A stretch of DNA of 61,305 nucleotides, the filler included. It is 12 parts of 12 records of this genome, joined end to end, with 100 filler letters (N's around TTAATTAATTAA, not from the genome) between each part and the next. Parts side by side here need not be neighbours in the genome. Positions count along the whole stretch, not along the records: positions 1 to 8,413 come from SRR15195285_8440; 11 more parts are not named here. One strand, given 5' to 3'. The notes under the pieces are model-generated. The model saw nothing but the letters and a program-made list of their open reading frames with translations, was not told where the DNA came from and made no database searches. Numbering within the stretch: the stretch's first letter is position 1; each line of letters starts with the position of its first letter. Position numbers and translations under genes: made by a program. Below, piece by piece: positions 1-61,305 of the stretch.

Positions 1-1
1 G

Positions 2-607
2 TGCGTGGCCTTCCTGAACAGCGCGAACGATGCGGCTGATGCCTCGTATGAGCACCTGACTACAACGGTAGTCACTTTGGCCAGCAGCACCGACGACCAG
101 CACATTACGTATCAGCTCATTGCGTCGTTAGACACCTCGACCGCGAGCAACATGTACACAATCTTCGGTACCGATGTTTCGCCGATGTCCTGGCCAGCTG
201 CTTATCAGTGCGCCACACCATTTGGGGCAAATACGGGCGGCACAAATGAGGCCTTCTGGGCGATCGCGAACAATGCTGCGATAGGTTTCGCCGAGTTTGA
301 CTCGTGGTTGTCCGTCGGCATAACTGGCGGAGACACCGCTGGTGCGCTAAGCACAATCGGATTGGACTTCGACCTGTGGGACGAGCAAACCCCGCTGGAG
401 TCGCACGATGGTGCCGTGTTCTGGATGGCTCCCGACCAGGCCCCCGGCGGCGAAGTGATTGTCGGCCAGATCACCGTTGCTGCAGGGTCGAGCGGCACGG
501 TTGCGATGGGAATGCAAGGACGGCCGGCCGTGGATCCAGCGACTGGAGCGGTTTCGGTGGGCTCCGATTGGACGGAAGAGAACGTGGAGTTCACGTACGG
601 CGAGTGA
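2..607 (+). CDS. 3' fragment of a probably secreted protein with an uncharacterised beta-rich domain
   Basis: Open from the window edge to TGA 605-607. Motifs NMYTIFG, AYQ..PFG, FDSWLSVG and VIVGQITV recall, from memory, a domain of marine Bacteroidetes/Planctomycetes surface proteins. Confidence 0.55.
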   Translation, partial: CVAFLNSANDAADASYEHLTTTVVTLASSTDDQHITYQLIASLDTSTASNMYTIFGTDVSPMSWPAAYQCATPFGANTGGTNEAFWAIANNAAIGFAEFDSWLSVGITGGDTAGALSTIGLDFDLWDEQTPLESHDGAVFWMAPDQAPGGEVIVGQITVAAGSSGTVAMGMQGRPAVDPATGAVSVGSDWTEENVEFTYGE

Positions 608-1280
608 GCAGCTGGGTTCCTCGCCGCCTGCGTTCGCGGCAGCGGATAGTGTAGGCGCGGACGCGTCCGAAAAGCGCAATTGAGCGCGGGTCAATAGCCG
701 TGTTTTGCTGGTCAGCAGCGACTACCTCTCTCTTGTCTGCGCTGGAGGTTGGATGTTTTCTGGGGTAGTCGCGAGCGATAATAGTAGTTGTGCAAATAAT
801 ACACTTGGTTATGTTCATTTGCTGTTGGAATTCCCGGTACCAATCTTCGTGTATCTAGCGTCGTCAAAGCCGTGGGCTGCTGTCACGAGCCTCGACACTG
901 GAGCCCGGGCTACAGCGAGACCTTGGCGCGTTGGGGCGGAAAACCGCTCGTACAGCACAGAGGGCTAGCTGTAGCGCTCTGTGTTCGAAACACAGAGCTT
1001 GCGAGTTCATGCCACCTGGATCGGCTTCCGCACGGCCACACACACGGGCCCGTATGCCCTGTATGTCGCTCTTTTAAATATGTTCCGGCGCTTGATATTG
1101 GTTGCGGGCCTATCGCATGGTGACTCGGGGCAACCGATCCAATTTGGGCAAGGGCAAGCAGTGCAGAGCCCGAGCAATGAATACTGGCCGACCGGGAACG
1201 GCTGTTCATGAATACTATCCTCTAGCTAGAGAATACCGTAGCTACTGGTACTGTACAGCTGTATGTTTTCCCTCGGACGT

Positions 1281-1325
1281 CGGCGGCTCCAGACACGGTG
1301 CAGCGGCTCCAGACACGGTGCAGCG
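1281..1325. repeat. 20-bp tandem duplication (C[G/A]GCGGCTCCAGACACGGTG x2.2)
   Basis: Units at 1281-1300 and 1301-1320 plus partial CAGCG. Confidence 0.9.
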
Positions 1326-2579
1326 AGATAATATCCGTCCGGATCAGCTGCCACGACGTCACGCGTGTGGGCTCAGAGACCACTTCAAATTGGCATTCAT
1401 TCTGGTAAACATGCGATCTATATATGAGAAAAGATTACGAGTCTATATTCACCAACTCCACGCGCTCTGACGTGCACAAGTAGAATAGGATCCTACCATT
1501 GGCGGGAGTAGGGGGATTGATTCTGACTGGAAAACCGTCCTCCAGTTTTGACTGATTCCACGAAGATCGAACCACAATCTGCAACAATTCAAGCCGGAGT
1601 CCCAGCCACAATGATTTCCCTGTCAACGCGAGCCCAAATCCACGACTCGTAGCGGTCGCCCCGGTGTCCACCCGATTCCTCAGTGATTTCTATCTAGCGT
1701 GTTCTTGTCGAAATGAGGGAATCCCGACGCAGAGAGACACCAGCTGAGATTCGCAGATTTTCCAGGGGAGATCTGAGATTTTTTGGAGATTCGCATCCGC
1801 CCCATACAATTGACTGGGCAGAGCTGGTCGCCCCGTTTCACATCCCCGTACGCAGGGTTGACGTCGGCTGGGAGCGGTGCTCACTTTGTGCTTGAGGGAG
1901 AGGAAGGGGTGGGGACGGAGCGGGTGGGGGGGGGGGGCTCATCGTTTTGTGGACCGGACGCTGGGAGAGAGGGGCGGACGGGGGTCCCATACTGTTGAGT
2001 GGGGACCTGGCTTGGCTCCCGGGGGAGGGATCAACCTGCTCTAGCTGCTCTGGGATCGAGCGGGTCTAGTGTGGTGGTGGTGGTGGTGTGGGGAGGGATT
2101 GGGCACTGCCTGCAAGGCAGAGTTGTTTTTGTTGGAGATTCGCCCTCCGTCCGGTAGGCGGACACGTGTTGATTTCGTGCTGCGCAGGCTGTGGATTTCT
2201 CAGCGGCGGCTGCTTGGAGTTTTGCGGCGTTGTTGCAGAGGGCGGGAGGCAGAGGGAAGGCATCACTGAGCCGCCGCTGCCTTGACGCATGCTGCGGGAT
2301 TGCACGGAGAGCGCTCGCTGCTGACAGCGCGGCGCTGGGCGGGGAGCAGGGAGCTCACGGCGACGCACGAGCCACGTAGGGACAGCTAGAGCTGTCGCCT
2401 GAGCTTGCGACGTCGGCCGCCTGCGTGCGTTCTCGCTCGTCGCTCGCTCGGTGTATCCCGCTTGGCGCGTGCCATGCGCGCACCCCGTTGTGGAGCACGG
2501 GCGGCACGCCGCCGCGCCCTGCGCGGCGCATGAACCGACCCCTGTGAGGCGGTGTCCCGGTGCAGGTGTTCGTCGAGAT

Positions 2580-5500
2580 ATGCTGGACAGATTCGTTGAC
2601 CCGCCGCACATGTCAGACACGGAGAGGGCGGGAGATGCCACTGAGCATCTGCCGACAACGTTGCCTGGTGAACACTGCGCCTCACGCGTGGTCCACAGGG
2701 ATGCAGCGTTGGTTGGGTCCGCCACATCGCACGAGATTAGCGCTGGTGACGTCGCGGATCCTGGTGCCTCGCTGGAGCTGCAAAGCCGCCTCCGCGGAGG
2801 CGCAGCAGACGCACAGGACAATGCGCAAAAAGACGGCGATGAAGAAGAGGACTACGTTAGCCCGGTCAGGCATCTGTGGAACCTGCTGTCGGGCGAGACG
2901 CAAGGCCCTGCCGGGCCTCTAGTGCCGATGACACTGTACATTATGTTTCTGCAGTCTGGATTTCTGTTGGCCCAAATTTCCACGACGTTCATGGTGATTT
3001 CGCAATGGGGTGTCGACGATATCCCGAAAATGATTCTGGGTGTCGCTCTGGCGGAATTGCTGAAGTTGCCACCACTACTTTACTGGGAGGGCAGGGTCTA
3101 CCAGCGACAAGTCGTGGTCATCGCCCTGCTAACAACCCAGGTTGTCTTTGTCATGTTGCAGTTGTTTTACGTTTCGTCGCTGGAGTGGGGCACTTGGTCA
3201 CTACTTGGCTTGTTTTCTCAGAAGTGGAAGCGGACCTCGGCGCTGGTAACGTACGTGCTGGTCGAAGTTATGGCAGCGTACAACCTTGACGCGTACTGGC
3301 TCCTGCTGGAAGAGGGTTGCAATATTCAGCAAGCCAAGCAGGTGTTTCGTGTCGTCAACAACGGGCAGGCTGCAGCGTTGTTTGTGGTCGGCCTGTTTGT
3401 CGGTTACGTACCGTGGTCCTTCTACATGACAGCTGCCTCGTTGATGTCGGTCACCACGGTCCTTCTACTCCCTTGCCAGGTTCTCATCCTGGTTGTCGCT
3501 CCAGCAAGCCAGAAGACGGCAGCGAACGCAGAGAAAGATCGGGAGTGGGCAAGACAGAGGGCGGCCAAGGAGAAAGAGCGCCGGAAAAAGGCCGCTGCCA
3601 AAGCGGCCTTGAAGGGGGGTCATGCTGAGCGAATGGCCGAGGACTTCGAGGAGGCAGATGCTGACCATGGCATCGTTGGGAGAATCAGAAACCTCTTGCT
3701 AGACCCGATGGTCCCATACATGGCCGTCACGTGTGCTCTGATGTTTAGTTTTGACGCTATCTACCAGTGGCAGTTCTTTACGTTGCTTGAGGTCAGCGTC
3801 CGCGCAACCAACCTGCAATGCACTACACATGGGTCGTATGGGGGTTACTTTCCACGAATTTGTTCGGAAGAATTTCATGCTTCCGCGCACCCAGAGCGGG
3901 ATTATCCTAAGGTGCAAACAGAAGGGGATGACACGTACCTGGGTCGGTATGGATATGACGGGAACAACGAGGAATGCGCACAGTTGGCTCTCTTTCCCAG
4001 CCAGCCCGGCATCGTCAACTACATGTTTCCTGAGATCCTGGATGAGCCGCAGGACGGAGACTGGGACGACAGGGACCCTTCAACCTGGAGCGGGGTGCCA
4101 CCATACAGACTTGCTGGGATAGACAGCACTGATGTATGTCAGTGGTGCGAGATTCGAGCGGCACCGAACTACGACACTGAACCATCTCTAATATGGTCCT
4201 CAGCCATCAATGGCGGACCGTTGTGCAACGGTGGCTCTGAAGAGCATCCAGATTGCAAGTACTTTGCATCAAAGCTGCCTTTCGAAGAAGAGGCCGCCCT
4301 CAATGACCCTCAAACAAAGGAGCGTATGCAGGCTGAAGGTCAGACGTATGACATAGATGTCGACTACACGACGTATCTCGGTCGTGTGTCATCAAAACCG
4401 AAAGGTATGCCAGACGGTCGCTGGGAGACGCTACCACAGATGGATATTGTAGTAGTCGGGTACGACAAGCCGTTCACAATGGCCGCGTTTGTGCTGGGTG
4501 ATACTGGGGTGGGCAACAACGTTACCATCACGAAGGAAGAATGCACGCAACTTTTAGGCACCATGGAGAAGAACACTTTGTGCTGTCAAGACACGGAGTG
4601 CGATTCTGGAGTGAGAAGGTACCCATCGGGAACGGATGGGGTGTCTTACTCGTACTGGCCTACAGTCAGATTCGACAAAGGCGACAAAGGAGCAACGATT
4701 GCCCCAAAACCAAAGCCAGGGTTCATTGAATCATTCGACTCCGACTGGGGCCTTCCCTACGAAGTACCCGCAGGCGTGTTTCAGAATGTTGACGGCAATG
4801 AGCCCAGAGAAATGACAACTAAACACTGTGCCTCAGGAAATCTGAACAAATTTCACCGCCCCGAGAGCGACAGGGTTTTCTTCGAGCGCGTAAACGCTGA
4901 CCTCGCTGTCTATCAGGGCATAATGAGAATGGTTGCTGCCATGATTCAACCTGGGAACTTGATAGTGAACGGATACATACTGGATCGATACGGCCTTTTC
5001 GGTGTTATAATGCTGCTGCCCGGATATTGCATTCTCTACAATATTTTCAATCAGTACTCTTCCGAGCTAGTAACCGTCGTCTTCACCAGGGCGTTATACA
5101 TAAGCACCTTCACAAACAATGCAGCATCTGCTCGTGTACTGTGGTATGCTGTCCCTGACAGCGTCAAAGCGACAGCATACCCCATCATTGCAGACATTTT
5201 GCCTGCGGGAGCTAGGGGTGTGGGCGCGTTGCTCACACTGTTCATGCAGGCGGCTGGGTTGACTGCAGGCAATTGGGTTTTGTCAGCGATCATGATTGTT
5301 GGCTCGATGACTTGGCTTAGCATTATTCACGTGGGATTGCGTGCTGGATACGCGACGCACTTGGCACAAAGCCTCAGCACGCGCGCAGCTGGTAGCGAAT
5401 ACATTCAGTTCGATGTGAAGGACAGCAAGGTTGTTGGGTACATTATGGACTTCCTGTTGCTCGGCGACTCGGGACAGAGACAGTTCATTCTGAATCTACT

Positions 5501-8413
5501 CAAGGGACATCCGCTGGACCCGTTCTATGATGTGCTAACTCATCTATACACGCTAAGGCCTGACGTTGAGACCACCGCAAAGCTGATTGAACTCGTTCGT
5601 TTGCATGAAACAGTGATTTCCGACGAGGATCTCATGCACGTCATTGGTGACAGTTACGAAGAACCGAAGGTTGTTGCGGCAGCACTGTTGGCTATTGGGG
5701 CCAGACGTTTGAAGGACGCACAGGGCAGCATCGAACAACTGTTGTTCAACAGCAAGCATGAAATTGTGCAGCTCAACGCCGCACTTGCAGTGCTCCATCT
5801 GAAACCAGATGAGAACGATCGGGCCAAGGTGCGCACGATTCTCATCAAGGAGCTCAGTTTGGAGAATTCCACGGAAGCCAGAGAGCTTTGCCTGCGGCAA
5901 CTGGCTGTAGCACTTCACCAGAAAGTCGTACTTCCGCCCCCAAGCAATCATGGTGGGACTGCGAAGTTTGACTTCTCCCGGCTGCCGAGGCCCAGGTCCC
6001 GGCAAATCAAGCGACTCGGCCTAGATTACGTTTTGCCCCTTGTCGCCCTGAGTCTCACAGACGTCGGTACCGCAGAAATCGCTGCTGAAGTGTTGGACTT
6101 GTTCGACAGCAACGAAGTGCAACACCTGTTTGCACAGTTGTTACGATCCGAGGAAGACTCGGAAGAGCGTGTGCGCATGTTTTGCAAGCAACCCGTGTTT
6201 GATTATCTTGCAGGCAACTCGAGGCGAACATACGACAACAGGATATGCGACACATTGCTCAAGCTAGACATACTGCAGAATCCAGATTCGCTCGGGAGCA
6301 AGGTGTCAACCATGGTATTCCGCGCAGTCATAGCGATTGCTCAAAATGCGCCACTCAAGCGCGCACAGAGCGATGTTGTGAGGGAGATGATTGAGAAAGA
6401 TTTGGAGCGGGCATACAGAAAGCTTTCAATGCTCTACTGGCTCGGGGCAGTGTCTTTCAGCGAAATGCTGCAAAGCTTCATCGAGCAGCAGCTGCAAATG
6501 ACCAAAGAGCGAATCCTCATGCTACTATCTTCCCTATGCCCGTACGATCCAGTGGACGAGTACGCGGATGTTGTACTAGCTGCTGACGATGAGGATGAGT
6601 ATGCAAACGCTATGGAGCTAATCGAAGCTGTAGCCCCGGCCGAGTTGTGGCTGAAGATCCAGCCAATCCTTGCGCCTGACGGTGACTTGACCTTGGCTGA
6701 CCGCGTGCGAGTCGGTAAACGACTGTATTCCGATATGGTAGAGTCTATAGACGATGCATTGGAAGACTACATGAAGTCGGATAGTGAGATTTGGCCAGCA
6801 TTTGTCCTGGATATGTGCATCAAGAATGAGCTATACGACTTCCTTGACTCGGTGACTTGGGTAGATATCCGAGACACTGTCTCTGAGATGTATGAAGAGA
6901 AAAGGCAGGGACGACTGACCGATGGTTCGCACCTGCTGCTAGAGATCATCAGTCGCGACAAACAGATGGCACGGAAAAAATTGCAAGTGCTCAAGGAGGA
7001 GATCGTTCAAGACGAACGGCGTAGAGAAATGAGAAATGACATGAAAAACATTGGCGCAAACAACACAGGGATGAAGCTCAAGCGTACTCTGCTGTCTCGG
7101 GTCACCACCGCGGCGTCCTTTGACGGCAGCCAAGATTTCTTGCAACCGCAGACCCGAAGTCAGAACAGTGTTGATCGAAATGGCCTGATCTCCGAAGATA
7201 TGTTAAATTCAACAGACTTAGCAGCAGACATGGCTGCAGCAGAGATGGAAGAGCAGGCTGAGCCACAGTCACAACTAGGATCAGTGAAATTGGGTCGCCT
7301 CGACAGAATGCAGATGTCGGTGACGGGTGCCAGCTGGAGTCAAAGTGAGCCGCTTGGCATCGACCAGCTCGCCAGCCAGAGTGGCTACGGCGACTCTATG
7401 TCACCAAGATCACAGAGACAAGCAGTCAACAAAGAGCAGCTGACACAAGAACAGAAGGCGACAGGCTTCTGGTGCTTCAAGCGCCAGTCTGACAAAGACG
7501 ACGAGGTGCTGACCGAAAAGGCTCGGATGGCTGAGCAGCTTGCAGAGCAGAAAGCCAAGGCCACGGCAAGGCAACAACGCTTGGAGTACGAAATACGTTT
7601 CCATCGCGATTTCGGGACAGTTGGTGCGAAAGAGTTGATGGCTCTCAGACCGGAGCCAGAGCGTCTCGGGGCAACCCTGGCAAAGCACGAGCTGGAAGAG
7701 GAACTTACTGTTCCAACCATCGTTGACGTAGATGTTGATATAATGGACAACTTTGTGGATGGTGGGGCGCAAGTTGACGAGGCTCGGGTGGAAAAGAAAG
7801 GCTGGAAGTCTGTGTTCCGAAAGGCCAAAGGCACCAAAGACAACTTTCTGGTGGTTGACGAAGACGATAAAGCTGCCACATCGAAGAAGAAACGGAAAAA
7901 GAAAGCCAAGGAACTAACAGGCGAGTCCATCCAAGGAGGACCAGCTGACGAACGCGAGGCGGAGCTGATTAGGCTTTTCCACCTCGGTTATCGAGAGCTC
8001 TTCTTCAAGTGCGACATCAAACATACGCGCGAGCTGGACGACGAGGAGCTCGCAGAGCTGCCACGAGTCCTCGCAATCCAGCTTGGCGAAGATGAAATCG
8101 AGGTGATCCGAAAGGAGATGGATGCAGACAAGCAAGGGTTCATTAGTTGGGGTAACTGGATGAATTGGTGGCGTGGCAACAGTGAAGGATATCAACTGTT
8201 ATTGGACAAGAAGGCAGAGGCACTTGAGCTAAAGCAAGCACGTGATCTGGAGCGTCGTGAGCTTGCACAGACCCAAGCAAAGCAAACAGCAGAAGACGTG
8301 CTCGACTACTGGACGCCTGGCACGAAAGCAAAGCTTATACAGCTTGCCGAACGGCGTGTCGAGGTTGCAGGCAAAGGCAGGGGTACAGTGCTGGAGGGTA
8401 GCAAGAAGGGTCT
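2580..8413 (+). CDS. HEAT-repeat NTT/TLC (Npt1/Npt2-like) MFS transporter with Cys-rich insertion and EF-hand pair; 3' truncated
   Basis: Intronless ORF of >1900 aa. Two blocks of hydrophobic helices (about 2930-3790 and 4900-5350) with motifs FLQSGFLL...WGVDDIP and YWLLLEEGCNIQQAKQVF (cf. FW..A...FN.RQ.KRLF). HEAT-like helices about 5450-6900. EF-hand-like loops DIKHTRELDDEE and DADKQGFISWGN. Start uncertain (ATG 2580 or 2610). Confidence 0.7.
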
Positions 8414-8513
8414 NNNNNNNNNNNNNNNNNNNNNNNNNNNNNNNNNNNNNNNNNNNNTTAATTAATTAANNNNNNNNNNNNNNNNNNNNNNNNNNNNNNN
8501 NNNNNNNNNNNNN
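8414..8513. other. Artificial contig spacer (44N-TTAATTAATTAA-44N); also at 12725-12824, 17088-17187, 23211-23310, 27564-27663, 31928-32027, 37810-37909, 43984-44083, 47199-47298, 51766-51865 and 55880-55979
   Basis: Identical 100-nt structure with a six-frame stop linker at all 11 positions; genes are truncated at several of them. Confidence 0.99.
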
Positions 8514-11500
8514 GCTGCTGCTGCTGCTGCTGCTGCTGCAGTTCCTGCTGCTGCTGCAGTTCTTGCTTCACTGAAGTAAACATTTCCGCTGCGGTCTGAC
8601 CTGAGGCTCTAGCTTTGTTGGATTCAACCTCGTCCATCTGCTGACCATCGGGCCGCATCTTATCCACAGCAGTTGTCATGAATCCATCGCTCCCAGAGTC
8701 ACCGGCCGCCCGCATCCATGCAGGCAATTTTCGGACCTTGCCTTTTTCTCGGTCGCGTACTTGGCTGGGATTCGCCCGCTCGACCGCCTTTTGAACCTGA
8801 ACTTTCATTGCCTTTGTCTCGGGGTCGTCGTTCGCGTGCCCACTGACTTTCAACAGCAGGGATCCGTCGGAACGCGTGCGGACAAATCTGCACGGAATCC
8901 AGCGGTTCGCAGATCGGCTGAAGTACTCGACCTTTGCACCTGTCGCGAACGCAGTCGGTATGTGTGCTGGAACCACACCGTCCATGTCATCAGCGTTATC
9001 GCCTCCACACTGCTGACCCCACTCAGCCTCCTTTGCTTCTTCTTTGACCGTTACAGTCGCAACTGCCTCCTTGACTTGAGCACGTTGCGTTGCTTCTTGT
9101 TCATGGGCCAGCCTTTGCTGCTCTGGCCTCGACTTGTCCATCGCAGCCACTTCTTGGTCATCTTTCAGTCGTGCGGCTGGATGCGCTTGTGCCTCAGCAT
9201 TTGCCTTTGCCTTTGCAGCTTCCACTTCCGCCGCGGTGACCAGGGGCAGTCCAAGCTCAGACCGAAGCTGTTCTGCTTCGTGCTTCTTCACAGCCAGCTC
9301 TTTCTGATGCATCTCGAGCAGCTCTGTTGTCTTTTGGATCTTTACGCGAGCTCGCTTCCCAACGCCGACTGCTTCCGTGGTCACAGAAAACCTTGGCAAA
9401 TGCTGCGTTGGACTACCAGTAGGCTCCTCCCGCGCTACTTCATAGCAAGCATGGCAGGCGTCAAGATCACAAAACGTGCAGCTATGTATTGGAGCTTTCT
9501 TCAGTTCCTGGCGGCAACCATCACAGAGAACGCCGCGGTTCAATTGATACTGATTGCGCACCGTGCTTTCCGACAAACCGTGCGGACATTTCAATCTCGA
9601 CAAATTTGTAATACACGCTGCAAAACGTGTTTGCCTCTCAGCGAACATATCTGCTTGCTCTCTTGCTGTTTTAATGTTCCCACCGACCTCCCAAATCATC
9701 TCCGTTTCTCTGCTCCTCAAAAACTCCTGCACCTTAGCATGATGGTGCGAGGCTTTCACAAATTTGCTGTCGACCAAGTCCTTGACTTCAGCTTCACGTA
9801 TCGTGATATTTTCCTCCAATTTTCGTAGTTTCCGTTCGTTTTCCCGCCGGCGTTCCTCTTTGGCCTTCTTTTCTTCTTGCTGTTTGAGCTGCATTTCCAC
9901 CTGTTCTCGAGCCTCCAGCTGAGTCTGAACAATGGTATACACAGAATGATGCTGCAGACCGCGCTGCTGCAGACCCATAGCAAGCTCATTCCATGCTTCA
10001 AGTTGGCTTGAGCGAGTCACTGGTGCTTCACGTAATCCTGATTGAATTCCTGACAGGATATCCTGGGCATTCGCTCGCACGAACTCGTCGCGTACTGTGG
10101 TCATGTCAATTACCAATCCAATCAAATCAGCGTTGATAATCTCGTCATCATCACCGCTCTCTAGCGGGTCATACATTTCTTTGTCTTCAAAATCGAAATG
10201 ATCGAGGTGTGCAGCGACAATGCGGCACACCGCGTGTAGTTTCTCTTCTCTGTTGGCCACCACCTGTGCTCGAACAAGCGTTGATGCAAACCCGATCGTC
10301 TTGCATGACACTTCTACATACGGCTGCTCATCCCACGGCTGCTGGACCTCTCTGCATAAGAGATCACGCAACATTTTGAAGACTGTACTGTCGGATTCCA
10401 AGTGGCTACCGACTGCCGCTGTCATGGCAGCGTTGGTATGCTCTGTCGATAGTTCGATGGCATAGTACCGGCTCACGAAAGAGGCCAGTAGCTCTGCGTC
10501 GCCGATCTTGGAGAGTCCCGAGAGTAGTTCTGACCACCCGGGGCCGTCACTACCATCCTTATTGTACACAATATCATCACTGGATACTGCCTGAGTCTTC
10601 CAATACGTTAGCACTTGTTGTGCCATCGCCATTCCTGTCGCAATATTTTGAGTAAGCGCGTCGCAGAGCGCTTGAATGTGAATGTCGGTGCAACGATCTC
10701 TGGCAACCCCCTGCTCTCGTTCTGCTTGAGTAAGGCGCCAGGCGATCTGGACTTCGCAGGCAGCTGCCCACGCCACGAGGAAGTGGCGTTCGTGCAGCTC
10801 GCGACCCTCGTACAAATCGCCGTACCGATCATTCACCACATCGTATTCACCTCCGTTGTAAGTTTCATACTTCGAGAGATCCAAATGTAGCTGATCGAGA
10901 CTCGCCACGCGACCAGTGGTTGGCACGGGGTTCATCTGGCCGTCGGCACCACGCTTGAAACGCCCTTCTGAGCTCTCACCATACAAATCTAAAATGTGTT
11001 CTTGGTCAAAGCACAACTCCAAATTTTCGAACACTGCAGGCATAGATCCACCTTCCACCGGCGCCCAATTTTTGTAGGTCACCATCTTATCCCAGCCGTC
11101 GTACGGATTCGAGCGCTCTTTCTCAAGCTCCACGGTACATCGGTAAAAGCTCAGTCGGCGTTCACATGGCAACAAAGCATTTGCGGCCTGAAGCGTAGCA
11201 TAGACATCTGCGTCTCGGCCTCCCAGGGCGTCCACTCCATGCTGTTGCAAAATTTTGAAATTCGGATGTTCAAGAGGAATGACGAGCATCTTTGAGGTCG
11301 CCGTCGTGCCCCATCGCTCGAGGAGCTTCGGGATCTCCGCAGAAGGAGGTGTCAGACCAGGTGTTGGGCCTTCACCAGCCCAGATCAGAGAGTACACCAG
11401 TGCTAGACGATAGCCCGACTGCACAGCTTCCAGCTTTTGCTCCGCACCATCGAACATTGCAGCGTAGTGGCAGCCAAACTCTGCCGGTGAAGCTTCACTG

Positions 11501-12417
11501 CCAGAGGACTCTCGGACCAGATACTTCCTCGGAAGCCACTTGCCGTTCTCGACCTGGATCCAACTTTCAGTCTCACGCTGCGCATAGTGAACAGAATCAT
11601 TCCTTGCCGCGACTGGCTTTTGATCCTCATCCTCACCGCGATCGTCATAATCTGGACTGTCGCGATAAAATAAGTCGTGAGCAATGAAATGTGGCACACT
11701 GACTCGAAAGACGGCATTGCTTCGCGTGCCAAAGTCAAACTGTTTCGTACGCTTGCCGTGGCTAACCGTGAGCGATCCACCACTAGCAGCGGCTGGGAGA
11801 ACTACTACCATAGTGCCGAACGTGGGTAAACCGCGGTGGGTCTCGGGCAGTCGTTCGTTCACTCCGAAGCTGGAGCCTCCCGGTTCATTCAGCACAGCCT
11901 TGCGCAACTCGAAGCTAACGTCCCCGGCGGCGCATCCCAGCGTCGAGGCGGTCCTTCGAATCAGTGCCTTGAGTTTGACGTTCCACTGCGGGTTGCGGAA
12001 ACTCAGCTGGCGCGGCTGCAGCTCCCAGGAGCACCCCGTTGAGTCCGCGGGGGAGCGTTCTGCCACGCGTTTGAGCGTGGCAGCGTCGTGCTCGCGGATC
12101 GGCAGGCTCACGGGCCCGACTCCCAAAACGTGCAGACCTGGCAGACCCGGCATTTCCACCGCCGCCCCGCCGTCCGCGAACTCGCCGACGCGTGCGCTAC
12201 TTGCAAGTGCTTTGACCAAGAGCTCACGCACGTCATCGGCCTCGTCGTCCGGAGCTCCGGTGTAGCTGTCTGAGCGGCGCAGTGGCTGAGTGGAGCCGTA
12301 AGAGCTCTTGACCCCGCCAGTTAGCGGTGCCCCTGAGCCTACCGTGCGCGTGCCAAGTTGCCTCCGGGGCTTGCGGGCTCCCGTGCTCTTGCGCGCGGTT
12401 TGCTTTGTGCGCGCCAT
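8514..12417 (-). CDS. Histone H3-tail / degenerate 2OG-Fe(II) oxygenase fusion with SH3-like, ZZ-like and Tudor-like modules; 3' truncated in poly-Q
   Basis: Begins MARTKQTARKSTG...APLTGGVK with no histone fold. Followed by PGL.V.GVG.V.LP, SWEL.P.Q.SF.NP.W, FGTMVVVLP..ASGG.L.V.H and V.SGYRLALVY.L motifs of the fungal/oomycete 2OG-FeII_Oxy_3-type family. Cys cluster CDGC..HSCTFCDLDACHACY; GAKVEYFSRSANRWIPC. Confidence 0.8.
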
Positions 12418-12535
12418 TGTGTGCCGCGTCGACGCCAGCAGGGACGCGGTGGGACGCGCACCGACTCGCGCACGAGCACGTGTGTCACGCGCACGCGGAC
12501 GCGCAGGCTGACCTACGCTACCGGCGTATGATCCG

Positions 12536-12549
12536 GGTAGGATCCTACC
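12536..12549. promoter_or_regulatory. Recurrent upstream palindrome (G)GTAGGATCCTAC(C)
   Basis: Perfect 14-bp palindrome about 120 nt upstream of ATG 12417. Same core at 1486-1495 and 55766-55777, and a one-mismatch copy at 43820-43829. Regulatory role is inferred. Confidence 0.4.
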
Positions 12550-12824
12550 GTACCCGGTACCCGCTCGAGTACCGTTGGATGGAGGGTAGACGCTTTTGTT
12601 GAGTCTACTATCATAGTACCCTCGTGGTTGGTTGGATCTTGGATGTCCGCCTTTCCCCAGCGCACCAAACCGGGTTGTGGATTCTTTCTCACGAACACGG
12701 GTTAGAAATGGAATTCATTGTTGTNNNNNNNNNNNNNNNNNNNNNNNNNNNNNNNNNNNNNNNNNNNNTTAATTAATTAANNNNNNNNNNNNNNNNNNNN
12801 NNNNNNNNNNNNNNNNNNNNNNNN

Positions 12825-12853
12825 ACACACACACACACACAGAGAGAGAGAGA
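12825..12853. repeat. (CA)n(GA)n microsatellite at contig start
   Basis: Direct reading. Confidence 0.9.
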
Positions 12854-12941
12854 GCCACAGCGCGCACCCACCACTGGTTTGCCCCCCACCCCCCCGACCT
12901 GCCGGGCTGCTGCGTGTGCTTCGTTGCCCACGCGTGGTGGC

Positions 12942-14324
12942 ATGGATCGGAGTGCGTTAGACGACGAGCTCGCAGACTTCTTCAGCAGCGAGGACGAGGA
13001 TGATGCTGCCCAACCAGCACCTGAGCCCCGCACGCAAACTGGTTTGCATGAAGGCGCGGGAGAAGCAGCGACAGTGACAGGAGTGGTAGCAGTGGCAGGA
13101 GCGATGCGAACCACAGCGGGGGTGGCGCCACCACCACCACCGTCCCTTAGTCGAGCGCGAGGCGTGCCGACACTGCAGCGTCGCTGCTGTGAGTGGCTTG
13201 CCCGCAACCTCGGTGCACTGGATGATTTGGACGACTTGCCGGAGCATTTGTCATCCCAAGTCAAAGAGGCGATCGAGGCCGACCGTAGGTTGCTCGAGGA
13301 CGACGGTCTGGATGTCTGGCTAGCAGCAGTGGTGAAATCTGGAGCGACGACGGCACTGTGCCTACGCTGGGCGTCAGGCCTGACTGATGTGGGCATGGTC
13401 GCCCTGGCTGAAGAAGAAGAGTGGGTGTCTCGCCTCTGCCGGTTGGACATTGCCTTTTGCTCGGGCGTGGGCGACCGAGGCTTGCAGCTTGTGGCAGCTA
13501 TGGCGCCACAGCTTCTGTCGCTCGCAATCTCGGGCTGCCGCAGCATCACAGATCAAGGCATCGCAGCCGTCGGATCGTCAGTGCGTGGACTGGAAACGAT
13601 GGAGATGGAGATGCTCACCAAGGTCAGCGACTTTGGCGTCCAGGCCCTTGTTCGAGGTTGCCCGAAGCTGGAGGTGCTGCTGCTTGGTGGGTGCTCACAG
13701 CTGAGCAACATCTCGACCCAGCTAATCGTCGACTACCTTGCTCCCTCCTTACGAAGACTTGACCTCGGCGGTCTACCGACCATCATCGATATGGATCTCG
13801 AGGACCTTCGTCGCTGCACTGCGTTGGAGAGCCTTTCAGTTCGTGCCTGCGCGAAGCTTACTGATGGCGGGATGCTGCACCTGGCGACATTGTGCAAGCA
13901 CCAAGCAAAACGGGCGACTGCTACTGTCGCCGAAGAAAGCGAAAGCAGAGGAGGAACTCACGCAGAAGCAGGCACGAGTGCTCTTGGTCTTGCGTCATTG
14001 GATTTAGGCGGGCTGGTTCGGCTAACTGGTAGTGGTTTGTCCAAATGTTTGCGTCACGCCACAATGCTGACATCACTAGACCTCAGCGGCTGCACCGGCC
14101 TCTCGGCCCCAGGTTTCGTGGACGCAATCGGAGCATTGCCAGTCGAGCAACGGCGGCGGCTAACGCGGCTGACAATGACAGGATTCGTCACGGGGCAATC
14201 TGAAGCTGGATCAATGCTAGCTCCGACTGCAGCGCGCCAGCAGAGCGGCACGTGGGCAGCGAGTTCGACATGGGAGCGTTTGCAGCAGCTGCTCGGTCCA
14301 CAGGCAACGATTACATTCGAATGA
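12942..14324 (+). CDS. Leucine-rich-repeat protein (LRR_CC, AMN1/RAD7/FBXL-like)
   Basis: Repeated L..L.L.GC..ITD.G units; N-terminal VPTLQRRC..LA.NL..L..LP (BC-box/RAD7-like). ATG 12942, TGA 14322-14324. Confidence 0.8.
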   Translation: MDRSALDDELADFFSSEDEDDAAQPAPEPRTQTGLHEGAGEAATVTGVVAVAGAMRTTAGVAPPPPPSLSRARGVPTLQRRCCEWLARNLGALDDLDDLPEHLSSQVKEAIEADRRLLEDDGLDVWLAAVVKSGATTALCLRWASGLTDVGMVALAEEEEWVSRLCRLDIAFCSGVGDRGLQLVAAMAPQLLSLAISGCRSITDQGIAAVGSSVRGLETMEMEMLTKVSDFGVQALVRGCPKLEVLLLGGCSQLSNISTQLIVDYLAPSLRRLDLGGLPTIIDMDLEDLRRCTALESLSVRACAKLTDGGMLHLATLCKHQAKRATATVAEESESRGGTHAEAGTSALGLASLDLGGLVRLTGSGLSKCLRHATMLTSLDLSGCTGLSAPGFVDAIGALPVEQRRRLTRLTMTGFVTGQSEAGSMLAPTAARQQSGTWAASSTWERLQQLLGPQATITFE

Positions 14325-14444
14325 GCATATAATGGCTGGGCGAGGAGCGTGACGGTGCAAACAATGCAGGTTGCAGCTTTATTTTTGCAGCACTTTCTTG
14401 CTGTGAAGAGCATCTTAGGCATGGGGGCCCAGATCAGACCCGAA

Positions 14445-16826
14445 TCAGCCAATCTGTAGCCCCGTGCCTGTGAACCGGAATTTTCCGAGCGTCCTCGGGC
14501 TCGGCAACGGCGCGGGTTCCGCTGTTGTAGGCCCCGAACCGGCTGTTTCTGCGACACTCGCTAATGGCGCTCCACCTGGTGCTGCCGCGGTGTCCACCAC
14601 ATCCGTCTCAGACGATACCAGAAGAAGAGATGCTGCATCTGCATCTGCCGCTGCTGCTTTCGCCTTCAGTCTCGCAGCATGAGCGAGCTTGCGTTGCTGC
14701 TTCCGCTCCGCACGATTGAGCTTCTTCGGCGCTTCTACGTCGGCTCCAGAGCTGTTGCCATTAGCATCACCGGTCGCGCAATCAGCATCAGCGTGAGAAC
14801 CTGTGCGGTCCTCCACGAAGAGTTGCTGGTCCTGCTGGTCCTGCTGGTCCTGTTGGTTGCACTGAGCCTCTTTCTGCTCGACAGTAGTTGCAGTGGGCTC
14901 TTCTCCTTGTGAGCTTCTCGAGCCAGCAGCTGCAGAGTCCGCCTTGCTGTCGCCCTGGCTCTCTACTATCGCAGTCTTCGGGCGCTTGGCAGCATCGTTG
15001 CTGCCGTGAGGTTCAGTGGCTTTGGTCGTCCCACTGTCTTCGTCCTCAATCTTGCTCTCCTCAACGTTGGCCTCAGGCTGCTTACGCTTCAGGCTAGATG
15101 ACTGGTCCTCTGAAGGAATGTTTGATACTTTCTCTTCGGCATCGTTCTTGTTTTGCGCCTCCTCAGACTTTCTTTTGGTCAGTTTTTTGCGGTGCTTCTT
15201 GGCCCTCTTCTTGGCTTGCTTTCTCGCAGCGGCATCGTCCGCATCGGTGACAGCAGCTGTCGTATCCGCAGCGGAAATCTCAACATCAGCGGGTGCATCT
15301 GTGGGCGCATCGTTAGGCCGTTTTTCGTCTGTCTGACTTGGCGCATCACCGGCCAGCCTTTTCTTGCCCTTTCGTTGCTTCTTCTGAGTTGGACTGGGGG
15401 TTGCTGCTGCCAATCGCTTGCTCAAGAGTGCCTCAGCCGCCACCGTCAGCATCGGAGACTGTGCAAGCGGCGACGGTGTGGAAGCACGGCCACTTGATTT
15501 GGTCGGAGAAGCGGATCCCACAGATAGCTGCAGTCGTAGCAGACGTCGGGCGGTATGCGCCAGGTGCTGGCGTAGCGCGTTTCGCTGGAGTAGCTCCATG
15601 CAGAAAGATGTGGCCAGATGTCTACCGGTGGCTTCCGCATCGTCTGTGTCAGGCTTTGTGTGCTGATCAAACTGCACGGTGCCATCCCTACTCACTGGAA
15701 CCCACCGCACATCAATCGTGCTCTGCTCCTTTGCCGTTTTGGTCGCCAGTGAGGCCTTTTTCGACGCTTTCCACGCGGCAAACTTCTCCGCCAAGTCCGC
15801 TTGTTCGGCAGGCAAAAGGTATACCCAAAGAGCATACTTGCCGCGCGGCTGCCACAGCACGTGCCGTCCACGGGCGCCCTTCAGCATGTCGATTGATGCT
15901 TGAGTAAGCGGAGCACTGTTGCTGCCTTCAGCCTCAGCCGACAAGGCGTACCCAATATCCTCGTCAAACTCCCGAGCAGCCGTTGCAACGGCACTGTCAT
16001 CATCTGCCTCGCGGCTCCCTCCAATCGGGTGGAGAAAGGTGCCCTCAACCCTACCGCTAGCAGCCTTCGCTTTTGCAGCGCTTTTGTTGCGGCCACGAAT
16101 TGCCCAGTCCTGACGTCGCTCAAGCGCCAAAAGAACTTCGAGTGTACCATCAGGCGCGCGGCGCATCGGGAGCACGCCAGCCGCTTTGTAGCCAGCTGCT
16201 TCAGCAGGTCGTAGCTCGCGAGCCAGATATGGCTGCAGCTCAGTGGGCGTGGCGCGCGGAGATGGTTTGGCGGCGGCCTGCGCGCACTCGATGCACCGTG
16301 CCGGCCTGTGCACGGCCATCTTTCGCTGCCTCGACGAGAACAGGTTGTTCGCTTTCGTACAACCACAGCCAGCACAGGTCAGTCCCTCTTCTGCAGCAGC
16401 ATCAGCACTTCGTGGTGTCGCCGAGGTTGCTGCCGCTGGAGCTGATGCCTCGGGAGATGCCGGCGAGTCGGTTGTGGCTTCACTTGTCTTTGCGGATGAT
16501 GAGACGGTGGTTCCTGGAGCCGGCAACACCGGGGAGGAGTGCTTCTCCGTGCGCTCGGCCTTCGTCACCGTGGGCTTGATCGTGGCCTTGAGCCGATTGA
16601 TCGCACGAAACAGCGTCTTGCGGTGGCCGAGCACAAGACCCAGTTCACTCCGCACTTCTTCGGTCGTCAGCTCCAGCAGCGCGCAACCATCAATCTGGTT
16701 CGCCGAGAACGCCGCAGCCGCGCTCTGCGGCAGCCCCACCGCCTTCGGGTCTGTCAGAAACTCCACCACATCATCCGGCGTCCAGTCTCGGGGCGACTCC
16801 GGTCGAGTCCGCACCGAAGCCACCAT
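14445..16826 (-). CDS. SAM + Stc1-like C4 zinc finger + Nudix hydrolase protein with disordered basic C-terminus
   Basis: SAM: WTPDDVVEFL...F.ANQIDG.ALL.L...LGL.LGHRK. Finger: C.GC...FS.RQ....RC.EC. Nudix: AAGVLP..EVLLALE..GGSREADDDSAVATAAREFDEDIG. Confidence 0.75.
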   Translation of the reverse strand: MVASVRTRPESPRDWTPDDVVEFLTDPKAVGLPQSAAAAFSANQIDGCALLELTTEEVRSELGLVLGHRKTLFRAINRLKATIKPTVTKAERTEKHSSPVLPAPGTTVSSSAKTSEATTDSPASPEASAPAAATSATPRSADAAAEEGLTCAGCGCTKANNLFSSRQRKMAVHRPARCIECAQAAAKPSPRATPTELQPYLARELRPAEAAGYKAAGVLPMRRAPDGTLEVLLALERRQDWAIRGRNKSAAKAKAASGRVEGTFLHPIGGSREADDDSAVATAAREFDEDIGYALSAEAEGSNSAPLTQASIDMLKGARGRHVLWQPRGKYALWVYLLPAEQADLAEKFAAWKASKKASLATKTAKEQSTIDVRWVPVSRDGTVQFDQHTKPDTDDAEATGRHLATSFCMELLQRNALRQHLAHTARRLLRLQLSVGSASPTKSSGRASTPSPLAQSPMLTVAAEALLSKRLAAATPSPTQKKQRKGKKRLAGDAPSQTDEKRPNDAPTDAPADVEISAADTTAAVTDADDAAARKQAKKRAKKHRKKLTKRKSEEAQNKNDAEEKVSNIPSEDQSSSLKRKQPEANVEESKIEDEDSGTTKATEPHGSNDAAKRPKTAIVESQGDSKADSAAAGSRSSQGEEPTATTVEQKEAQCNQQDQQDQQDQQLFVEDRTGSHADADCATGDANGNSSGADVEAPKKLNRAERKQQRKLAHAARLKAKAAAADADAASLLLVSSETDVVDTAAAPGGAPLASVAETAGSGPTTAEPAPLPSPRTLGKFRFTGTGLQIG

Positions 16827-16892
16827 CCCTCTCCTCCCCTCCCCTCTGATCTCCTCTAGAGCAAGCTGCCGCCGCGCTCAGAGAGCAAGAGC

Positions 16893-16962
16893 AAGCCCAA
16901 CAACACCGCCCCGAAGCCCAACAACACCGCCCTGAAGCCCAACAACACCGCCCTGAAGCCCA
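16893..16962. repeat. 21-bp minisatellite AAGCCCAACAACACCGCCCYG x3.3
   Basis: Units at 16893, 16914 and 16935, partial at 16956; 67 nt upstream of the SAM-Nudix start codon. Confidence 0.92.
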
Positions 16963-17619
16963 GCAGCGTGCCGTCGTGCGTCTCAACCGCCGTGCGAAGT
17001 CCGAACTGTCAACTGATGTGGGAAGCGGCGCTGGACGGCATTCCCGACTGCCGATTCCGGAGAAGGCACACTCTCGGTCTCGAGGAANNNNNNNNNNNNN
17101 NNNNNNNNNNNNNNNNNNNNNNNNNNNNNNNTTAATTAATTAANNNNNNNNNNNNNNNNNNNNNNNNNNNNNNNNNNNNNNNNNNNNATTTGCAATTCGT
17201 GTGTGGTACTGAATTCCCATTTACGCCCAGAATTTACGTCACAACACAAAGTCAATGTGAAGTTAGCTCGAAACCTACTAGATCTAGATCTATCCTAGAT
17301 AAGGGTTCTCTCGAAGATCCCCGAGGCGTTTTCGACCGACGTTGGCGGCCATCCAGCCAGCCAGCAGAAGCGCGTGCCCCTGCCAGCCAGAGCCGCCACC
17401 ATGACCATCCCTGCCCGAGCCCTTTGAGTGTAGAGCTGGACGCGCCCACCGCCGCAGCGTCGACAGCGCTGAGTGGGCTGGGGACCCTGGCCTGAGCGGC
17501 CTTGCCGTACGTCATCGCGGGAGACTAGCTGCGGCAAGCGGGTGGCCCGGTGGGAGCCCGGCAGTGCGGGCTGCGGTGCGGCGCAGATAAACCGGTTGTT
17601 GTTTTTGCTTCACTGCGGG

Positions 17620-19704
17620 ATGAGGAACGACCAGCATGAAGGGTGCACGGTACACGTGGGCGGTGTGACGGGGTTTCTCGAGAAGGAGCCCTTGCTGCAT
17701 GATTTCTGTGAGGATCATTTTGGGACGGTGCTGGCAGCCACGGTGCGCATCAGGAACCACGTCCCCGGAAAGACCTCCTGGGCGATGGTCACTTTCAGCA
17801 CGAAGGAGTGTGCGGAGCAGATGATCATGATCCTGGGTCCAGATATCGTCTTAGATCCCAAGTACCCTGGGAACGAGCACGACACGCTGCATACGCTGAA
17901 AGAGAAGCAGAGGCTGCAGAATTACTACAAAGCGGAGCGCTCGGAGATCGTGGGGGAGAATCCCGAAGAGGGCGCTGCCATCATCGGTATTGGGCCGGTT
18001 CGGAGGGTGGACCGGCTGCAAGTGTGGGGGAGTAGTGGAAGCATGGGCAAAGTGTTTGCCAAGCATCAGCTTCAGGTGCAGAAACAGCTCCTATTCCTGA
18101 AGCGGCGGGTGAAGCCAAGCCGCGAACGGTACGCAGATGCTGTGCTTGCCAGCCGTCTCAAGCGGGGCTATCAGGAGCCCGGCTATCTTGTCGTACTCAA
18201 GGATGAGTTGCTGCAGCACAATCCAAACCACAGAGGATGGGACGTGCGTGTGCGCCCCAAAGATCGCATGTTCGACCTGATGCGAAAGATTCGGGAGCGT
18301 GTGGACGGTATGGCCGATGCAGAGGGGATCGTTCGCAACGACACGGAGGTACAGCTGGGCCGGAAACGACGCATCCGGACCGTCAGGCAGATGAAGCACT
18401 CTCGCACCTACCTGATACGACGTCGTTCCGCGGCGCTGGGGACAGTTGAGGCCTTGGAGATAGCAATGCGCTTTGAACAGGACGACCCGAATTTCAAGTG
18501 GGTACATAAGAAGACCAGTAAGCACCAGCTTGTGGTCACCATGCAGCGGATTTACCGCCAAAAGACGGATCGGCAGCAAAAATACGAACAGCAACTACAC
18601 ATGGTGAGGGCCCGAGCTGCAATGGTGTTGCAGAGATCGTGGCGAAAGTGGATGACGCGGCAAATATGCAGTGCTCTTCACACTTTTAAAACGCCCCGTT
18701 TCCGCACGCTTGAAATGACGTTCACAGGGGCCGTGGAAGCCAGAGCGACGAAATCTACCTCCAAGTGGGGAAAAGTTCGGTCACAACTAGCGGAAACCGA
18801 TAGGATTAAGCAGCAGCTTGGGAAGAGAAGCGCAATAGCAGACGAAAACGCACGCAAACAACGCCTAGCGCGTGGGCACTGGGACGACCTTCGCCAACAG
18901 GATGCTTTCCGAACCGTAGTCATGCGCAAGACACTTGATGGCGATTTCGCCGGAGCGTTTCGGCATGTTCGGACGGCGCAGGCAGCCCTCAATGCACGTT
19001 ACGAACTGCAGTGGAAGAAAACTGCCGTATTGGCACAAGATCGAGCTAATGCTGCTGCGGTTGAGGCAGCACGGGTACATCAGGAGCTCGCGTTAACCCA
19101 AAGGCGTTGGCAGGGAGCAAGGAACCGTGTTGTGACCATTGAGGCAGCAACCAAAGATGCGAAAACAAGAAATGTTCGCGGGGGCAGTGTGTCTAGCTCG
19201 GCGGACGATGTACGCTTTATGAATTCAGCGGCAAAGGCGGCGTACATGTATGGCCGCGCCAGACAGCAACGCGCGAGGGCAGCGTGTTTAGCGAAGCCGG
19301 CTTGTCGCGTCTGCCCACCACCGCGGCCGGCACCCATGTCAACGGCCAATTACATTGTCAGCGGAGGCGAAGACTGCTCGTGGAACGAGCCTGTGGCTCC
19401 AGTACCGACACCGACCGGGTCTAAAGAGAAAGCGCTCCTGATGAGCGGTGGGTCGCCGTCGTCATCACCTTCGCTGCGGCAGCAAAGGGCGAGGCTATCG
19501 ACAAAACGGCTGCTCGCACGCCGCGGCTATCTGACGCCTCGTGATCTCGCGAGGATAGAGGCAATGCACGGCTTCGGCACCCCGGGCTCACCTAGTCGCA
19601 CGGCTCGACCGTCGTCCGCCGTGCTGGGAGCAGTAGCTGGCGAAACACCGGGTATGGAGAAGGCTCCTCAATCGGCTCGGCCCGCCTCTGCCCCGGGACG
19701 CTGA
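17620..19704 (+). CDS. RRM-like domain + IQ-motif/coiled-coil protein
   Basis: TVHVGGV...FGTVLAATVRIR...SWAMVTF (RNP-like); AAMVLQRSWRKWMTR (IQ-like). First ATG at 17620. Confidence 0.6.
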   Translation: MRNDQHEGCTVHVGGVTGFLEKEPLLHDFCEDHFGTVLAATVRIRNHVPGKTSWAMVTFSTKECAEQMIMILGPDIVLDPKYPGNEHDTLHTLKEKQRLQNYYKAERSEIVGENPEEGAAIIGIGPVRRVDRLQVWGSSGSMGKVFAKHQLQVQKQLLFLKRRVKPSRERYADAVLASRLKRGYQEPGYLVVLKDELLQHNPNHRGWDVRVRPKDRMFDLMRKIRERVDGMADAEGIVRNDTEVQLGRKRRIRTVRQMKHSRTYLIRRRSAALGTVEALEIAMRFEQDDPNFKWVHKKTSKHQLVVTMQRIYRQKTDRQQKYEQQLHMVRARAAMVLQRSWRKWMTRQICSALHTFKTPRFRTLEMTFTGAVEARATKSTSKWGKVRSQLAETDRIKQQLGKRSAIADENARKQRLARGHWDDLRQQDAFRTVVMRKTLDGDFAGAFRHVRTAQAALNARYELQWKKTAVLAQDRANAAAVEAARVHQELALTQRRWQGARNRVVTIEAATKDAKTRNVRGGSVSSSADDVRFMNSAAKAAYMYGRARQQRARAACLAKPACRVCPPPRPAPMSTANYIVSGGEDCSWNEPVAPVPTPTGSKEKALLMSGGSPSSSPSLRQQRARLSTKRLLARRGYLTPRDLARIEAMHGFGTPGSPSRTARPSSAVLGAVAGETPGMEKAPQSARPASAPGR

Positions 19705-20587
19705 TGAACGTTCACGGACACGACAGGTCCCTGGACATGCATCCATCGCTACTGCTGATGGAGGAGAATTGTGCAAAGAAGGCACCGGACGGAATACCAC
19801 GGCTGTCAAATTCCAGCTATCAAATTCCGACAGCTGGAATTTTACGCACCTTCGCGATGGTGCGGGCCAAAAAGTGTGTACTATTTAGATCTATGCATAC
19901 AGTTCGTGATCAGTTCATTTGCGCAGCAGCTGAGCAAAGTGCAGGTGAAATGCCCGAGCACAAATGGATAGACCAATTTATGTTGGCTTCAGCCTTGCAG
20001 CCTCTGCACACACTAGTCGCGGCTGTAATACTTTCTCAGCATCCAGAGCAGCTTTGGTTTTCTTCTTTGCCTTTGCTTTGGGGTGAGCGTTGTTGCAATC
20101 CACAAAGCTCACCACCGATGTGCACCGATGAGTCTGGATGCTCCTGCCACTCCTTGACCAGGATCGATCGACGCAAAGAACACGGCTGCGACGCGGCAGC
20201 AGCCTAAGCGGTGCCCAGCGCCGAGTGAGGTTATCGTATATCGTCCCATGGAACGTGTGGCGCAACACAGTGCCCACAGAGTGCGAACGACTATGCTTAT
20301 TACACGTGGACATGAACTTAATGGAGCTTACATTAGAATACAGTGGACAGTTGAATAACAGGTCATCCTAGTGGCCAGAGCATTCCACAGAGAGAGTCAG
20401 GGAGAGAGAGAGGAAGAGAGAGGTACAATTGTGTCAACAATGCACATTGCTCACGTGACCAGATAGCCACAGACTGTGTTCTCGCAGCCGGCAGATTCGA
20501 GTAGGGTATTCACTGATGGCAATCAAGCGGTACACAATGCATGCAGGCACGTCCTCTTGGTGTAGAGACTAAGTCTGCATGTTGGCA

Positions 20588-22616
<2,029 letters not shown>

Positions 22617-23312
22617 CCTCCCTGCGCCTTCGCACCACCCGCCTCCTCCTCGTCTGCGCCTCTGACCCTCGCCCTGCGAGCACCACGCCCGGCACACAGT
22701 ACTATATCCCGCTCAGCGCGGCCTCGATGAGCCACTGCCAGTGCCACCGGCGGGATAGATCAATGTGTACACACACCGTAGTTTTGGTCCGAAAGGCACA
22801 TCGAATTTTCAATGTGGCTGTGCCCGAACGTTTGGAAAATGTGTGCAGGATTCTATACTACAGTTTATGTCCATACTCTGAGTAGCAGCACACCCTGGTT
22901 TTCATGAAGTGTTACCTGTGCATGTACGTATGTGATGTGCGCTTAGCTTCAAAACCACGGCTGGAATTGCTACTAGATCTATTCATAATACCCTCGCTCC
23001 CCCTCGCGTTCGAGTCCCCTTGCGATTGCTCGGTCGAGGACGGTCACCTCATCGCTCATGTCATGCCCGCGGTGAACTGTACTACCGGTACAGATCGATT
23101 TATTTTTTCTAATCAAAATCACAGGGCTATACAGCCATACCCACGCGCACACATGCATCGCGACTCAGGTCTACGATCTTAAAAGTGGGTATGTCGGCGG
23201 CCCCGGGCTANNNNNNNNNNNNNNNNNNNNNNNNNNNNNNNNNNNNNNNNNNNNTTAATTAATTAANNNNNNNNNNNNNNNNNNNNNNNNNNNNNNNNNN
23301 NNNNNNNNNNTG

Positions 23313-24152
23313 CTTGCGGACGCTGGCTGCAACACGGCGGCAGTCAGCAACTGCAACGGGACAGCCGCCGACGTGGCCGAAGGTCGTGGCAACGCCGAAG
23401 CAGTGCAGTGGCTCCAGCTCTTCGCTAGGGCTGCAGCTCACCGGCATTGCGCACAAGAGTTGATGTCATCCGGCAGACTGTCAGAAGCACTCGCTGCCGC
23501 TAAAAAGGCCGTTCGTCTGCTTCCCAGGAGTACTACACTCGCACGTCTGAGTGACGAGGTTCAGAGCGCGGTGGCGAACGAGTTTGACGAGAGGGAACGA
23601 CAGGCGCGGGCTGCTGAGGCAGAGCTTATGGCAATTCTTGACGGTGAGTCGGCACCTACCGACCGCAGTGTGGGACAAGCACGCAAGACACAGCGCAAGA
23701 AGGAGAAACGACGGAGACAACAGCAGGCAAAACGAGAGGCGGCGGCTCGTCGTGCCCAAGTGGTGACTGAGGAACGTCCAGGGGAAGCGCCTGAGCCCGA
23801 GCCGGAGCCAGCACAAGAGCCAGAGCTGGACCACCAGCTGGTTCCGCTCAGCCCAGCCATTCAAACGCCAACGAGCCCGTGCGTAGATTCAGAATTAGAT
23901 GCAGCGCTGAAATCGACCCGAACGCCCCCCGACGAGTTCTGCTGCCCAATCACGAGCGAGTGCATGCGTGACCCAGTCATAGTGACGGCAACGGGCATGA
24001 CATACGAACGGGAGGCCATTGCCGAATGGTTTTCGGAACACAACACTGACCCGAGCACGGGTGTCGAGCTTGGCAAGAATAAGCAGCTCGTGCCGAACGT
24101 GATTACACGAAAGATGATCGATGCGTGGTCGCGCGGCTGTCTGGGTATCTAA
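23313..24152 (+). CDS. Ankyrin/TPR-like + U-box E3 ligase, 5' truncated
   Basis: LADAGCN...GTAADVAEGRGNAEAVQWL (ankyrin) and PDEFCCPIT..MRDPV...GMTYER.AI.EW...TDP.T...LVPN (U-box). Confidence 0.85.
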   Translation, partial: LADAGCNTAAVSNCNGTAADVAEGRGNAEAVQWLQLFARAAAHRHCAQELMSSGRLSEALAAAKKAVRLLPRSTTLARLSDEVQSAVANEFDERERQARAAEAELMAILDGESAPTDRSVGQARKTQRKKEKRRRQQQAKREAAARRAQVVTEERPGEAPEPEPEPAQEPELDHQLVPLSPAIQTPTSPCVDSELDAALKSTRTPPDEFCCPITSECMRDPVIVTATGMTYEREAIAEWFSEHNTDPSTGVELGKNKQLVPNVITRKMIDAWSRGCLGI

Positions 24153-24638
24153 AATCAATAGTCTGCAAAATGGATGTGTCATTAGAAAGCAGTCGCCTGA
24201 CACGGCGCGCACGAATTCAACGTATCAACGCTACAAACGCAAAGCGTTCGTGACGTTGCCTTGGCAGTGCATGTACTACCTTAAGGTACTATAGATAGTA
24301 CAGAGTTCTGAGTTGAGAGTAGGAATGTATTCACATTGTCCCACGCAAGCGCTCAGTCGTGAGTGGTGACCACAGTACGGTTAGGTGCAATTCGAACGCG
24401 TTAACCTGAGCTACCGGGACATGCCAGTGTTTTTTTCCCCCTGTAATAGCAGCACTACGCGACAGATACGCGTTGCCACTGTGTGGAATTGGGCCAACTG
24501 TGAATCTGCAACGATCGATGCTGCTTTCTTACTACACCACTCCATTATTTGCGCAGCCCAAGATACGCAGGTTTTGGCTATTGTGATAGCGCTAGCTCCA
24601 CGGTGCTAGCTTCCAGATCACGACCTGGCCAACGCTTC

Positions 24639-27563
24639 TCATTGCGCCGCAGCACGGGCCATCATGGGGCGCCCAATCGTATTGAAACTAGAGGCCAAGG
24701 CTTCCAGCTCTCTGCCAAGCTGCGTCAGACTGTCGGATTGCCACAGGCTCCCATCGAGCTCCGTAGGCTGGCCCACGCTTGTTGCTACCGTAACGGGCTG
24801 TATTTTTTCTTGAGCAAACATCGGCGAAGGCCCCAACGAGGCATTGAGGTAGTCACCAAGGGAGCTGTCGATGGCACCAAGCGCAAGCGAATCCTGCCGG
24901 GCGGCTAGTGCCAGTTCTGCGAGATGTCCACGCCATGATTCAAAGCATACCTTGAGTTGACGTCGGGTACAACAGTCGTCGGCAATGTCACGCAGCTGGC
25001 GGCGCTCGGCACGCTCCAGTGCGTGCCTTCTTAGCGCAAAGAAACACTGATCAAGGGCAGCGTTGATGCGCGTGGAGGCAAAGTCGATCGCACGAACCCA
25101 ACTCATTTCTGTGGCAACCTGTCTGGTGCAGAATTCTAGCCAGCGGCGGAAGCTAGCCGTGAGCATGACTGCCACCTTCCGGCCCAGCCAGAGCTTCAAG
25201 GCACCCCTCAGTTCTACCGTGTACGCAACGAAGTGGTGCCATATACTCAGGCAATAGGCTGCCTGGGCGCGATGGCGGCGCAAATGACTAGCCACAACGA
25301 CCTCGCGCGAACGACGAGAGTAGATGGCGTGATATCTCCACGCGGCCAGCAGCAATCCAAGGGTGCTCAAAACCCGTCGTTCTCTTGCAACTTGCAAACG
25401 CCACCGACGCTCAGCACAGCGTTGGCTCGCGCTGAACCACTGATGCAAAACAGTCCTGGCATGCCGAGCATTCGACTTTTGCAGCACCAGCTCACATCGG
25501 TGGATCAGCACCCATGCGCCCCAAGCACGTGCTGCGAGACGTGCACAAGTGGCCAAAGCTATGGTATCGGCTGCCCAGCGTCGGTGCCGATTTACGAGCA
25601 GTGCATCATGCCATACGGAGATATAATGACCTAACATAGCTGCAACCCGGTGGCCAACCCACACGCGCAACAGACCACGCAATGCTATAGAATGCGCTGT
25701 CCCTGCCCACCATCGCATGAACGTCATTCGAACTGCCCGCAGACGCAGCATATTCACGGCATTGGACAGAATGTGCCTTTCGTGTGTAGAACGGGCTGCC
25801 AGAGAAGCCCACGCAGCGAATGCAGAAGAGGCCATCCTGCCTCGCAGCCTGTGAATCGCCTTCGCCACTGCGCAGTTGTCGCCAGCTTGCTTACGCGTAA
25901 AGCAGCCCCACTGGTTGAAAATCGCTATGATTTCTCGCTGGTGCATGCGTTTCACTGCTGTTGCAATTGTTGCACGCTGCTGTGCTCGCACTGTGCAGAA
26001 CTCACGCCATTTGCCGAGCGCCATCCTCACCCGACGCTGCAGAATGCGGTTGACAGCACGATTCAATCGATCGAGCACAGACTGTTTTGAGTGACACCTC
26101 CAACGCAACCACCACTGGCGTTTCTGGATCTTTTGTGCCGCAGCACGGATGCGGTGGGCCTCAACAATGGTACTATGCCAATGATCAAATCGACCTGCCG
26201 TTGTACATGTCCGCCACCTCTGTGCAGCCGCCTTGATTTGCTCCCGACGATTCCGGGCTTTCTGTACGCGCTCGGTCCAGTGTCCCCACGCCGTCTGAAC
26301 TCCTTGTCTGCGTATTCTCGAAATGGTTGAGCTCTGTGCGTAGCGCTGCCTCCACATGAACATTTGCTGACGTTTGACTGTCTGTGCCCGATGGTCTTCA
26401 ATTCGAGCGCCAATCAGCCGTGTGCGTTCTCGACGCAAATTCCACTCGCGCCACGTTCGGAATGCTGAGTACAACATGTCGCCCAGCAACTGTCGCGCAA
26501 AGCTCTCGGCTTTCAAGCTAGCCCATTTACCAAAAGCAGCTTGCTCGATGGCGCATTCGGCCCATGCGCTGAATGACGCGGCAACAACACGGTTGTTGAT
26601 CCTGCTCAGGACTTTTTGCACAACCTTTTGGTGTCGCACAAAGACGCTGTTCGCGTCTTTCCACCCATCAAAGCATAGCGATACCGTACGGATGGACAGT
26701 CTCGCCATCACTCTAGACAAGATTCGAGTGTGCTTTGCTGATGTCGCGTTTTGTACCCAAGTACGAATTGCCATCCGCGCCATGTATAAACGATAAGTGC
26801 AGCACGCAACGAACAGCAAACTCCACCCCCTCATGAGGCCAGCCTTTGCTTTCTGCTCTCGGTCACGGGTGATTGCGTCCTGCAATGCAGAGAGTTCATT
26901 CCGATGTGCTACCCAGACATACCACGATTCAAAAATTTGCCGCGTGCGCCCATTGCGCCACTTCACTGCCAAGTCGTAGACGATCCCGTTCACTAGCAAC
27001 GTTCTCTGCGCAGTTGTACACCAGGCATTGAACGATGTAGCAAGCGCTAACTTCGAAATCCTGACCAGAACGGCTGACAGTTTGCTCTGGATCATAGCTT
27101 TCTCCGTAGCGTAGCATGACCATGTAGCGAATGCCCCAGCTACAGCTAGAGAACGCATGCGATTATGCACAGCTTGCAGCTTGACGCGATTCTCAACCCG
27201 TTCCTGTGCCGTTGCGACCCATCCGCTGAATGCAGATCTCAACCGGGATCCACCTAGTATTTCGATTGCTCGAAGCAACTGCTCCTGTTTGCTGGCTCTC
27301 TCAATAGTCAATTCTTGCCAGCTATGGAATGATGCACTCAGCGCACGGTTTCGAAATCGTTCAACGATACGTAGGAGCATTTCACGACGATCTCGAATGA
27401 TCGACACCGCATTTCTCCATTCCGATACAGCGAGCAGTACAGCACGCCCACGGAAACGCTGCAATATCGCTGCGACCTTCTCGCGATTGCTCTTCGCGCT
27501 GTCGACTGTACGAGCCCAGCTGTGCAACGCTGTGGCGAGCGCCCTGTTACGAAAGCGTTGCAA
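24639..27563 (-). CDS. Sfi1-like centrin-binding repeat protein, 5' truncated
   Basis: Dozens of approximately 33-aa helical repeats ending in (A/S)F..W (e.g. LSASFHSW, VAGAFATW, VAASFSAW). Confidence 0.75.
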   Translation of the reverse strand: MQRFRNRALATALHSWARTVDSAKSNREKVAAILQRFRGRAVLLAVSEWRNAVSIIRDRREMLLRIVERFRNRALSASFHSWQELTIERASKQEQLLRAIEILGGSRLRSAFSGWVATAQERVENRVKLQAVHNRMRSLAVAGAFATWSCYATEKAMIQSKLSAVLVRISKLALATSFNAWCTTAQRTLLVNGIVYDLAVKWRNGRTRQIFESWYVWVAHRNELSALQDAITRDREQKAKAGLMRGWSLLFVACCTYRLYMARMAIRTWVQNATSAKHTRILSRVMARLSIRTVSLCFDGWKDANSVFVRHQKVVQKVLSRINNRVVAASFSAWAECAIEQAAFGKWASLKAESFARQLLGDMLYSAFRTWREWNLRRERTRLIGARIEDHRAQTVKRQQMFMWRQRYAQSSTISRIRRQGVQTAWGHWTERVQKARNRREQIKAAAQRWRTCTTAGRFDHWHSTIVEAHRIRAAAQKIQKRQWWLRWRCHSKQSVLDRLNRAVNRILQRRVRMALGKWREFCTVRAQQRATIATAVKRMHQREIIAIFNQWGCFTRKQAGDNCAVAKAIHRLRGRMASSAFAAWASLAARSTHERHILSNAVNMLRLRAVRMTFMRWWAGTAHSIALRGLLRVWVGHRVAAMLGHYISVWHDALLVNRHRRWAADTIALATCARLAARAWGAWVLIHRCELVLQKSNARHARTVLHQWFSASQRCAERRWRLQVARERRVLSTLGLLLAAWRYHAIYSRRSREVVVASHLRRHRAQAAYCLSIWHHFVAYTVELRGALKLWLGRKVAVMLTASFRRWLEFCTRQVATEMSWVRAIDFASTRINAALDQCFFALRRHALERAERRQLRDIADDCCTRRQLKVCFESWRGHLAELALAARQDSLALGAIDSSLGDYLNASLGPSPMFAQEKIQPVTVATSVGQPTELDGSLWQSDSLTQLGRELEALASSFNTIGRPMMARAAAQ

Positions 27564-27664
27564 NNNNNNNNNNNNNNNNNNNNNNNNNNNNNNNNNNNNN
27601 NNNNNNNTTAATTAATTAANNNNNNNNNNNNNNNNNNNNNNNNNNNNNNNNNNNNNNNNNNNNC

Positions 27665-30600
27665 CCCCCCCCGCCGGTTCGCCCTTCGGTCGTCATGGAG
27701 GGCGCGAATAACTGCGAAGACGATCTTACACACAAGCTACTGGATATTGTCAAACAGAATGAGAGCCTCCGTAGACACCAGGAGAACGGCGCACCGGAGC
27801 ACGTCGTGGACCAGATCGCTCAGCTGTTGCAGTACCATATCAATTGCTATATCAACAACGAGATACCAGGGCAACCGCAGAATGTGCACAAAAGTGGTAG
27901 GCCGATTAAATCGATCGCGCAGCGACTGAAAGGCAAAGCCGGTCGGATCAGATGTAACTTGATGGGCAAGCGTGTGGATTTCTCCGCGCGCACAGTCATA
28001 GGCGGCGATCCAAACTTGTTCCTGGATCAAGTTGGGGTGCCGCGGTCAATTTGTAAGACCTTGACTTACCCTGAAATTGTTACTCGATTCAACAGGGACA
28101 GGCTGAAAAAGCTTGTAGAGAACGGCCCAGACGAGCATCCTGGCGCCAGGTTCGTGTACCGCGAAGATGGACAGCGGATTGATTTGCGTTGGATCAAAGA
28201 TAGGACCGAAGTTGCGCTGACTTTGGGCAGCAAGGTCGAGCGTCACGTACAAGACAACGATTTGGTCCTGTTCAACCGACAGCCGTCGCTTCACAAGGCT
28301 TCAATCATGGGCCACAGAGTAAAGATCCTGCCCTGGTCTACCTTCCGGCTTAATCTGTCGGCCACCCCACCGTACAATGCTGATTTCGACGGGGACGAAA
28401 TGAATCTGCATGTGCCTCAGAGCTGGGAGTGCAAAGCAGAAATTCAGGAACTGATGATGATCACAAGGCAAATTGTGTCACCGCAAGCCAATGGTCCTGT
28501 TCTTGGAATCGTGCAGGACAGCTGTCTAGCGTGCAAGCGAATGACGGAGCGGAATACTTTTTTGGATAAGGCCACAACCTTTCAGCTTCTCATGCGCATC
28601 CTCGATTGGGATGGTGTTGTACCTATACCAGCAATTCTCAAGGGCGCTAATGGTCGCGGGCCTCTGTGGACGGGCAAGCAGATTTTCCAAATCCTGATCC
28701 CAGACGTGTGCTCACTGAGAAGGACCAACATCCAGCACAACGATAAAGACAAAGCAGACGTGAAGGCGGGAATTATGACTCCGAGTGACTCGAAGTGTTT
28801 AATCCAGGATGGTGAGTTGCTGTCGGGGGTTGCCGACAAGAAGATTATGGGTGCCAAAAACGGAGGATTGATCCACATCATCTGGCACGAGCTGGGCCCT
28901 GAGGGTGCCAACAAGTTCATTACTGGAGCGCAGCGATTGGTGGACAACTGGTTAGTGAACGTCGGCTTCAGTATCGGAATTGGAGATACTGTTGCTGACG
29001 ATGCCACCAAAAGTGACATCGAGGAAACCATCAAAGAATCCAAGGGCAAAGTGACAAAGTTCGTGAAACAAGCCCAGCAGAATGAGCTCCAGGTGTTGCC
29101 CGGTATGACACTTCAGGGCACATTTGAGTCAAAGGTCAACGAGGCCTTGAATAGTTGCATCACGCAAGCAGGCAAAGCCGCACAGAACAGCCTTGACTAC
29201 TTGAACAACGTGCGGGCGATGGTAATGGCTGGATCCAAAGGGTCTTCTCTGAACATCTCTCAGATGATGGCTTGCGTTGGCCAGCAGAACGTCGAAGGCA
29301 AGAGAATCAAGTTCTCGTTCCGCGACAGGACTCTGCCCCATTTCAAAAAGTTCAACCTTGGTCCAGAATCTCGTGGATTTGTAGGCAACTCGTACCTGCG
29401 CGGCCTGACACCGCAAGAATTCTTCTTCCATTCCATGGGTGGTCGCGAAGGGATCATTGACACGGCTTGCAAGACTGCAGAGACCGGCTACATTCAACGA
29501 CGCCTGGTGAAGTCCATGGAGGACATCTGCATTCGCTATGACGGCACAGTTCGCAACCAGCTTGACCACGTGATCCAGTTCCTGTACGGAGAGGACGGTA
29601 TGGACGGCTCGCGCGTTGAGGACCAGAAGGTGGAGTCTGTAATTTGCAGCGACAAGGTATTCGAGCAGAAGTTCAAGCATGATCTCGAGAACGTAGATTA
29701 CGGTGTTAACTTCATGGACCCGGCAGTAATTGAACAGGTCCGCAACAGTGAGACAGAGCTGCAGGCAATAGCTCAAGAGTTTCAACAGATAAAGGATGAC
29801 CGCGAGGACATTCGCCGGTACATGCACGTGCTGCCGATGCCAAAAGACACTGCGCTCTCGGAAGAAGGAACGGATGTGGGCGTGTTCCCGGTTAATCTAG
29901 CACGGCTGGTTGCCAACGCGAAGAAAGTGATGGCCAAAAGCATCGTAGGCTCGGAGGTGATCTCAGATTTGTTTCCGTCCACTATCATCACCGAGCTTGC
30001 CGAGCTGGTGAATAGGCTGAAGCGGTTCCTCATCCATGGCGATGATCCATTGGCAGTCGAGGCACAGGACAACGCAATTCAATTCTTCTCTCGGCACCTC
30101 CGCTCGTATCTTTCTTCGAAGCGCGTCCTGTTTGTACACCGTCTCAACCTGGACGGCTTCAAGTTTTTGATCGGAGAGATCGAGGATCGTTTTTATCACG
30201 CTGTTGTAAATCCTGGAGAAATGGTGGGGTCCATTTGCGCGCAATCGATTGGGGAGCCGGCGACACAGATGACTCTCAACACATTCCACCACGCTGGTAA
30301 CTCAGCCAAAAATGTCACGCTTGGTGTGCCGCGACTCAAGGAGATCATCAACGTGGCCAAAACGCCGAAGACACCATCGATGACAGTATTCTTGGACAAA
30401 GAGTACGCAGGTGATCAGAGCCAGGCCCGAAAGATCCAACAGAAACTCGAGTATACAATTCTCGCGGACGTCGTAGACTCCATGACAATCCACTACGACC
30501 CTGTCATGCTCAAATCAGTCGTAGAGGAGGACCAGAATATCATTGACGATTACTACGGGCTTGAGGACGATGATGAGGAGGCGCTGCAGGCGCGGCTATC

Positions 30601-31927
30601 TCCGTGGCTGCTTCGTTTAGAGCTGAACTACGTGGCCATTCGCGAGAAGAGCCTGGAGGCTGAGCAGATCGTTACGCGCCTCACGAGCGATCAGGAAGGA
30701 GGGCTGAACCTGGACGAGCATTTGGAATGCATTGCCAGCCCAGCCAACCATTTGCATCCTGTCGTGCGCATTCGGCCAAAGCGCGTCGATGGTGACGATG
30801 AAGACAAAGATCAGGACATGCAAAAGTATCTGAAGAGCATCGGGGAGGTACTGTTGACAAAACTAGAGCTTGGCGGTATTGAAGGAATTCAAAAAGCCAC
30901 CATGGCAGACGAAAAACGCTTCGAGGAAGACGAGAACGGCGCACTGGACGACCGCGACAAGTTCCCGGAGGAATGGACGCTGATTACAGAGGGCAGCTCA
31001 TTGCTCTCTGTCATGAACGTCGAAGGTGTCGACTTTCGTCGCTGCAAGACAAACCATATCACAGAAATCTATGAGGTACTGGGAATCGAAGCTGCGCGCT
31101 GTGCACTGTTGCGCGAGCTTCGCCACGTTATCTCATTTGACAGCACTTCTGTCAACTATCGTCACCTGGCACTGATTTCAGACGTCATGACATACCGTGG
31201 TAACTTCATGGCAATTACACGCCATGGCATCAATCGCTCTGATGCCGGGTGCTTGATGCGGTGTTCCTTTGAGGAGACTGTAGAGATTTTGATGGACGCC
31301 AGCTGCTTTTCCACCACGGACCACCTGCGGGGAGTCAGTGAAAACGTAATGCTTGGGCAGCTTTGCCCGCTCGGGACGGGTACCTTCGATCTAGTACTGA
31401 ACGAGGATATGCTGAAGGACGCCATCCCCAACCCTGACGACGTGATCGACGAAGACGAGGATGAAGCCTTCGGGGAAGACAATGGGGCGAGTCCTTTTAG
31501 TGGTGCGCCTTTCTTTCACTGCCAACCGTTGTTTGAGTGTGTTGCACTGTTGCTGCGAGATTGCTGACTCCGCCTGTTGACGTTTCAGCAATGACACCGG
31601 CACAAGACTCGCCGTTCGCGACTGGTGCCTCGCCGTTCCCCGAATTCTCGCCAGTGGCAGACAATGCTGGCTTCTCGCCGGTTGCTGGTGGCTTCTCGCC
31701 AGTCGCCGATGATGCCATAGACCTAGGAGGCGGTGGCGGAGCGGATGGGTACTCACCTACGTCCCCCACCTACTCGTGAGTTCGCCCATCAGAAAATGGC
31801 TGCAGAAGCCGAGTGTAGCGCGACACGCGACATGCATGCTCTTACCGTCGGTTTGACACGTGTGCGTGCACTGCCGGTTGGCGAGCGCAGGCCGACGAGC
31901 CCGTCGTACTCACCGACAAGCCCGTCG
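27665..31927 (+). CDS. RPB1: RNA polymerase II largest subunit, truncated at both ends
   Basis: NLMGKRVDFSAR, NRQPSLH, PYNADFDGDEMN, bridge helix and trigger loop GEPATQMTLNTFH. Introns 31503-31588 and 31776-31890 lead into YSPTSPT/YSPTSPS heptads. Confidence 0.97.
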
Positions 31928-32276
31928 NNNNNNNNNNNNNNNNNNNNNNNNNNNNNNNNNNNNNNNNNNNNTTAATTAATTAANNNNNNNNNNNNNNNNN
32001 NNNNNNNNNNNNNNNNNNNNNNNNNNNTGAATAGGGCTGCGAGTACCATAGCAGCATGCACGCGCTATAGTAGCTACCTTGTAGTAGATTACGAGGTACT
32101 GTACTACTGTAGCTCCCCCGCCGTCACGGTGCACGCGATCGTACTATAGTACGTATCCGGCGTCCGTCCGTCGCGCGTGTGGACGAACTAGTAGTGCTAC
32201 TACAGAAGATCTAGGATCGCCTAGTAAAAGAAAGGCGCGAGCGTTGCAGATCGAGTCGGCCGCAGGGTGCGACGCG

Positions 32277-34980
32277 ATGGCAAGCTGGGAAAGCCTTCGC
32301 CAGTGGGACGCGCCGCCGCAGCGCCATTCACCGCCTGCACCTGTTGGCCACTGCCCACAGATGATCGGTCCGGCTCCCGCAGCCGCCGTCGCCGGCTCGT
32401 ACCTACAGCGAACTCCTGAGAAGAATTTCCACGCTTGCGGACCTGTTCTGTTGGTTTTCTCCAGATTGGGTTGTTTGCACTGTCTCCATTAACAACTGTT
32501 GCTGATCCGAACTCCGGATTCGTGGGAGCAGGTACGAGCTGACGGTCCGCAACGGCAGGGTTGTCACGGAGGACAGTGTCCAGCTGGCAGACTTGGGGGT
32601 CAATGGCGGCAAGATCGCAGCGATCGCCCCAGCTGGCAGCCTAGCGCCAGGAGCAACCGATGTCGATGCCACCGGCCTGGTGGTCACCCCTGGCGGCGTT
32701 GATAGCCATGCACACATCGAACAGCGGACCTCCAACGGCTTGACACCCGTTGGTGACTGGTACAGCGCGTCCGTCTCTGCGCTCTGTGGCGGTACGACAA
32801 CCGTCGTGCCGTTCGCCTGCCAGCATCGTGGAAGCCGCATCAGCCAAGTCATCGCGGACTACCGTGAACTTGCGAAAAAGTCTGCGTGTGACTACGCCTT
32901 CCACATCATCGTCACAGAGCCCGGCGAGGAGCTGGTTGCAAGCGACCTGCATGATGCCTTCACGTCCGGCTACTCTTCCGTTAAGGTGTACATGACCTAC
33001 GATTCGTTGAAATTAGAAGACGAAGAACTGTGCGCCGATTGTCTCGAGCACACCACGCGACTGACTGCCTCTACTGTGGTACTGATTGCTCGCACTGTGT
33101 CCCGTATTGACTACGCGTGCGATCGAATCTGTACAGGCTGACCATTTTAGAACTGTGTCGCACGGAGGGAGCTATGGTAATGGTGCACGCAGAGTCAGAC
33201 GGCATGATCAAGTGGATCACGTCAAGGCTGCTGGATGCGGAACTCCGCACGCCAAAATATCACGGTGTCGCACGTCACGCCCTGGCTGAGCGCGAGGCCA
33301 CACACCGTGCCATAACGTTTGCAGAGTTCGTAGGTGTGATCAAATGGCATACGTCCTGATTGTCTGGCCCAATGCGTTTCCCAGTGCATGAATCGATTCG
33401 ACCCCGCAGGGGCAGGGCAACACGTTTCGAATCCGTGTCCGTGGCGTATAAGTTTGCAGGCAAGAGTGACTCACCATATGTTCATTACACTGCATTGCTG
33501 CATGGCAGGTGCACCACTGCTGCTCGTCCATGTCTCTGGCCAGGAAGCTGCTGCCGAGATCGGGCGAGCACAGCTCGATCGTGGCCACTGTGTCTTCGGC
33601 GAGACGTGCCCGCAGTACCTGACACTCACTGCTGAAAAGCTAAAGGGTGGTGGCACTGCTGCAGATGCGTGTGGGATTGCCCAGGCGGGTGGTGTGTGCA
33701 GTTGCAGCTTCGGAGAGTGGGAAGGTGCCAAGTATCTATGCTCGCCACCGCTTCGCTCAGAGGATGACGTCGATGCGCTCTGGGAAGCACTACGCAGCGG
33801 GAAACTGCAGGTTGTCTCGTCTGACCACAGGTGAATCACATTTCACCACTACGATTCCACCATACTATTTCACATTGCGACTGAAACCTGTCTGACCACA
33901 GTGCCTACAACTTCACGATACCAGAGGACGCGGCAGATGTGAGGGCTTGTCATTCTCGTAATGTATTGCTGAAATCTGTTTGAAAGAGCTAAATGTGTCT
34001 GCTGTTGACTGTGCACACGCCCGTGTGGCAATGGATCTGCTCGCATAATTATGCTCTGCCACGGATATTACGCTGGCTGTACAATGGTACTCCTAGGATT
34101 CTACTTACAAATTAATGCCAACAAAAGGTAAAGCGCCACGTGGCCATAACAGTCACAGTTGACTTTCGTGCTTACCAGCTGCATGCCTGGCGGTTGAAAT
34201 CGGACAGGTGGCGATGATCTGTCTAAGCTGTCCTTCACAACTGTCCCAATGGGCCTTCCGGGATTGGAAACGAGATTACCGCTCGTGTACTCTGCAGGCG
34301 TACAAGCTGGACGGATTGACCTAAAAACGTACGTCGTTCTTTTGCGTTTGCATTGTGAAATGTGTGGGTTGATGGTCGTGGTGTGGTGTGGTACCACTAT
34401 CTTGGCTATCTTGTAGGTTTGCGGCAGTGTGTGCGACCAATCCAGCGAAACTCTATGGCCTCTATCCAAGAAAAGGTGTCATTGCGCTGTCGAGCGATGC
34501 GGACTTTGCAATCTGGGATCCGGTTGCCTCGTCAATCATTACACATGATGCCCTTCACGACTCGCTGGTACGTGAGCGCTAGTAGTACGTGGTGTAGGCA
34601 GCGCGGTTTAGCATCCCACGTTTGCATCGATGTGCTGGATCGATCCAGCCATTTTGGGTACCACCCCAGGTAGCATATCCTAATGGTCATCCGAGCTGCT
34701 TCTACAGCGCAAGCACACGACAATGCGGATTTACTGCGCGTTCTTGCGTCATCAGGACTATACACCGTACGAGGGCCTCGCGCTAGACGGTGGCTTGAGC
34801 ATGACGATCCTGCGTGGGAACATCGTCTACCGCAGCGATGGTGATGTCGTTACGTGTCATGAAGGGCAGGGCGAATGGATCCCGACAGGTCGACCAGATT
34901 TGCTTGGTTGGGAGAGCACTGGGAGCTTTCCATTCCCAAACTCTGAAGATAGCGTGCTGTCCAAGGCAGCTAGACTCTAG
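32277..34980 (+). CDS. Dihydropyrimidinase / D-hydantoinase, multi-exon (about 9 exons)
   Basis: [82 protein letters not shown]. Introns include 32399-32531, 33334-33508 and 33831-33901. Confidence 0.9.
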
Positions 34981-35049
34981 ACGGTGAGGACGTTCATTGA
35001 ATGATTGTGCGTTCGAAGTATTGTTGCGACGAACAATGATAGATCAGTC

Positions 35050-37809
35050 TCACTTTGGACCCCAGCGCGGTCCGGTTTCACCGAGAGTGATGTTCCTTGT
35101 TCCTTGTGGCGTGCGCAACCACAGGAGCTCACCCGTCACGCCTCGTCCCACAGTGCTGCGCCAGAGCTCATTGGTGCCACCGTCTTGCAAACCCGGCCGC
35201 CATCCGAAGAAACTGTGTAGAATGATCTCGGCCCATGCACCACCCGCCAGAGCAGTATAACGATCAGCGCCCCTAGTCGTCTTGAAAGCTTTGATCCCAA
35301 ATAGCCCGTGTGGGTCGTCGTGATCGTGAGGGCCATACCCTGCAGTGGTGACGACCTGCACTGCATTGGCTTGGCCGTATGGCCCGAGCCGTGCTGCAGA
35401 GGCAGTCCCGAGGAAGAACGGAGTGGCTCGCCTAAAGTCACCGTCGAGCTCAGCCAGTGACTGTGCTGCCATCGGCGGCCAGCTCGCGTACGCACCAGTG
35501 GTTCCGTGATCTGGCCTGTCAATGAACCGCAGATCGTCTGACCGCGAGAGTGCAATCGGCCAGTCGGTGCCTTTCACGTCCAACTCGTCGTCCGAGTCAC
35601 AGCTGGCGCAGTTAGAGAGCTCTCGTACGAAAAAGTCACTCATCTTGCGCTGCACATCCAGTGGCAGCACTCCACCTTCCGCAGCACCGTCTTCGTCTGT
35701 CAAAAGGTTACCAATAGCTTGGAAATCGACGATCGATCGCACAGCCGTCAGTACGCTGTTCGAGCCATTCAGGCAGCCCCAGACTCCGCTACCATTTGCC
35801 ACCCACAGGCGAGTGACTGTAGCGTTGACAATTGCAGCCGCTTCACTGCGGAGCTGCTTTGCACTCTGGCCGAACCTCACGCTACTGGCATTGTCACCAG
35901 TCGCTGTCGAAATCTGTCGAGCCCAGCCGTTCTCGTACAGCTCGGCAGTCCGGCGCAGCATCCATGCGTTCGCTGCTTGTAGGGCTGGCACTGTATGCGT
36001 GTAGTCCGGAACGCATTCTAAGAAGTCTCCAGCAAATCCTCCGTAGTCTGCCAGCCACGGCTCCGGCGGGTGAGCACTGGTGAGAGCAAACTGCTTCCAG
36101 TGTGTCGCAAGAGCTGCCATCCACTCTGACACACGTTTCCCGCCAATTACCGTTGTGGCGAATGCTCGGTCGCCAGTAGTTGTAAGATAGGCGTGCAGCG
36201 ACGTGAAAAGTGCCTCGGAGTTGAATGCATACCTGAGCGCAGGCACCGGAAATCGCATCATCAAACCGGTGATCATCAACACACAGCACACAACATCATT
36301 AGGGATAATACAAAGTGGCATTCTACACCACCAGACCATCGGTCAGGGTCGTTCTTGCACGTACCAAGCACCAAAGAGTGACCCGGTAAAGAGATCTACA
36401 CCATTGGAGGACTCAAAGCCTTCTTTGCCATCAACGCTCGGCAACTGGAGCACAAAGGTCAGGTATGATTTGAACGCCACGGGGTCGAGCAAACTCATAA
36501 TGTGTGCCATTTGTTTCACGTCCCAATCTGAGCAACAGTGCGCGAGTGAATGCGCACGCTTAACGATACCTTAAGGTACGCAGAGTTGATAAGAGGTCGG
36601 TCAAGGCAGGCTGCTGAGAGTGCTTACAATAAGATGCAGCAGCGCCGACCTCAAGCATACCGTCGATGTGTGGAAAACAGGTAGCACAGTTATACGGCAA
36701 AGCATTCCCAGCCGCAGTCAGATAGACCCTCTCAGCGACCAGTGGCAAGTTTGTTCGCTCCAGCGAGACTGCCGTGAGCAATGAATTGTAATATATCCGA
36801 GTCAACGCTGCAGAGGAAGAGCTGAGTGTTGGCAAGTGACCGGAGAAATGCTTGTTGTTGGGGGTAAACGCTTGCTGCCATCGCTGCTCCCAGAGCATTG
36901 CTGTCTGCTCCCACGCTTTTGTCCACTCGGAAGGTTTTGCCATCTCCCGAAATGCCTCCAGCACACCTGCTTTTCCTTCCTCTGCTGCAGGCCAGGTCGC
37001 GTTGCCAGTCAGCATTGCGAACTGCAACGTCTCATTTCGCCCCGCTTGAAGGTTCACTAAAATCGATATCTTGCCCCCTCCTTTCGAGACGCTCCAGTGT
37101 GGTATGTGCTTCCCGCTGATAAATCCAAATGCGCTCTCTGCCGCGCTCTCGTTGTCCACAGTGTGCAAGAAAAAGCTGCCGCAGTTGGATCCATCCACAT
37201 GTGCACCATCTGTACAACTAGTAGAAACCAGGTTGAAGTCAAAGTTGGATGTAGTGTTTGGATAGGCTGGAACCCAGGCTGAAACAAAATTTGAACACCT
37301 GTGTTAGTTGCAAAATTGAGCTGAAGTACCAGGGGGATATGCGGCAAAACGTACGCAGTGCCTTAGCCTGCCGTATCAGTGGGGTGAGCTGTAGCTCAAT
37401 CTTGTGCCGACCAGTGGTGTGACTCGCAAGCTGAACGCTCCATAGCACTCCCGGCGCGGAAAAAGCAAGGCGCGTATCGACAGAAACTATCAGTCCATCC
37501 GCTGCCGTTGCCTCCCGTGTCGCTTGGTACGCCCGCCATTGGTGGCGCTCAGGTCGCAACTGCACGCCATCGACTGTCATATTGCAGAGGGAGACTCCCT
37601 GGAGGAAAGGAGCGTTGAGAAATGAATTGATGGAAAAGAGATCATCTGCGTTTGTGCCAACACTGTTGGTGAACGCTGATATCTGAGGCATATCAACTTC
37701 ATCCCCGGCGTGAATCCAGTCACCCGCAAGCTCGTCCAGCGTCGGTACGGCGGAGCGAGAAGGAGTGTCGCTATCGTCACTGCTGCTGCTGCTGCTGCTG
37801 CTGTTGGTC
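35050..37809 (-). CDS. Uncharacterised, probably secreted carbohydrate-active protein ((alpha/alpha)6 glycosidase-like), multi-exon, 5' truncated
   Basis: ORF segments 37809-~37340, ~37210-36630, ~36530-36340 and ~36240-35050 with PTLDELAGDW, RWQQAF.P.N.HFSGHLP, YYNSLL, YAFN, DYG...LECV..Y.H.VP and RPDHG..GAY..WP. The fold assignment is inference. Confidence 0.55.
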
Positions 37810-38064
37810 NNNNNNNNNNNNNNNNNNNNNNNNNNNNNNNNNNNNNNNNNNNNTTAATTAATTAANNNNNNNNNNNNNNNNNNNNNNNNNNNNNNNNNNN
37901 NNNNNNNNNTGAGTTCGAGTTTACCGTGGGGAGACCTGATCGAACTCTGGTACTCTGCTGGCTCGGCGGCCGACGTTGACGCAAAGAGACAGCACGCTAG
38001 GTACTAGTAGCTCTCTCTCTTCGAGCTGCGCGAACGGCTCCGTCTCTCGATCACTACAGTAGAG

Positions 38065-39082
38065 ATGCAGCCCATGGACGCCGATGCCTTCGCTGTGGGA
38101 GCGACCGTGCGGCCGCTCGAGCAGGCAGCGAAGCGGCGGCGCACAGGCCAGACGGCGGAACAGTATATGGGCCCGGGAGACTGCGTCACTCGCGAGTCCG
38201 ACGTGCTTCGCGGCCACGGCACGTACAACCGTGCTGGACAGCTGACGGCGACGCTGAGCGGGACAGTGGAGAGAATCAATAAGCTAGTGAAGGTCCAGCC
38301 ACCCAAGGCGCGGTATGTTGGAGAGGTAGGGGACATTGTCGTTGGCCGCATCCTCGAGGTGCTTCCGCGGCGCTGGAAAGTCGACATCAACGCGACTGCG
38401 GCTGCAACGCTGCGGCTGGACAACGTCCAGCTACAGAACAATGAGCAGCGTAAGCGCACGGCAGATGACGAGCTGAGGATGCGCAATTATTTGAGAGAGT
38501 CGGATCTGGTGTCAGCCGAGATACAGGAATACAAGCAGGATAGGTCTATCATGCTGCAGTGCCGCACGCGGAACGGCAAGCTTGAGGCAGGCTCACTAGT
38601 TTACGTCCCACCCCACCTGATCAAGCGACTCAAGCATCACTATCATCTGTTACCCTGCGGTGTGTCGATTATTTTGGGCTGCAACGGCAACGTGTGGGTC
38701 GCCCCTCCGCCAAAGCGGACTCAAGCTGACGGAGATGACAAGTCCATCATGTCGGAGTCGGCCGGCGACGCAGCGACAGAGGTTTCTCTGTCCACCCGGG
38801 AAACGATTTGCCGTGTGCGAAACGCAGTGAGTGTGGCTGGTAGCCGTTCGCGTATGTGCGCTCTGATCCGTGCTGAAGCATGGCCGCATGGTGCTCTTAC
38901 AGGTACTGGCGCTCTCAATGGCCGAGCTCCCGATCTATCCTGACACCATCATGGACACCGTTGATGCTTCTCTCTCTGCTGACAACGGCGTGTCCCTTTC
39001 ATCAGCCGAGATGCTGGAGAGGCAGCACGTCATCACAATCACGTCACGAGCGCGGACGCGCGTGGCAGAATTGCTTGGTTAG
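38065..39082 (+). CDS. RRP4: Exosome complex subunit RRP4 (S1 + KH), 2 exons
   Basis: RGHGTY, G.VERINKLV.V.P.K.RY.GEVGDIVVGRI, DELRMR..L.E.DL.SAE, ILGCNG.VWV. Intron 38827-38902; stop at 39080-39082. Confidence 0.93.
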
Positions 39083-39925
39083 GTGTTTGTGCCGATGAGC
39101 AGGAATGAATTTACCATTGCTGTCGGTTGGCTTGCTTTTGAACCGCGACATTACTCGCGCACGTGGCTATTCGTGTCCGTGTGCTTTCTGCTACTCGTGT
39201 GGTTTAGACGGAACAATCACCAGTGCTCACTTCGAAGCTCATCGTAACGTTTCAACTGTCTACCCCGTTGTGGATTGCAGTCTCTACAGTATCACCCACG
39301 TCCACCGCAAACTCGTGCCAATCAGACCAGTTTCCGTACGTTAGAGTCGGCACAAGAGCCACTCCTGAGCTGTCGGCAACGCGGCAGTCGCCTTGGTATA
39401 CCACGCCTCTACATCCCGCATTGTCCAGTGGCAACGCAAACGCAGACCCTCCTCCATCGCCACCCCCAAGCCAGCTGCTACCTAAATCGGCGACGGTGGT
39501 CTGTTGCTGCTTGGCCATGATTCATGTGAGCGTGGCACCCCCAGCGTCTTTGACATACTTTAGTAGTTGTGGTCCTTTAACACTGTGGATAGCGACAGCT
39601 GGTGTCAATTCCATGCACGCACACACGCGCAAAGGCAGCAATGGTAGTAGAAGCACCCGCGTAGCCAGAAACCAAATCATTAGCACTCTGTGTAGACGGC
39701 GTTGTATTGACTGGGACGCGCACCCCCACCCGTGCCATGGTGCGAGAAACGGAGCAACAACAAAATGGATTCATTTTTGTGGAGGCTAACAATGGCGAGA
39801 GCTTTTCCATCTACACCAACTAGAATAATATGAGCTATCTAGCCACTCCAGCCATGATAGCTAGGGGCAATTTCAACGTAATAGTGCTGTGCTACTGCCC
39901 TGCGGCTGTTTTCTTCAGCAATCCC

Positions 39926-42900
39926 TCACGCAGCGCCGAACCGCAGCGTGAAGCGATACTGCGTGTCTTGATCCGACAGCTGCCACGGATACCTGTGCTC
40001 CAAAACACTCAAGGAAACTCAGCAGACAGGTCTTGTGCAATGCATCTGATCTAACTTGAATGTTCTCTCAACAAGACGTGATGGGCACACACCAGAACGG
40101 GTAATTTCTGCGGCCACAGTGTCGTTGCTTGTTAGATCGTTAGATACAGGACACGGGAAAGCAGTCGCCTACTGGACCAGGTAGGTAGTCCAGTACTGCT
40201 AGCACTCACGTATTCCAAATGTTGTTGACGAGACTGAAGTGCACACCCCCCGCTGGGTCCGGCGTGAGACGTCCACCGCCATAGTGCGTGCCACCGTCGA
40301 CCCTCGGCGTCGGCGCTGGGTTACGCTCGCCTACGCTGACCAGCGCAACGTCCTGTGATATAAGCTCTAGCGCCGTGCCGCCTCCGTTCCGCTGCCAGCG
40401 CGCGCCGGTGTTCACCGCGTGCAGGTGCATGTTCGAACCTACACTCCAAAACACGGAAAACTCAGCAGACAGGTCTTGTGTAATGCATCTAATCTAACTT
40501 GAATATTCTCTCAACAAGACGCGATGGGCATGCACCAGGGAACGGCAGAACATCGGCTGGATCGATCCAGCTACCAAGCTTGTCGATCTCGAGCTGTAGC
40601 TCCTCGGTCTCGTTGCATGGCGGTGAGAAAGATAGCCACATGGTCTCCTTGTGCTTCGTCGGTGTCTTCTCCAGGGTGCGCAGCGAGATATCGAGCGAGT
40701 AGAGCGGAGTCGGCGCCGAGGTGTTCTTAATCGCTGTGTACAGCACGCTCAGCCGCCGTGGTGCGCCACCTTCCTTCCACACCTTCTCGGGCAGCGTTAG
40801 GTTAAGTAGGATCTCGCTCGAGCCGTCGTCGTTCTCTCGCGTCGCCATGGCAATCACTGTTCCAGTTGCATTGCAACCTGTCGCGCCGATGGAACTACCG
40901 CTCGTAGCCTCGCCAGGTGCCGCGAAGTTGCCGTAGTTAGGTCTGCTAAGTGTGCCATACGCCGTCACCCAATCGTGCATCTGGTTGCCAGCGAGCGTCT
41001 GGTAGTGAAACTCGGCGAGAGGGTTGGCCGGTGAGGCCAGTGGCGCCTGTGTATGATTCACTGCTATACCACCGCCTCCAGTATCGAGGTAGGTGATGCC
41101 ACCCGCCGCATTGAAGGCGAGAGTCACACCAGCGTTTGCGGTTTTGATCTTCTGATCTGGGACAAACGGTACCGACTTCCAAGCGGCTTTGTGCGCTGAC
41201 GTTGGCATCGGCAGCGACCACTTGCCTGCGAAAATACCGTGATATCAACTTTTCTGGTGTCTGTCCTGAGCCTGCCTTGGCAAATGATCGCTTTTATCAG
41301 AAAACGGCAACAGAAGCGGCTTTTGTTTCCGCACCGGAAGCCCAGCCTGGGGAAATCTCCGCCATTGCTTTGATCATCGGCGGCGCGCATGGTGACTTGC
41401 CCACGACGAGGGCCTGCACTGCGTTGAGGATGAACATCCTCTGCTCGTACCAGGCGTCGACGCAAGGCCAGCTTGCTGGCATGCCTTGAGGGAAGGCAGG
41501 GTCGGGGCCGGTGGTAAGGTCCGAGTTGTTGAAGCCCACTTTTTTGCACTTTCCGCCGCTGGTCCCCCATCTACAGAGAGACAGCGAAGCTAGGTCCAGC
41601 GCTGGTGGGTACTTGTAGCGACAGCTCTGACCACATGGTTGGCGCTTGACTTACGTATGTTCGCCGGATTTGATCAGCAGCCGATCGAATGTCGCCTCCG
41701 CATCGTTCCCTTCGCGCCAATGCCCTGCCTCCACACACTGTGTGCGTACGCGCATCGCAGCCCTTGTCGTCGCGACTTTGATGGGGTCGGTCGATGCTCC
41801 ATCTGGACATTTCAGCAGAGAAATTTTCAAGAGGAGCAGAGCAACTAGTGTACACTAGCTCAGCTGGCAAGAGAGCCACTGTTGCTCACAGATCCATGAA
41901 TCGCCCATTTCGTGCGTGAGCACTGGCAGTGTATCTTGCACTGGTAAGACTGTCTTGACGAAATCATCAAACGCATCCGAGGCTCGAATATTGGCATTCG
42001 GAAACTCCGCCTGCACGCGCTGGTAGACCTGGAGCGCGGCGGTGAACTCATGTGGGCCCTAACCGAACACAGATTACAAGAGCTGTGGGTCAGTCGCACG
42101 CAGAACAAACGCGCCATCCATCCATCAATCCAGCAGAGCGGAGCGTACCTGGTTGTCGCCACGCCACGATGTGCATAGAGCGGTCTTGCTGGCGTTAACG
42201 TACGCGCAGTCGTCTTGTGTGATGCCCCCATAGCCGTGCGGGTGCATGATCGTCAGCGCAGACGCACCAGATGCTGGGTCTTGCCATTTGAATACCTTCG
42301 TCGGCCACTGGCTCGTATTGTCTCCATCGAAGAAAGCCAACGGCCTCGGGCAGTCGTTCTCGCCGACTGAGATTGCCTTCACGCCCAGTTTCGAGAGAAG
42401 TGGCAGGACACCACGCGTGAGCCCCGGCACGTCTCGCTGTGAGTACGTCATTCGACGCGTCTTCCCGAAGCGCGTGTCCAGTTTGTGCGTCAAATTGATC
42501 GCGACTTCGAAGAACTCGGGCGAGTACATCTCTGGCTCACCGTTGTGGGGAAACGCCGGCCACGAGATTCCGCCTTCGGGGCCCGCCGCAATCGCAGTAT
42601 TGATCTCAGCCAGAGTGGTGGCGTTCGGGCATTGCAGGTTTGAAGGGCGGCCGGGCATTGAGTTGACGGTGGTTTCATTGCAGTGCAGCAGGATGTCGAG
42701 AATGAAGGAGAAGCCCAGCCAGGTGTATGTCCAGCCCTTCGCGACCGTCTCGTTGGATGTGCGGAACTGCGCAGCTGTGTCCATGGCGCGCTCGACGTAC
42801 CTGCGCCATGCGATAAAATGACAATTCCACATCAGCAGCACGCAAGATAGATAGAGAGCACGATGCGGAACAGTCACGAGTATATCGGTGCGTGCGTGCG

Positions 42901-43756
42901 CACCTGTCAATATACTCGTTGATCACGTCTCTGACCTCGCCCTGCGAACAGCCGTGATCAATCGTTAAAACGTTCGACAGACTCTACAAAGACAGCAGCT
43001 GATAGCCGTACAAATACTTACTGTGTAGCCGACGTCAAGGTGGTTGCCAAAGACGATGAAGACCTCTTCCGCCTCAGTGTTGGGGTTGGTGGGCGGCGGC
43101 GGCGGACCTGGGTGCGGCGATGGCGACGGGGTGTGGTTCGGACACACCCACTCAACATTCGGCCCGCTTGGTGGGCTGCAAGTCTGCGACCACGCGTACT
43201 TTCGCTGCGGCGAGTAGCTGTCGACGTCAACAATGCTATTGCATGCGCCCTTGTAGCTTGGTGGCCTGCTGCAGGTGCCCGAGCGCTCTGGCGAATACGG
43301 CCAACCGGATGGGCACTTGGCGGCAGGCCAGTAGATACCGCATGTCACCTCCCAGGCTTGCTTCGCCGCGAGGCCCGGCGGAGAGCCCTCCTGCCATTTC
43401 CCGCCGGGCGCCATTTGCTGGATCGTTGTGCACTTGCTGTTCCCGGGGTGCCCCTTCGTCGGCGCACAGCACGGCGGTCGGTCGCAGCCGCGGGCCTTGT
43501 TCGCGACGGTGAGATAGTCCCAGCCCACGGGGCAGTGGCCGTCGTACTCCGCCTCGCAGACGGCGTCCGTGTTGCTGGCGTGCAGCCGCCGCCGCCGCGC
43601 CGCCGCCTCCTCGTCGCCTGTCTGCACGTGGTTGTCTACCTTGTTGTTCGGCGCGGCACTGGCAGCCTCAGCCTGGCACTGTGCCGCGAGCTGCAGCAAC
43701 AGCAGCGTGCTCAGCGGCGGCAGCGGCACGAGGGACGCCGTCCGCATCGACGCCAT
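39926..43756 (-). CDS. Secreted DUF5054/GH38-like glycoside hydrolase with two N-terminal CPW-WPC-like domains, multi-exon
   Basis: Signal-like N-terminus; VFIVFGNHLDVGYT, W.AFPHN.E.E, SQRDVPG.TR, DNQGP, EMGDSWIYG.STDP.K, EHTWG, KTPTKHKETMW.SF and NNIWNTNYPFWYP..FTL. Reconstructed across GT-AG introns including a 15-nt exon at 40093-40107; stop TGA 39926-39928. Confidence 0.8.
39993..40092 (-). mobile_element. Introner-like repeated spliceosomal intron, copy A (100 nt)
   Basis: GT...AG intron, roughly 85% identical by eye to 40439-40535; internal inverted repeat GTCTTGT/ACAAGAC. Confidence 0.75.
40439..40535 (-). mobile_element. Introner-like repeated spliceosomal intron, copy B (97 nt)
   Basis: GT...AG intron near-identical to 39993-40092; the flanking exons are unrelated apart from CTG|GT at the junction. 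Confidence 0.75.
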
Positions 43757-44331
43757 TTTGAAGGAGGCCTCGCGATGTGCCGTATTTTTGCGGGTATGAC
43801 TAGCGTAAGCGCTAAGCCGTAGGAACCTAAGGCCCAATTCTGTACAGTGTACACCGCGCACAGTGAAACGCGCGCTGAGCGTGCCATGGCAGCTAATGGT
43901 ACTGTACTCGAACTACGATACGTCAGATCCCGGAGGTTCGCCCGCGCGCGACCACGCGCGGGCCCGCGCGGAGCATCCAACCTNNNNNNNNNNNNNNNNN
44001 NNNNNNNNNNNNNNNNNNNNNNNNNNNTTAATTAATTAANNNNNNNNNNNNNNNNNNNNNNNNNNNNNNNNNNNNNNNNNNNNGCCAGTGGCCAGTTGTG
44101 GTGTAAACCACTACTAGTAGATCTAGCTAGAGTGTCTTGTGTGCAGGGGACGTTGGCCGTTGGGCCGTTCGCCGCCCTGCCCTGTCGACCTCGAGACGAA
44201 TGTCGACGGGGGTGACTGGTTAGAAGGACTAGGAGCAGCTATTAGGCCAAGACTGAACCGTGCTGGCGTGGCTGTGACACGCGGCAGTGGCTGCTACGTG
44301 CCAGCGGCAGTGGCTGCTCTCGATCGGCTCG

Positions 44332-46086
44332 ATGGCGCCGCGCTACTGCAAGAAATGCGGGGTCGCGTTTCACGGCGGGACCTGCGCCGCTGGGCACCCG
44401 ATCTTCCTGTACTCGAAGACGATCCCCGAGGGCGTCGCAATCGAGGCGGCGTCGCCCACGCCGGATGACGACGATAGCTACGAGACGAGCCCGCTGAAGC
44501 CTACCGCGCAGGGTGGTGCAGTGGTGCACAAGAAGAACGGTGAGCCAGCGGCGTCGGTCGATCTCTCGACGGTGCCTAGTGACGGCAAAGAAGCTCAGCA
44601 TGAGCTCGACCGGGAGGTTGCGCTGAGAAAAACGACAGAACGGATGCGTGCGCAGCTCGTGAAAAGGCAGGAGCCCATGATGGTGGCGATCGACGCACTC
44701 AAGCGGGCAGTGCACGAGGATAAAGCCTACAAAGAGGCCTCCGCGGATCAAAAGCGCGAGCGGGTATTCACAGTTATTGCGTCCTACCGCTTTGCAATAG
44801 GTCTGGCCACCGAGGTGACGCAAAACCCCAAGTCCAAGGCGAGTGTGGTGAACCAGCTCACGCAAAAGATAGAGAGCGTCAAAACCAGGCTGGGGAAGCT
44901 GGAGGCCACGCTCGATCAGGGCTCAGAGGGTGCGCTCGCAGCTGCAGAAGAGCAGGTGCGTGCTGCGGCTGAGAAGGAGGACACCGAGAAGATCGACGGG
45001 GAGGTTGCGAAGCGTATGGAAACTTGGGAGTCGCGGTGGGAGCAAGAGTGGCTGGAAGCACACGCGAGCGGCCGGCGAGGCGCCTTGAGCGGTACAGACG
45101 CCGATGGCTTGTCTGCTGTGCAAAACGAGGACGACTTAGAAGAGGGCTTCCACAGCGTCGCAGCCTCGCCGGCGGTAAGGCCGCAAGCCGTTGCGCTGCC
45201 GTCCACGGTGAGCGAAGCAGCAGAGAGTTTGCGCGAGGTCGCAGCTCCGGCTGATGTGACTGGCGATCCTGTTAATCCACCGCCAGAGAGTTTGAGATTA
45301 GATAAGACAGCGCTTGGCTCACCGCCAAGTTTGCTGGTGCCAGAGGTTGAAGGCGGTGGTAGAACCGGCGATTTGCTGAATGCGGCGGCAGCTGTGCTGG
45401 CAGACCAGCTGCCATCGTCTACCACCACAGATGCACCTCAGGTAAACATAGCTGCACCACGGGTGCCAGAGGCGACAGCAGCGTCATTGACTGTGGCGGA
45501 GATCACACGCACAGAGAGACCAAAGATGGTTCTGTCCAGCCCGGCGCCACGCCCTCGGCCAGCACGTGTGCTGGCCGCGCCGTACGCAGCAGCTCCAGCA
45601 CCCAGCGGCTGCCTGTACAAAGTTGGCGACGCACGGCGGTACCTCGAGGCATCTGGGACCCTAGCGGCCTTGTCGGACGCGCTGTACGCCATAGCTGCTG
45701 AGCCGGAGGCAAGTCGACCTGAGAGTGTTAGTGATGCGGTTACATACCTTGCCGAGCAGGCAGCATCTGGCGCAGCCCCACCACAGGTGGAGGCAACACT
45801 GACTGCAGAGGTCAGTCTGGTGGACGTTGTGAGCTTTGATTATCTGTCCACTTTGGCCGCCCCTGTGCATGGTGCGCTCATGCGAGCAGAGAAGGAGCGT
45901 TCCATCGACGGCGACTCGGGGCCGATGTTAGGGAAGCTGCTGTCTGCTGTACAGCTTGGGGCAGACACTCTGCAGAGTGAGTCCACTGAAGCAGCTGCAC
46001 CAGCGGTGCCTGCACCTGCGACTATGCCAGTGGCACCGCACCTCGATCCCACGGCGGAGCCAGTAGCGCTGGATGATTCTGTTTGA
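44332..46086 (+). CDS. Protein with N-terminal C3H zinc-finger-like motif, MIT-like helical domain and MYCBP/Dpy-30-like dimerisation-docking domain
   Basis: YCKKCG...CAAGH; AIDALKRAVHEDK...Y..AI...K.E..K.R...L (MIT-like); RRYLEASG.L.AL...L....E..RP....YL (MYCBP-like). Confidence 0.55.
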   Translation: MAPRYCKKCGVAFHGGTCAAGHPIFLYSKTIPEGVAIEAASPTPDDDDSYETSPLKPTAQGGAVVHKKNGEPAASVDLSTVPSDGKEAQHELDREVALRKTTERMRAQLVKRQEPMMVAIDALKRAVHEDKAYKEASADQKRERVFTVIASYRFAIGLATEVTQNPKSKASVVNQLTQKIESVKTRLGKLEATLDQGSEGALAAAEEQVRAAAEKEDTEKIDGEVAKRMETWESRWEQEWLEAHASGRRGALSGTDADGLSAVQNEDDLEEGFHSVAASPAVRPQAVALPSTVSEAAESLREVAAPADVTGDPVNPPPESLRLDKTALGSPPSLLVPEVEGGGRTGDLLNAAAAVLADQLPSSTTTDAPQVNIAAPRVPEATAASLTVAEITRTERPKMVLSSPAPRPRPARVLAAPYAAAPAPSGCLYKVGDARRYLEASGTLAALSDALYAIAAEPEASRPESVSDAVTYLAEQAASGAAPPQVEATLTAEVSLVDVVSFDYLSTLAAPVHGALMRAEKERSIDGDSGPMLGKLLSAVQLGADTLQSESTEAAAPAVPAPATMPVAPHLDPTAEPVALDDSV

Positions 46087-46179
46087 TGCAGCTGTGGATT
46101 CGCAAACGGTCGCGCTGTTAGAATCGTTGGTCAGGTTTCCCGTAGTAAGTTCAATGATACTTATATGTAACTTTCTCTC

Positions 46180-47086
46180 TCACAAGTGTGTGTCGTGCCG
46201 AGTCTGGACATTGGCACCGTGGCCCTTGGCATGCCTCATCGGCGGGACCCCAAACCCGTGGCCCGTCATATCGGTGAAGCTCCGGCGACCCGCCGTCGCA
46301 GAGCGAGGCGCACCGAACCACTGGCCTTCCGCTGCATCAGCGGGAGTCGGTGGCGGAGGCAGCAACCGATAAACATAGTACAACACTACGTAGAACATAG
46401 CCGCCAGCACCAGGATGAACCCAACGTCTGCCAAAGGTCGAGCTGTACCATCAGATCGTCTGAAACACGGGAGAAAACGCCGAGCGCGACCCCAGACTAT
46501 GCCATTTAGAAACGTTGCTCCAGTAGCAGACACCAGCCACCAGTACTGAGCCGCCCCGTTGCCATTCGCACTTGTAGCGCTGGCGCTCTCAGACATCGCG
46601 CCAAACTTGAGCCAGTATAGCATGATGAGGTACGTCCCAAACGCACAGAGGATGTTGCCAATCACCTCTAGTGCAGTGGCAATACCATGGTAGCAAGAAG
46701 CTACCGTACGACGTTTACGCAGGTTGCGAATGCCTTTCACTCGGCGAAGATACGACATGCTTTGCATCTGCTCAACACGTTGGAAAAGCATCGCCAACTG
46801 TCACAACCAAAACATACAAGTTAGTGGTATCCATGGCAAAAACTACAGAAATGCACAACTGCTTATCACAGACAGACGAAAGGTTGGTAGTGGCAGCGAG
46901 AAGGTGTAGCGCTTGAGCTGTTTTGGTGCGCATCCCGTGCAAACGTACAGCAGTGTGTAGAGCTGTCGCCGCTGCAGAGCATTGAAATGCGTTCACAGCG
47001 GCGTGTACCGCAGATGGCTGCGAAAACAACGCCGTAAGAAGCAACGTAGCCAGCATGGCCATGTACCTGCATGCAAAAAGATACAA
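46180..47086 (-). CDS. 3' part of a multi-pass membrane protein (polycystin-1-like TM region?), spliced, 5' truncated
   Basis: Hydrophobic segments LLLTALF, LCAFGTYLIMLYWLKFG, WWLVS and GFILVLAAMFYVVLYYVY in two frames separated by a probable intron. Confidence 0.35.
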
Positions 47087-47159
47087 TCAGTCATCCAATT
47101 CCGTTCTCCCTCTCTCCTCGTTGCCTCGCCCTCACGTCCCCTCTGTCTGTCTCCCCCTC

Positions 47160-47198
<39 letters not shown>

Positions 47199-47412
47199 NN
47201 NNNNNNNNNNNNNNNNNNNNNNNNNNNNNNNNNNNNNNNNNNTTAATTAATTAANNNNNNNNNNNNNNNNNNNNNNNNNNNNNNNNNNNNNNNNNNNNTG
47301 GTGTGGGGTGGGGTGGCGACCCGCGGGTCGCGACGCACGGACGCACGGCAGGCGGGCGTGCTGAGTCCAGTCACGGTGAGGGTAACCAGTCACTACCGTA
47401 GACCGTTCGGCC

Positions 47413-49821
47413 ATGGAGCCGTCGGTCATCGTCATCGGCATCACGGGCCCGACGCGTTGTGGCAAGGGGCGCGTGTCCAAGGCGCTCGCCGAGACGCTCG
47501 GGAACGTCGCCGTCGTCGGGCAGGACGCGCACTGGTTCCGACCCTGGCCAGACGCTGCAACCGGCGAGGCGAGCGCTGAGGAGCCCGAGTGCACCGACCA
47601 CGCGAAGTTCGCGGAGAAGATTCAGGAAGCGACAGCGGCGGCAGCAGCATCGGGTGCGCGTTTCGTTATCGCGGAGGGATACCAGCTGCTGCATGACGCC
47701 TCTGTCCGGGCGCTGCTCGGGCCAATTCACTGGCTCCAAATCAGCCGAGACGAGTGCATTCGCCGCCGCTCGGCTCCAAGAGACGAGCTTCGTAACCCGC
47801 ACCCAATCGACGCCACCAAGATGAAACGTGTCGTCTGGCCTGCCTACCTAAGATACTGCACTGCGAGCGTGGATCCGCTTGGAGCACGTGTGCGGCGACA
47901 CGTGGGGCCGTCCACCGAGGATGAGGTTGCGGCCACCGTCAGTCAGATCTTGGCGTCTTTGCCTGTGGAAGAGGGGATACCAGGCGGCGCGGAAGAAGAG
48001 AGACCAGGTGGTGCGATGGCACCAGCCGGTGACTGGACGACGGAGAGGCCGCTGTATATTACGAATGTGGGCCATCCGTCATTCCTTGACTGCACCTCTG
48101 CCCAAGGTCCCGGCAAGTACGATGTCACTATGTGGGGTGACGGCGTCGATGTTGGGGAGTACCCTGACTACATACAATGGATTCTCAAGCCGGTGGAAGG
48201 TGAAGTAGACACATTTTTCATCCTCAACAAAGCTCACAACAAGTTTCTGGACTCGCATGGTCGTGGAGTGTGGCTGTGGGGCGATGGTGTCGACATAGGC
48301 CAGGACCCGGACGGGATCAAGTGGAGGCGCGAAGTGGCTGGCGCAGGAGACACCTTCTACCTCATTCACAAAAAGAGTAACAAATTTCTCGACAGCCCTG
48401 GCGGCCCACAAGTAAGCTTGTGGGGCGACGGTGTCAACACAGGAGAGATCCCACAGAACCTTCAATGGCAACTCAAGAGAGCGGGTGCAGAGTGGGTCAC
48501 ACTCGGCGGGCTCGCCAAGCACGGTGGCAAAGTTGGCAAGGTGACTGAGTTCTGCCATGGTGATGTGACACTCTGGCACGCGGACGGCGAGAGGAGTGGA
48601 TTTATCAACCCCATGACACTAAGCCGGCCGAGCGAGGCAGAAGCCACGTCATTCGAAGCAGCGCCAAAAATGCTGTTTCATGGCACGTCGCTGGAGAACG
48701 CTGTCAGAATCCAAGACGGTGGGTTTGATCTCGCTCGCTGTGGAACTGGCTACAACCTGGTAAATATCATTGGCGGCTCAAAGCTCGGTCGAGGAGTTTA
48801 CATGGGTGAAGAGATGGGAGGTAATTTTGGGGCAGGACCTTGGTGTTACGCAACGGGTGGAGAAATCTATCCTTACCTGAATGTTAAAGAAAACGATTTC
48901 GGTGGTTGTGTGCTGAAGCTGAGCGTCGACACGGGTCGAGTGTATCAAGTCACAGGCCGCACAGACCCTCTACTAACACGTTGGGCTGAAAGTGGCTACG
49001 ACAGTGTCTATAAACCCGCTGCTGTGGCTATTCATGACACCTCGGGTGATCATGGTAACCACCACCAGCACATGCCCGCGGAATACTGCATCGCAGACCC
49101 TGCGCGCATTAAAGTGGTAGGCTACTCTATCACCGATGAAGCACGGAAGGCAGGATGGAAGGTAACGGATAGACTGATGCCTCCGGGAGCTTCTGAGAAT
49201 TCTCGTGGTGCAGAGTGTCGTGGCGATACGCATCCAGCGTACAGTATGTGCTTCAACCCTGACGCGCGCGTGCGTATGGCGGATGGCACAGCAAAGCACG
49301 CCAAAGCCGTGCAGGTAGGCGACCAGCTAGCGACACCGACTGGGGAATCTACAACCGTGCTGGCTTGCACGATTCAGGCTAGCTGCCGGCGTTGGCTGGT
49401 CCAGATCGAAGATATGTATATCTCGACGATGCATCGGATCCAGAATCCGCGTGGGGAATGGATCGAACCCATCTTCTACCCAGGAGCGACAATGACCACG
49501 CACGACTGCGCGTTGCACAACTTCGTCGTCGAGGGCAGCGTCCCGATCATAGTATGTGATGTGGTCGCCTCAACCATTGGGACGTACTGCGTAGGGTCGC
49601 ACGATTTTCAGTGGCCCACGCATGAGCTCTGGGGTGGGCACAACATTGTGAATCTCTTTGCGCAGCGAGATGACTGGCCGAACATCCGAATCGGGGTGAG
49701 CAACACCTTCCTAGCAGTGATGAAGAATCCTGAGTTTGCGCGGAAGTATTTGGATCAGTGCGACGGCACAAAACGCAGCACACGAATGTTGCTGCGAGAG
49801 TATGGATGGATAGGCGATTGA
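47413..49821 (+). CDS. Nicotinamide-riboside-kinase-like + ricin-B lectin + Gig2/PARP-like ADP-ribosyltransferase + Hint/Vint multidomain protein (802 aa)
   Basis: NRK-like: IGITGPTRCGKG, VGQD, VIAEGYQL, EC..RR, VVWPAY. Three beta-trefoil-like repeats (F.I.NK...FLD...V.LWGDG....QW). ART: LFHGTS, LGRGVY, GYDSV, EYCIADP.RI. Hint: CFNPDARVRMADG...VQVGD, ISTMH, LHNFVV, TIG. Confidence 0.8.
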   Translation: MEPSVIVIGITGPTRCGKGRVSKALAETLGNVAVVGQDAHWFRPWPDAATGEASAEEPECTDHAKFAEKIQEATAAAAASGARFVIAEGYQLLHDASVRALLGPIHWLQISRDECIRRRSAPRDELRNPHPIDATKMKRVVWPAYLRYCTASVDPLGARVRRHVGPSTEDEVAATVSQILASLPVEEGIPGGAEEERPGGAMAPAGDWTTERPLYITNVGHPSFLDCTSAQGPGKYDVTMWGDGVDVGEYPDYIQWILKPVEGEVDTFFILNKAHNKFLDSHGRGVWLWGDGVDIGQDPDGIKWRREVAGAGDTFYLIHKKSNKFLDSPGGPQVSLWGDGVNTGEIPQNLQWQLKRAGAEWVTLGGLAKHGGKVGKVTEFCHGDVTLWHADGERSGFINPMTLSRPSEAEATSFEAAPKMLFHGTSLENAVRIQDGGFDLARCGTGYNLVNIIGGSKLGRGVYMGEEMGGNFGAGPWCYATGGEIYPYLNVKENDFGGCVLKLSVDTGRVYQVTGRTDPLLTRWAESGYDSVYKPAAVAIHDTSGDHGNHHQHMPAEYCIADPARIKVVGYSITDEARKAGWKVTDRLMPPGASENSRGAECRGDTHPAYSMCFNPDARVRMADGTAKHAKAVQVGDQLATPTGESTTVLACTIQASCRRWLVQIEDMYISTMHRIQNPRGEWIEPIFYPGATMTTHDCALHNFVVEGSVPIIVCDVVASTIGTYCVGSHDFQWPTHELWGGHNIVNLFAQRDDWPNIRIGVSNTFLAVMKNPEFARKYLDQCDGTKRSTRMLLREYGWIGD

Positions 49822-50125
49822 GACCAGGCCACTGTCGACTCACGAAGCTCATCCGCAATAGAAGTAGGCAGCTCAAGTATCGATCGGACGACGGGTCGCA
49901 TAGTAGCTAGCTAGGCTAGATCCAGTAGATCTGGACAGTAGTGTGTAATGATATTTATGGGAGTACGGAGAGTACTCGGAGTGCTCGGACCTTCCTCAGC
50001 ATAGACTTGTAGATCGACAAAGTAGCTGTACTCATGCGAGACAACCGCAGATGTGAAACTCACCACACGCAAATCCTCGCCCATGCTTCTCCAAAAACCA
50101 CTCGAAGTATCTTCGCTATCGTTCA

Positions 50126-51351
50126 TCAGTCTTCAGTGGAAGCGACAGCTAGCTCAGGGTGCAACGCGCACGCAATCGGGTCGCCGTCTTTCAATCCACA
50201 GTCAAACCCTGCAGCTTTCCACCCAGCGTCCATTGTGCCAGGTGTGTCCCTAAACGTTACGTCGTCGCCGCACCATCGAGTTGCATAACCACGGCGTCGC
50301 CGGGTGCGGCCTTCGCTTATGTTGCCAGGAGCGCCACTGTCAGAACCAATAGCCACAGCAACGTAGACACTGTCAGCAAACAATCACAGTACTCAAAGGT
50401 CTGTAAGATAAAAGAAATTTCGTGGGCCGCACTGGATTGCATATGAGTTGAACACAATGACATCGCCTGGCGACATGTCCCAAGACAGCAGCTCGAACGT
50501 GCCTGCTCAGCCAAATCATGGTCAAAATAATTGTACGCACAGCATCAGTTCAAGGTAATCTGAGCTGCACGTGCACCTTTCGCGACTTCACCGTCAACGT
50601 CCGACACGTCTGGCAGTGCAGATTGGTCGCCATAGTTGTAGTTGCTCTCACCACCGCCAGAGAAGGAGGTTATTGAGTGGCGCATTCCCCACTTGTGGGA
50701 GCCACGAACGTACGAGACTCCCGTTTCTTTGGGAACCTCATCCAGTGCCAGCCAGACTGAACAGATCATTGACCCATCCAGCTGCCAGTAACTGGTGTCG
50801 TTGTGCCACGGAGTGGGTGCAACAGTGCCAGGCTCCTTCACAAGCAGTTGGTCATAGAAGTGATGCGCAGTCGATGATACCATCGCTCTCGCAGCCAACG
50901 ATGCGACGCCAGAGCGCCTGACATACATTTCGGCAGCACGGTGGCGCGTCCACAGAAACCTAGCCCCAAGCACAGACTGTGAGTTTGTATCCTTAACGTG
51001 CTCGTGTTCGTACGAAGTAGTCACTCACTGATCGTCATGGAATCGGCCAGCTGTCCCTTGCGCCTGCGCGTGCTCGTCGCACAAAGGGCCAGGATCTGCC
51101 ATGTTGTCTTCTGCGGCTGCACGCATTGCCTCGACCCACGACGTGTCGAAGACGCCTCGCAACACCACTGCCCCGTCCTCTTGAAACTGACGCACGAGCC
51201 TGTCTGGCATCGCCTTGAGTGGATCTATTGGCACGAGTTCTTGCGCGCTGGTCGCGCACGCGGTGCTGTACGCTGCAACTGGCGTGAAGAGGCGCGTCTC
51301 CAGCACCGTCCTCGCTACACCTCTGCGCCGCAGCTGGTACAGCCTCAGCAT
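50126..51351 (-). CDS. Phytanoyl-CoA dioxygenase (PhyH)-family 2OG-Fe(II) oxygenase, multi-exon, transit-peptide-like N-terminus
   Basis: F.EDGAVVLRGVF, DQLLVKEPG...TPWHND..YW, SVWLALD, GSHKW, WDMSPGDVIVF, H|GAPGN..RRR..TRW.GDD. Confidence 0.85.
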
Positions 51352-51986
51352 CCTGTCTTCACGCACACCTGCACAATCAACTGACGACCTCGCTTACGGC
51401 TCACCCCCAAGCGTCGTCGCTGGTGGCGTGCTCAGCCTGTCGCTGTCACGCGGTTATCGTTGGAAGATGGGATAGCCAACACACGTACTCCAGCAGCTTC
51501 TCGCCGATCTCCAACTGAGTCTAGCCCGTCGCGCGGATTGCGCTGCGCTGTCGCCGCGGTGCCGCGCGCGCGGCTGATCTAATCCCCTATCCATGCATTG
51601 ACAATGGATTATCAATGCATGTAAATTGCAATTTACGATTTTGATATTCGAATCGTACATCCCGGGTACTACAGCTGTACCGGTAGCCTGACTGTACTTC
51701 GTCATTTGTATCATTTGTAATCGTAATCGTAATAAGTGTGAAGCAATCAATATAGGTCCCTAGTANNNNNNNNNNNNNNNNNNNNNNNNNNNNNNNNNNN
51801 NNNNNNNNNTTAATTAATTAANNNNNNNNNNNNNNNNNNNNNNNNNNNNNNNNNNNNNNNNNNNNGATGGGTGATTTAAGGTAGGTGTGCGGGCGCGCGG
51901 GACAAAGTTGGCGTGAACGAAGGTGCTCTGCGGTTAGAACAGATCGCTCGCGCCGCGCCTATATAGCGGCGAGTGGCATCGGCGAT

Positions 51987-53653
51987 ATGATTCGCGGCCT
52001 ACGCATCTTGGCCAAGGGCACGGCTGCTGCTGCAGGGGTTGGGAGCGTGGCGCTGGCAGTTCATGCCGAGTCTGAGCCGGAGGGCTGTGCGCGAACGATC
52101 CCTGACACGCTCGCGCGCACGCTCTACTGGCAGCTGAAGCGGCTCACGCCGCTGGGCAGGGCGACCATCCCGTACAACGAGGAGCACGTGAATGTTGAAT
52201 TCATGACAAAGGTGATGCGGCACGCGAGCCCCAGAGAGCTCGCAGCCTGCTGCACGGACGGATCCCTTCGCGAGCTGGTCTGGCAGCAAGTGCCCGTTGT
52301 CACAAAGGTTGCGACCAGCCCGATGGGCTCCGGGGCTGGATTCGCGAGTACGATGTGCAGAGCAGAAGTAACATTAGAAGGTAGTACCACGCCGATCAAG
52401 CTGGTTGTCAAGATGGCGCCTGACGACTTCGAAAGCTCTCTCCTGTTCCGGCTGATACGGTCCGGCGAGACCGAGGCAGAGTTTTACCGCAGCAGCGTGA
52501 CTGAGCAAGCCAAGCTCAACACGCCGGGCCACCTTTTCGTTGACCATGATCGGACCAGTGACCAGTTTGTGCTGGTACAGCGAGACCTCTCACCGCAAAC
52601 AACGGCTTCTCAAGCCAATGGTGCAACGGTCGAGCAGGCTAAGATAACGCTGATAGAACTAGCGAAACTGAATGGCTCGTTCTTCAACAACACCAACGGG
52701 CTGACCTGGCTCGCCAAGCCAAGAACTGGAGCATTCGATTTCGTAGGCCCTGCGTGGGAGGATCACAAACAGGTCCTCCACCCCTTCATGCAGAACAGAG
52801 GATACAGTGTGCCAGCGGCAGCACACGAGGCCGTGGATGCTATGTTTGGCCATGACTTCACAGAGGTTCTTGATTGGCTGAAGCAACCTGGCACACCACG
52901 AGAAGAGGGCGGCAAGTTGAATGTTGTCCTGGCTCACGTCGACAGCAGACTAGAGAACATGTTCTTGAGCCAAAATGCCTGCATGTTGATCGATTTCCAA
53001 GCGATGCAGGCACGGCAACCATGCACGGATGTAGCATATTTTCTTGGTCAGTCAATGACCACTGAAATGCGGCGCGCGCACGAGGTCGAGTTGCTGAGAT
53101 TTTGGTAACTGCCGTGTCTGCTGTACTGTCTTCAACCGCAGCCTTTGAACGAGTCAAGATTTCTTTTTGTGTTCCCGCTGAATGGGTGCTCTTGGGTCAG
53201 GTATGACCAAATGACTCAAGTGAATGGTGTGGACCCGAAAGAGTTCTCGTGGGAAGACTGTGTTCAAGACTACCACATCTCTTCAGTGTATTCAGCCATT
53301 ATCCCGTGAGCACCAGCAGCAATATGCTCCGTACTTTCCAACAGCCATGGATATGGCCCCCCTGTTAGCCCATCATGAACTCTTGTTGATGTTTGTGTTG
53401 CAGATACTTTTGGGTAAAGGAAGCTGAGTCACAGATGAAACATATGGAGCCGGCGGCGAAGGAACGATCGCTTAGCACATTGGATCAGGTTGTGCGGCGC
53501 TCCTGCGCCTTTGTCACCGACTGCAACGGCTTAGAGTGTGAAAAGGTTTTCGTTGAGTGGATCAAGGAGGCCAAGCAGCAAGGAGAAGCGCCGAGTATGG
53601 ACACACTCGTGCATAGAAGCCGTCCGTACTTGCAGCAAAAGTTTTTCCAGTGA
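51987..53653 (+). CDS. APH/choline-kinase-like (EcKL/DUF1679-type) phosphotransferase, 3 exons
   Basis: GFAS, LVVKM, E.EFY, LAHVDSRLENMF, LIDFQ, DVAYFL. Introns about 53105-53200 and 53306-53403. Confidence 0.8.
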
Positions 53654-53729
53654 TTTGGAGTGTCCTTAGCTGCAGTGCAACTGTGCAGGTGGGGTTTTGA
53701 AATCCAATGTCCGTCACCATCATTATTTT

Positions 53730-55682
53730 TCAGGAGCGACCCGCAGCCCCGCGCCCACCAGACCCACGCGAAATCCCTCTGCCTCTTGAGCTGCCGCCCC
53801 TCGGTTTTGTGCCGCCTCCCGCGCGCTTGCGCTTGCTAGCAGTTGCACTTCCTCGCGGTGTTTTCTTTCGTGATTTTTCTACCAAACCAGTTTCGGGCCG
53901 CGCCATTATAGCTGCGAGATCACCCACGGATATCGGCGTCACTGTGTCGCGTCCGTCTAGCGTGAACATGTCTTCTACCTCCTTTTCACTTTCCTCCACG
54001 GACTGTTCGCCTTGAAATGTCTCAAACTTGGCGCACGCACGTTCTAGTTCTCCCAGCGTCAACGTCAGTGTTCCACTGTTGCCAGCACCCGTGTCATTTG
54101 AGGTGCAGCCCGCAGCCTCCCGTAGCAACGCCATCACTGCTGTGGGCTCCAGGGCAACGGTTCCAGCAGCACTGCCGTAGCTCTCATCATTCGTGTCAGA
54201 TTCATCCGACGATGTGGCGATGCCGGCGGCCCCGGCAGCAGCAGGCTGTCTGCGCTTTCCCCGTGATCCGCCCCGCGTCCGTTTCTGTGGTTGCCAGACG
54301 TCATCGCCATCGTCATCAATTTCATCGTCCTCTACTCTCGCAGCCTTCTCTGAGTAGTCAACAACACCATCTGAACTGTCGGACAGCTCGTCAGAGTCAA
54401 TTGCACCCAAACTGACACTGCCCCACCCTCCACCGGCTGTGTCGGTTGGCATCTGTACCAAGGGTGGTCCTCCACCAGCACGCGGTCTGCGCAACTGCAG
54501 CTTCAGCCGGCTCCCGCGCCGCAGTCCTCCGCCAGCGCGCGAGTCAAGATCTCGATGTGCCGTTCCCTGTAAGCTTGCAGTTGCTGCTGTTGCTGTTGCT
54601 GCCGCTGCTTCCATAGCGGCAGCGCCGGCAGCATGAGGATCGCGATGTTTGGGCCGCCCCTTTACTGTCCTAGCCGCAGCTGCTTCTGACCGAGACAGGT
54701 CTATAGCGCAGTCCTTCAGCTCCCCAACGGCCGCCTGCTGCTGCTCACCCCCCCGCTGATGCTGTTGCTGACTGTGTTTGCTCTTGACACATATCGGGCA
54801 GAACCACAGGTCGTCGTCACCCAGCGCGTCCACTTCAGCGCGATTCTTGAACCCAACGCAGTGGATATGATACCATCGCTTTGGGTCGCATCCGTCACAC
54901 TCAATCGAACAGTTCTCCGCCTCCAGCTCCAGCTGCTCCGACATCGACTTGGCGTCAAACTCGCCGTTTCGCCATTTGCATGCATTATCATCTCCCATCC
55001 CGAAGCACACAACGTCAGAATCCGCTACAAAATTGTCATCGTTGGCGGCCCCTTCTAACTCCTCGTCACTTCCCACCTCGCGGTCGCGGTGTTTAAACCG
55101 CACGACGCTGGAGCGTGATGAGCCACCGCCAACGCGCCGGGCTGAGGGGACCCGCTGGCGACAGGCAGGACAGGTGTTTTGTACCGCACACCACTCTTTG
55201 ATGCAATCGAAGCAGTAGAGGTGGCCGCAGGCAATTTCGGCACGGGTACGGTCAGTGATGACCTCGTGGCAGATTCCACAGGCCTTGGACTCGTCTGAGT
55301 CTGTTGGATGGTCGGCGCTAGCTGCTCCAGCGCCCGTGCTTGTAGTTGTTGGCGCCTGGGGCTCTGCAGGCACGACACACACCAAAGGTGTCTCTTGGTT
55401 GCTCAGGATGGCATCCAGCGTGCTTCCACCTTTGTCCTTTGGCTGCATCAGTGTGCTGGCATCGTCCAGCACTACTCCTTGGTGCAGTGTCTTCACAGTG
55501 CTCACATCCACAACATAGCTGATACCAAGCGTGTCAAGAAGACGCCGCTTGAAGCTGGCGATCGTATCGCCCCACGGACAGCCCACCACGACAGTACCGC
55601 CCGCCTTTAGGGCCCCTTTGATGTTGACTTTGCACGGAATTTCGAGGTATTCGGTCGCGGGGTCAGCTGCTGCAGCAGCCAT
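53730..55682 (-). CDS. Ubiquitin-like + RING + PHD finger protein
   Basis: DTIASFKRRL...LHQG.VLDD..TL (UBL); CGIC...CGH.YC..CI..W....TCPAC (RING); CDGC...WYH..CV...WFCPIC (PHD). Confidence 0.85.
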   Translation of the reverse strand: MAAAAADPATEYLEIPCKVNIKGALKAGGTVVVGCPWGDTIASFKRRLLDTLGISYVVDVSTVKTLHQGVVLDDASTLMQPKDKGGSTLDAILSNQETPLVCVVPAEPQAPTTTSTGAGAASADHPTDSDESKACGICHEVITDRTRAEIACGHLYCFDCIKEWCAVQNTCPACRQRVPSARRVGGGSSRSSVVRFKHRDREVGSDEELEGAANDDNFVADSDVVCFGMGDDNACKWRNGEFDAKSMSEQLELEAENCSIECDGCDPKRWYHIHCVGFKNRAEVDALGDDDLWFCPICVKSKHSQQQHQRGGEQQQAAVGELKDCAIDLSRSEAAAARTVKGRPKHRDPHAAGAAAMEAAAATATAATASLQGTAHRDLDSRAGGGLRRGSRLKLQLRRPRAGGGPPLVQMPTDTAGGGWGSVSLGAIDSDELSDSSDGVVDYSEKAARVEDDEIDDDGDDVWQPQKRTRGGSRGKRRQPAAAGAAGIATSSDESDTNDESYGSAAGTVALEPTAVMALLREAAGCTSNDTGAGNSGTLTLTLGELERACAKFETFQGEQSVEESEKEVEDMFTLDGRDTVTPISVGDLAAIMARPETGLVEKSRKKTPRGSATASKRKRAGGGTKPRGGSSRGRGISRGSGGRGAAGRS

Positions 55683-56153
55683 GTCGGGCGCGACCTAGTC
55701 GACGAGCTGCGTGCGCTGCAGGCGGCCTGCTGCTGCTGACTGACACGCGTTCGGGATGTAGCCCTGTAGGATCCTACTCGCTGTACTCAATTACTAGATC
55801 TAGTATCTTAGAGCGTGCATGTTGCGCGGTCCCTACGCAACGACGGTTGGTACAAAGCGAGAAACGGTACCTGGGACCTNNNNNNNNNNNNNNNNNNNNN
55901 NNNNNNNNNNNNNNNNNNNNNNNTTAATTAATTAANNNNNNNNNNNNNNNNNNNNNNNNNNNNNNNNNNNNNNNNNNNNAAATTCTTAGGCCGATCCTGG
56001 CATTTTTCCTAAATATATTGGCGCGCGAACGGATGACGGCGGGTGAGGGATCGGCGTGGCCCGCCGGGGTGCACCGTGATCGGCAGCCACGCACCCAGCC
56101 GCCAGAGCGAGTACTGTATTGTGTATACGCGTCACGGTGCGCGATACCGACAG

Positions 56154-57254
56154 ATGAGTGCTCAGCGGAGGCTGCGTGCCTTGGACACCTTCGTGTCTGG
56201 CAGGCGACTCTCACCGACATCCGCGCTGCCAGGACCAGCAGCCAGCTCACTGCAGACACGAGCTGCAGCCGCCAGCGCAGTAGAGCTTGAGCCGGTGTTG
56301 TCGGCTGACTTCTGCGCGGGACAGTGGGTAGCTGCGCACAAAGACATCAATTACAGCGGGGTGGAGCGGGGCCACCCGCGCCACAAACTGGATGTTTACC
56401 GTCCATGGCACAGCTCAGATGGCCATGAGGCCGACCCTCGCGTGCTTCATGGGCCACGTGCACCAACCGAACAGCAGATGCCCGTGGTGTTCTTCATACA
56501 CGGCGGCGGCTGGGGAGCGGGTGACAAGGGTATGGTGACTGGCAGTGGATTCGACTACCGCATTCAGGGCGCTGCAGGCAGCCACGGAAAGCCCCTGTTT
56601 TTCACGCAACACGGCTGCGTATTCGTTTCCGCAAACTATCGCTTGCGGCCAGACGCGACCATAGACCAGATGGCGCAGGACCTGGCTAAGGCGCTGGCAT
56701 GGGTCAGAAACAACATAGCTCGATACGGTGGGGACCCGGGTCAAGTGATCGTGATGGGTCACTCTGCGGGTGCGCAGTTGGCGGCTTTGTTGTGCACCGA
56801 CGAAAGCTACCTCAAGGCTGAGGGCGTGCGGTTCGACGATATGCTGCGTGGGTGCATCCCAGTGGATAGTGACACAAATGACGTCGTAGTTGAGGTCACA
56901 GAACATGGCAAGTGGAGTGCTGGCGGCAACTCCTTCGGTGACAACCCAGACGTGTGGCGTGCGCTTTCACCGTGCACGCATTGCAAGCCAGGTAAACACA
57001 TCCCTCCGTTCCTGATCCTGCACATCCAGGACTTGAACGCGCCAGGGGGCGAGCGTGGCTCGGGCGACGGAGTGTTGCGCACACCACGCCAGGCGCAGCT
57101 GCTGGCGAAATCACTTCGCTCTGCCAACGTGCGCGTGGAGGTCCGCGCTGGGGCAGGAAAAACGCACGTTACTCTTGATTCGGAGATTGGGAGAACGGGT
57201 GACCAGATCACTGCAGCTGTAGAAGTTTTCATGCGTTCGGTGCTTCGCGCATGA
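56154..57254 (+). CDS. Alpha/beta hydrolase (HSL/BD-FAE/arylformamidase-like esterase)
   Basis: KLDVY.P, PVVFFIHGGGW, SANYRL, YGGDP....MGHSAGAQL, PPFLILH, KTH. Confidence 0.88.
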   Translation: MSAQRRLRALDTFVSGRRLSPTSALPGPAASSLQTRAAAASAVELEPVLSADFCAGQWVAAHKDINYSGVERGHPRHKLDVYRPWHSSDGHEADPRVLHGPRAPTEQQMPVVFFIHGGGWGAGDKGMVTGSGFDYRIQGAAGSHGKPLFFTQHGCVFVSANYRLRPDATIDQMAQDLAKALAWVRNNIARYGGDPGQVIVMGHSAGAQLAALLCTDESYLKAEGVRFDDMLRGCIPVDSDTNDVVVEVTEHGKWSAGGNSFGDNPDVWRALSPCTHCKPGKHIPPFLILHIQDLNAPGGERGSGDGVLRTPRQAQLLAKSLRSANVRVEVRAGAGKTHVTLDSEIGRTGDQITAAVEVFMRSVLRA

Positions 57255-57698
57255 CCATGATTGTCGTCACCACGCAAGCGAGCGCACTGAGCAGCAAATT
57301 GGCGGACTTGCAGGCTGCCAAAGGTTTACGTGCCCTGGCTGCATTCCAAGATATTCGCAGATCGGTGGCTCAACACGAACCACTGGCAAAGGTTCATGCC
57401 TCTCTCACAAGCAAGGATGCACTGGGACGTTGCTGGCGCCGACAGGGGCCACCACAATTATGGTGACAAGAAGACGTGTTATCAAACCGTAATTTTGATT
57501 TGAAGAAAGACAACAGCGGCAGAGCTAGGCTCACACGCTTCTCACAGACTTTCAGCACGCGCGTCCGAACTGGCTGAGGAGATATAGGAGATCCTCGGTA
57601 GATATCGAACCATCTAGATTTGCGTCTCTGCGTCACGCGTGCACATACAGGATTCAGCTGAAGCCACCGCAGCAAACATAGGACTGATGTAGTGGTAC

Positions 57699-60600
57699 TC
57701 ACGGGCACATCACAACACCTGTGGCGGCTTCGCATGTGCGCCCAAACAGCGCCAGCACTACGAGCAGGTCTGCAGTGCCTATGATCCCGTCGCCTGTAGG
57801 GTCCATGCAGATTTCGCCTTCTCCGGACTGCAATACCAAACACTCCACCAAGCTCAGCAGTTCGGCACTGCCGTCGGTCGGGGGCTCAGGCTGCTGAATT
57901 GCTGTCTCGAATTCCGCGGCGCACGGAGCTACCGCCTCACAGTTGGCCCACTCGGCTGGGCACATCGCAGACACCGCCTCGATCATCTCGGGTAGCTGCA
58001 GCTGGAATTGGCAGTCCATGAACGCGGTGCAGAGGGAGCTCAGGCTACACGCCCCGACAAACTCATCGATGGGGGTCGCTGGGTCGTCTTCCGTGTTCAG
58101 CGCCGCAAGGCAAGCGTCATCAGCAAAGCAGGCACCCTCTTGTGTTGCACAGGTTGGGTCGGCTGGCACCTCGCTTTGCAGCTGGCACTCCACGAAAGTT
58201 GAGCAGAGGGCGTCCGCGTCGCATGCCACCTGTGTTTCGTCATCTGGCGTCGACGGGTCATCTTCTGTGTTCAGTGCACCTAAGCATGCCTGGCTGTTGA
58301 AGCATGCATCAGCGGGGGCCTGGCACGCAGCTGCGATATCATACCCTTCGGCTGCCGCAGCAATGTCGCAATCCCTGTATGTCACACAAAGCTCACTCGC
58401 ATCGCAAGCTAGTGCTGCCTCATCGTCAGGGGTGGCAGGATCGTCTTCAGTAGAGGCGGCAGTATAGCACTGTGCGTTCATCATACAGCTTCCCATTTCA
58501 TCTGGGCATGGTGCATCGACAGGCAGCTGCGAATATATATGGCAAGCTGCAGCACCACAAGATTGTGTACGTCAGTTGTTGCTTCAAGATGAACGGGTAA
58601 GTTGTGGCATTCCGATTGAAGAGGTATGTCGAAACTTACACATCAATGCAGCTCCAAGTGGATCTGCCAGCAGAGCTATCAGTACCTCATCAACGCGAGT
58701 CGCAGGATCATTGACCGTTGATATCGCAAACAAGCAGTCCACATCTGAAACGCACGCATCACCTTCTGCCTGGCACGGATCAGGCTCTCCCCCAACACAA
58801 GTTCCATCGTCCAGACACACGTCGTTTACACTGAGGATGTCTCCATCGTTGCATGGCGTGCCTGGCTCTTGCCCAGTGCAGTCTGAAAGACAATCGCCCT
58901 GGTCATTAGCAAGCTCGGCACACGCAAAGTTGCCGAACTGATTGGTGTCTGTGTCGCAAACTCCATCGGCGCCTCTGAAGTCGCGACAGTTGCCGGAGCA
59001 GTCGACCCACGACCAATAGTTTGCGTCACATGGGCTTCCCAGAGCACAGTCTCCTCGGTCAAACTGTCGTGCCTCGCAGTTGAATCGTGGGTCGCAGATC
59101 CCGTCGCCTAGGGGATTAGTCGCTGGAGGATCGGGAATTGGGTAGCACACCCCATCGCATCCCAGCACTTCACCGTGGACAGGGCACGGGTCATCGCCAC
59201 CGGTCAAGCAGTCGCCACCATCGAAACCAGCAGCCTCGCAGTTCAGGTCCGCATGCCACATATTGTACGCAGCTACTAGCGGATTAAAACTTGGGCCGTT
59301 AGGTGCGCTGGCCGCATCATCACACCAGCCATTGCCCCAATTCTCTTGAGACACGCATCGACCGTACACTGGTTGTGCGTAACCTGGCTGCCCGTGCGTT
59401 GGACCGTAGGTGCAGGCTGCAGCCGCAAGCGTGAAGACTGCCGTGGCACCATGCGCTTCCGTAGCGAACACACTGTCGGATGTACATGCAGGCTCCTCTG
59501 GCTCGACACATTTGCACGAGTCGAAGTCATAACCTCCACCCCAGCACGTATCGTCACCAGTCGGACTGATTGATGTGTCGCAACAGCTGCTGTAGGAACT
59601 TTCACCCGCCCAGCACGCGGCCTCGCCCCGCCAGTCTTGGCAGAGCCCGCAGCTCGCAGCACACGCTGCATGGAGTGCATCTCTATCCCCAGGACTGTAG
59701 GTCCCAGTATCGGCCACGCAGTCGAACGCAGGGTCAGCCCATTCCGCACAGGTGTGCCCAGCTGCATCAACGAACCCAGGCTGGTCGCCACACCACCATT
59801 TGGCGGGTGTTCCAGCACATGCTTCTGATGTGCACACATCATTGTCAGTGGACACATCTTCATCGTCGCATGGAGCACCGTCAGCCAATCCAGTACAGTC
59901 GGTGGGAATTGACGGCGGTGGAGGAGCAGGAGGAGGGGCACTTGCACTCCAGCCGTCGCAGCACAGGTCATACTGCGTCGTGCCAAACCAGCAACCAACG
60001 TCCCCGGTGGGGCCCGCAGCTGTGTCGCAGCAGCTGGCAAAAGTGAAGGTCGCATCCCAGTGGCATCCGACCCGGAACTCTCCTGAGCAGATCCCGCATG
60101 AAATCGGGCACGCCGCTTTGATATCGTCGCTGCTGGTGCCACCAGACAAGCTTGTGTCATCGCATCCCCAGCCTTGGTAAGCTGAGCAGGCCGCTCCGGC
60201 TCCGTCGGCGAAGTCAGGGTCGTCTGCAGCAGCAGTACAGTCTACCGGCGGTGGAGGTGGTGGGGCAGGCGGTGGCGGGGGGGCAGGTGGTGGTGGTGGT
60301 GGCGCCGGGGGGGCGGGCGCACAGTTGAAGCAGGTCAGCGGGCAGGCTTCGTACAAGGCTTGACGGTCCGCCTCCGCGTAGAGGCCATCGGTGTCAAGGA
60401 CACAGTTGAACCCCACCCAGTCCGCACACCCGTAGGCGCCGGCGTCGACAAAGTCCGGGTCGTCTGCGCAGGTAGGTGGAGGAGCAGGCGAAGGAGCTGG
60501 AGCCGCCGTATCGGCTGGCGTGAGATCTGTGCAGCAGAGATCGAATTGCGTCGATCCGAACCAGCAGCTGTCGTCGCCGGTGGGCCCTGCGGCCGTGTCG

Positions 60601-60875
60601 CAGCAGCCTGCGAAAGTGTAGGTCGCGTCCCACGCACATCCTGGCCGGAACGCTCCCGAGCAGATGCCACAGGACAGCGGGCATGCAGCTTCGAGATCCT
60701 CAGTGCTCGTGCCACCGGAGAAGGTCGTGTCGTCGCACCCGTAGCCCTGGTATGTCCAGCAGGCCGCGCCGGCGCCATCAACAAACGCATCGTCGTCCTG
60801 GCACACCTCCTGCGCGCGGCCCCGTGCAGCAAGGCCGAGCAGCGCTACTGCAACGGCGTGGCCCATCACCATCAT
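57699..60875 (-). CDS. Secreted Cys-rich repeat protein (ShK-like, LNR-like and Dictyostelium-type repeats, Pro linkers) with C-terminal dockerin-like motif; 2 exons
   Basis: Signal peptide MMVMGHAVAVALLGLAARGRA; repeats C.DD..FVD..G..C...ACP.SCG.C, GNGWCD..NC...FDGGDC and G.PC.D....ND.C. Intron 58547-58639 joins the two ORFs in frame. Ends DPTGDGIIGTADLLVVLALFG..C. Confidence 0.8.
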
Positions 60876-61091
60876 CGCCTTTTAAGAGCGATCAACTCCC
60901 ACGCAACCTCGCGGGGTTACTATATTAACAAGGAGCGGCTCGCCTCCCCCCTCGACCCCTGGGTGACAAGTTCCCCCACCACCGCACGCACTGCCCCCTT
61001 CCTCAGCTGGACCGACGGAGCTGCACGTACCCCTATAGCGTACACCAACAACGCCTATATACGCAGGAGCAACCCCCGGGAGAGGAGCTCG

Positions 61092-61120
61092 TAACGGCTG
61101 ATAACGGCTAATAACGGCTG
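61092..61120. repeat. 10-bp tandem repeat TAACGGCT(G/A)A x3
   Basis: Direct reading; upstream of the Cys-rich secreted protein gene. Confidence 0.8.
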
Positions 61121-61305
61121 GGGGGGCCTTGGTCTGCCGGGTACGCCACTTGCAAGTGGTCACAGGCTGGGTGAGGATTCCATCCACAGGCGGGGCCAGA
61201 ACCAGTCGAATATCAGTAGTGGTATGTGAAAAAACCCAGTGGGTTCGGGTGGTCCGCGGAGTGTGCTGTATTGATCAGTGAGTTCTATGTACTCAACAAG
61301 AATCC

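Follow-up and report, generated by a model that had tools for sequence, protein, structure and literature searches.

A probable picozoan member of the NTT-HEAT family with EF-hands in the position of a cyclic nucleotide sensor

Our analyses indicate that the open reading frame (ORF) at 2580..8413 (+) of the window, by which we mean the whole 61,305-nucleotide stretch of DNA analysed, probably encodes a divergent picozoan member of the NTT-HEAT family, with a 12-helix NTT/TLC-type MFS domain, a cytosolic solenoid, and EF-hands replacing the cNMP sensor. The NTT-HEAT fusion family is already known, including eukaryotic NTT-HEAT-cNBD proteins in oomycetes (Major et al. 2017, PMC5381601). The new features are EF-hands as a putative swapped-in sensor, a ∼370-residue, 12-Cys ectodomain between TM7 and TM8, and the loss of several conserved charged residues.

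The frame is unbroken over 2451-8413 (+) and its first ATG lies at 2580, so that 2580..8413 corresponds to residues 44-1988 of the frame opening at 2451. Its 3′ limit, taken for a contig end in the preliminary description, is an N44-TTAATTAATTAA-N44 linker. This artificial joint (8414..8513, unstranded), composed of N44, a six-frame stop linker and N44, is where the 3′ part of the gene is lost. Because the window contains 11 such linkers, it comprises about 12 artificially joined contigs of 4-6 kb, and neighbors past 8413 therefore carry no synteny information. From the putative start codon, residues 44-140 (2580..2870, +) form an acidic, low-complexity N-terminal extension for which the bacterial proteins show no counterpart. 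Coverage of the ORF begins only at about 2811 in one RNA run (X12), and a single contig in another (X14) spans 2167-3017, across the extension. The ORF interior contains no joints in either RNA- or DNA-library contigs.

Membrane domain and HEAT-type solenoid

Searching 1.84 billion proteins with a profile of residues 400-1520 gave 189 matches at E ≤1e-3, of which 94 were at ≤1e-10. Nine of these matches were scanned against Pfam: seven carry cNMP_binding and HEAT_2, five of the seven also exceed the 21-bit TLC cut-off (24-48 bits), and the remaining two, which match no family, are picozoan. The combination TLC (PF03219), HEAT_2 (PF13646) and cNMP_binding (PF00027), found for example in Marinimicrobia/Fidelibacterota, defines the bacterial NTT-HEAT-cNBD proteins, which are described by Major, Embley and Williams 2017 (PMC5381601). 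Bacterial TLC+HEAT_2 clusters are also the closest in the ESM Atlas (score 0.95). On the ORF protein itself, the Pfam scan, a kind of check that the preliminary description had proposed, returned zero TLC, MFS or HEAT matches at E ≤1, and the solved NTTs were absent from the matches of a single-sequence phmmer search. NTT membership is thus drawn from profile and fold evidence.

Hydropathy and the AF2 model both give 12 TM helices (helix pLDDT >90). TM1-TM6, the N-terminal half of the domain (residues 141-357; 2871..3521, +), holds the conserved Q-A-K motif including K296; residues 141-339 align with bacterial columns 7-180 (hhalign probability 95.8, E 8.3e-9), and this half is further supported by hmmsearch (E 1.8e-9) and an AF2 helix pLDDT of about 90. 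The TM6-TM7 central loop (residues 358-412; 3522..3686, +) is Lys/Arg/Glu-rich, occurs in both picozoan paralogues and is predicted to be cytosolic. TM7, placed by alignments and AF2 at about residues 413-445 (3687..3785, +), contains P-Y and Y-Q-W-Q motifs that align with bacterial P-Y-L and D-Y-Q-F-K. TM8-TM12, the C-terminal half (about residues 813-972; 4887..5366, +), is supported by hhalign (probability 100), AF2 (pLDDT >90) and VIA-align to AtNTT1 and CpNTT1. Specifically, residues 816-1516, covering TM8-12 and the HEAT region, align with 21 bacterial NTT-HEAT-cNBD proteins at probability 100 and E 7.3e-42 over 643 columns, without a break at the TM12-solenoid junction.

In VIA-align comparisons of the AlphaFold membrane-domain model, the top three entries are NTTs, namely two of AtNTT1 (Z 34.6 and 34.4; 418 residues aligned, rmsd 3.1-3.2) and one of CpNTT1 (Z 29.6), and the next MFS entry scores 27.4. 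The canonical AtNTT1 and Chlamydia pneumoniae NTT1 (PDB 9j3l, 9j3m, 9j3n) are hence its best structural matches, and a better fit to another MFS family, the outcome that the preliminary description had named as damaging, was not found. The combined family profile matches solved CpNTT1 (E 1e-42) and AtNTT1 (E 6.3e-37). Like the canonical NTTs, the picozoan protein has the A-K motif of TM5; it differs in sharing 12-13% identity with them, with no match by single-sequence or Pfam search, and in its solenoid, EF-hands and ectodomain, all of which they lack.

Directly after the membrane domain comes a helical-repeat domain of ∼540 residues, a HEAT-type alpha-solenoid by hhalign homology and fold (about residues 973-1516; 5367..6998, +) that is colinear with the entire HEAT domain of the bacterial proteins. 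Its model is all-helical (mean pLDDT 87.1), with alphaRep and the CpcE/F PBS-HEAT lyase as best matches (both Z 13.8); the family profile matches alphaRep at E 1.4e-53, and Pfam HEAT_2 gave nothing at E ≤1 on the ORF's own copy. Both the NTT/TLC-like membrane domain and the HEAT repeats of the preliminary description are thereby upheld, the former by hydropathy, AF2, hhalign and VIA-align and not by Pfam, as is homology to the bacterial-type fusion family (profile search, hhalign and VIA-align).

Compared to the bacterial fusions, the picozoan protein has the same colinear order, a 12-TM NTT-type domain followed at once by a ∼500-residue HEAT solenoid, and shares K296, W898, P911, W955, Y967 and R978 with them. 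It differs in identity (about 15-23%), in length (at least 1945 residues versus about 1050), in its K/R-rich central loop and ∼370-residue Cys-rich TM7-TM8 insertion, in its lost conserved charged residues, and in having a long linker and EF-hands where they have a cNMP-binding domain. Eukaryotic NTTs had been taken to be stand-alone only; this does not hold, as oomycete NTT-HEAT-cNBD fusions are published (PMC5381601) and we found that dinoflagellate transcriptomes (Polykrikos kofoidii, Gymnodinium smaydae) also encode this architecture. Like these, the picozoan protein is a eukaryotic copy of the family and is longer than the bacterial forms. In our eukaryotic comparison, which covers the dinoflagellate sequences, the dinoflagellate proteins retain the cNBD (4/4), K347, D319 and R139, whereas the picozoan protein does not. 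The stem of the picozoan clade measures 2.1-2.4 changes per site. Its join with the dinoflagellates has an SH-aLRT of 92 under a mixture model, with a long-branch warning, and the phylogeny gave no resolved position relative to three bacterial clades; the gene may be either horizontally acquired or ancient.

Linker, EF-hands and Cys-rich insertion

The solenoid is followed by a charged linker (about residues 1517-1847; 6999..7991, +) with a few short conserved blocks and otherwise little conservation, and then by an EF-hand pair (residues 1848-1908; 7992..8174, +). Pfam EF-hand_7 matches this pair at E 2e-4 and 22.1 bits, below the 30-bit cut-off, and the equivalent pair of the orthologue P0003 passes with 36.2 bits; the family was present in 4/4 homologues scanned, above cut-off in two. 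From the sequence, positions 3 and 6 of loop 1 are occupied by Lys and Arg, respectively, and position 12 of loop 2 by Asn. The window's pair is without canonical Ca2+ ligands, and canonical loops occur only in orthologues, beyond the gap. The linker and EF-hand pair described earlier therefore stand as a fold with non-canonical loops, and Ca2+ control of the picozoan protein is plausible. The best solved-structure match of the picozoan EF-pair profile is the EF-hand domain of SCaMC-1 (E 0.0019), a mitochondrial ATP-Mg/Pi carrier (PDB 4zcu, 4n5x) of analogous logic, in which a regulatory EF-hand domain is attached to a nucleotide carrier. SCaMC-1 differs in its unrelated fold (mitochondrial carrier family) and in its N-terminal, canonical EF-hands, and the resemblance is one of design only, not descent.

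The remaining tail (8175..8413, +) consists of a charged helical segment and, up to the gap that cuts it, the beginning of a small segment rich in Gly and Lys (G-K-G-R-G-T-V). These last residues had been likened to the start of a cNMP-binding domain, a candidate ruled out by Pfam, hhalign, a cNBD HMM and the orthologue tails. Pfam cNMP_binding was found in 0/4 picozoan homologues at E ≤0.5, and hhalign of the tail profile against a bacterial cNBD profile gave a probability of 0.04% (E 0.89). The bacterial cNBD HMM recovered 4/4 dinoflagellate controls (E 8e-30 to 2e-20); four picozoan sequences were listed at E ≥0.23, and a further two did not appear among the matches listed. In orthologues whose sequence extends past the break, this tail leads into a small, beta-rich stretch and additional EF-hands. 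The picozoan lineage lacks a cNMP-binding domain and has, in its place, EF-hand modules on a long, charged linker.

The TM7-TM8 loop contains a Cys-rich insertion (about residues 446-812; 3786..4886, +) of ∼370 residues with 12 Cys, all of which are kept in 3/3 ectodomain-bearing sequences. Its AF2 pLDDT is <50, and an ESM Atlas search with it returned no match. Of the two picozoan paralogues only the window's bears this domain, which is absent from the paralogue sequences P0029 and P0031 and from the aligned bacterial proteins. It presumably faces the outside or the lumen. The preliminary description overlooked both this insertion, which interrupts the membrane domain, and the disappearance of conserved charged residues from that domain.

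Residue losses and possible function

Standard MFS topology would place the termini, K/R-rich central loop, solenoid and EF-hands in the cytosol and the Cys-rich domain outside or in a lumen. Through the solenoid, the transport cycle may be coupled to a sensor of second messengers; bacteria, dinoflagellates and oomycetes have a cNMP domain as this sensor, which Picozoa would have swapped for a Ca2+-type module. By descent, a nucleotide would be the expected substrate; according to Major et al. 2017 (PMC5381601), function is known for no NTT-HEAT protein. At several positions, charged or polar residues that are conserved in bacteria, as well as in dinoflagellates where checkable, are replaced in the picozoan protein. 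Two conserved charged positions in the C-terminal membrane half, D319 and K347, are lost in every covering picozoan row and retained in the dinoflagellate forms; here bacterial K347 is replaced by Y910 and D319 is missing. In an alignment read by eye, K347 matches a Lys of solved CpNTT1, such that this canonical NTT Lys is a Tyr in the picozoan protein. In the N-terminal half, bacterial consensus R135, R139 and D236 correspond to Q293, Q297 and Q439, and these replacements by Gln weaken the reading as a nucleotide transporter. In view of the lost residues and the great length of the branch, we consider continued nucleotide transport on the one hand, and a change of substrate or a transceptor role on the other, about equally likely.

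A role purely as transceptor or pseudo-transporter, in which the NTT-derived domain is no nucleotide carrier and serves as membrane anchor or ligand sensor, seems unlikely to us, albeit worth serious weighing. The Cys-rich ectodomain would bind an outside ligand and the HEAT/EF-hand tail would signal inside, consistent with these lost charges, the long stem branch, the constraint on the ectodomain cysteines, and the very long EF-hand-rich tails (P0004 reaches up to 2974 residues). However, the transport fold retains 12/12 helices and, at many positions, its glycines, prolines and tryptophans; in the C-terminal half, from TM8 to the solenoid junction, 26 of the 43 positions conserved in ≥80% of the 21 bacterial proteins are kept. 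K296 of the Q-A-K motif, common to canonical NTTs, is also retained, and there is no known ligand or partner. Moreover, the ectodomain-less paralogue has identical residue changes, which are therefore not tied to the ectodomain.

An ordinary MFS protein of another family, fused by chance or misassembly to a helical/EF-hand protein, would fit the absent Pfam TLC match and the modest Foldseek E-values (0.02-0.1 only, with many MFS families among the matches), but this very improbable reading is largely refuted by the hhalign alignment running through the TM12-solenoid junction (E 7e-42), by the margins of AtNTT1 (about 7 Z units) and CpNTT1 (about 2) over the next MFS family, by recurrence of the architecture in independent assemblies (P0002, P0003 and, from TM9 onward, P0004), and by overlapping metagenome contigs that tile the ORF (for example X1 records 4-8 across 3693-7985).

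Picozoan origin of the gene

We assign the ORF to the nuclear genome of a picozoan, one of the small marine protists that live heterotrophically. Relatives were found in three single-cell assemblies, Picozoa COSAG02, COSAG06 and SAG22. A bacterial contaminant in a metagenome or single-cell assembly, to which the marine bacterial identity of the closest non-picozoan relatives (Marinimicrobia/Fidelibacterota, FCB group, Poribacteria, Planctomycetota) might point, is refuted for practical purposes by these three separate assemblies, by the low identity to those bacterial proteins, by the EF-hands, lysine runs and Cys-rich ectodomain, and by GC3 and codon use like those of the window's RPB1 and other eukaryotic ORFs. 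The earlier placement of the transporter in a eukaryote, with EF-hands added relative to bacterial forms, is thus confirmed, and the bacterial origin that it had weighed is countered by the Picozoa relatives, the base and codon composition, the RPB1 and the library contigs. The sequence occurs in marine libraries of both DNA and RNA: the stretch is present in at least 19 runs of 15 studies, 6 RNA libraries among the runs listed. Contigs of two metatranscriptomic runs cover 19/30 and 28/30 bins at ≥95% identity, with the search tool's own caveat that RNA-library contigs are not proof of transcription. The ORF has a GC3 of 0.58-0.61 and a codon-use correlation of 0.69-0.78, inside the range of the other window ORFs (0.58-0.89). 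The window also contains ORFs for RPB1, SAM, RING and Vint, and its RPB1 shares 81% identity with a COSAG05 protein and no more than 53% with any other named eukaryote among the 120 matches listed.

Membrane domain and solenoid of P0001

P0001, the protein encoded by the open reading frame (ORF) at 2580-8413 (+) and numbered here from the opening of its frame at 2451, belongs to a known family without an assigned function, of which it is a variant carried by an uncultured eukaryote, and its main interest lies in an exchanged sensor and an added ectodomain. The layout of the membrane domain is the same by hydropathy as in an AlphaFold model that covers residues 140-1010 and was built from a 57-sequence alignment (mean pLDDT 65.8, membrane helices >90). 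Six transmembrane (TM) helices at residues ∼157-349 are followed by a Lys/Arg/Glu-rich loop (residues 358-412), a seventh helix (∼421-454), the ectodomain insert of ∼370 residues, for which model pLDDT is <50, and five further helices (∼807-978). A second model (mean pLDDT 87.1, pTM 0.82) shows an all-helical repeat domain, the solenoid, at residues ∼973-1516. Beyond it lie a charged linker, an EF-hand pair (residues 1848-1908), a charged helix and the beginning of a Gly/Lys-rich segment that is interrupted by a joint in the window. The preliminary description had seen this architecture rightly, as an NTT/TLC-like membrane domain, HEAT repeats, a linker and an EF-hand pair.

That description had proposed a search with TLC and HEAT profiles, and Pfam gives neither on P0001 at E ≤ 1. 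TLC (PF03219) had no match there, nor at E ≤ 0.5 on its close relatives P0002-P0005; HEAT_2 (PF13646) had no direct match on P0001 and fell under the cut-off on P0002 (E 0.071) and P0003 (E 0.12). A single-sequence phmmer search of P0001 against the PDB matched no transporter, and a picozoan-only profile matched EF-hand proteins there and nothing in its membrane or solenoid parts. A profile (A2) was built on residues 400-1520 of P0001 with four close relatives; among 1.84 billion representatives it gave 189 matches at E ≤ 1e-3 and 94 at E ≤ 1e-10. Fragments of the family aside, these are proteins of ∼1000-1100 residues, whose residues ∼250-580 pair with profile positions ∼405-745. Among nine A2 matches scanned with Pfam, seven carried cNMP_binding and HEAT_2, and five of these also passed TLC (24-48 bits, where 21 is required). 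In the other two no family was found, and they are picozoan relatives.

Alignment of the picozoan sequences to 21 bacterial proteins with hhalign (probability 100%, E 7.3e-42, 643 columns) paired residues 816-1516 with bacterial columns 252-904, covering TM8-TM12 and the entire solenoid without a break. Residues 141-339, the N-terminal half, paired with bacterial columns 7-180 (probability 95.8%, E 8.3e-9), and a local hmmsearch was concordant (E 1.8e-9). This half was aligned separately, a full-length hmmalign of P0001 to the bacterial HMM having lost it because of the insertion. TM7 of P0001 bears the P-Y and Y-Q motifs of the family and the halves are colinear; the ectodomain is therefore an insertion in the TM7-TM8 loop of a complete 12-helix domain. 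By profile comparison, the membrane domain is a homologue of the TLC-passing proteins over the whole 12-TM domain, and the single alignment from TM8 to the end of the solenoid makes P0001 an NTT domain with a C-terminal HEAT-repeat domain.

A combined family profile of picozoan, bacterial and dinoflagellate rows, mostly bacterial, reached the solved structures of CpNTT1 (E 1e-42) and AtNTT1 (E 6.3e-37). VIA-align of the predicted model, whose alignment contains TLC proteins, was led by 9j3m (Z 34.6) and 9j3l (Z 34.4), both AtNTT1, and by 9j3n (CpNTT1, Z 29.6), with ∼418 residues aligned to the NTT entries at rmsd 3.1-4.0; URAT1 (Z 27.4) and LacY (Z 27.3) came next. Foldseek alone gave E-values of 0.02-0.1, which are weak because the insertion splits the membrane domain, and AtNTT1 had the highest target-normalised TM-score (0.64). 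Independently, the nearest ESM Atlas clusters were bacterial TLC+HEAT_2 proteins (score 0.95). The model thus predicts a 12-helix MFS-type fold nearest the solved NTT structures. Membership in another MFS family is very improbable, as both hhalign to TLC-bearing proteins and VIA-align favor NTT, with URAT1 and LacY scoring lower. The solenoid part of the combined profile matched alphaRep proteins (E 1.4e-53), and the top matches of the solenoid model were alphaRep and CpcE/F phycocyanin lyase, each at Z 13.8, a level common among helical repeats, so that this match supports the fold class only. The HEAT repeats of the preliminary description are borne out by homology to HEAT_2-positive domains together with the solenoid fold.

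Altered residues, ectodomain and tail

With a threshold of 80% or more of the 21 bacterial proteins, 43 positions count as conserved from TM8 to the solenoid junction, and P0001 retains 26 of them. Both of the sole two conserved charged residues in that membrane half, D319 and K347 (bacterial consensus numbering), are lost. K347 is replaced by Tyr or Met in every picozoan row (Y910 in P0001), and D319 is absent or replaced in all picozoan rows covering the position; the dinoflagellate proteins retain K347 and D319. In an alignment read by eye, bacterial K347 aligns with a lysine of solved CpNTT1. The N-terminal half motif R-Q-A-K-R reads Q-Q-A-K-Q in P0001, with Gln in place of R135 and R139 (Q293 and Q297); K296 of the A-K motif, common to canonical NTTs, is retained, and the Asp (D236) of the TM7 D-Y-Q-F-K motif is Gln (Q439). 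Older mutagenesis reportedly identified four essential residues in AtNTT1. The substrate of P0001 is uncertain because of the lost conserved residues.

The ectodomain contains 12 Cys residues, all retained in the three insert-bearing sequences (3/3). Over it, the profile search matched only fragments of its own family, and its fold gave AF2 pLDDT <50 and no usable ESM Atlas match, which is not evidence of a new fold. A second picozoan paralogue of the family, represented by P0029 (Picozoa COSAG06) and P0031 (Picozoa SAG22), has the K/R-rich central loop and lost charged residues of P0001 and a TM7-TM8 loop of only ∼25 residues; the ectodomain is therefore a later insertion in one paralogue. 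The trees separate an ectodomain-bearing and an ectodomain-less picozoan subfamily, and since each has a COSAG06 member or fragment, the subfamilies are paralogues.

Canonical EF-hand loops comprise 12 residues, with acidic or polar residues at positions 1, 3 and 5, Gly at 6 and Glu or Asp at 12. The EF-hand pair noted in the preliminary description was found (nt 7992-8174, +), but its loops are non-canonical and its EF-hand_7 (PF13499) score, 22.1 bits (E 2e-4), is under the 30-bit cut-off. As judged by sequence, both loops are degenerate, loop 1 having Lys at position 3 and Arg at 6 and loop 2 Asn at 12. EF-hand_7 was detected in all four homologues scanned, over the cut-off in P0003 and P0004, and the homologous pair in P0003 scored 36.2 bits in total over two stretches. 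Past the position of the break in P0001, the orthologues P0003, P0004 (2974 residues) and P0005 continue with a short Gly/Lys-rich segment and then more EF-hands, and canonical-looking loops lie ∼110-140 residues past that position.

The resemblance to the start of a cNMP-binding domain had been over-read from the last 22 residues; past the break the orthologues continue with the Gly/Lys-rich segment and EF-hands. Pfam found no cNMP_binding (PF00027) in the C-terminal region of P0001 as present in the window, nor in any of four homologues at E ≤ 0.5, longer orthologues included. A profile of the picozoan tail aligned to the bacterial columns of the cNMP-binding domain (cNBD) with an hhalign probability of 0.04%. 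A bacterial cNBD HMM found all four dinoflagellate proteins used as positive controls (E 8e-30 to 2e-20); with the picozoan sequences it listed four at E ≥ 0.23 and did not list two more. The Gly/Lys-rich segment interrupted in the window (G-x-G-x-G-T-V ... F-D-G) has the look of a small beta-rich repeat; P0004 has at least three copies of it, which alternate with EF-hands at residues ∼1700-1900 in the numbering of that protein.

Relatives and possible roles

NTT-HEAT and NTT-HEAT-cNBD fusions are described as monophyletic, uncharacterised and widespread in bacteria, Chlamydia and cyanobacteria included, as occurring also in oomycetes, and as having a function assigned to no member (Major et al. 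2017, PMC5381601). Among eukaryotes, a later paper places the fused genes in oomycetes only (Gruber and Haferkamp 2019, PMC6995639). The earlier statement that described eukaryotic NTTs are stand-alone is contradicted by the published oomycete NTT-HEAT-cNBD proteins (PMC5381601); the dinoflagellate fusions found here have the same architecture. Within the NTT-HEAT(-cNBD) family, P0001 as present in the window and its longer orthologues have NTT and HEAT without the C-terminal cNBD, a domain that part of the family possesses. Our full-text searches found no published account of the picozoan variant with EF-hands and ectodomain and none of the dinoflagellate NTT-HEAT-cNBD copies; supplementary material, that of Major et al. 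2017 included, may hold more taxa and further eukaryotic NTT-HEAT sequences.

The nearest non-picozoan proteins belong to Fidelibacterota/Marinimicrobia, an FCB-group bacterium, Poribacteria and Planctomycetota. When GTDB genomes were scanned with the bacterial alignment, a query that biased the outcome, mostly Marinimicrobia were returned. Two dinoflagellates, Polykrikos kofoidii and Gymnodinium smaydae, have forms of 1550-1800 residues, and others lie on transcript-sized contigs. P0122, the sole dinoflagellate-length form scanned with Pfam, retains HEAT_2 and cNMP_binding. Such NTT-HEAT-cNBD forms, all from outside the window, are P0122, P0134-P0137, P0140, P0156 and P0169.

Trees were computed from fusion-family members only, and are unrooted because their rows include neither canonical NTT, as an outgroup, nor oomycete sequences. 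FastTree was run on all 78 rows, comprising 55 of the ids P0049-P0177 (850-1250 residues; P0053 excluded), eight dinoflagellate-length proteins, six picozoan proteins and nine of 80 loci, and a mixture model on 33 (LG+C20 PMSF), 29 and 27 rows. From P0004 the first 1000 residues were used; P0005, which has solenoid and tail only, was left out with shorter fragments. The six picozoan rows form one clade (support 100), whose stem measures 2.1-2.4 changes per site. Picozoa and dinoflagellates join with support of 91 (FastTree, 78 rows) and 92 (LG+C20 PMSF, 33 rows), neither value being starred and both trees carrying a long-branch warning. In the tree without dinoflagellates, the node that joins Picozoa to three bacterial clades is unresolved; in the tree without Picozoa, dinoflagellates and two of these bacterial clades form a polytomy. 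A shared eukaryotic ancestry of the picozoan and dinoflagellate genes is thus allowed by these unrooted trees of the fusion family. These finds widen the eukaryotic range of the fusion, published for oomycetes only, by Picozoa and dinoflagellates, and so have a bearing on the number of times that eukaryotes acquired or retained the gene.

By MFS topology, the termini, central loop, solenoid and EF-hands would be cytosolic and the TM7-TM8 insert would lie on the opposite side of the membrane, where its twelve conserved cysteines would fit an oxidising exterior or lumen. Throughout the family, the solenoid would stand between the transport domain and a sensor of small ligands, which is of cNBD type in bacteria, dinoflagellates and oomycetes and of EF-hand type in Picozoa; a regulated transporter with an exchanged sensor is the simplest reading. 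That one lineage retains the transporter-solenoid unit with EF-hands in place of the cNMP sensor speaks for the solenoid as a general adaptor from second-messenger sensor to transport domain, which offers a concrete hypothesis for the whole NTT-HEAT family. For the transport domain itself, we consider retained nucleotide transport about as probable as a changed substrate or sensing role. A further and rather improbable proposal is that in Picozoa a nucleotide transporter of bacterial type became a surface receptor or transceptor coupled to Ca2+, an MFS-derived class in which a cNMP second-messenger module gave way to a Ca2+ one. On that proposal, the ectodomain would sense an external ligand, for example, dissolved nucleotides, colloids or prey material; nucleotide-binding charges would no longer be required in the remodelled MFS core; and the HEAT solenoid and multiple EF-hands would pass a signal to, or take one from, cytosolic Ca2+.

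Host and surrounding sequence

Picozoa are uncultured protists without plastids, related to red algae. Few approaches exist to their interactions with the environment, and one is through lineage-specific membrane proteins that occur in many seawater libraries. Among 6550 candidates, four close relatives of P0001 were found at E ≤ 1e-3, originating from EukProt Picozoa sp. COSAG02, marine metagenomes and a cluster with a COSAG06 piece; two remoter relatives belong to Picozoa COSAG06 and SAG22. The window also encodes, on other contigs, the RNA polymerase II subunit RPB1 as well as SAM, RING and Vint domain proteins. The RPB1 fragment (27695-31567, +), intron-less over 1290 codons and bearing Pfam domains 1-7, has identities of 96%, 88% and 78% with metagenome proteins, of 81% with a COSAG05 protein and of at most 53% with all other named eukaryotes among the 120 matches listed; it therefore serves as the taxonomic anchor for the window. 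The ORF with the Vint (Hint-type) domain (47413-49821, +) has 802 codons, with Vint at residues 613-747 (E 7.6e-8). The three parts of the P0001 ORF are inside the range of the window's other ORFs in GC, GC3 and codon use.

The stretch is present in at least 19 public runs from 15 studies, six of them RNA libraries; all are seawater or marine metagenomes except one coded organism. Contig cover was examined in four of 23 listed runs and extended over 30/30 and 29/30 bins in two DNA runs and 19/30 and 28/30 in two metatranscriptomic runs. Mapped contigs were mostly ≥99% identical, with no joints inside the ORF, and in all four runs some contigs extended past the end of the stretch. Run X12 (RNA library) had no cover over 563-2810, and some bins were empty in other single runs, which was not counted as absence. 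Because of the picozoan relatives, RPB1, codon use and run coverage, the P0001 gene is real and eukaryotic. It is apparently intron-less and is present in RNA libraries, which can contain DNA. Bacterial contamination, which coverage or composition might have revealed, is contradicted by codon use, GC, RPB1 and run coverage, all consistent with a eukaryote.

The window contains 11 joints, each N44-TTAATTAATTAA-N44, at 8414-8513 and then at 12725, 17088, 23211, 27564, 31928, 37810, 43984, 47199, 51766 and 55880, indicating about 12 contigs of 4-6 kb placed end to end. Because the window is such a chain of short contigs, gene order across joints is meaningless and any gene meeting a joint is truncated. 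The P0001 ORF sits on the first contig (1-8413) as a single open frame from 2451 to the joint at 8414, with its first ATG at 2580; what had been taken for the contig end at 8413 is this artificial joint. A tblastn search of the window with the longer orthologues found neither the missing 3′ part nor a paralogue on the other contigs.

Directly after the first joint lies a GCT/GCA trinucleotide run (8514-8560), at the 3′ end of an ORF on a different contig (8515-12417, −; 1301 codons) that has no Pfam family. On the contig of P0001, 2-607 (+) is the 3′ end of another ORF (201 codons, 5′ open, Gly/Ala/Thr-rich), covered by DNA- and RNA-library contigs alike. Between it and the transporter gene are ∼2 kb without a long ORF, where 690-1963 shows small indel variants among runs and two small joints at 1745-1800.

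Follow-up and report, generated by a model that had tools for sequence, protein, structure and literature searches.

A probable duplication of an intron within a single gene of an uncultured marine protist

The origin of new spliceosomal introns is still debated. Apart from the high-copy introner families, few clear pairs of donor and copy introns are known. Low-copy or single-gene copies that are taken as traces of intron transposition are said to exist in animal lineages, namely as near-identical introns in Oikopleura dioica (reportedly from work by Denoeud and colleagues in 2010) and as a duplicated intron in the Xdh gene of Drosophila (reportedly from Tarrio and colleagues in 1998).

The closest described counterparts of the intron pair considered here are the same-gene intron duplications of fungi (SGD; van der Burgt et al. 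2012, as related by Collemare et al. 2013, PMC3609843). These are near-identical introns that lie within one gene and occur in low number, and three such gained introns have been reported from Caenorhabditis elegans. The same source treats the fungal introner-like elements (ILEs), a class of near-identical spliceosomal introns that are believed to spread in copies before degrading to ordinary introns. A third group comprises the introner elements of Micromonas, a marine picoeukaryote (PMC4540971), and introners in general (PMC9860276, PMC12130899). Their copies resemble each other from splice site to splice site, lie on the coding strand at new, lineage-specific positions, and form families of tens to thousands of members in unrelated genes. 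Many of them carry target-site duplications (TSDs) or terminal inverted repeats (TIRs).

The two introns described below, termed A and B, share features with each of these systems. Like the fungal duplicates, they are near-identical, few, and confined to one gene, and they fit the transposition subtype of SGD as that source presents it. Unlike the fungal and animal cases given there, their host is an uncultured marine protist, probably a picozoan, their polarity of donor and copy can be argued from an orthologue and from uninterrupted sites, and the copies have already diverged by about 11%. With introners they share the extent of the similarity, the strand, the new positions, and the kind of host, but the searches gave just two copies, which lie in a single gene, and neither TSDs nor TIRs are seen beyond the splice-site consensus. 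Unlike ILEs, which exceed regular introns in length and have a stable predicted structure, both have an ordinary length for their host gene, and shuffled sequences fold as well as they do. No paper in the searched library combines "Picozoa" with "introner". A within-gene intron copy is a rare but previously described kind of trace, to which this pair adds one case.

The host gene and its two similar introns

The window, meaning the whole stretch of DNA that was analysed (61,305 nt), consists of 12 joined MAG contigs. The host gene lies on its minus strand, and the spliced open reading frame has no internal stop. The predicted protein shares 384 identical residues with its homologue P0005 over 798 alignment columns. 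The relevant features are the following.

39926..43756, minus strand: host gene, whole coding region; 992 aa encoded in 10 exons, with 9 introns of 80-109 nt; DUF5054/GH38-like
40536..41225, minus strand: exon 7, 690 nt, upstream of intron B; weak DUF5054 match
40439..40535, minus strand: intron B, 97 nt, GT..AG ends, phase 1; probably the donor
40210..40438, minus strand: exon 8, 229 nt, between introns B and M
40108..40209, minus strand: middle intron M, 102 nt, phase 2; sequence unrelated to A and B
40093..40107, minus strand: micro-exon between M and A, 15 nt, encoding (T)NYPF(W)
39993..40092, minus strand: intron A, 100 nt, phase 2, GT..AG; the last intron of the gene and probable copy of B
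39926..39992, minus strand: terminal exon, 67 nt with the TGA stop

Homology backs the exons around the two introns. Exon 7 matches Pfam PF16477 at E = 1.4e-4, which is below the curated cut-off, and it also has protein homologues; against the orthologous locus L001 it gives a dN of 0.046 and a dS of 0.25. Exon 8 is 54.5% identical to P0005 over 77 aa (tblastn), and the micro-exon motif NIWNTNYPFWYPWQ is contiguous in the same protein. At the junction of intron B, the homologues P0001, P0003, P0005, and P0007 read through without a break as ..P(F/I)(P/N/T)G|SNMH.., with the longer form ..FPG|SNMHLH... The junction of intron A is likewise contiguous, as ..NYPFW|YPWQ.., in P0005 and in the related locus L002. 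This continuity of relatives across both junctions argues that A and B, as predicted from the sequence, are true spliceosomal introns of the U2-type GT-AG class. The single RNA-library contig over the region (X14 record 6, 39823-40232) retains introns A and M and may be DNA or unspliced precursor RNA. That library gives no cover over intron B and no spliced joint among the pieces listed.

Read along the coding strand, intron A runs from 40092 to 39993 as ..TTCTG|GTGTGTG...GCACAG|GTATCC, and intron B runs from 40535 to 40439 as ..CCCTG|GTGCATG...GTGTAG|GTTCGA. They have the same orientation and are separated by 346 nt. Their alignment contains 86 identical bases among 97 aligned (88.7%), a single 3-nt indel (three gap columns), and 11 mismatches, every one of them a transition. 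Within the window the BLASTN match between them has E = 3e-30, and their local alignment score lies at z = 48 relative to 100 shuffles. Among the 36 possible pairs of the gene's nine introns, no other exceeds z = 2.5, and the middle intron (40108-40209) is therefore unrelated to both.

The extent of the similarity is central to how the pair is to be read. The BLAST match (39998-40100 versus 40444-40545) continues for 8-10 nt into the upstream exon, where both sites carry CCGTT..CTG, and stops 5-6 nt inside the other end. In an end-anchored test, this upstream resemblance has P = 0.04 relative to exonic sites drawn at random from the gene and P = 0.16 among those ending in TG. It fits chance, and the end of the similarity at the splice sites therefore stands; homology-guided targeting through the CCGTTC..TG match was dropped as not significant. 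Downstream of the introns, the exons are unlike beyond the GT, and the conserved protein motifs encoded by the exon flanks differ between the two sites. The splice context is CTG|GT for both introns, with B in phase 1 and A in phase 2. A and B are copies of one another, bounded by splice sites and placed in non-homologous exon contexts. Their similarity begins no more than 5 exonic or 10 intronic bases from both boundaries, which is the limit applied in the published introner screen of Gozashti et al. 2022.

Most of what the initial annotation had read from the letters holds: the coordinates are exact, the similarity ends at the splice sites, the CTG|GT context and the different phases are as described, and the intron between the two is unrelated. 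Its figure of roughly 85% identity was too low, the value being nearer 89%, whereas its remark that nearly all differences are transitions stands in the stronger form of 11 out of 11. It had also pointed out an inverted repeat, GTCTTGT/ACAAGAC, which is indeed present in both introns. Fold energies are no better than those of shuffled sequences for the two introns (z of -0.12 and +1.23) or for the B orthologue of L001 (z about 0), and they lend no support to this 7-nt repeat. Searching positions 39800-40700 against Rfam gave no match at E <= 10. With these results, a structured RNA or snoRNA within the intron was dropped as a candidate. Apparent terminal inverted repeats are explained by the splice-site consensus of this genome (GTGCG.../...CGCAG), which is present in introns 2 and 6 too. 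As for target-site duplications, the two introns share just G|GT...AG|GT, which is not locus-specific and comes from two copies, compared with the at least 15 copies used in the published target-site test (Gozashti et al. 2022, PMC9860276).

Orthologous sites, sequence drift, and copy number

The relative that provided locus L001 carries an orthologue of intron B at the same site (937-1039). This locus is 87% identical to that of the window over 1,150 nt, and because its contig ends at window position 40329, the comparison takes in the B site and not the A site. An orthologue of intron B is also present in P0002, a read-through protein. Uninterrupted sites, which the initial annotation had proposed looking for, exist in other relatives: L002 is without an intron at both sites (its A site reads ..TTTTG|GTACCC..), and the B site is intron-free in P0001, P0003, P0007, and L003. 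In the same region of the gene, relatives have introns at many different, lineage-specific positions, at least seven of which fall within the 14-codon NNIWNTNYPFWYPW stretch. In a divergent metagenome contig (X3 record 12; 16 other letters and 8 gaps), the alignment runs from 40229 down to 40091 and stops exactly two bases into intron A, leaving 19 letters unaligned. This hints at a relative with an uninterrupted A site, which such an ending would fit.

The three intron sequences differ by 11 mismatches between A and B, 13 between A and the B orthologue of L001, and 15 between B and that orthologue. These counts are not statistically distinguishable, and direction and timing are therefore only indicated. 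Changes unique to one sequence number four in A, six in B, and eight in L001. The divergence of A from B, about 11%, is roughly two thirds of the 15.5% of sites that differ between intron B and its orthologue, set against an exon dS of 0.25. Given copies that are bounded by splice sites and lie in non-homologous contexts and different phases, the initial annotation's reading of intron propagation by local hopping or reverse splicing is fair, with its "recent" to be taken in this relative sense. Intron B is 84.5% identical to its orthologue, compared with 95.5% over 110 nt for exon 8, and it diverges about as fast as intron 6 (88% identity). Among the polarised changes, nine out of ten are GC>AT and six out of ten lie at CpG, so the all-transition pattern is mostly CpG decay. 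A RIP-like or editing origin of this pattern was dropped, because ordinary CpG decay suffices.

Further copies were sought in several collections. Searching both strands of the window gave no further match longer than 23 nt beyond the A-B pair, and motif scans of the window together with L001-L003 matched only A, B, and the B orthologue of L001. No intron-only match from another locus occurs among the 17 metagenome contig pieces listed (X1, X2, X3, X14); such contigs can drop sequence, are filtered, and show presence rather than absence. An exact scan for the shared 23-mer gave 0 matches in genome_contigs and viral_contigs, two collections poor in protist DNA. The count of two copies thus rests on about 73 kb of sequence and on the contigs of three marine metagenomes that carry the locus at a word depth of about 3-6, and family members less than about 80% alike would escape every copy search used.

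The locus itself is real, because both introns are present in independent contigs of three studies; one of these contigs (X2 record 7) covers A, M, and exon 8 completely and B partly. Another (X3 record 10) joins position 40062 to 40506, which skips 443 nt and yields a B/A hybrid intron. Its two sides differ in divergence, with 8 other letters in 101 and 3 in 124, and we take it as an assembly chimera formed through the shared stretch, the alternative being a real recombinant allele.

Origin of the intron pair

We think it likely that A and B are two copies of an ordinary spliceosomal intron, duplicated within its gene, rather than members of a demonstrated mobile family. The reasoning combines the presence of B in L001, the uninterrupted sites in distant relatives, and the closer resemblance of A to B than of B to its orthologue. 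As in described same-gene duplications, near-identical introns lie in one gene (with about 73 kb and the metagenome contigs searched), and the exon flanks are not duplicated. The same observations indicate, with somewhat greater reserve, that B probably existed before the window organism and the L001 relative diverged and was later copied to give A. The copy would have kept the orientation of B and entered a TG|GT site that lies 244 coding nucleotides downstream of it, and both introns would since have drifted about neutrally, mainly by CpG-type GC>AT transitions.

The confidence just expressed covers identity only, and the mechanism is a separate matter nested inside it. Intron transposition by reverse splicing in cis is the likeliest mechanism, although we hold to it only tentatively. 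Excised intron-B RNA, still held by the spliceosome, would re-insert into the same gene. The target could be the transcript, in which case reverse transcription and recombination over a short tract would follow, or else the displaced DNA strand of a co-transcriptional R-loop. Insertion at R-loops is a proposal for the Micromonas elements (Simmons et al. 2015, PMC4540971), and the model as set out there would also explain a hop within one gene. Reverse splicing in cis would account for the exact GT/AG ends, the coding strand, the confinement to one gene, and the retention of both the donor and the middle intron. Reverse splicing into a transcript already lacking B would tend to delete B and M upon recombination unless the tract were short, and this expected loss favours the R-loop version or a copy made at the DNA level.

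Such a DNA-level copy would be a variant of the same event, and we regard it as a less probable but substantial rival mechanism. At the A site, a double-strand break or a template switch during replication would have led to copying of nearby B in cis, with TG|GT and AG|GT microhomologies priming and resolving the exchange and only an excisable copy surviving selection. The short distance and shared orientation of donor and copy suit this scheme, as do the G|GT and AG|GT borders common to both sites and the weak upstream resemblance, and the retained donor and middle intron need no special assumption. Against it, exact splice-site ends would arise through selection alone and not from the mechanism, the upstream resemblance is not significant, and the shared GGT is splice-site context that is present at intron 2 too. 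Nothing in the sequence tells RNA-level and DNA-level copying apart.

The initial annotation had proposed a candidate introner family, in which A and B would be independent insertions of a mobile intron-generating element with other genomic copies, in a lineage without described introners. We consider this unlikely. The splice-site boundaries of the similarity, the different phases, and the non-homologous contexts are what such a family would produce, the lineage-specific intron positions of relatives in this gene show that intron gain is active in the group, and introners are over-represented in aquatic organisms, with 39 of 230 aquatic compared with 35 of 1367 non-aquatic species in the survey figures given in PMC9860276. 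Moreover, the copy searches took in about 73 kb and contigs, not a whole genome. Yet searches of the window, L001-L003, the contigs of three metagenomes carrying the locus, and two further collections gave no third copy, and the published screen asks for a minimum of 4 similar introns that belong to different paralogy groups. That these two copies show no locus-specific TSD, and no TIR apart from the splice-site consensus, also speaks against a family, and A and B do not exceed their neighbours in length (97-100 nt, compared with 80-109 nt) or in structure. The initial annotation had itself held that two copies alone genome-wide would reduce the case to a local intron-copy event, and within the range of the present data the case is to be reduced in this way. 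A related and similarly doubtful idea, to which we give slightly less credence, is that the pair are the first visible members of a low-copy or fast-decaying intron-propagating element in Picozoa or this lineage, which would also lie behind the scattered intron positions.

Explanations without a new insertion fare worse. That two unrelated older introns were homogenised by ectopic gene conversion, or that selection on a functional element common to both has preserved the likeness of two old introns, seems very improbable. Concerted evolution would likewise leave A closer to B than B is to its orthologue. However, conversion needs flanking homology, the exons around A and B are unrelated, and a tract would have to match both splice sites at both introns. 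Selection shows no sign of constraint: the divergence of B from L001 is near the intron 6 rate and close to dS, neither Rfam nor folding gives a signal, and the inverted repeat in P0002 has an altered 5' arm (V>F, so G>T) and an unchanged 3' arm. Distant relatives without introns at both sites speak against either version. Least credible of all is a segmental duplication of an exon-intron block whose exons have since diverged, or an assembly artefact. According to Collemare et al. 2013 (PMC3609843), the segmental kind makes up half of the same-gene intron duplicates in fungi, and the B-to-A joint of X3 record 10 reveals that assemblers can be confused at this locus. But the flanking exons are not similar, the intron phases differ, the motifs ..LPFPG|SNMHLH.. 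and ..NYPFW|YPWQ.. are conserved individually and occur once each in intron-less homologues, and the locus is reproduced by three independent studies.

Implications for intron gain

The pair is a clean donor-copy example: its boundaries are exact, its phases differ, its flanks are unrelated, one copy can be dated by an orthologue, and distant relatives have uninterrupted sites. It comes from a deep, uncultured marine lineage without an intron-gain literature. The pair would carry greater weight if the full genome had further copies, or if populations had the A site both filled and uninterrupted, which would make reverse splicing versus DNA-level copying testable. Were an intron-propagating element truly at work, A and B would be a local hop caught in the act, giving the donor, the target, and the polarity for spliceosome-mediated transposition.

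An intron pair within one gene

The initial annotation described two near-identical introns in one gene, and both are found where it placed them, in a minus-strand DUF5054/GH38-like gene. The spliced model encodes 992 aa with no internal stop and shares 384 identical residues with the 807-aa relative P0005 over 798 columns. Exon 7 has a weak DUF5054 match (E = 1.4e-4) that lies under Pfam's cut-off.

Features of the host gene and its contig
37910-43983: contig carrying introns A and B
39926-43756, minus strand: host gene, 10 exons, nine introns of 80-109 nt
40535->40439, minus strand: intron B, 97 nt, phase 1
40108-40209, minus strand: intron M between A and B, 102 nt, unrelated to them in sequence
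40093-40107, minus strand: micro-exon between A and B, 15 nt
40092->39993, minus strand: intron A, 100 nt, phase 2, the gene's last intron

When aligned, A and B are identical at 86/97 bases, with 11 mismatches that are all transitions and one 3-nt indel. Their similarity relative to shuffles (z = 48) is the only value above 2.5 among the gene's 36 intron pairs. The different phases and the unrelated middle intron agree with the annotation, which had also placed the end of the similarity at the splice sites. The BLAST match continues past the splice site for 8-10 nt of upstream exon (CCGTT..CTG). In an end-anchored comparison with randomly chosen exonic sites of this gene, the resemblance has P = 0.04, or P = 0.16 if only sites ending in TG are taken. 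The exon flanks are therefore treated as unrelated, and this last claim stands as well.

Homology, rather than RNA proof, makes it clear that A and B are introns. P0005 is uninterrupted at both junctions (..INGSNMHMH.. at B and ..NIWNTNYPFWYPWQ.. at A), the related proteins P0001, P0003, and P0007 are contiguous over the B junction, and the DNA of the related locus L002 is uninterrupted at both sites. Translation through B reaches a stop after 14 codons. Compared with another related locus, L001, identity is 95.5% in the exon after B and 84.5% in intron B. The one contig from an RNA library that covers the region is unspliced; DNA can be present in such libraries.

Strain-level indels occur in both introns: a 4-nt deletion in A (40078) in contigs of metagenome run X2 and RNA-library run X14, and a 1-nt deletion in B (40502) in contigs of metagenome runs X1, X2, and X3. 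Additionally, a 225-nt contig (X3 record 10) joins 40062 to 40506, skipping 443 nt including exon 8. Its hybrid intron starts as B at the 5' end and continues as A at the 3' end, probably because the assembler crossed over within the sequence that the two share; an unequal-recombination allele is the less likely alternative.

Relatives, direction of copying, and intron positions

One metagenome scan with protein alignment provided three related loci. L001 (87% DNA identity over 1,150 nt) carries intron B at the identical site (937-1039), as the read-through protein P0002 also shows, and the L001 contig ends before the A position is reached. L002 (44% aa identity), whose A site reads ..TTTTG|GTACCC.., supplies the intron-less orthologous sites that the annotation had proposed seeking. 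In L003, an intron lies instead 10 nt further downstream than the B site.

Pairwise intron mismatches number 11 for A and B, 13 for A and the L001 copy of B, and 15 for the two B orthologues. This corresponds to four changes specific to A, six to B, and eight to L001, plus one three-way site. The A branch is the shortest, though it would be expected to be the longest had A predated the L001 split. Thus, A probably arose as a copy of B after that split, with counts that are below significance and a mismatch pattern that concerted evolution would also give. A divergent X3 contig stops exactly two bases into intron A, leaving 19 letters unaligned, which would fit an uninterrupted A site in a relative.

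With L001 as the third sequence, nine of the 10 polarisable changes in A and B are GC>AT and six are at CpG of the L001 sequence, a pattern of ordinary CpG decay. RIP or editing was rejected as the source of the all-transition pattern on these grounds. Between the window and L001, 15.5% of intron B sites differ, compared with a dS of 0.25 (dN 0.046) for exon 7; B evolves about neutrally. In the L001 orthologue of B, a 6-nt insertion creates a perfect 14-nt palindrome, TCTTGTGCACAAGA (991-1004), whereas A and B in the window have just the 7-nt arms of an inverted repeat, set apart by a long loop.

Introns interrupt the conserved stretch NNIWNTNYPFWYPW at no fewer than seven positions in five lineages, leaving micro-exons of 15 nt in the window and 9 nt in L002. 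The stretch appears to be a hot spot for the gain or sliding of introns in individual lineages.

Interruptions of NNIWNTNYPFWYPW
Window, 39993-40209: in T; in second W
L002, 3545-3736: after I; after T
L003, around 530-920 and 1050: in second N
P0007: first W (inferred solely from read-through translation)
P0001/P0003: P (inferred solely from read-through translations)

Copy number and origin of the copy

The annotation had proposed A and B as a candidate introner family. Published introner screens retain a family only if it has four or more introns drawn from different paralogy groups (Gozashti et al. 2022, PMC9860276; PMC12130899). The two copies found here fall below that number and share one gene. 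No other match longer than 23 nt occurs in the window; a word-11 self-comparison of it returned only the A/B pair and one unrelated repeat, and degenerate scans for the end and core motifs matched nothing beyond A, B, and the B orthologue in L001. The 23-mer common to A and B has no exact match in genome_contigs and viral_contigs, two collections with little protist DNA.

Three DNA metagenome runs, each from a different study, contain 52-61% of the contig's sampled words; their contigs were aligned to 39750-40900 at 80% likeness. Among the matches listed (17 of 21 contig pieces), there were no intron-only pieces from other loci, and intron-touching pieces run into this locus's own flanks or equal it. 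The alignment was sensitive enough to return one 41-nt piece and others of about 85% identity, and such contigs prove the presence of copies, not their absence. Judged from the window, L001-L003, the metagenome contigs, and the two collections, the introner-family claim is unsupported, with a small probability left for further copies in the complete genome.

A and B, whose RNA was folded as the annotation had suggested, are neither longer nor more structured than neighbouring introns, and an Rfam search of their region matched no family. The seeming complementarity of their ends amounts to the genome's splice-site consensus (GTGCG.../...CGCAG), which introns 2 and 6 have as well.

The A copy ends precisely at the splice sites, has the same orientation, and lies in the same gene as B, with B and M both retained. 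If intron B was re-inserted by reverse splicing to give A, copy ends exactly at the splice sites would follow from the mechanism itself. The version that Simmons et al. (2015; PMC4540971) proposed for Micromonas elements, in which the intron enters the DNA of an R-loop trailing the polymerase, would also account for the locality and for the retained B and M. We consider reverse splicing, its R-loop version included, a plausible origin at somewhat below even chances. The main rival, which we consider less likely, would be a copy made at the DNA level by repair or template switching, using the TG|GT and AG|GT microhomologies, with excisability then selected. The sequence evidence fits both.

Source organism and known parallels

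The same linker (44 N, TTAATTAATTAA, 44 N) occurs eleven times in the 61,305-base window, which reveals a composite of twelve contigs, of the kind expected from a concatenated metagenome-assembled genome (MAG), rather than one continuous chromosomal stretch. Genes on either side of a linker are therefore not genomic neighbours.

Linkers and RNA polymerase gene
8414-8513, 12725-12824, 17088-17187, 23211-23310, 27564-27663, 31928-32027, 37810-37909, 43984-44083, 47199-47298, 51766-51865, 55880-55979: linkers
27665-31567, plus strand: RNA polymerase II largest subunit, single open frame, 1,300 aa, on a separate contig

Parts of the 6-kb contig with A and B are present in 19 public runs from 16 studies, nearly all marine or seawater metagenomes. 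The RNA polymerase II subunit is 96% and 89% identical to metagenome proteins. Identity is 81% with the EukProt entry labelled COSAG05 and falls to about 52-56% with all other matches listed, organism-named ones included. According to a preprint, COSAG05 belongs to the picozoan single-cell co-assemblies of Schön et al. (2021). The organism is therefore probably a picozoan, provided that the binning and the COSAG05 label are right.

Several further frames of the window are likewise very long, at up to 2,020 aa, and free of introns, in contrast to the nine introns of the DUF5054-like gene. An 811-aa frame (47386-49821, plus strand) has a C-terminal Vint/Hint-type domain (PF14623, E = 7.7e-8). 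A 267-nt direct repeat of 75% identity (59958-60224 and 60531-60797) within a long minus-strand frame (58584-60881) is probably an internal protein repeat.

The literature searched contained no paper mentioning both Picozoa and introner. The pair resembles an introner hop, yet its copy number is below that of a family. It matches the fungal "same gene duplications" presented in PMC3609843, which gives 82 members in the 24 fungal species surveyed and three same-gene duplicated introns in C. elegans. A and B represent a real duplication of an intron within its own gene, found in an uncultured marine protist and belonging to a kind that is already known.
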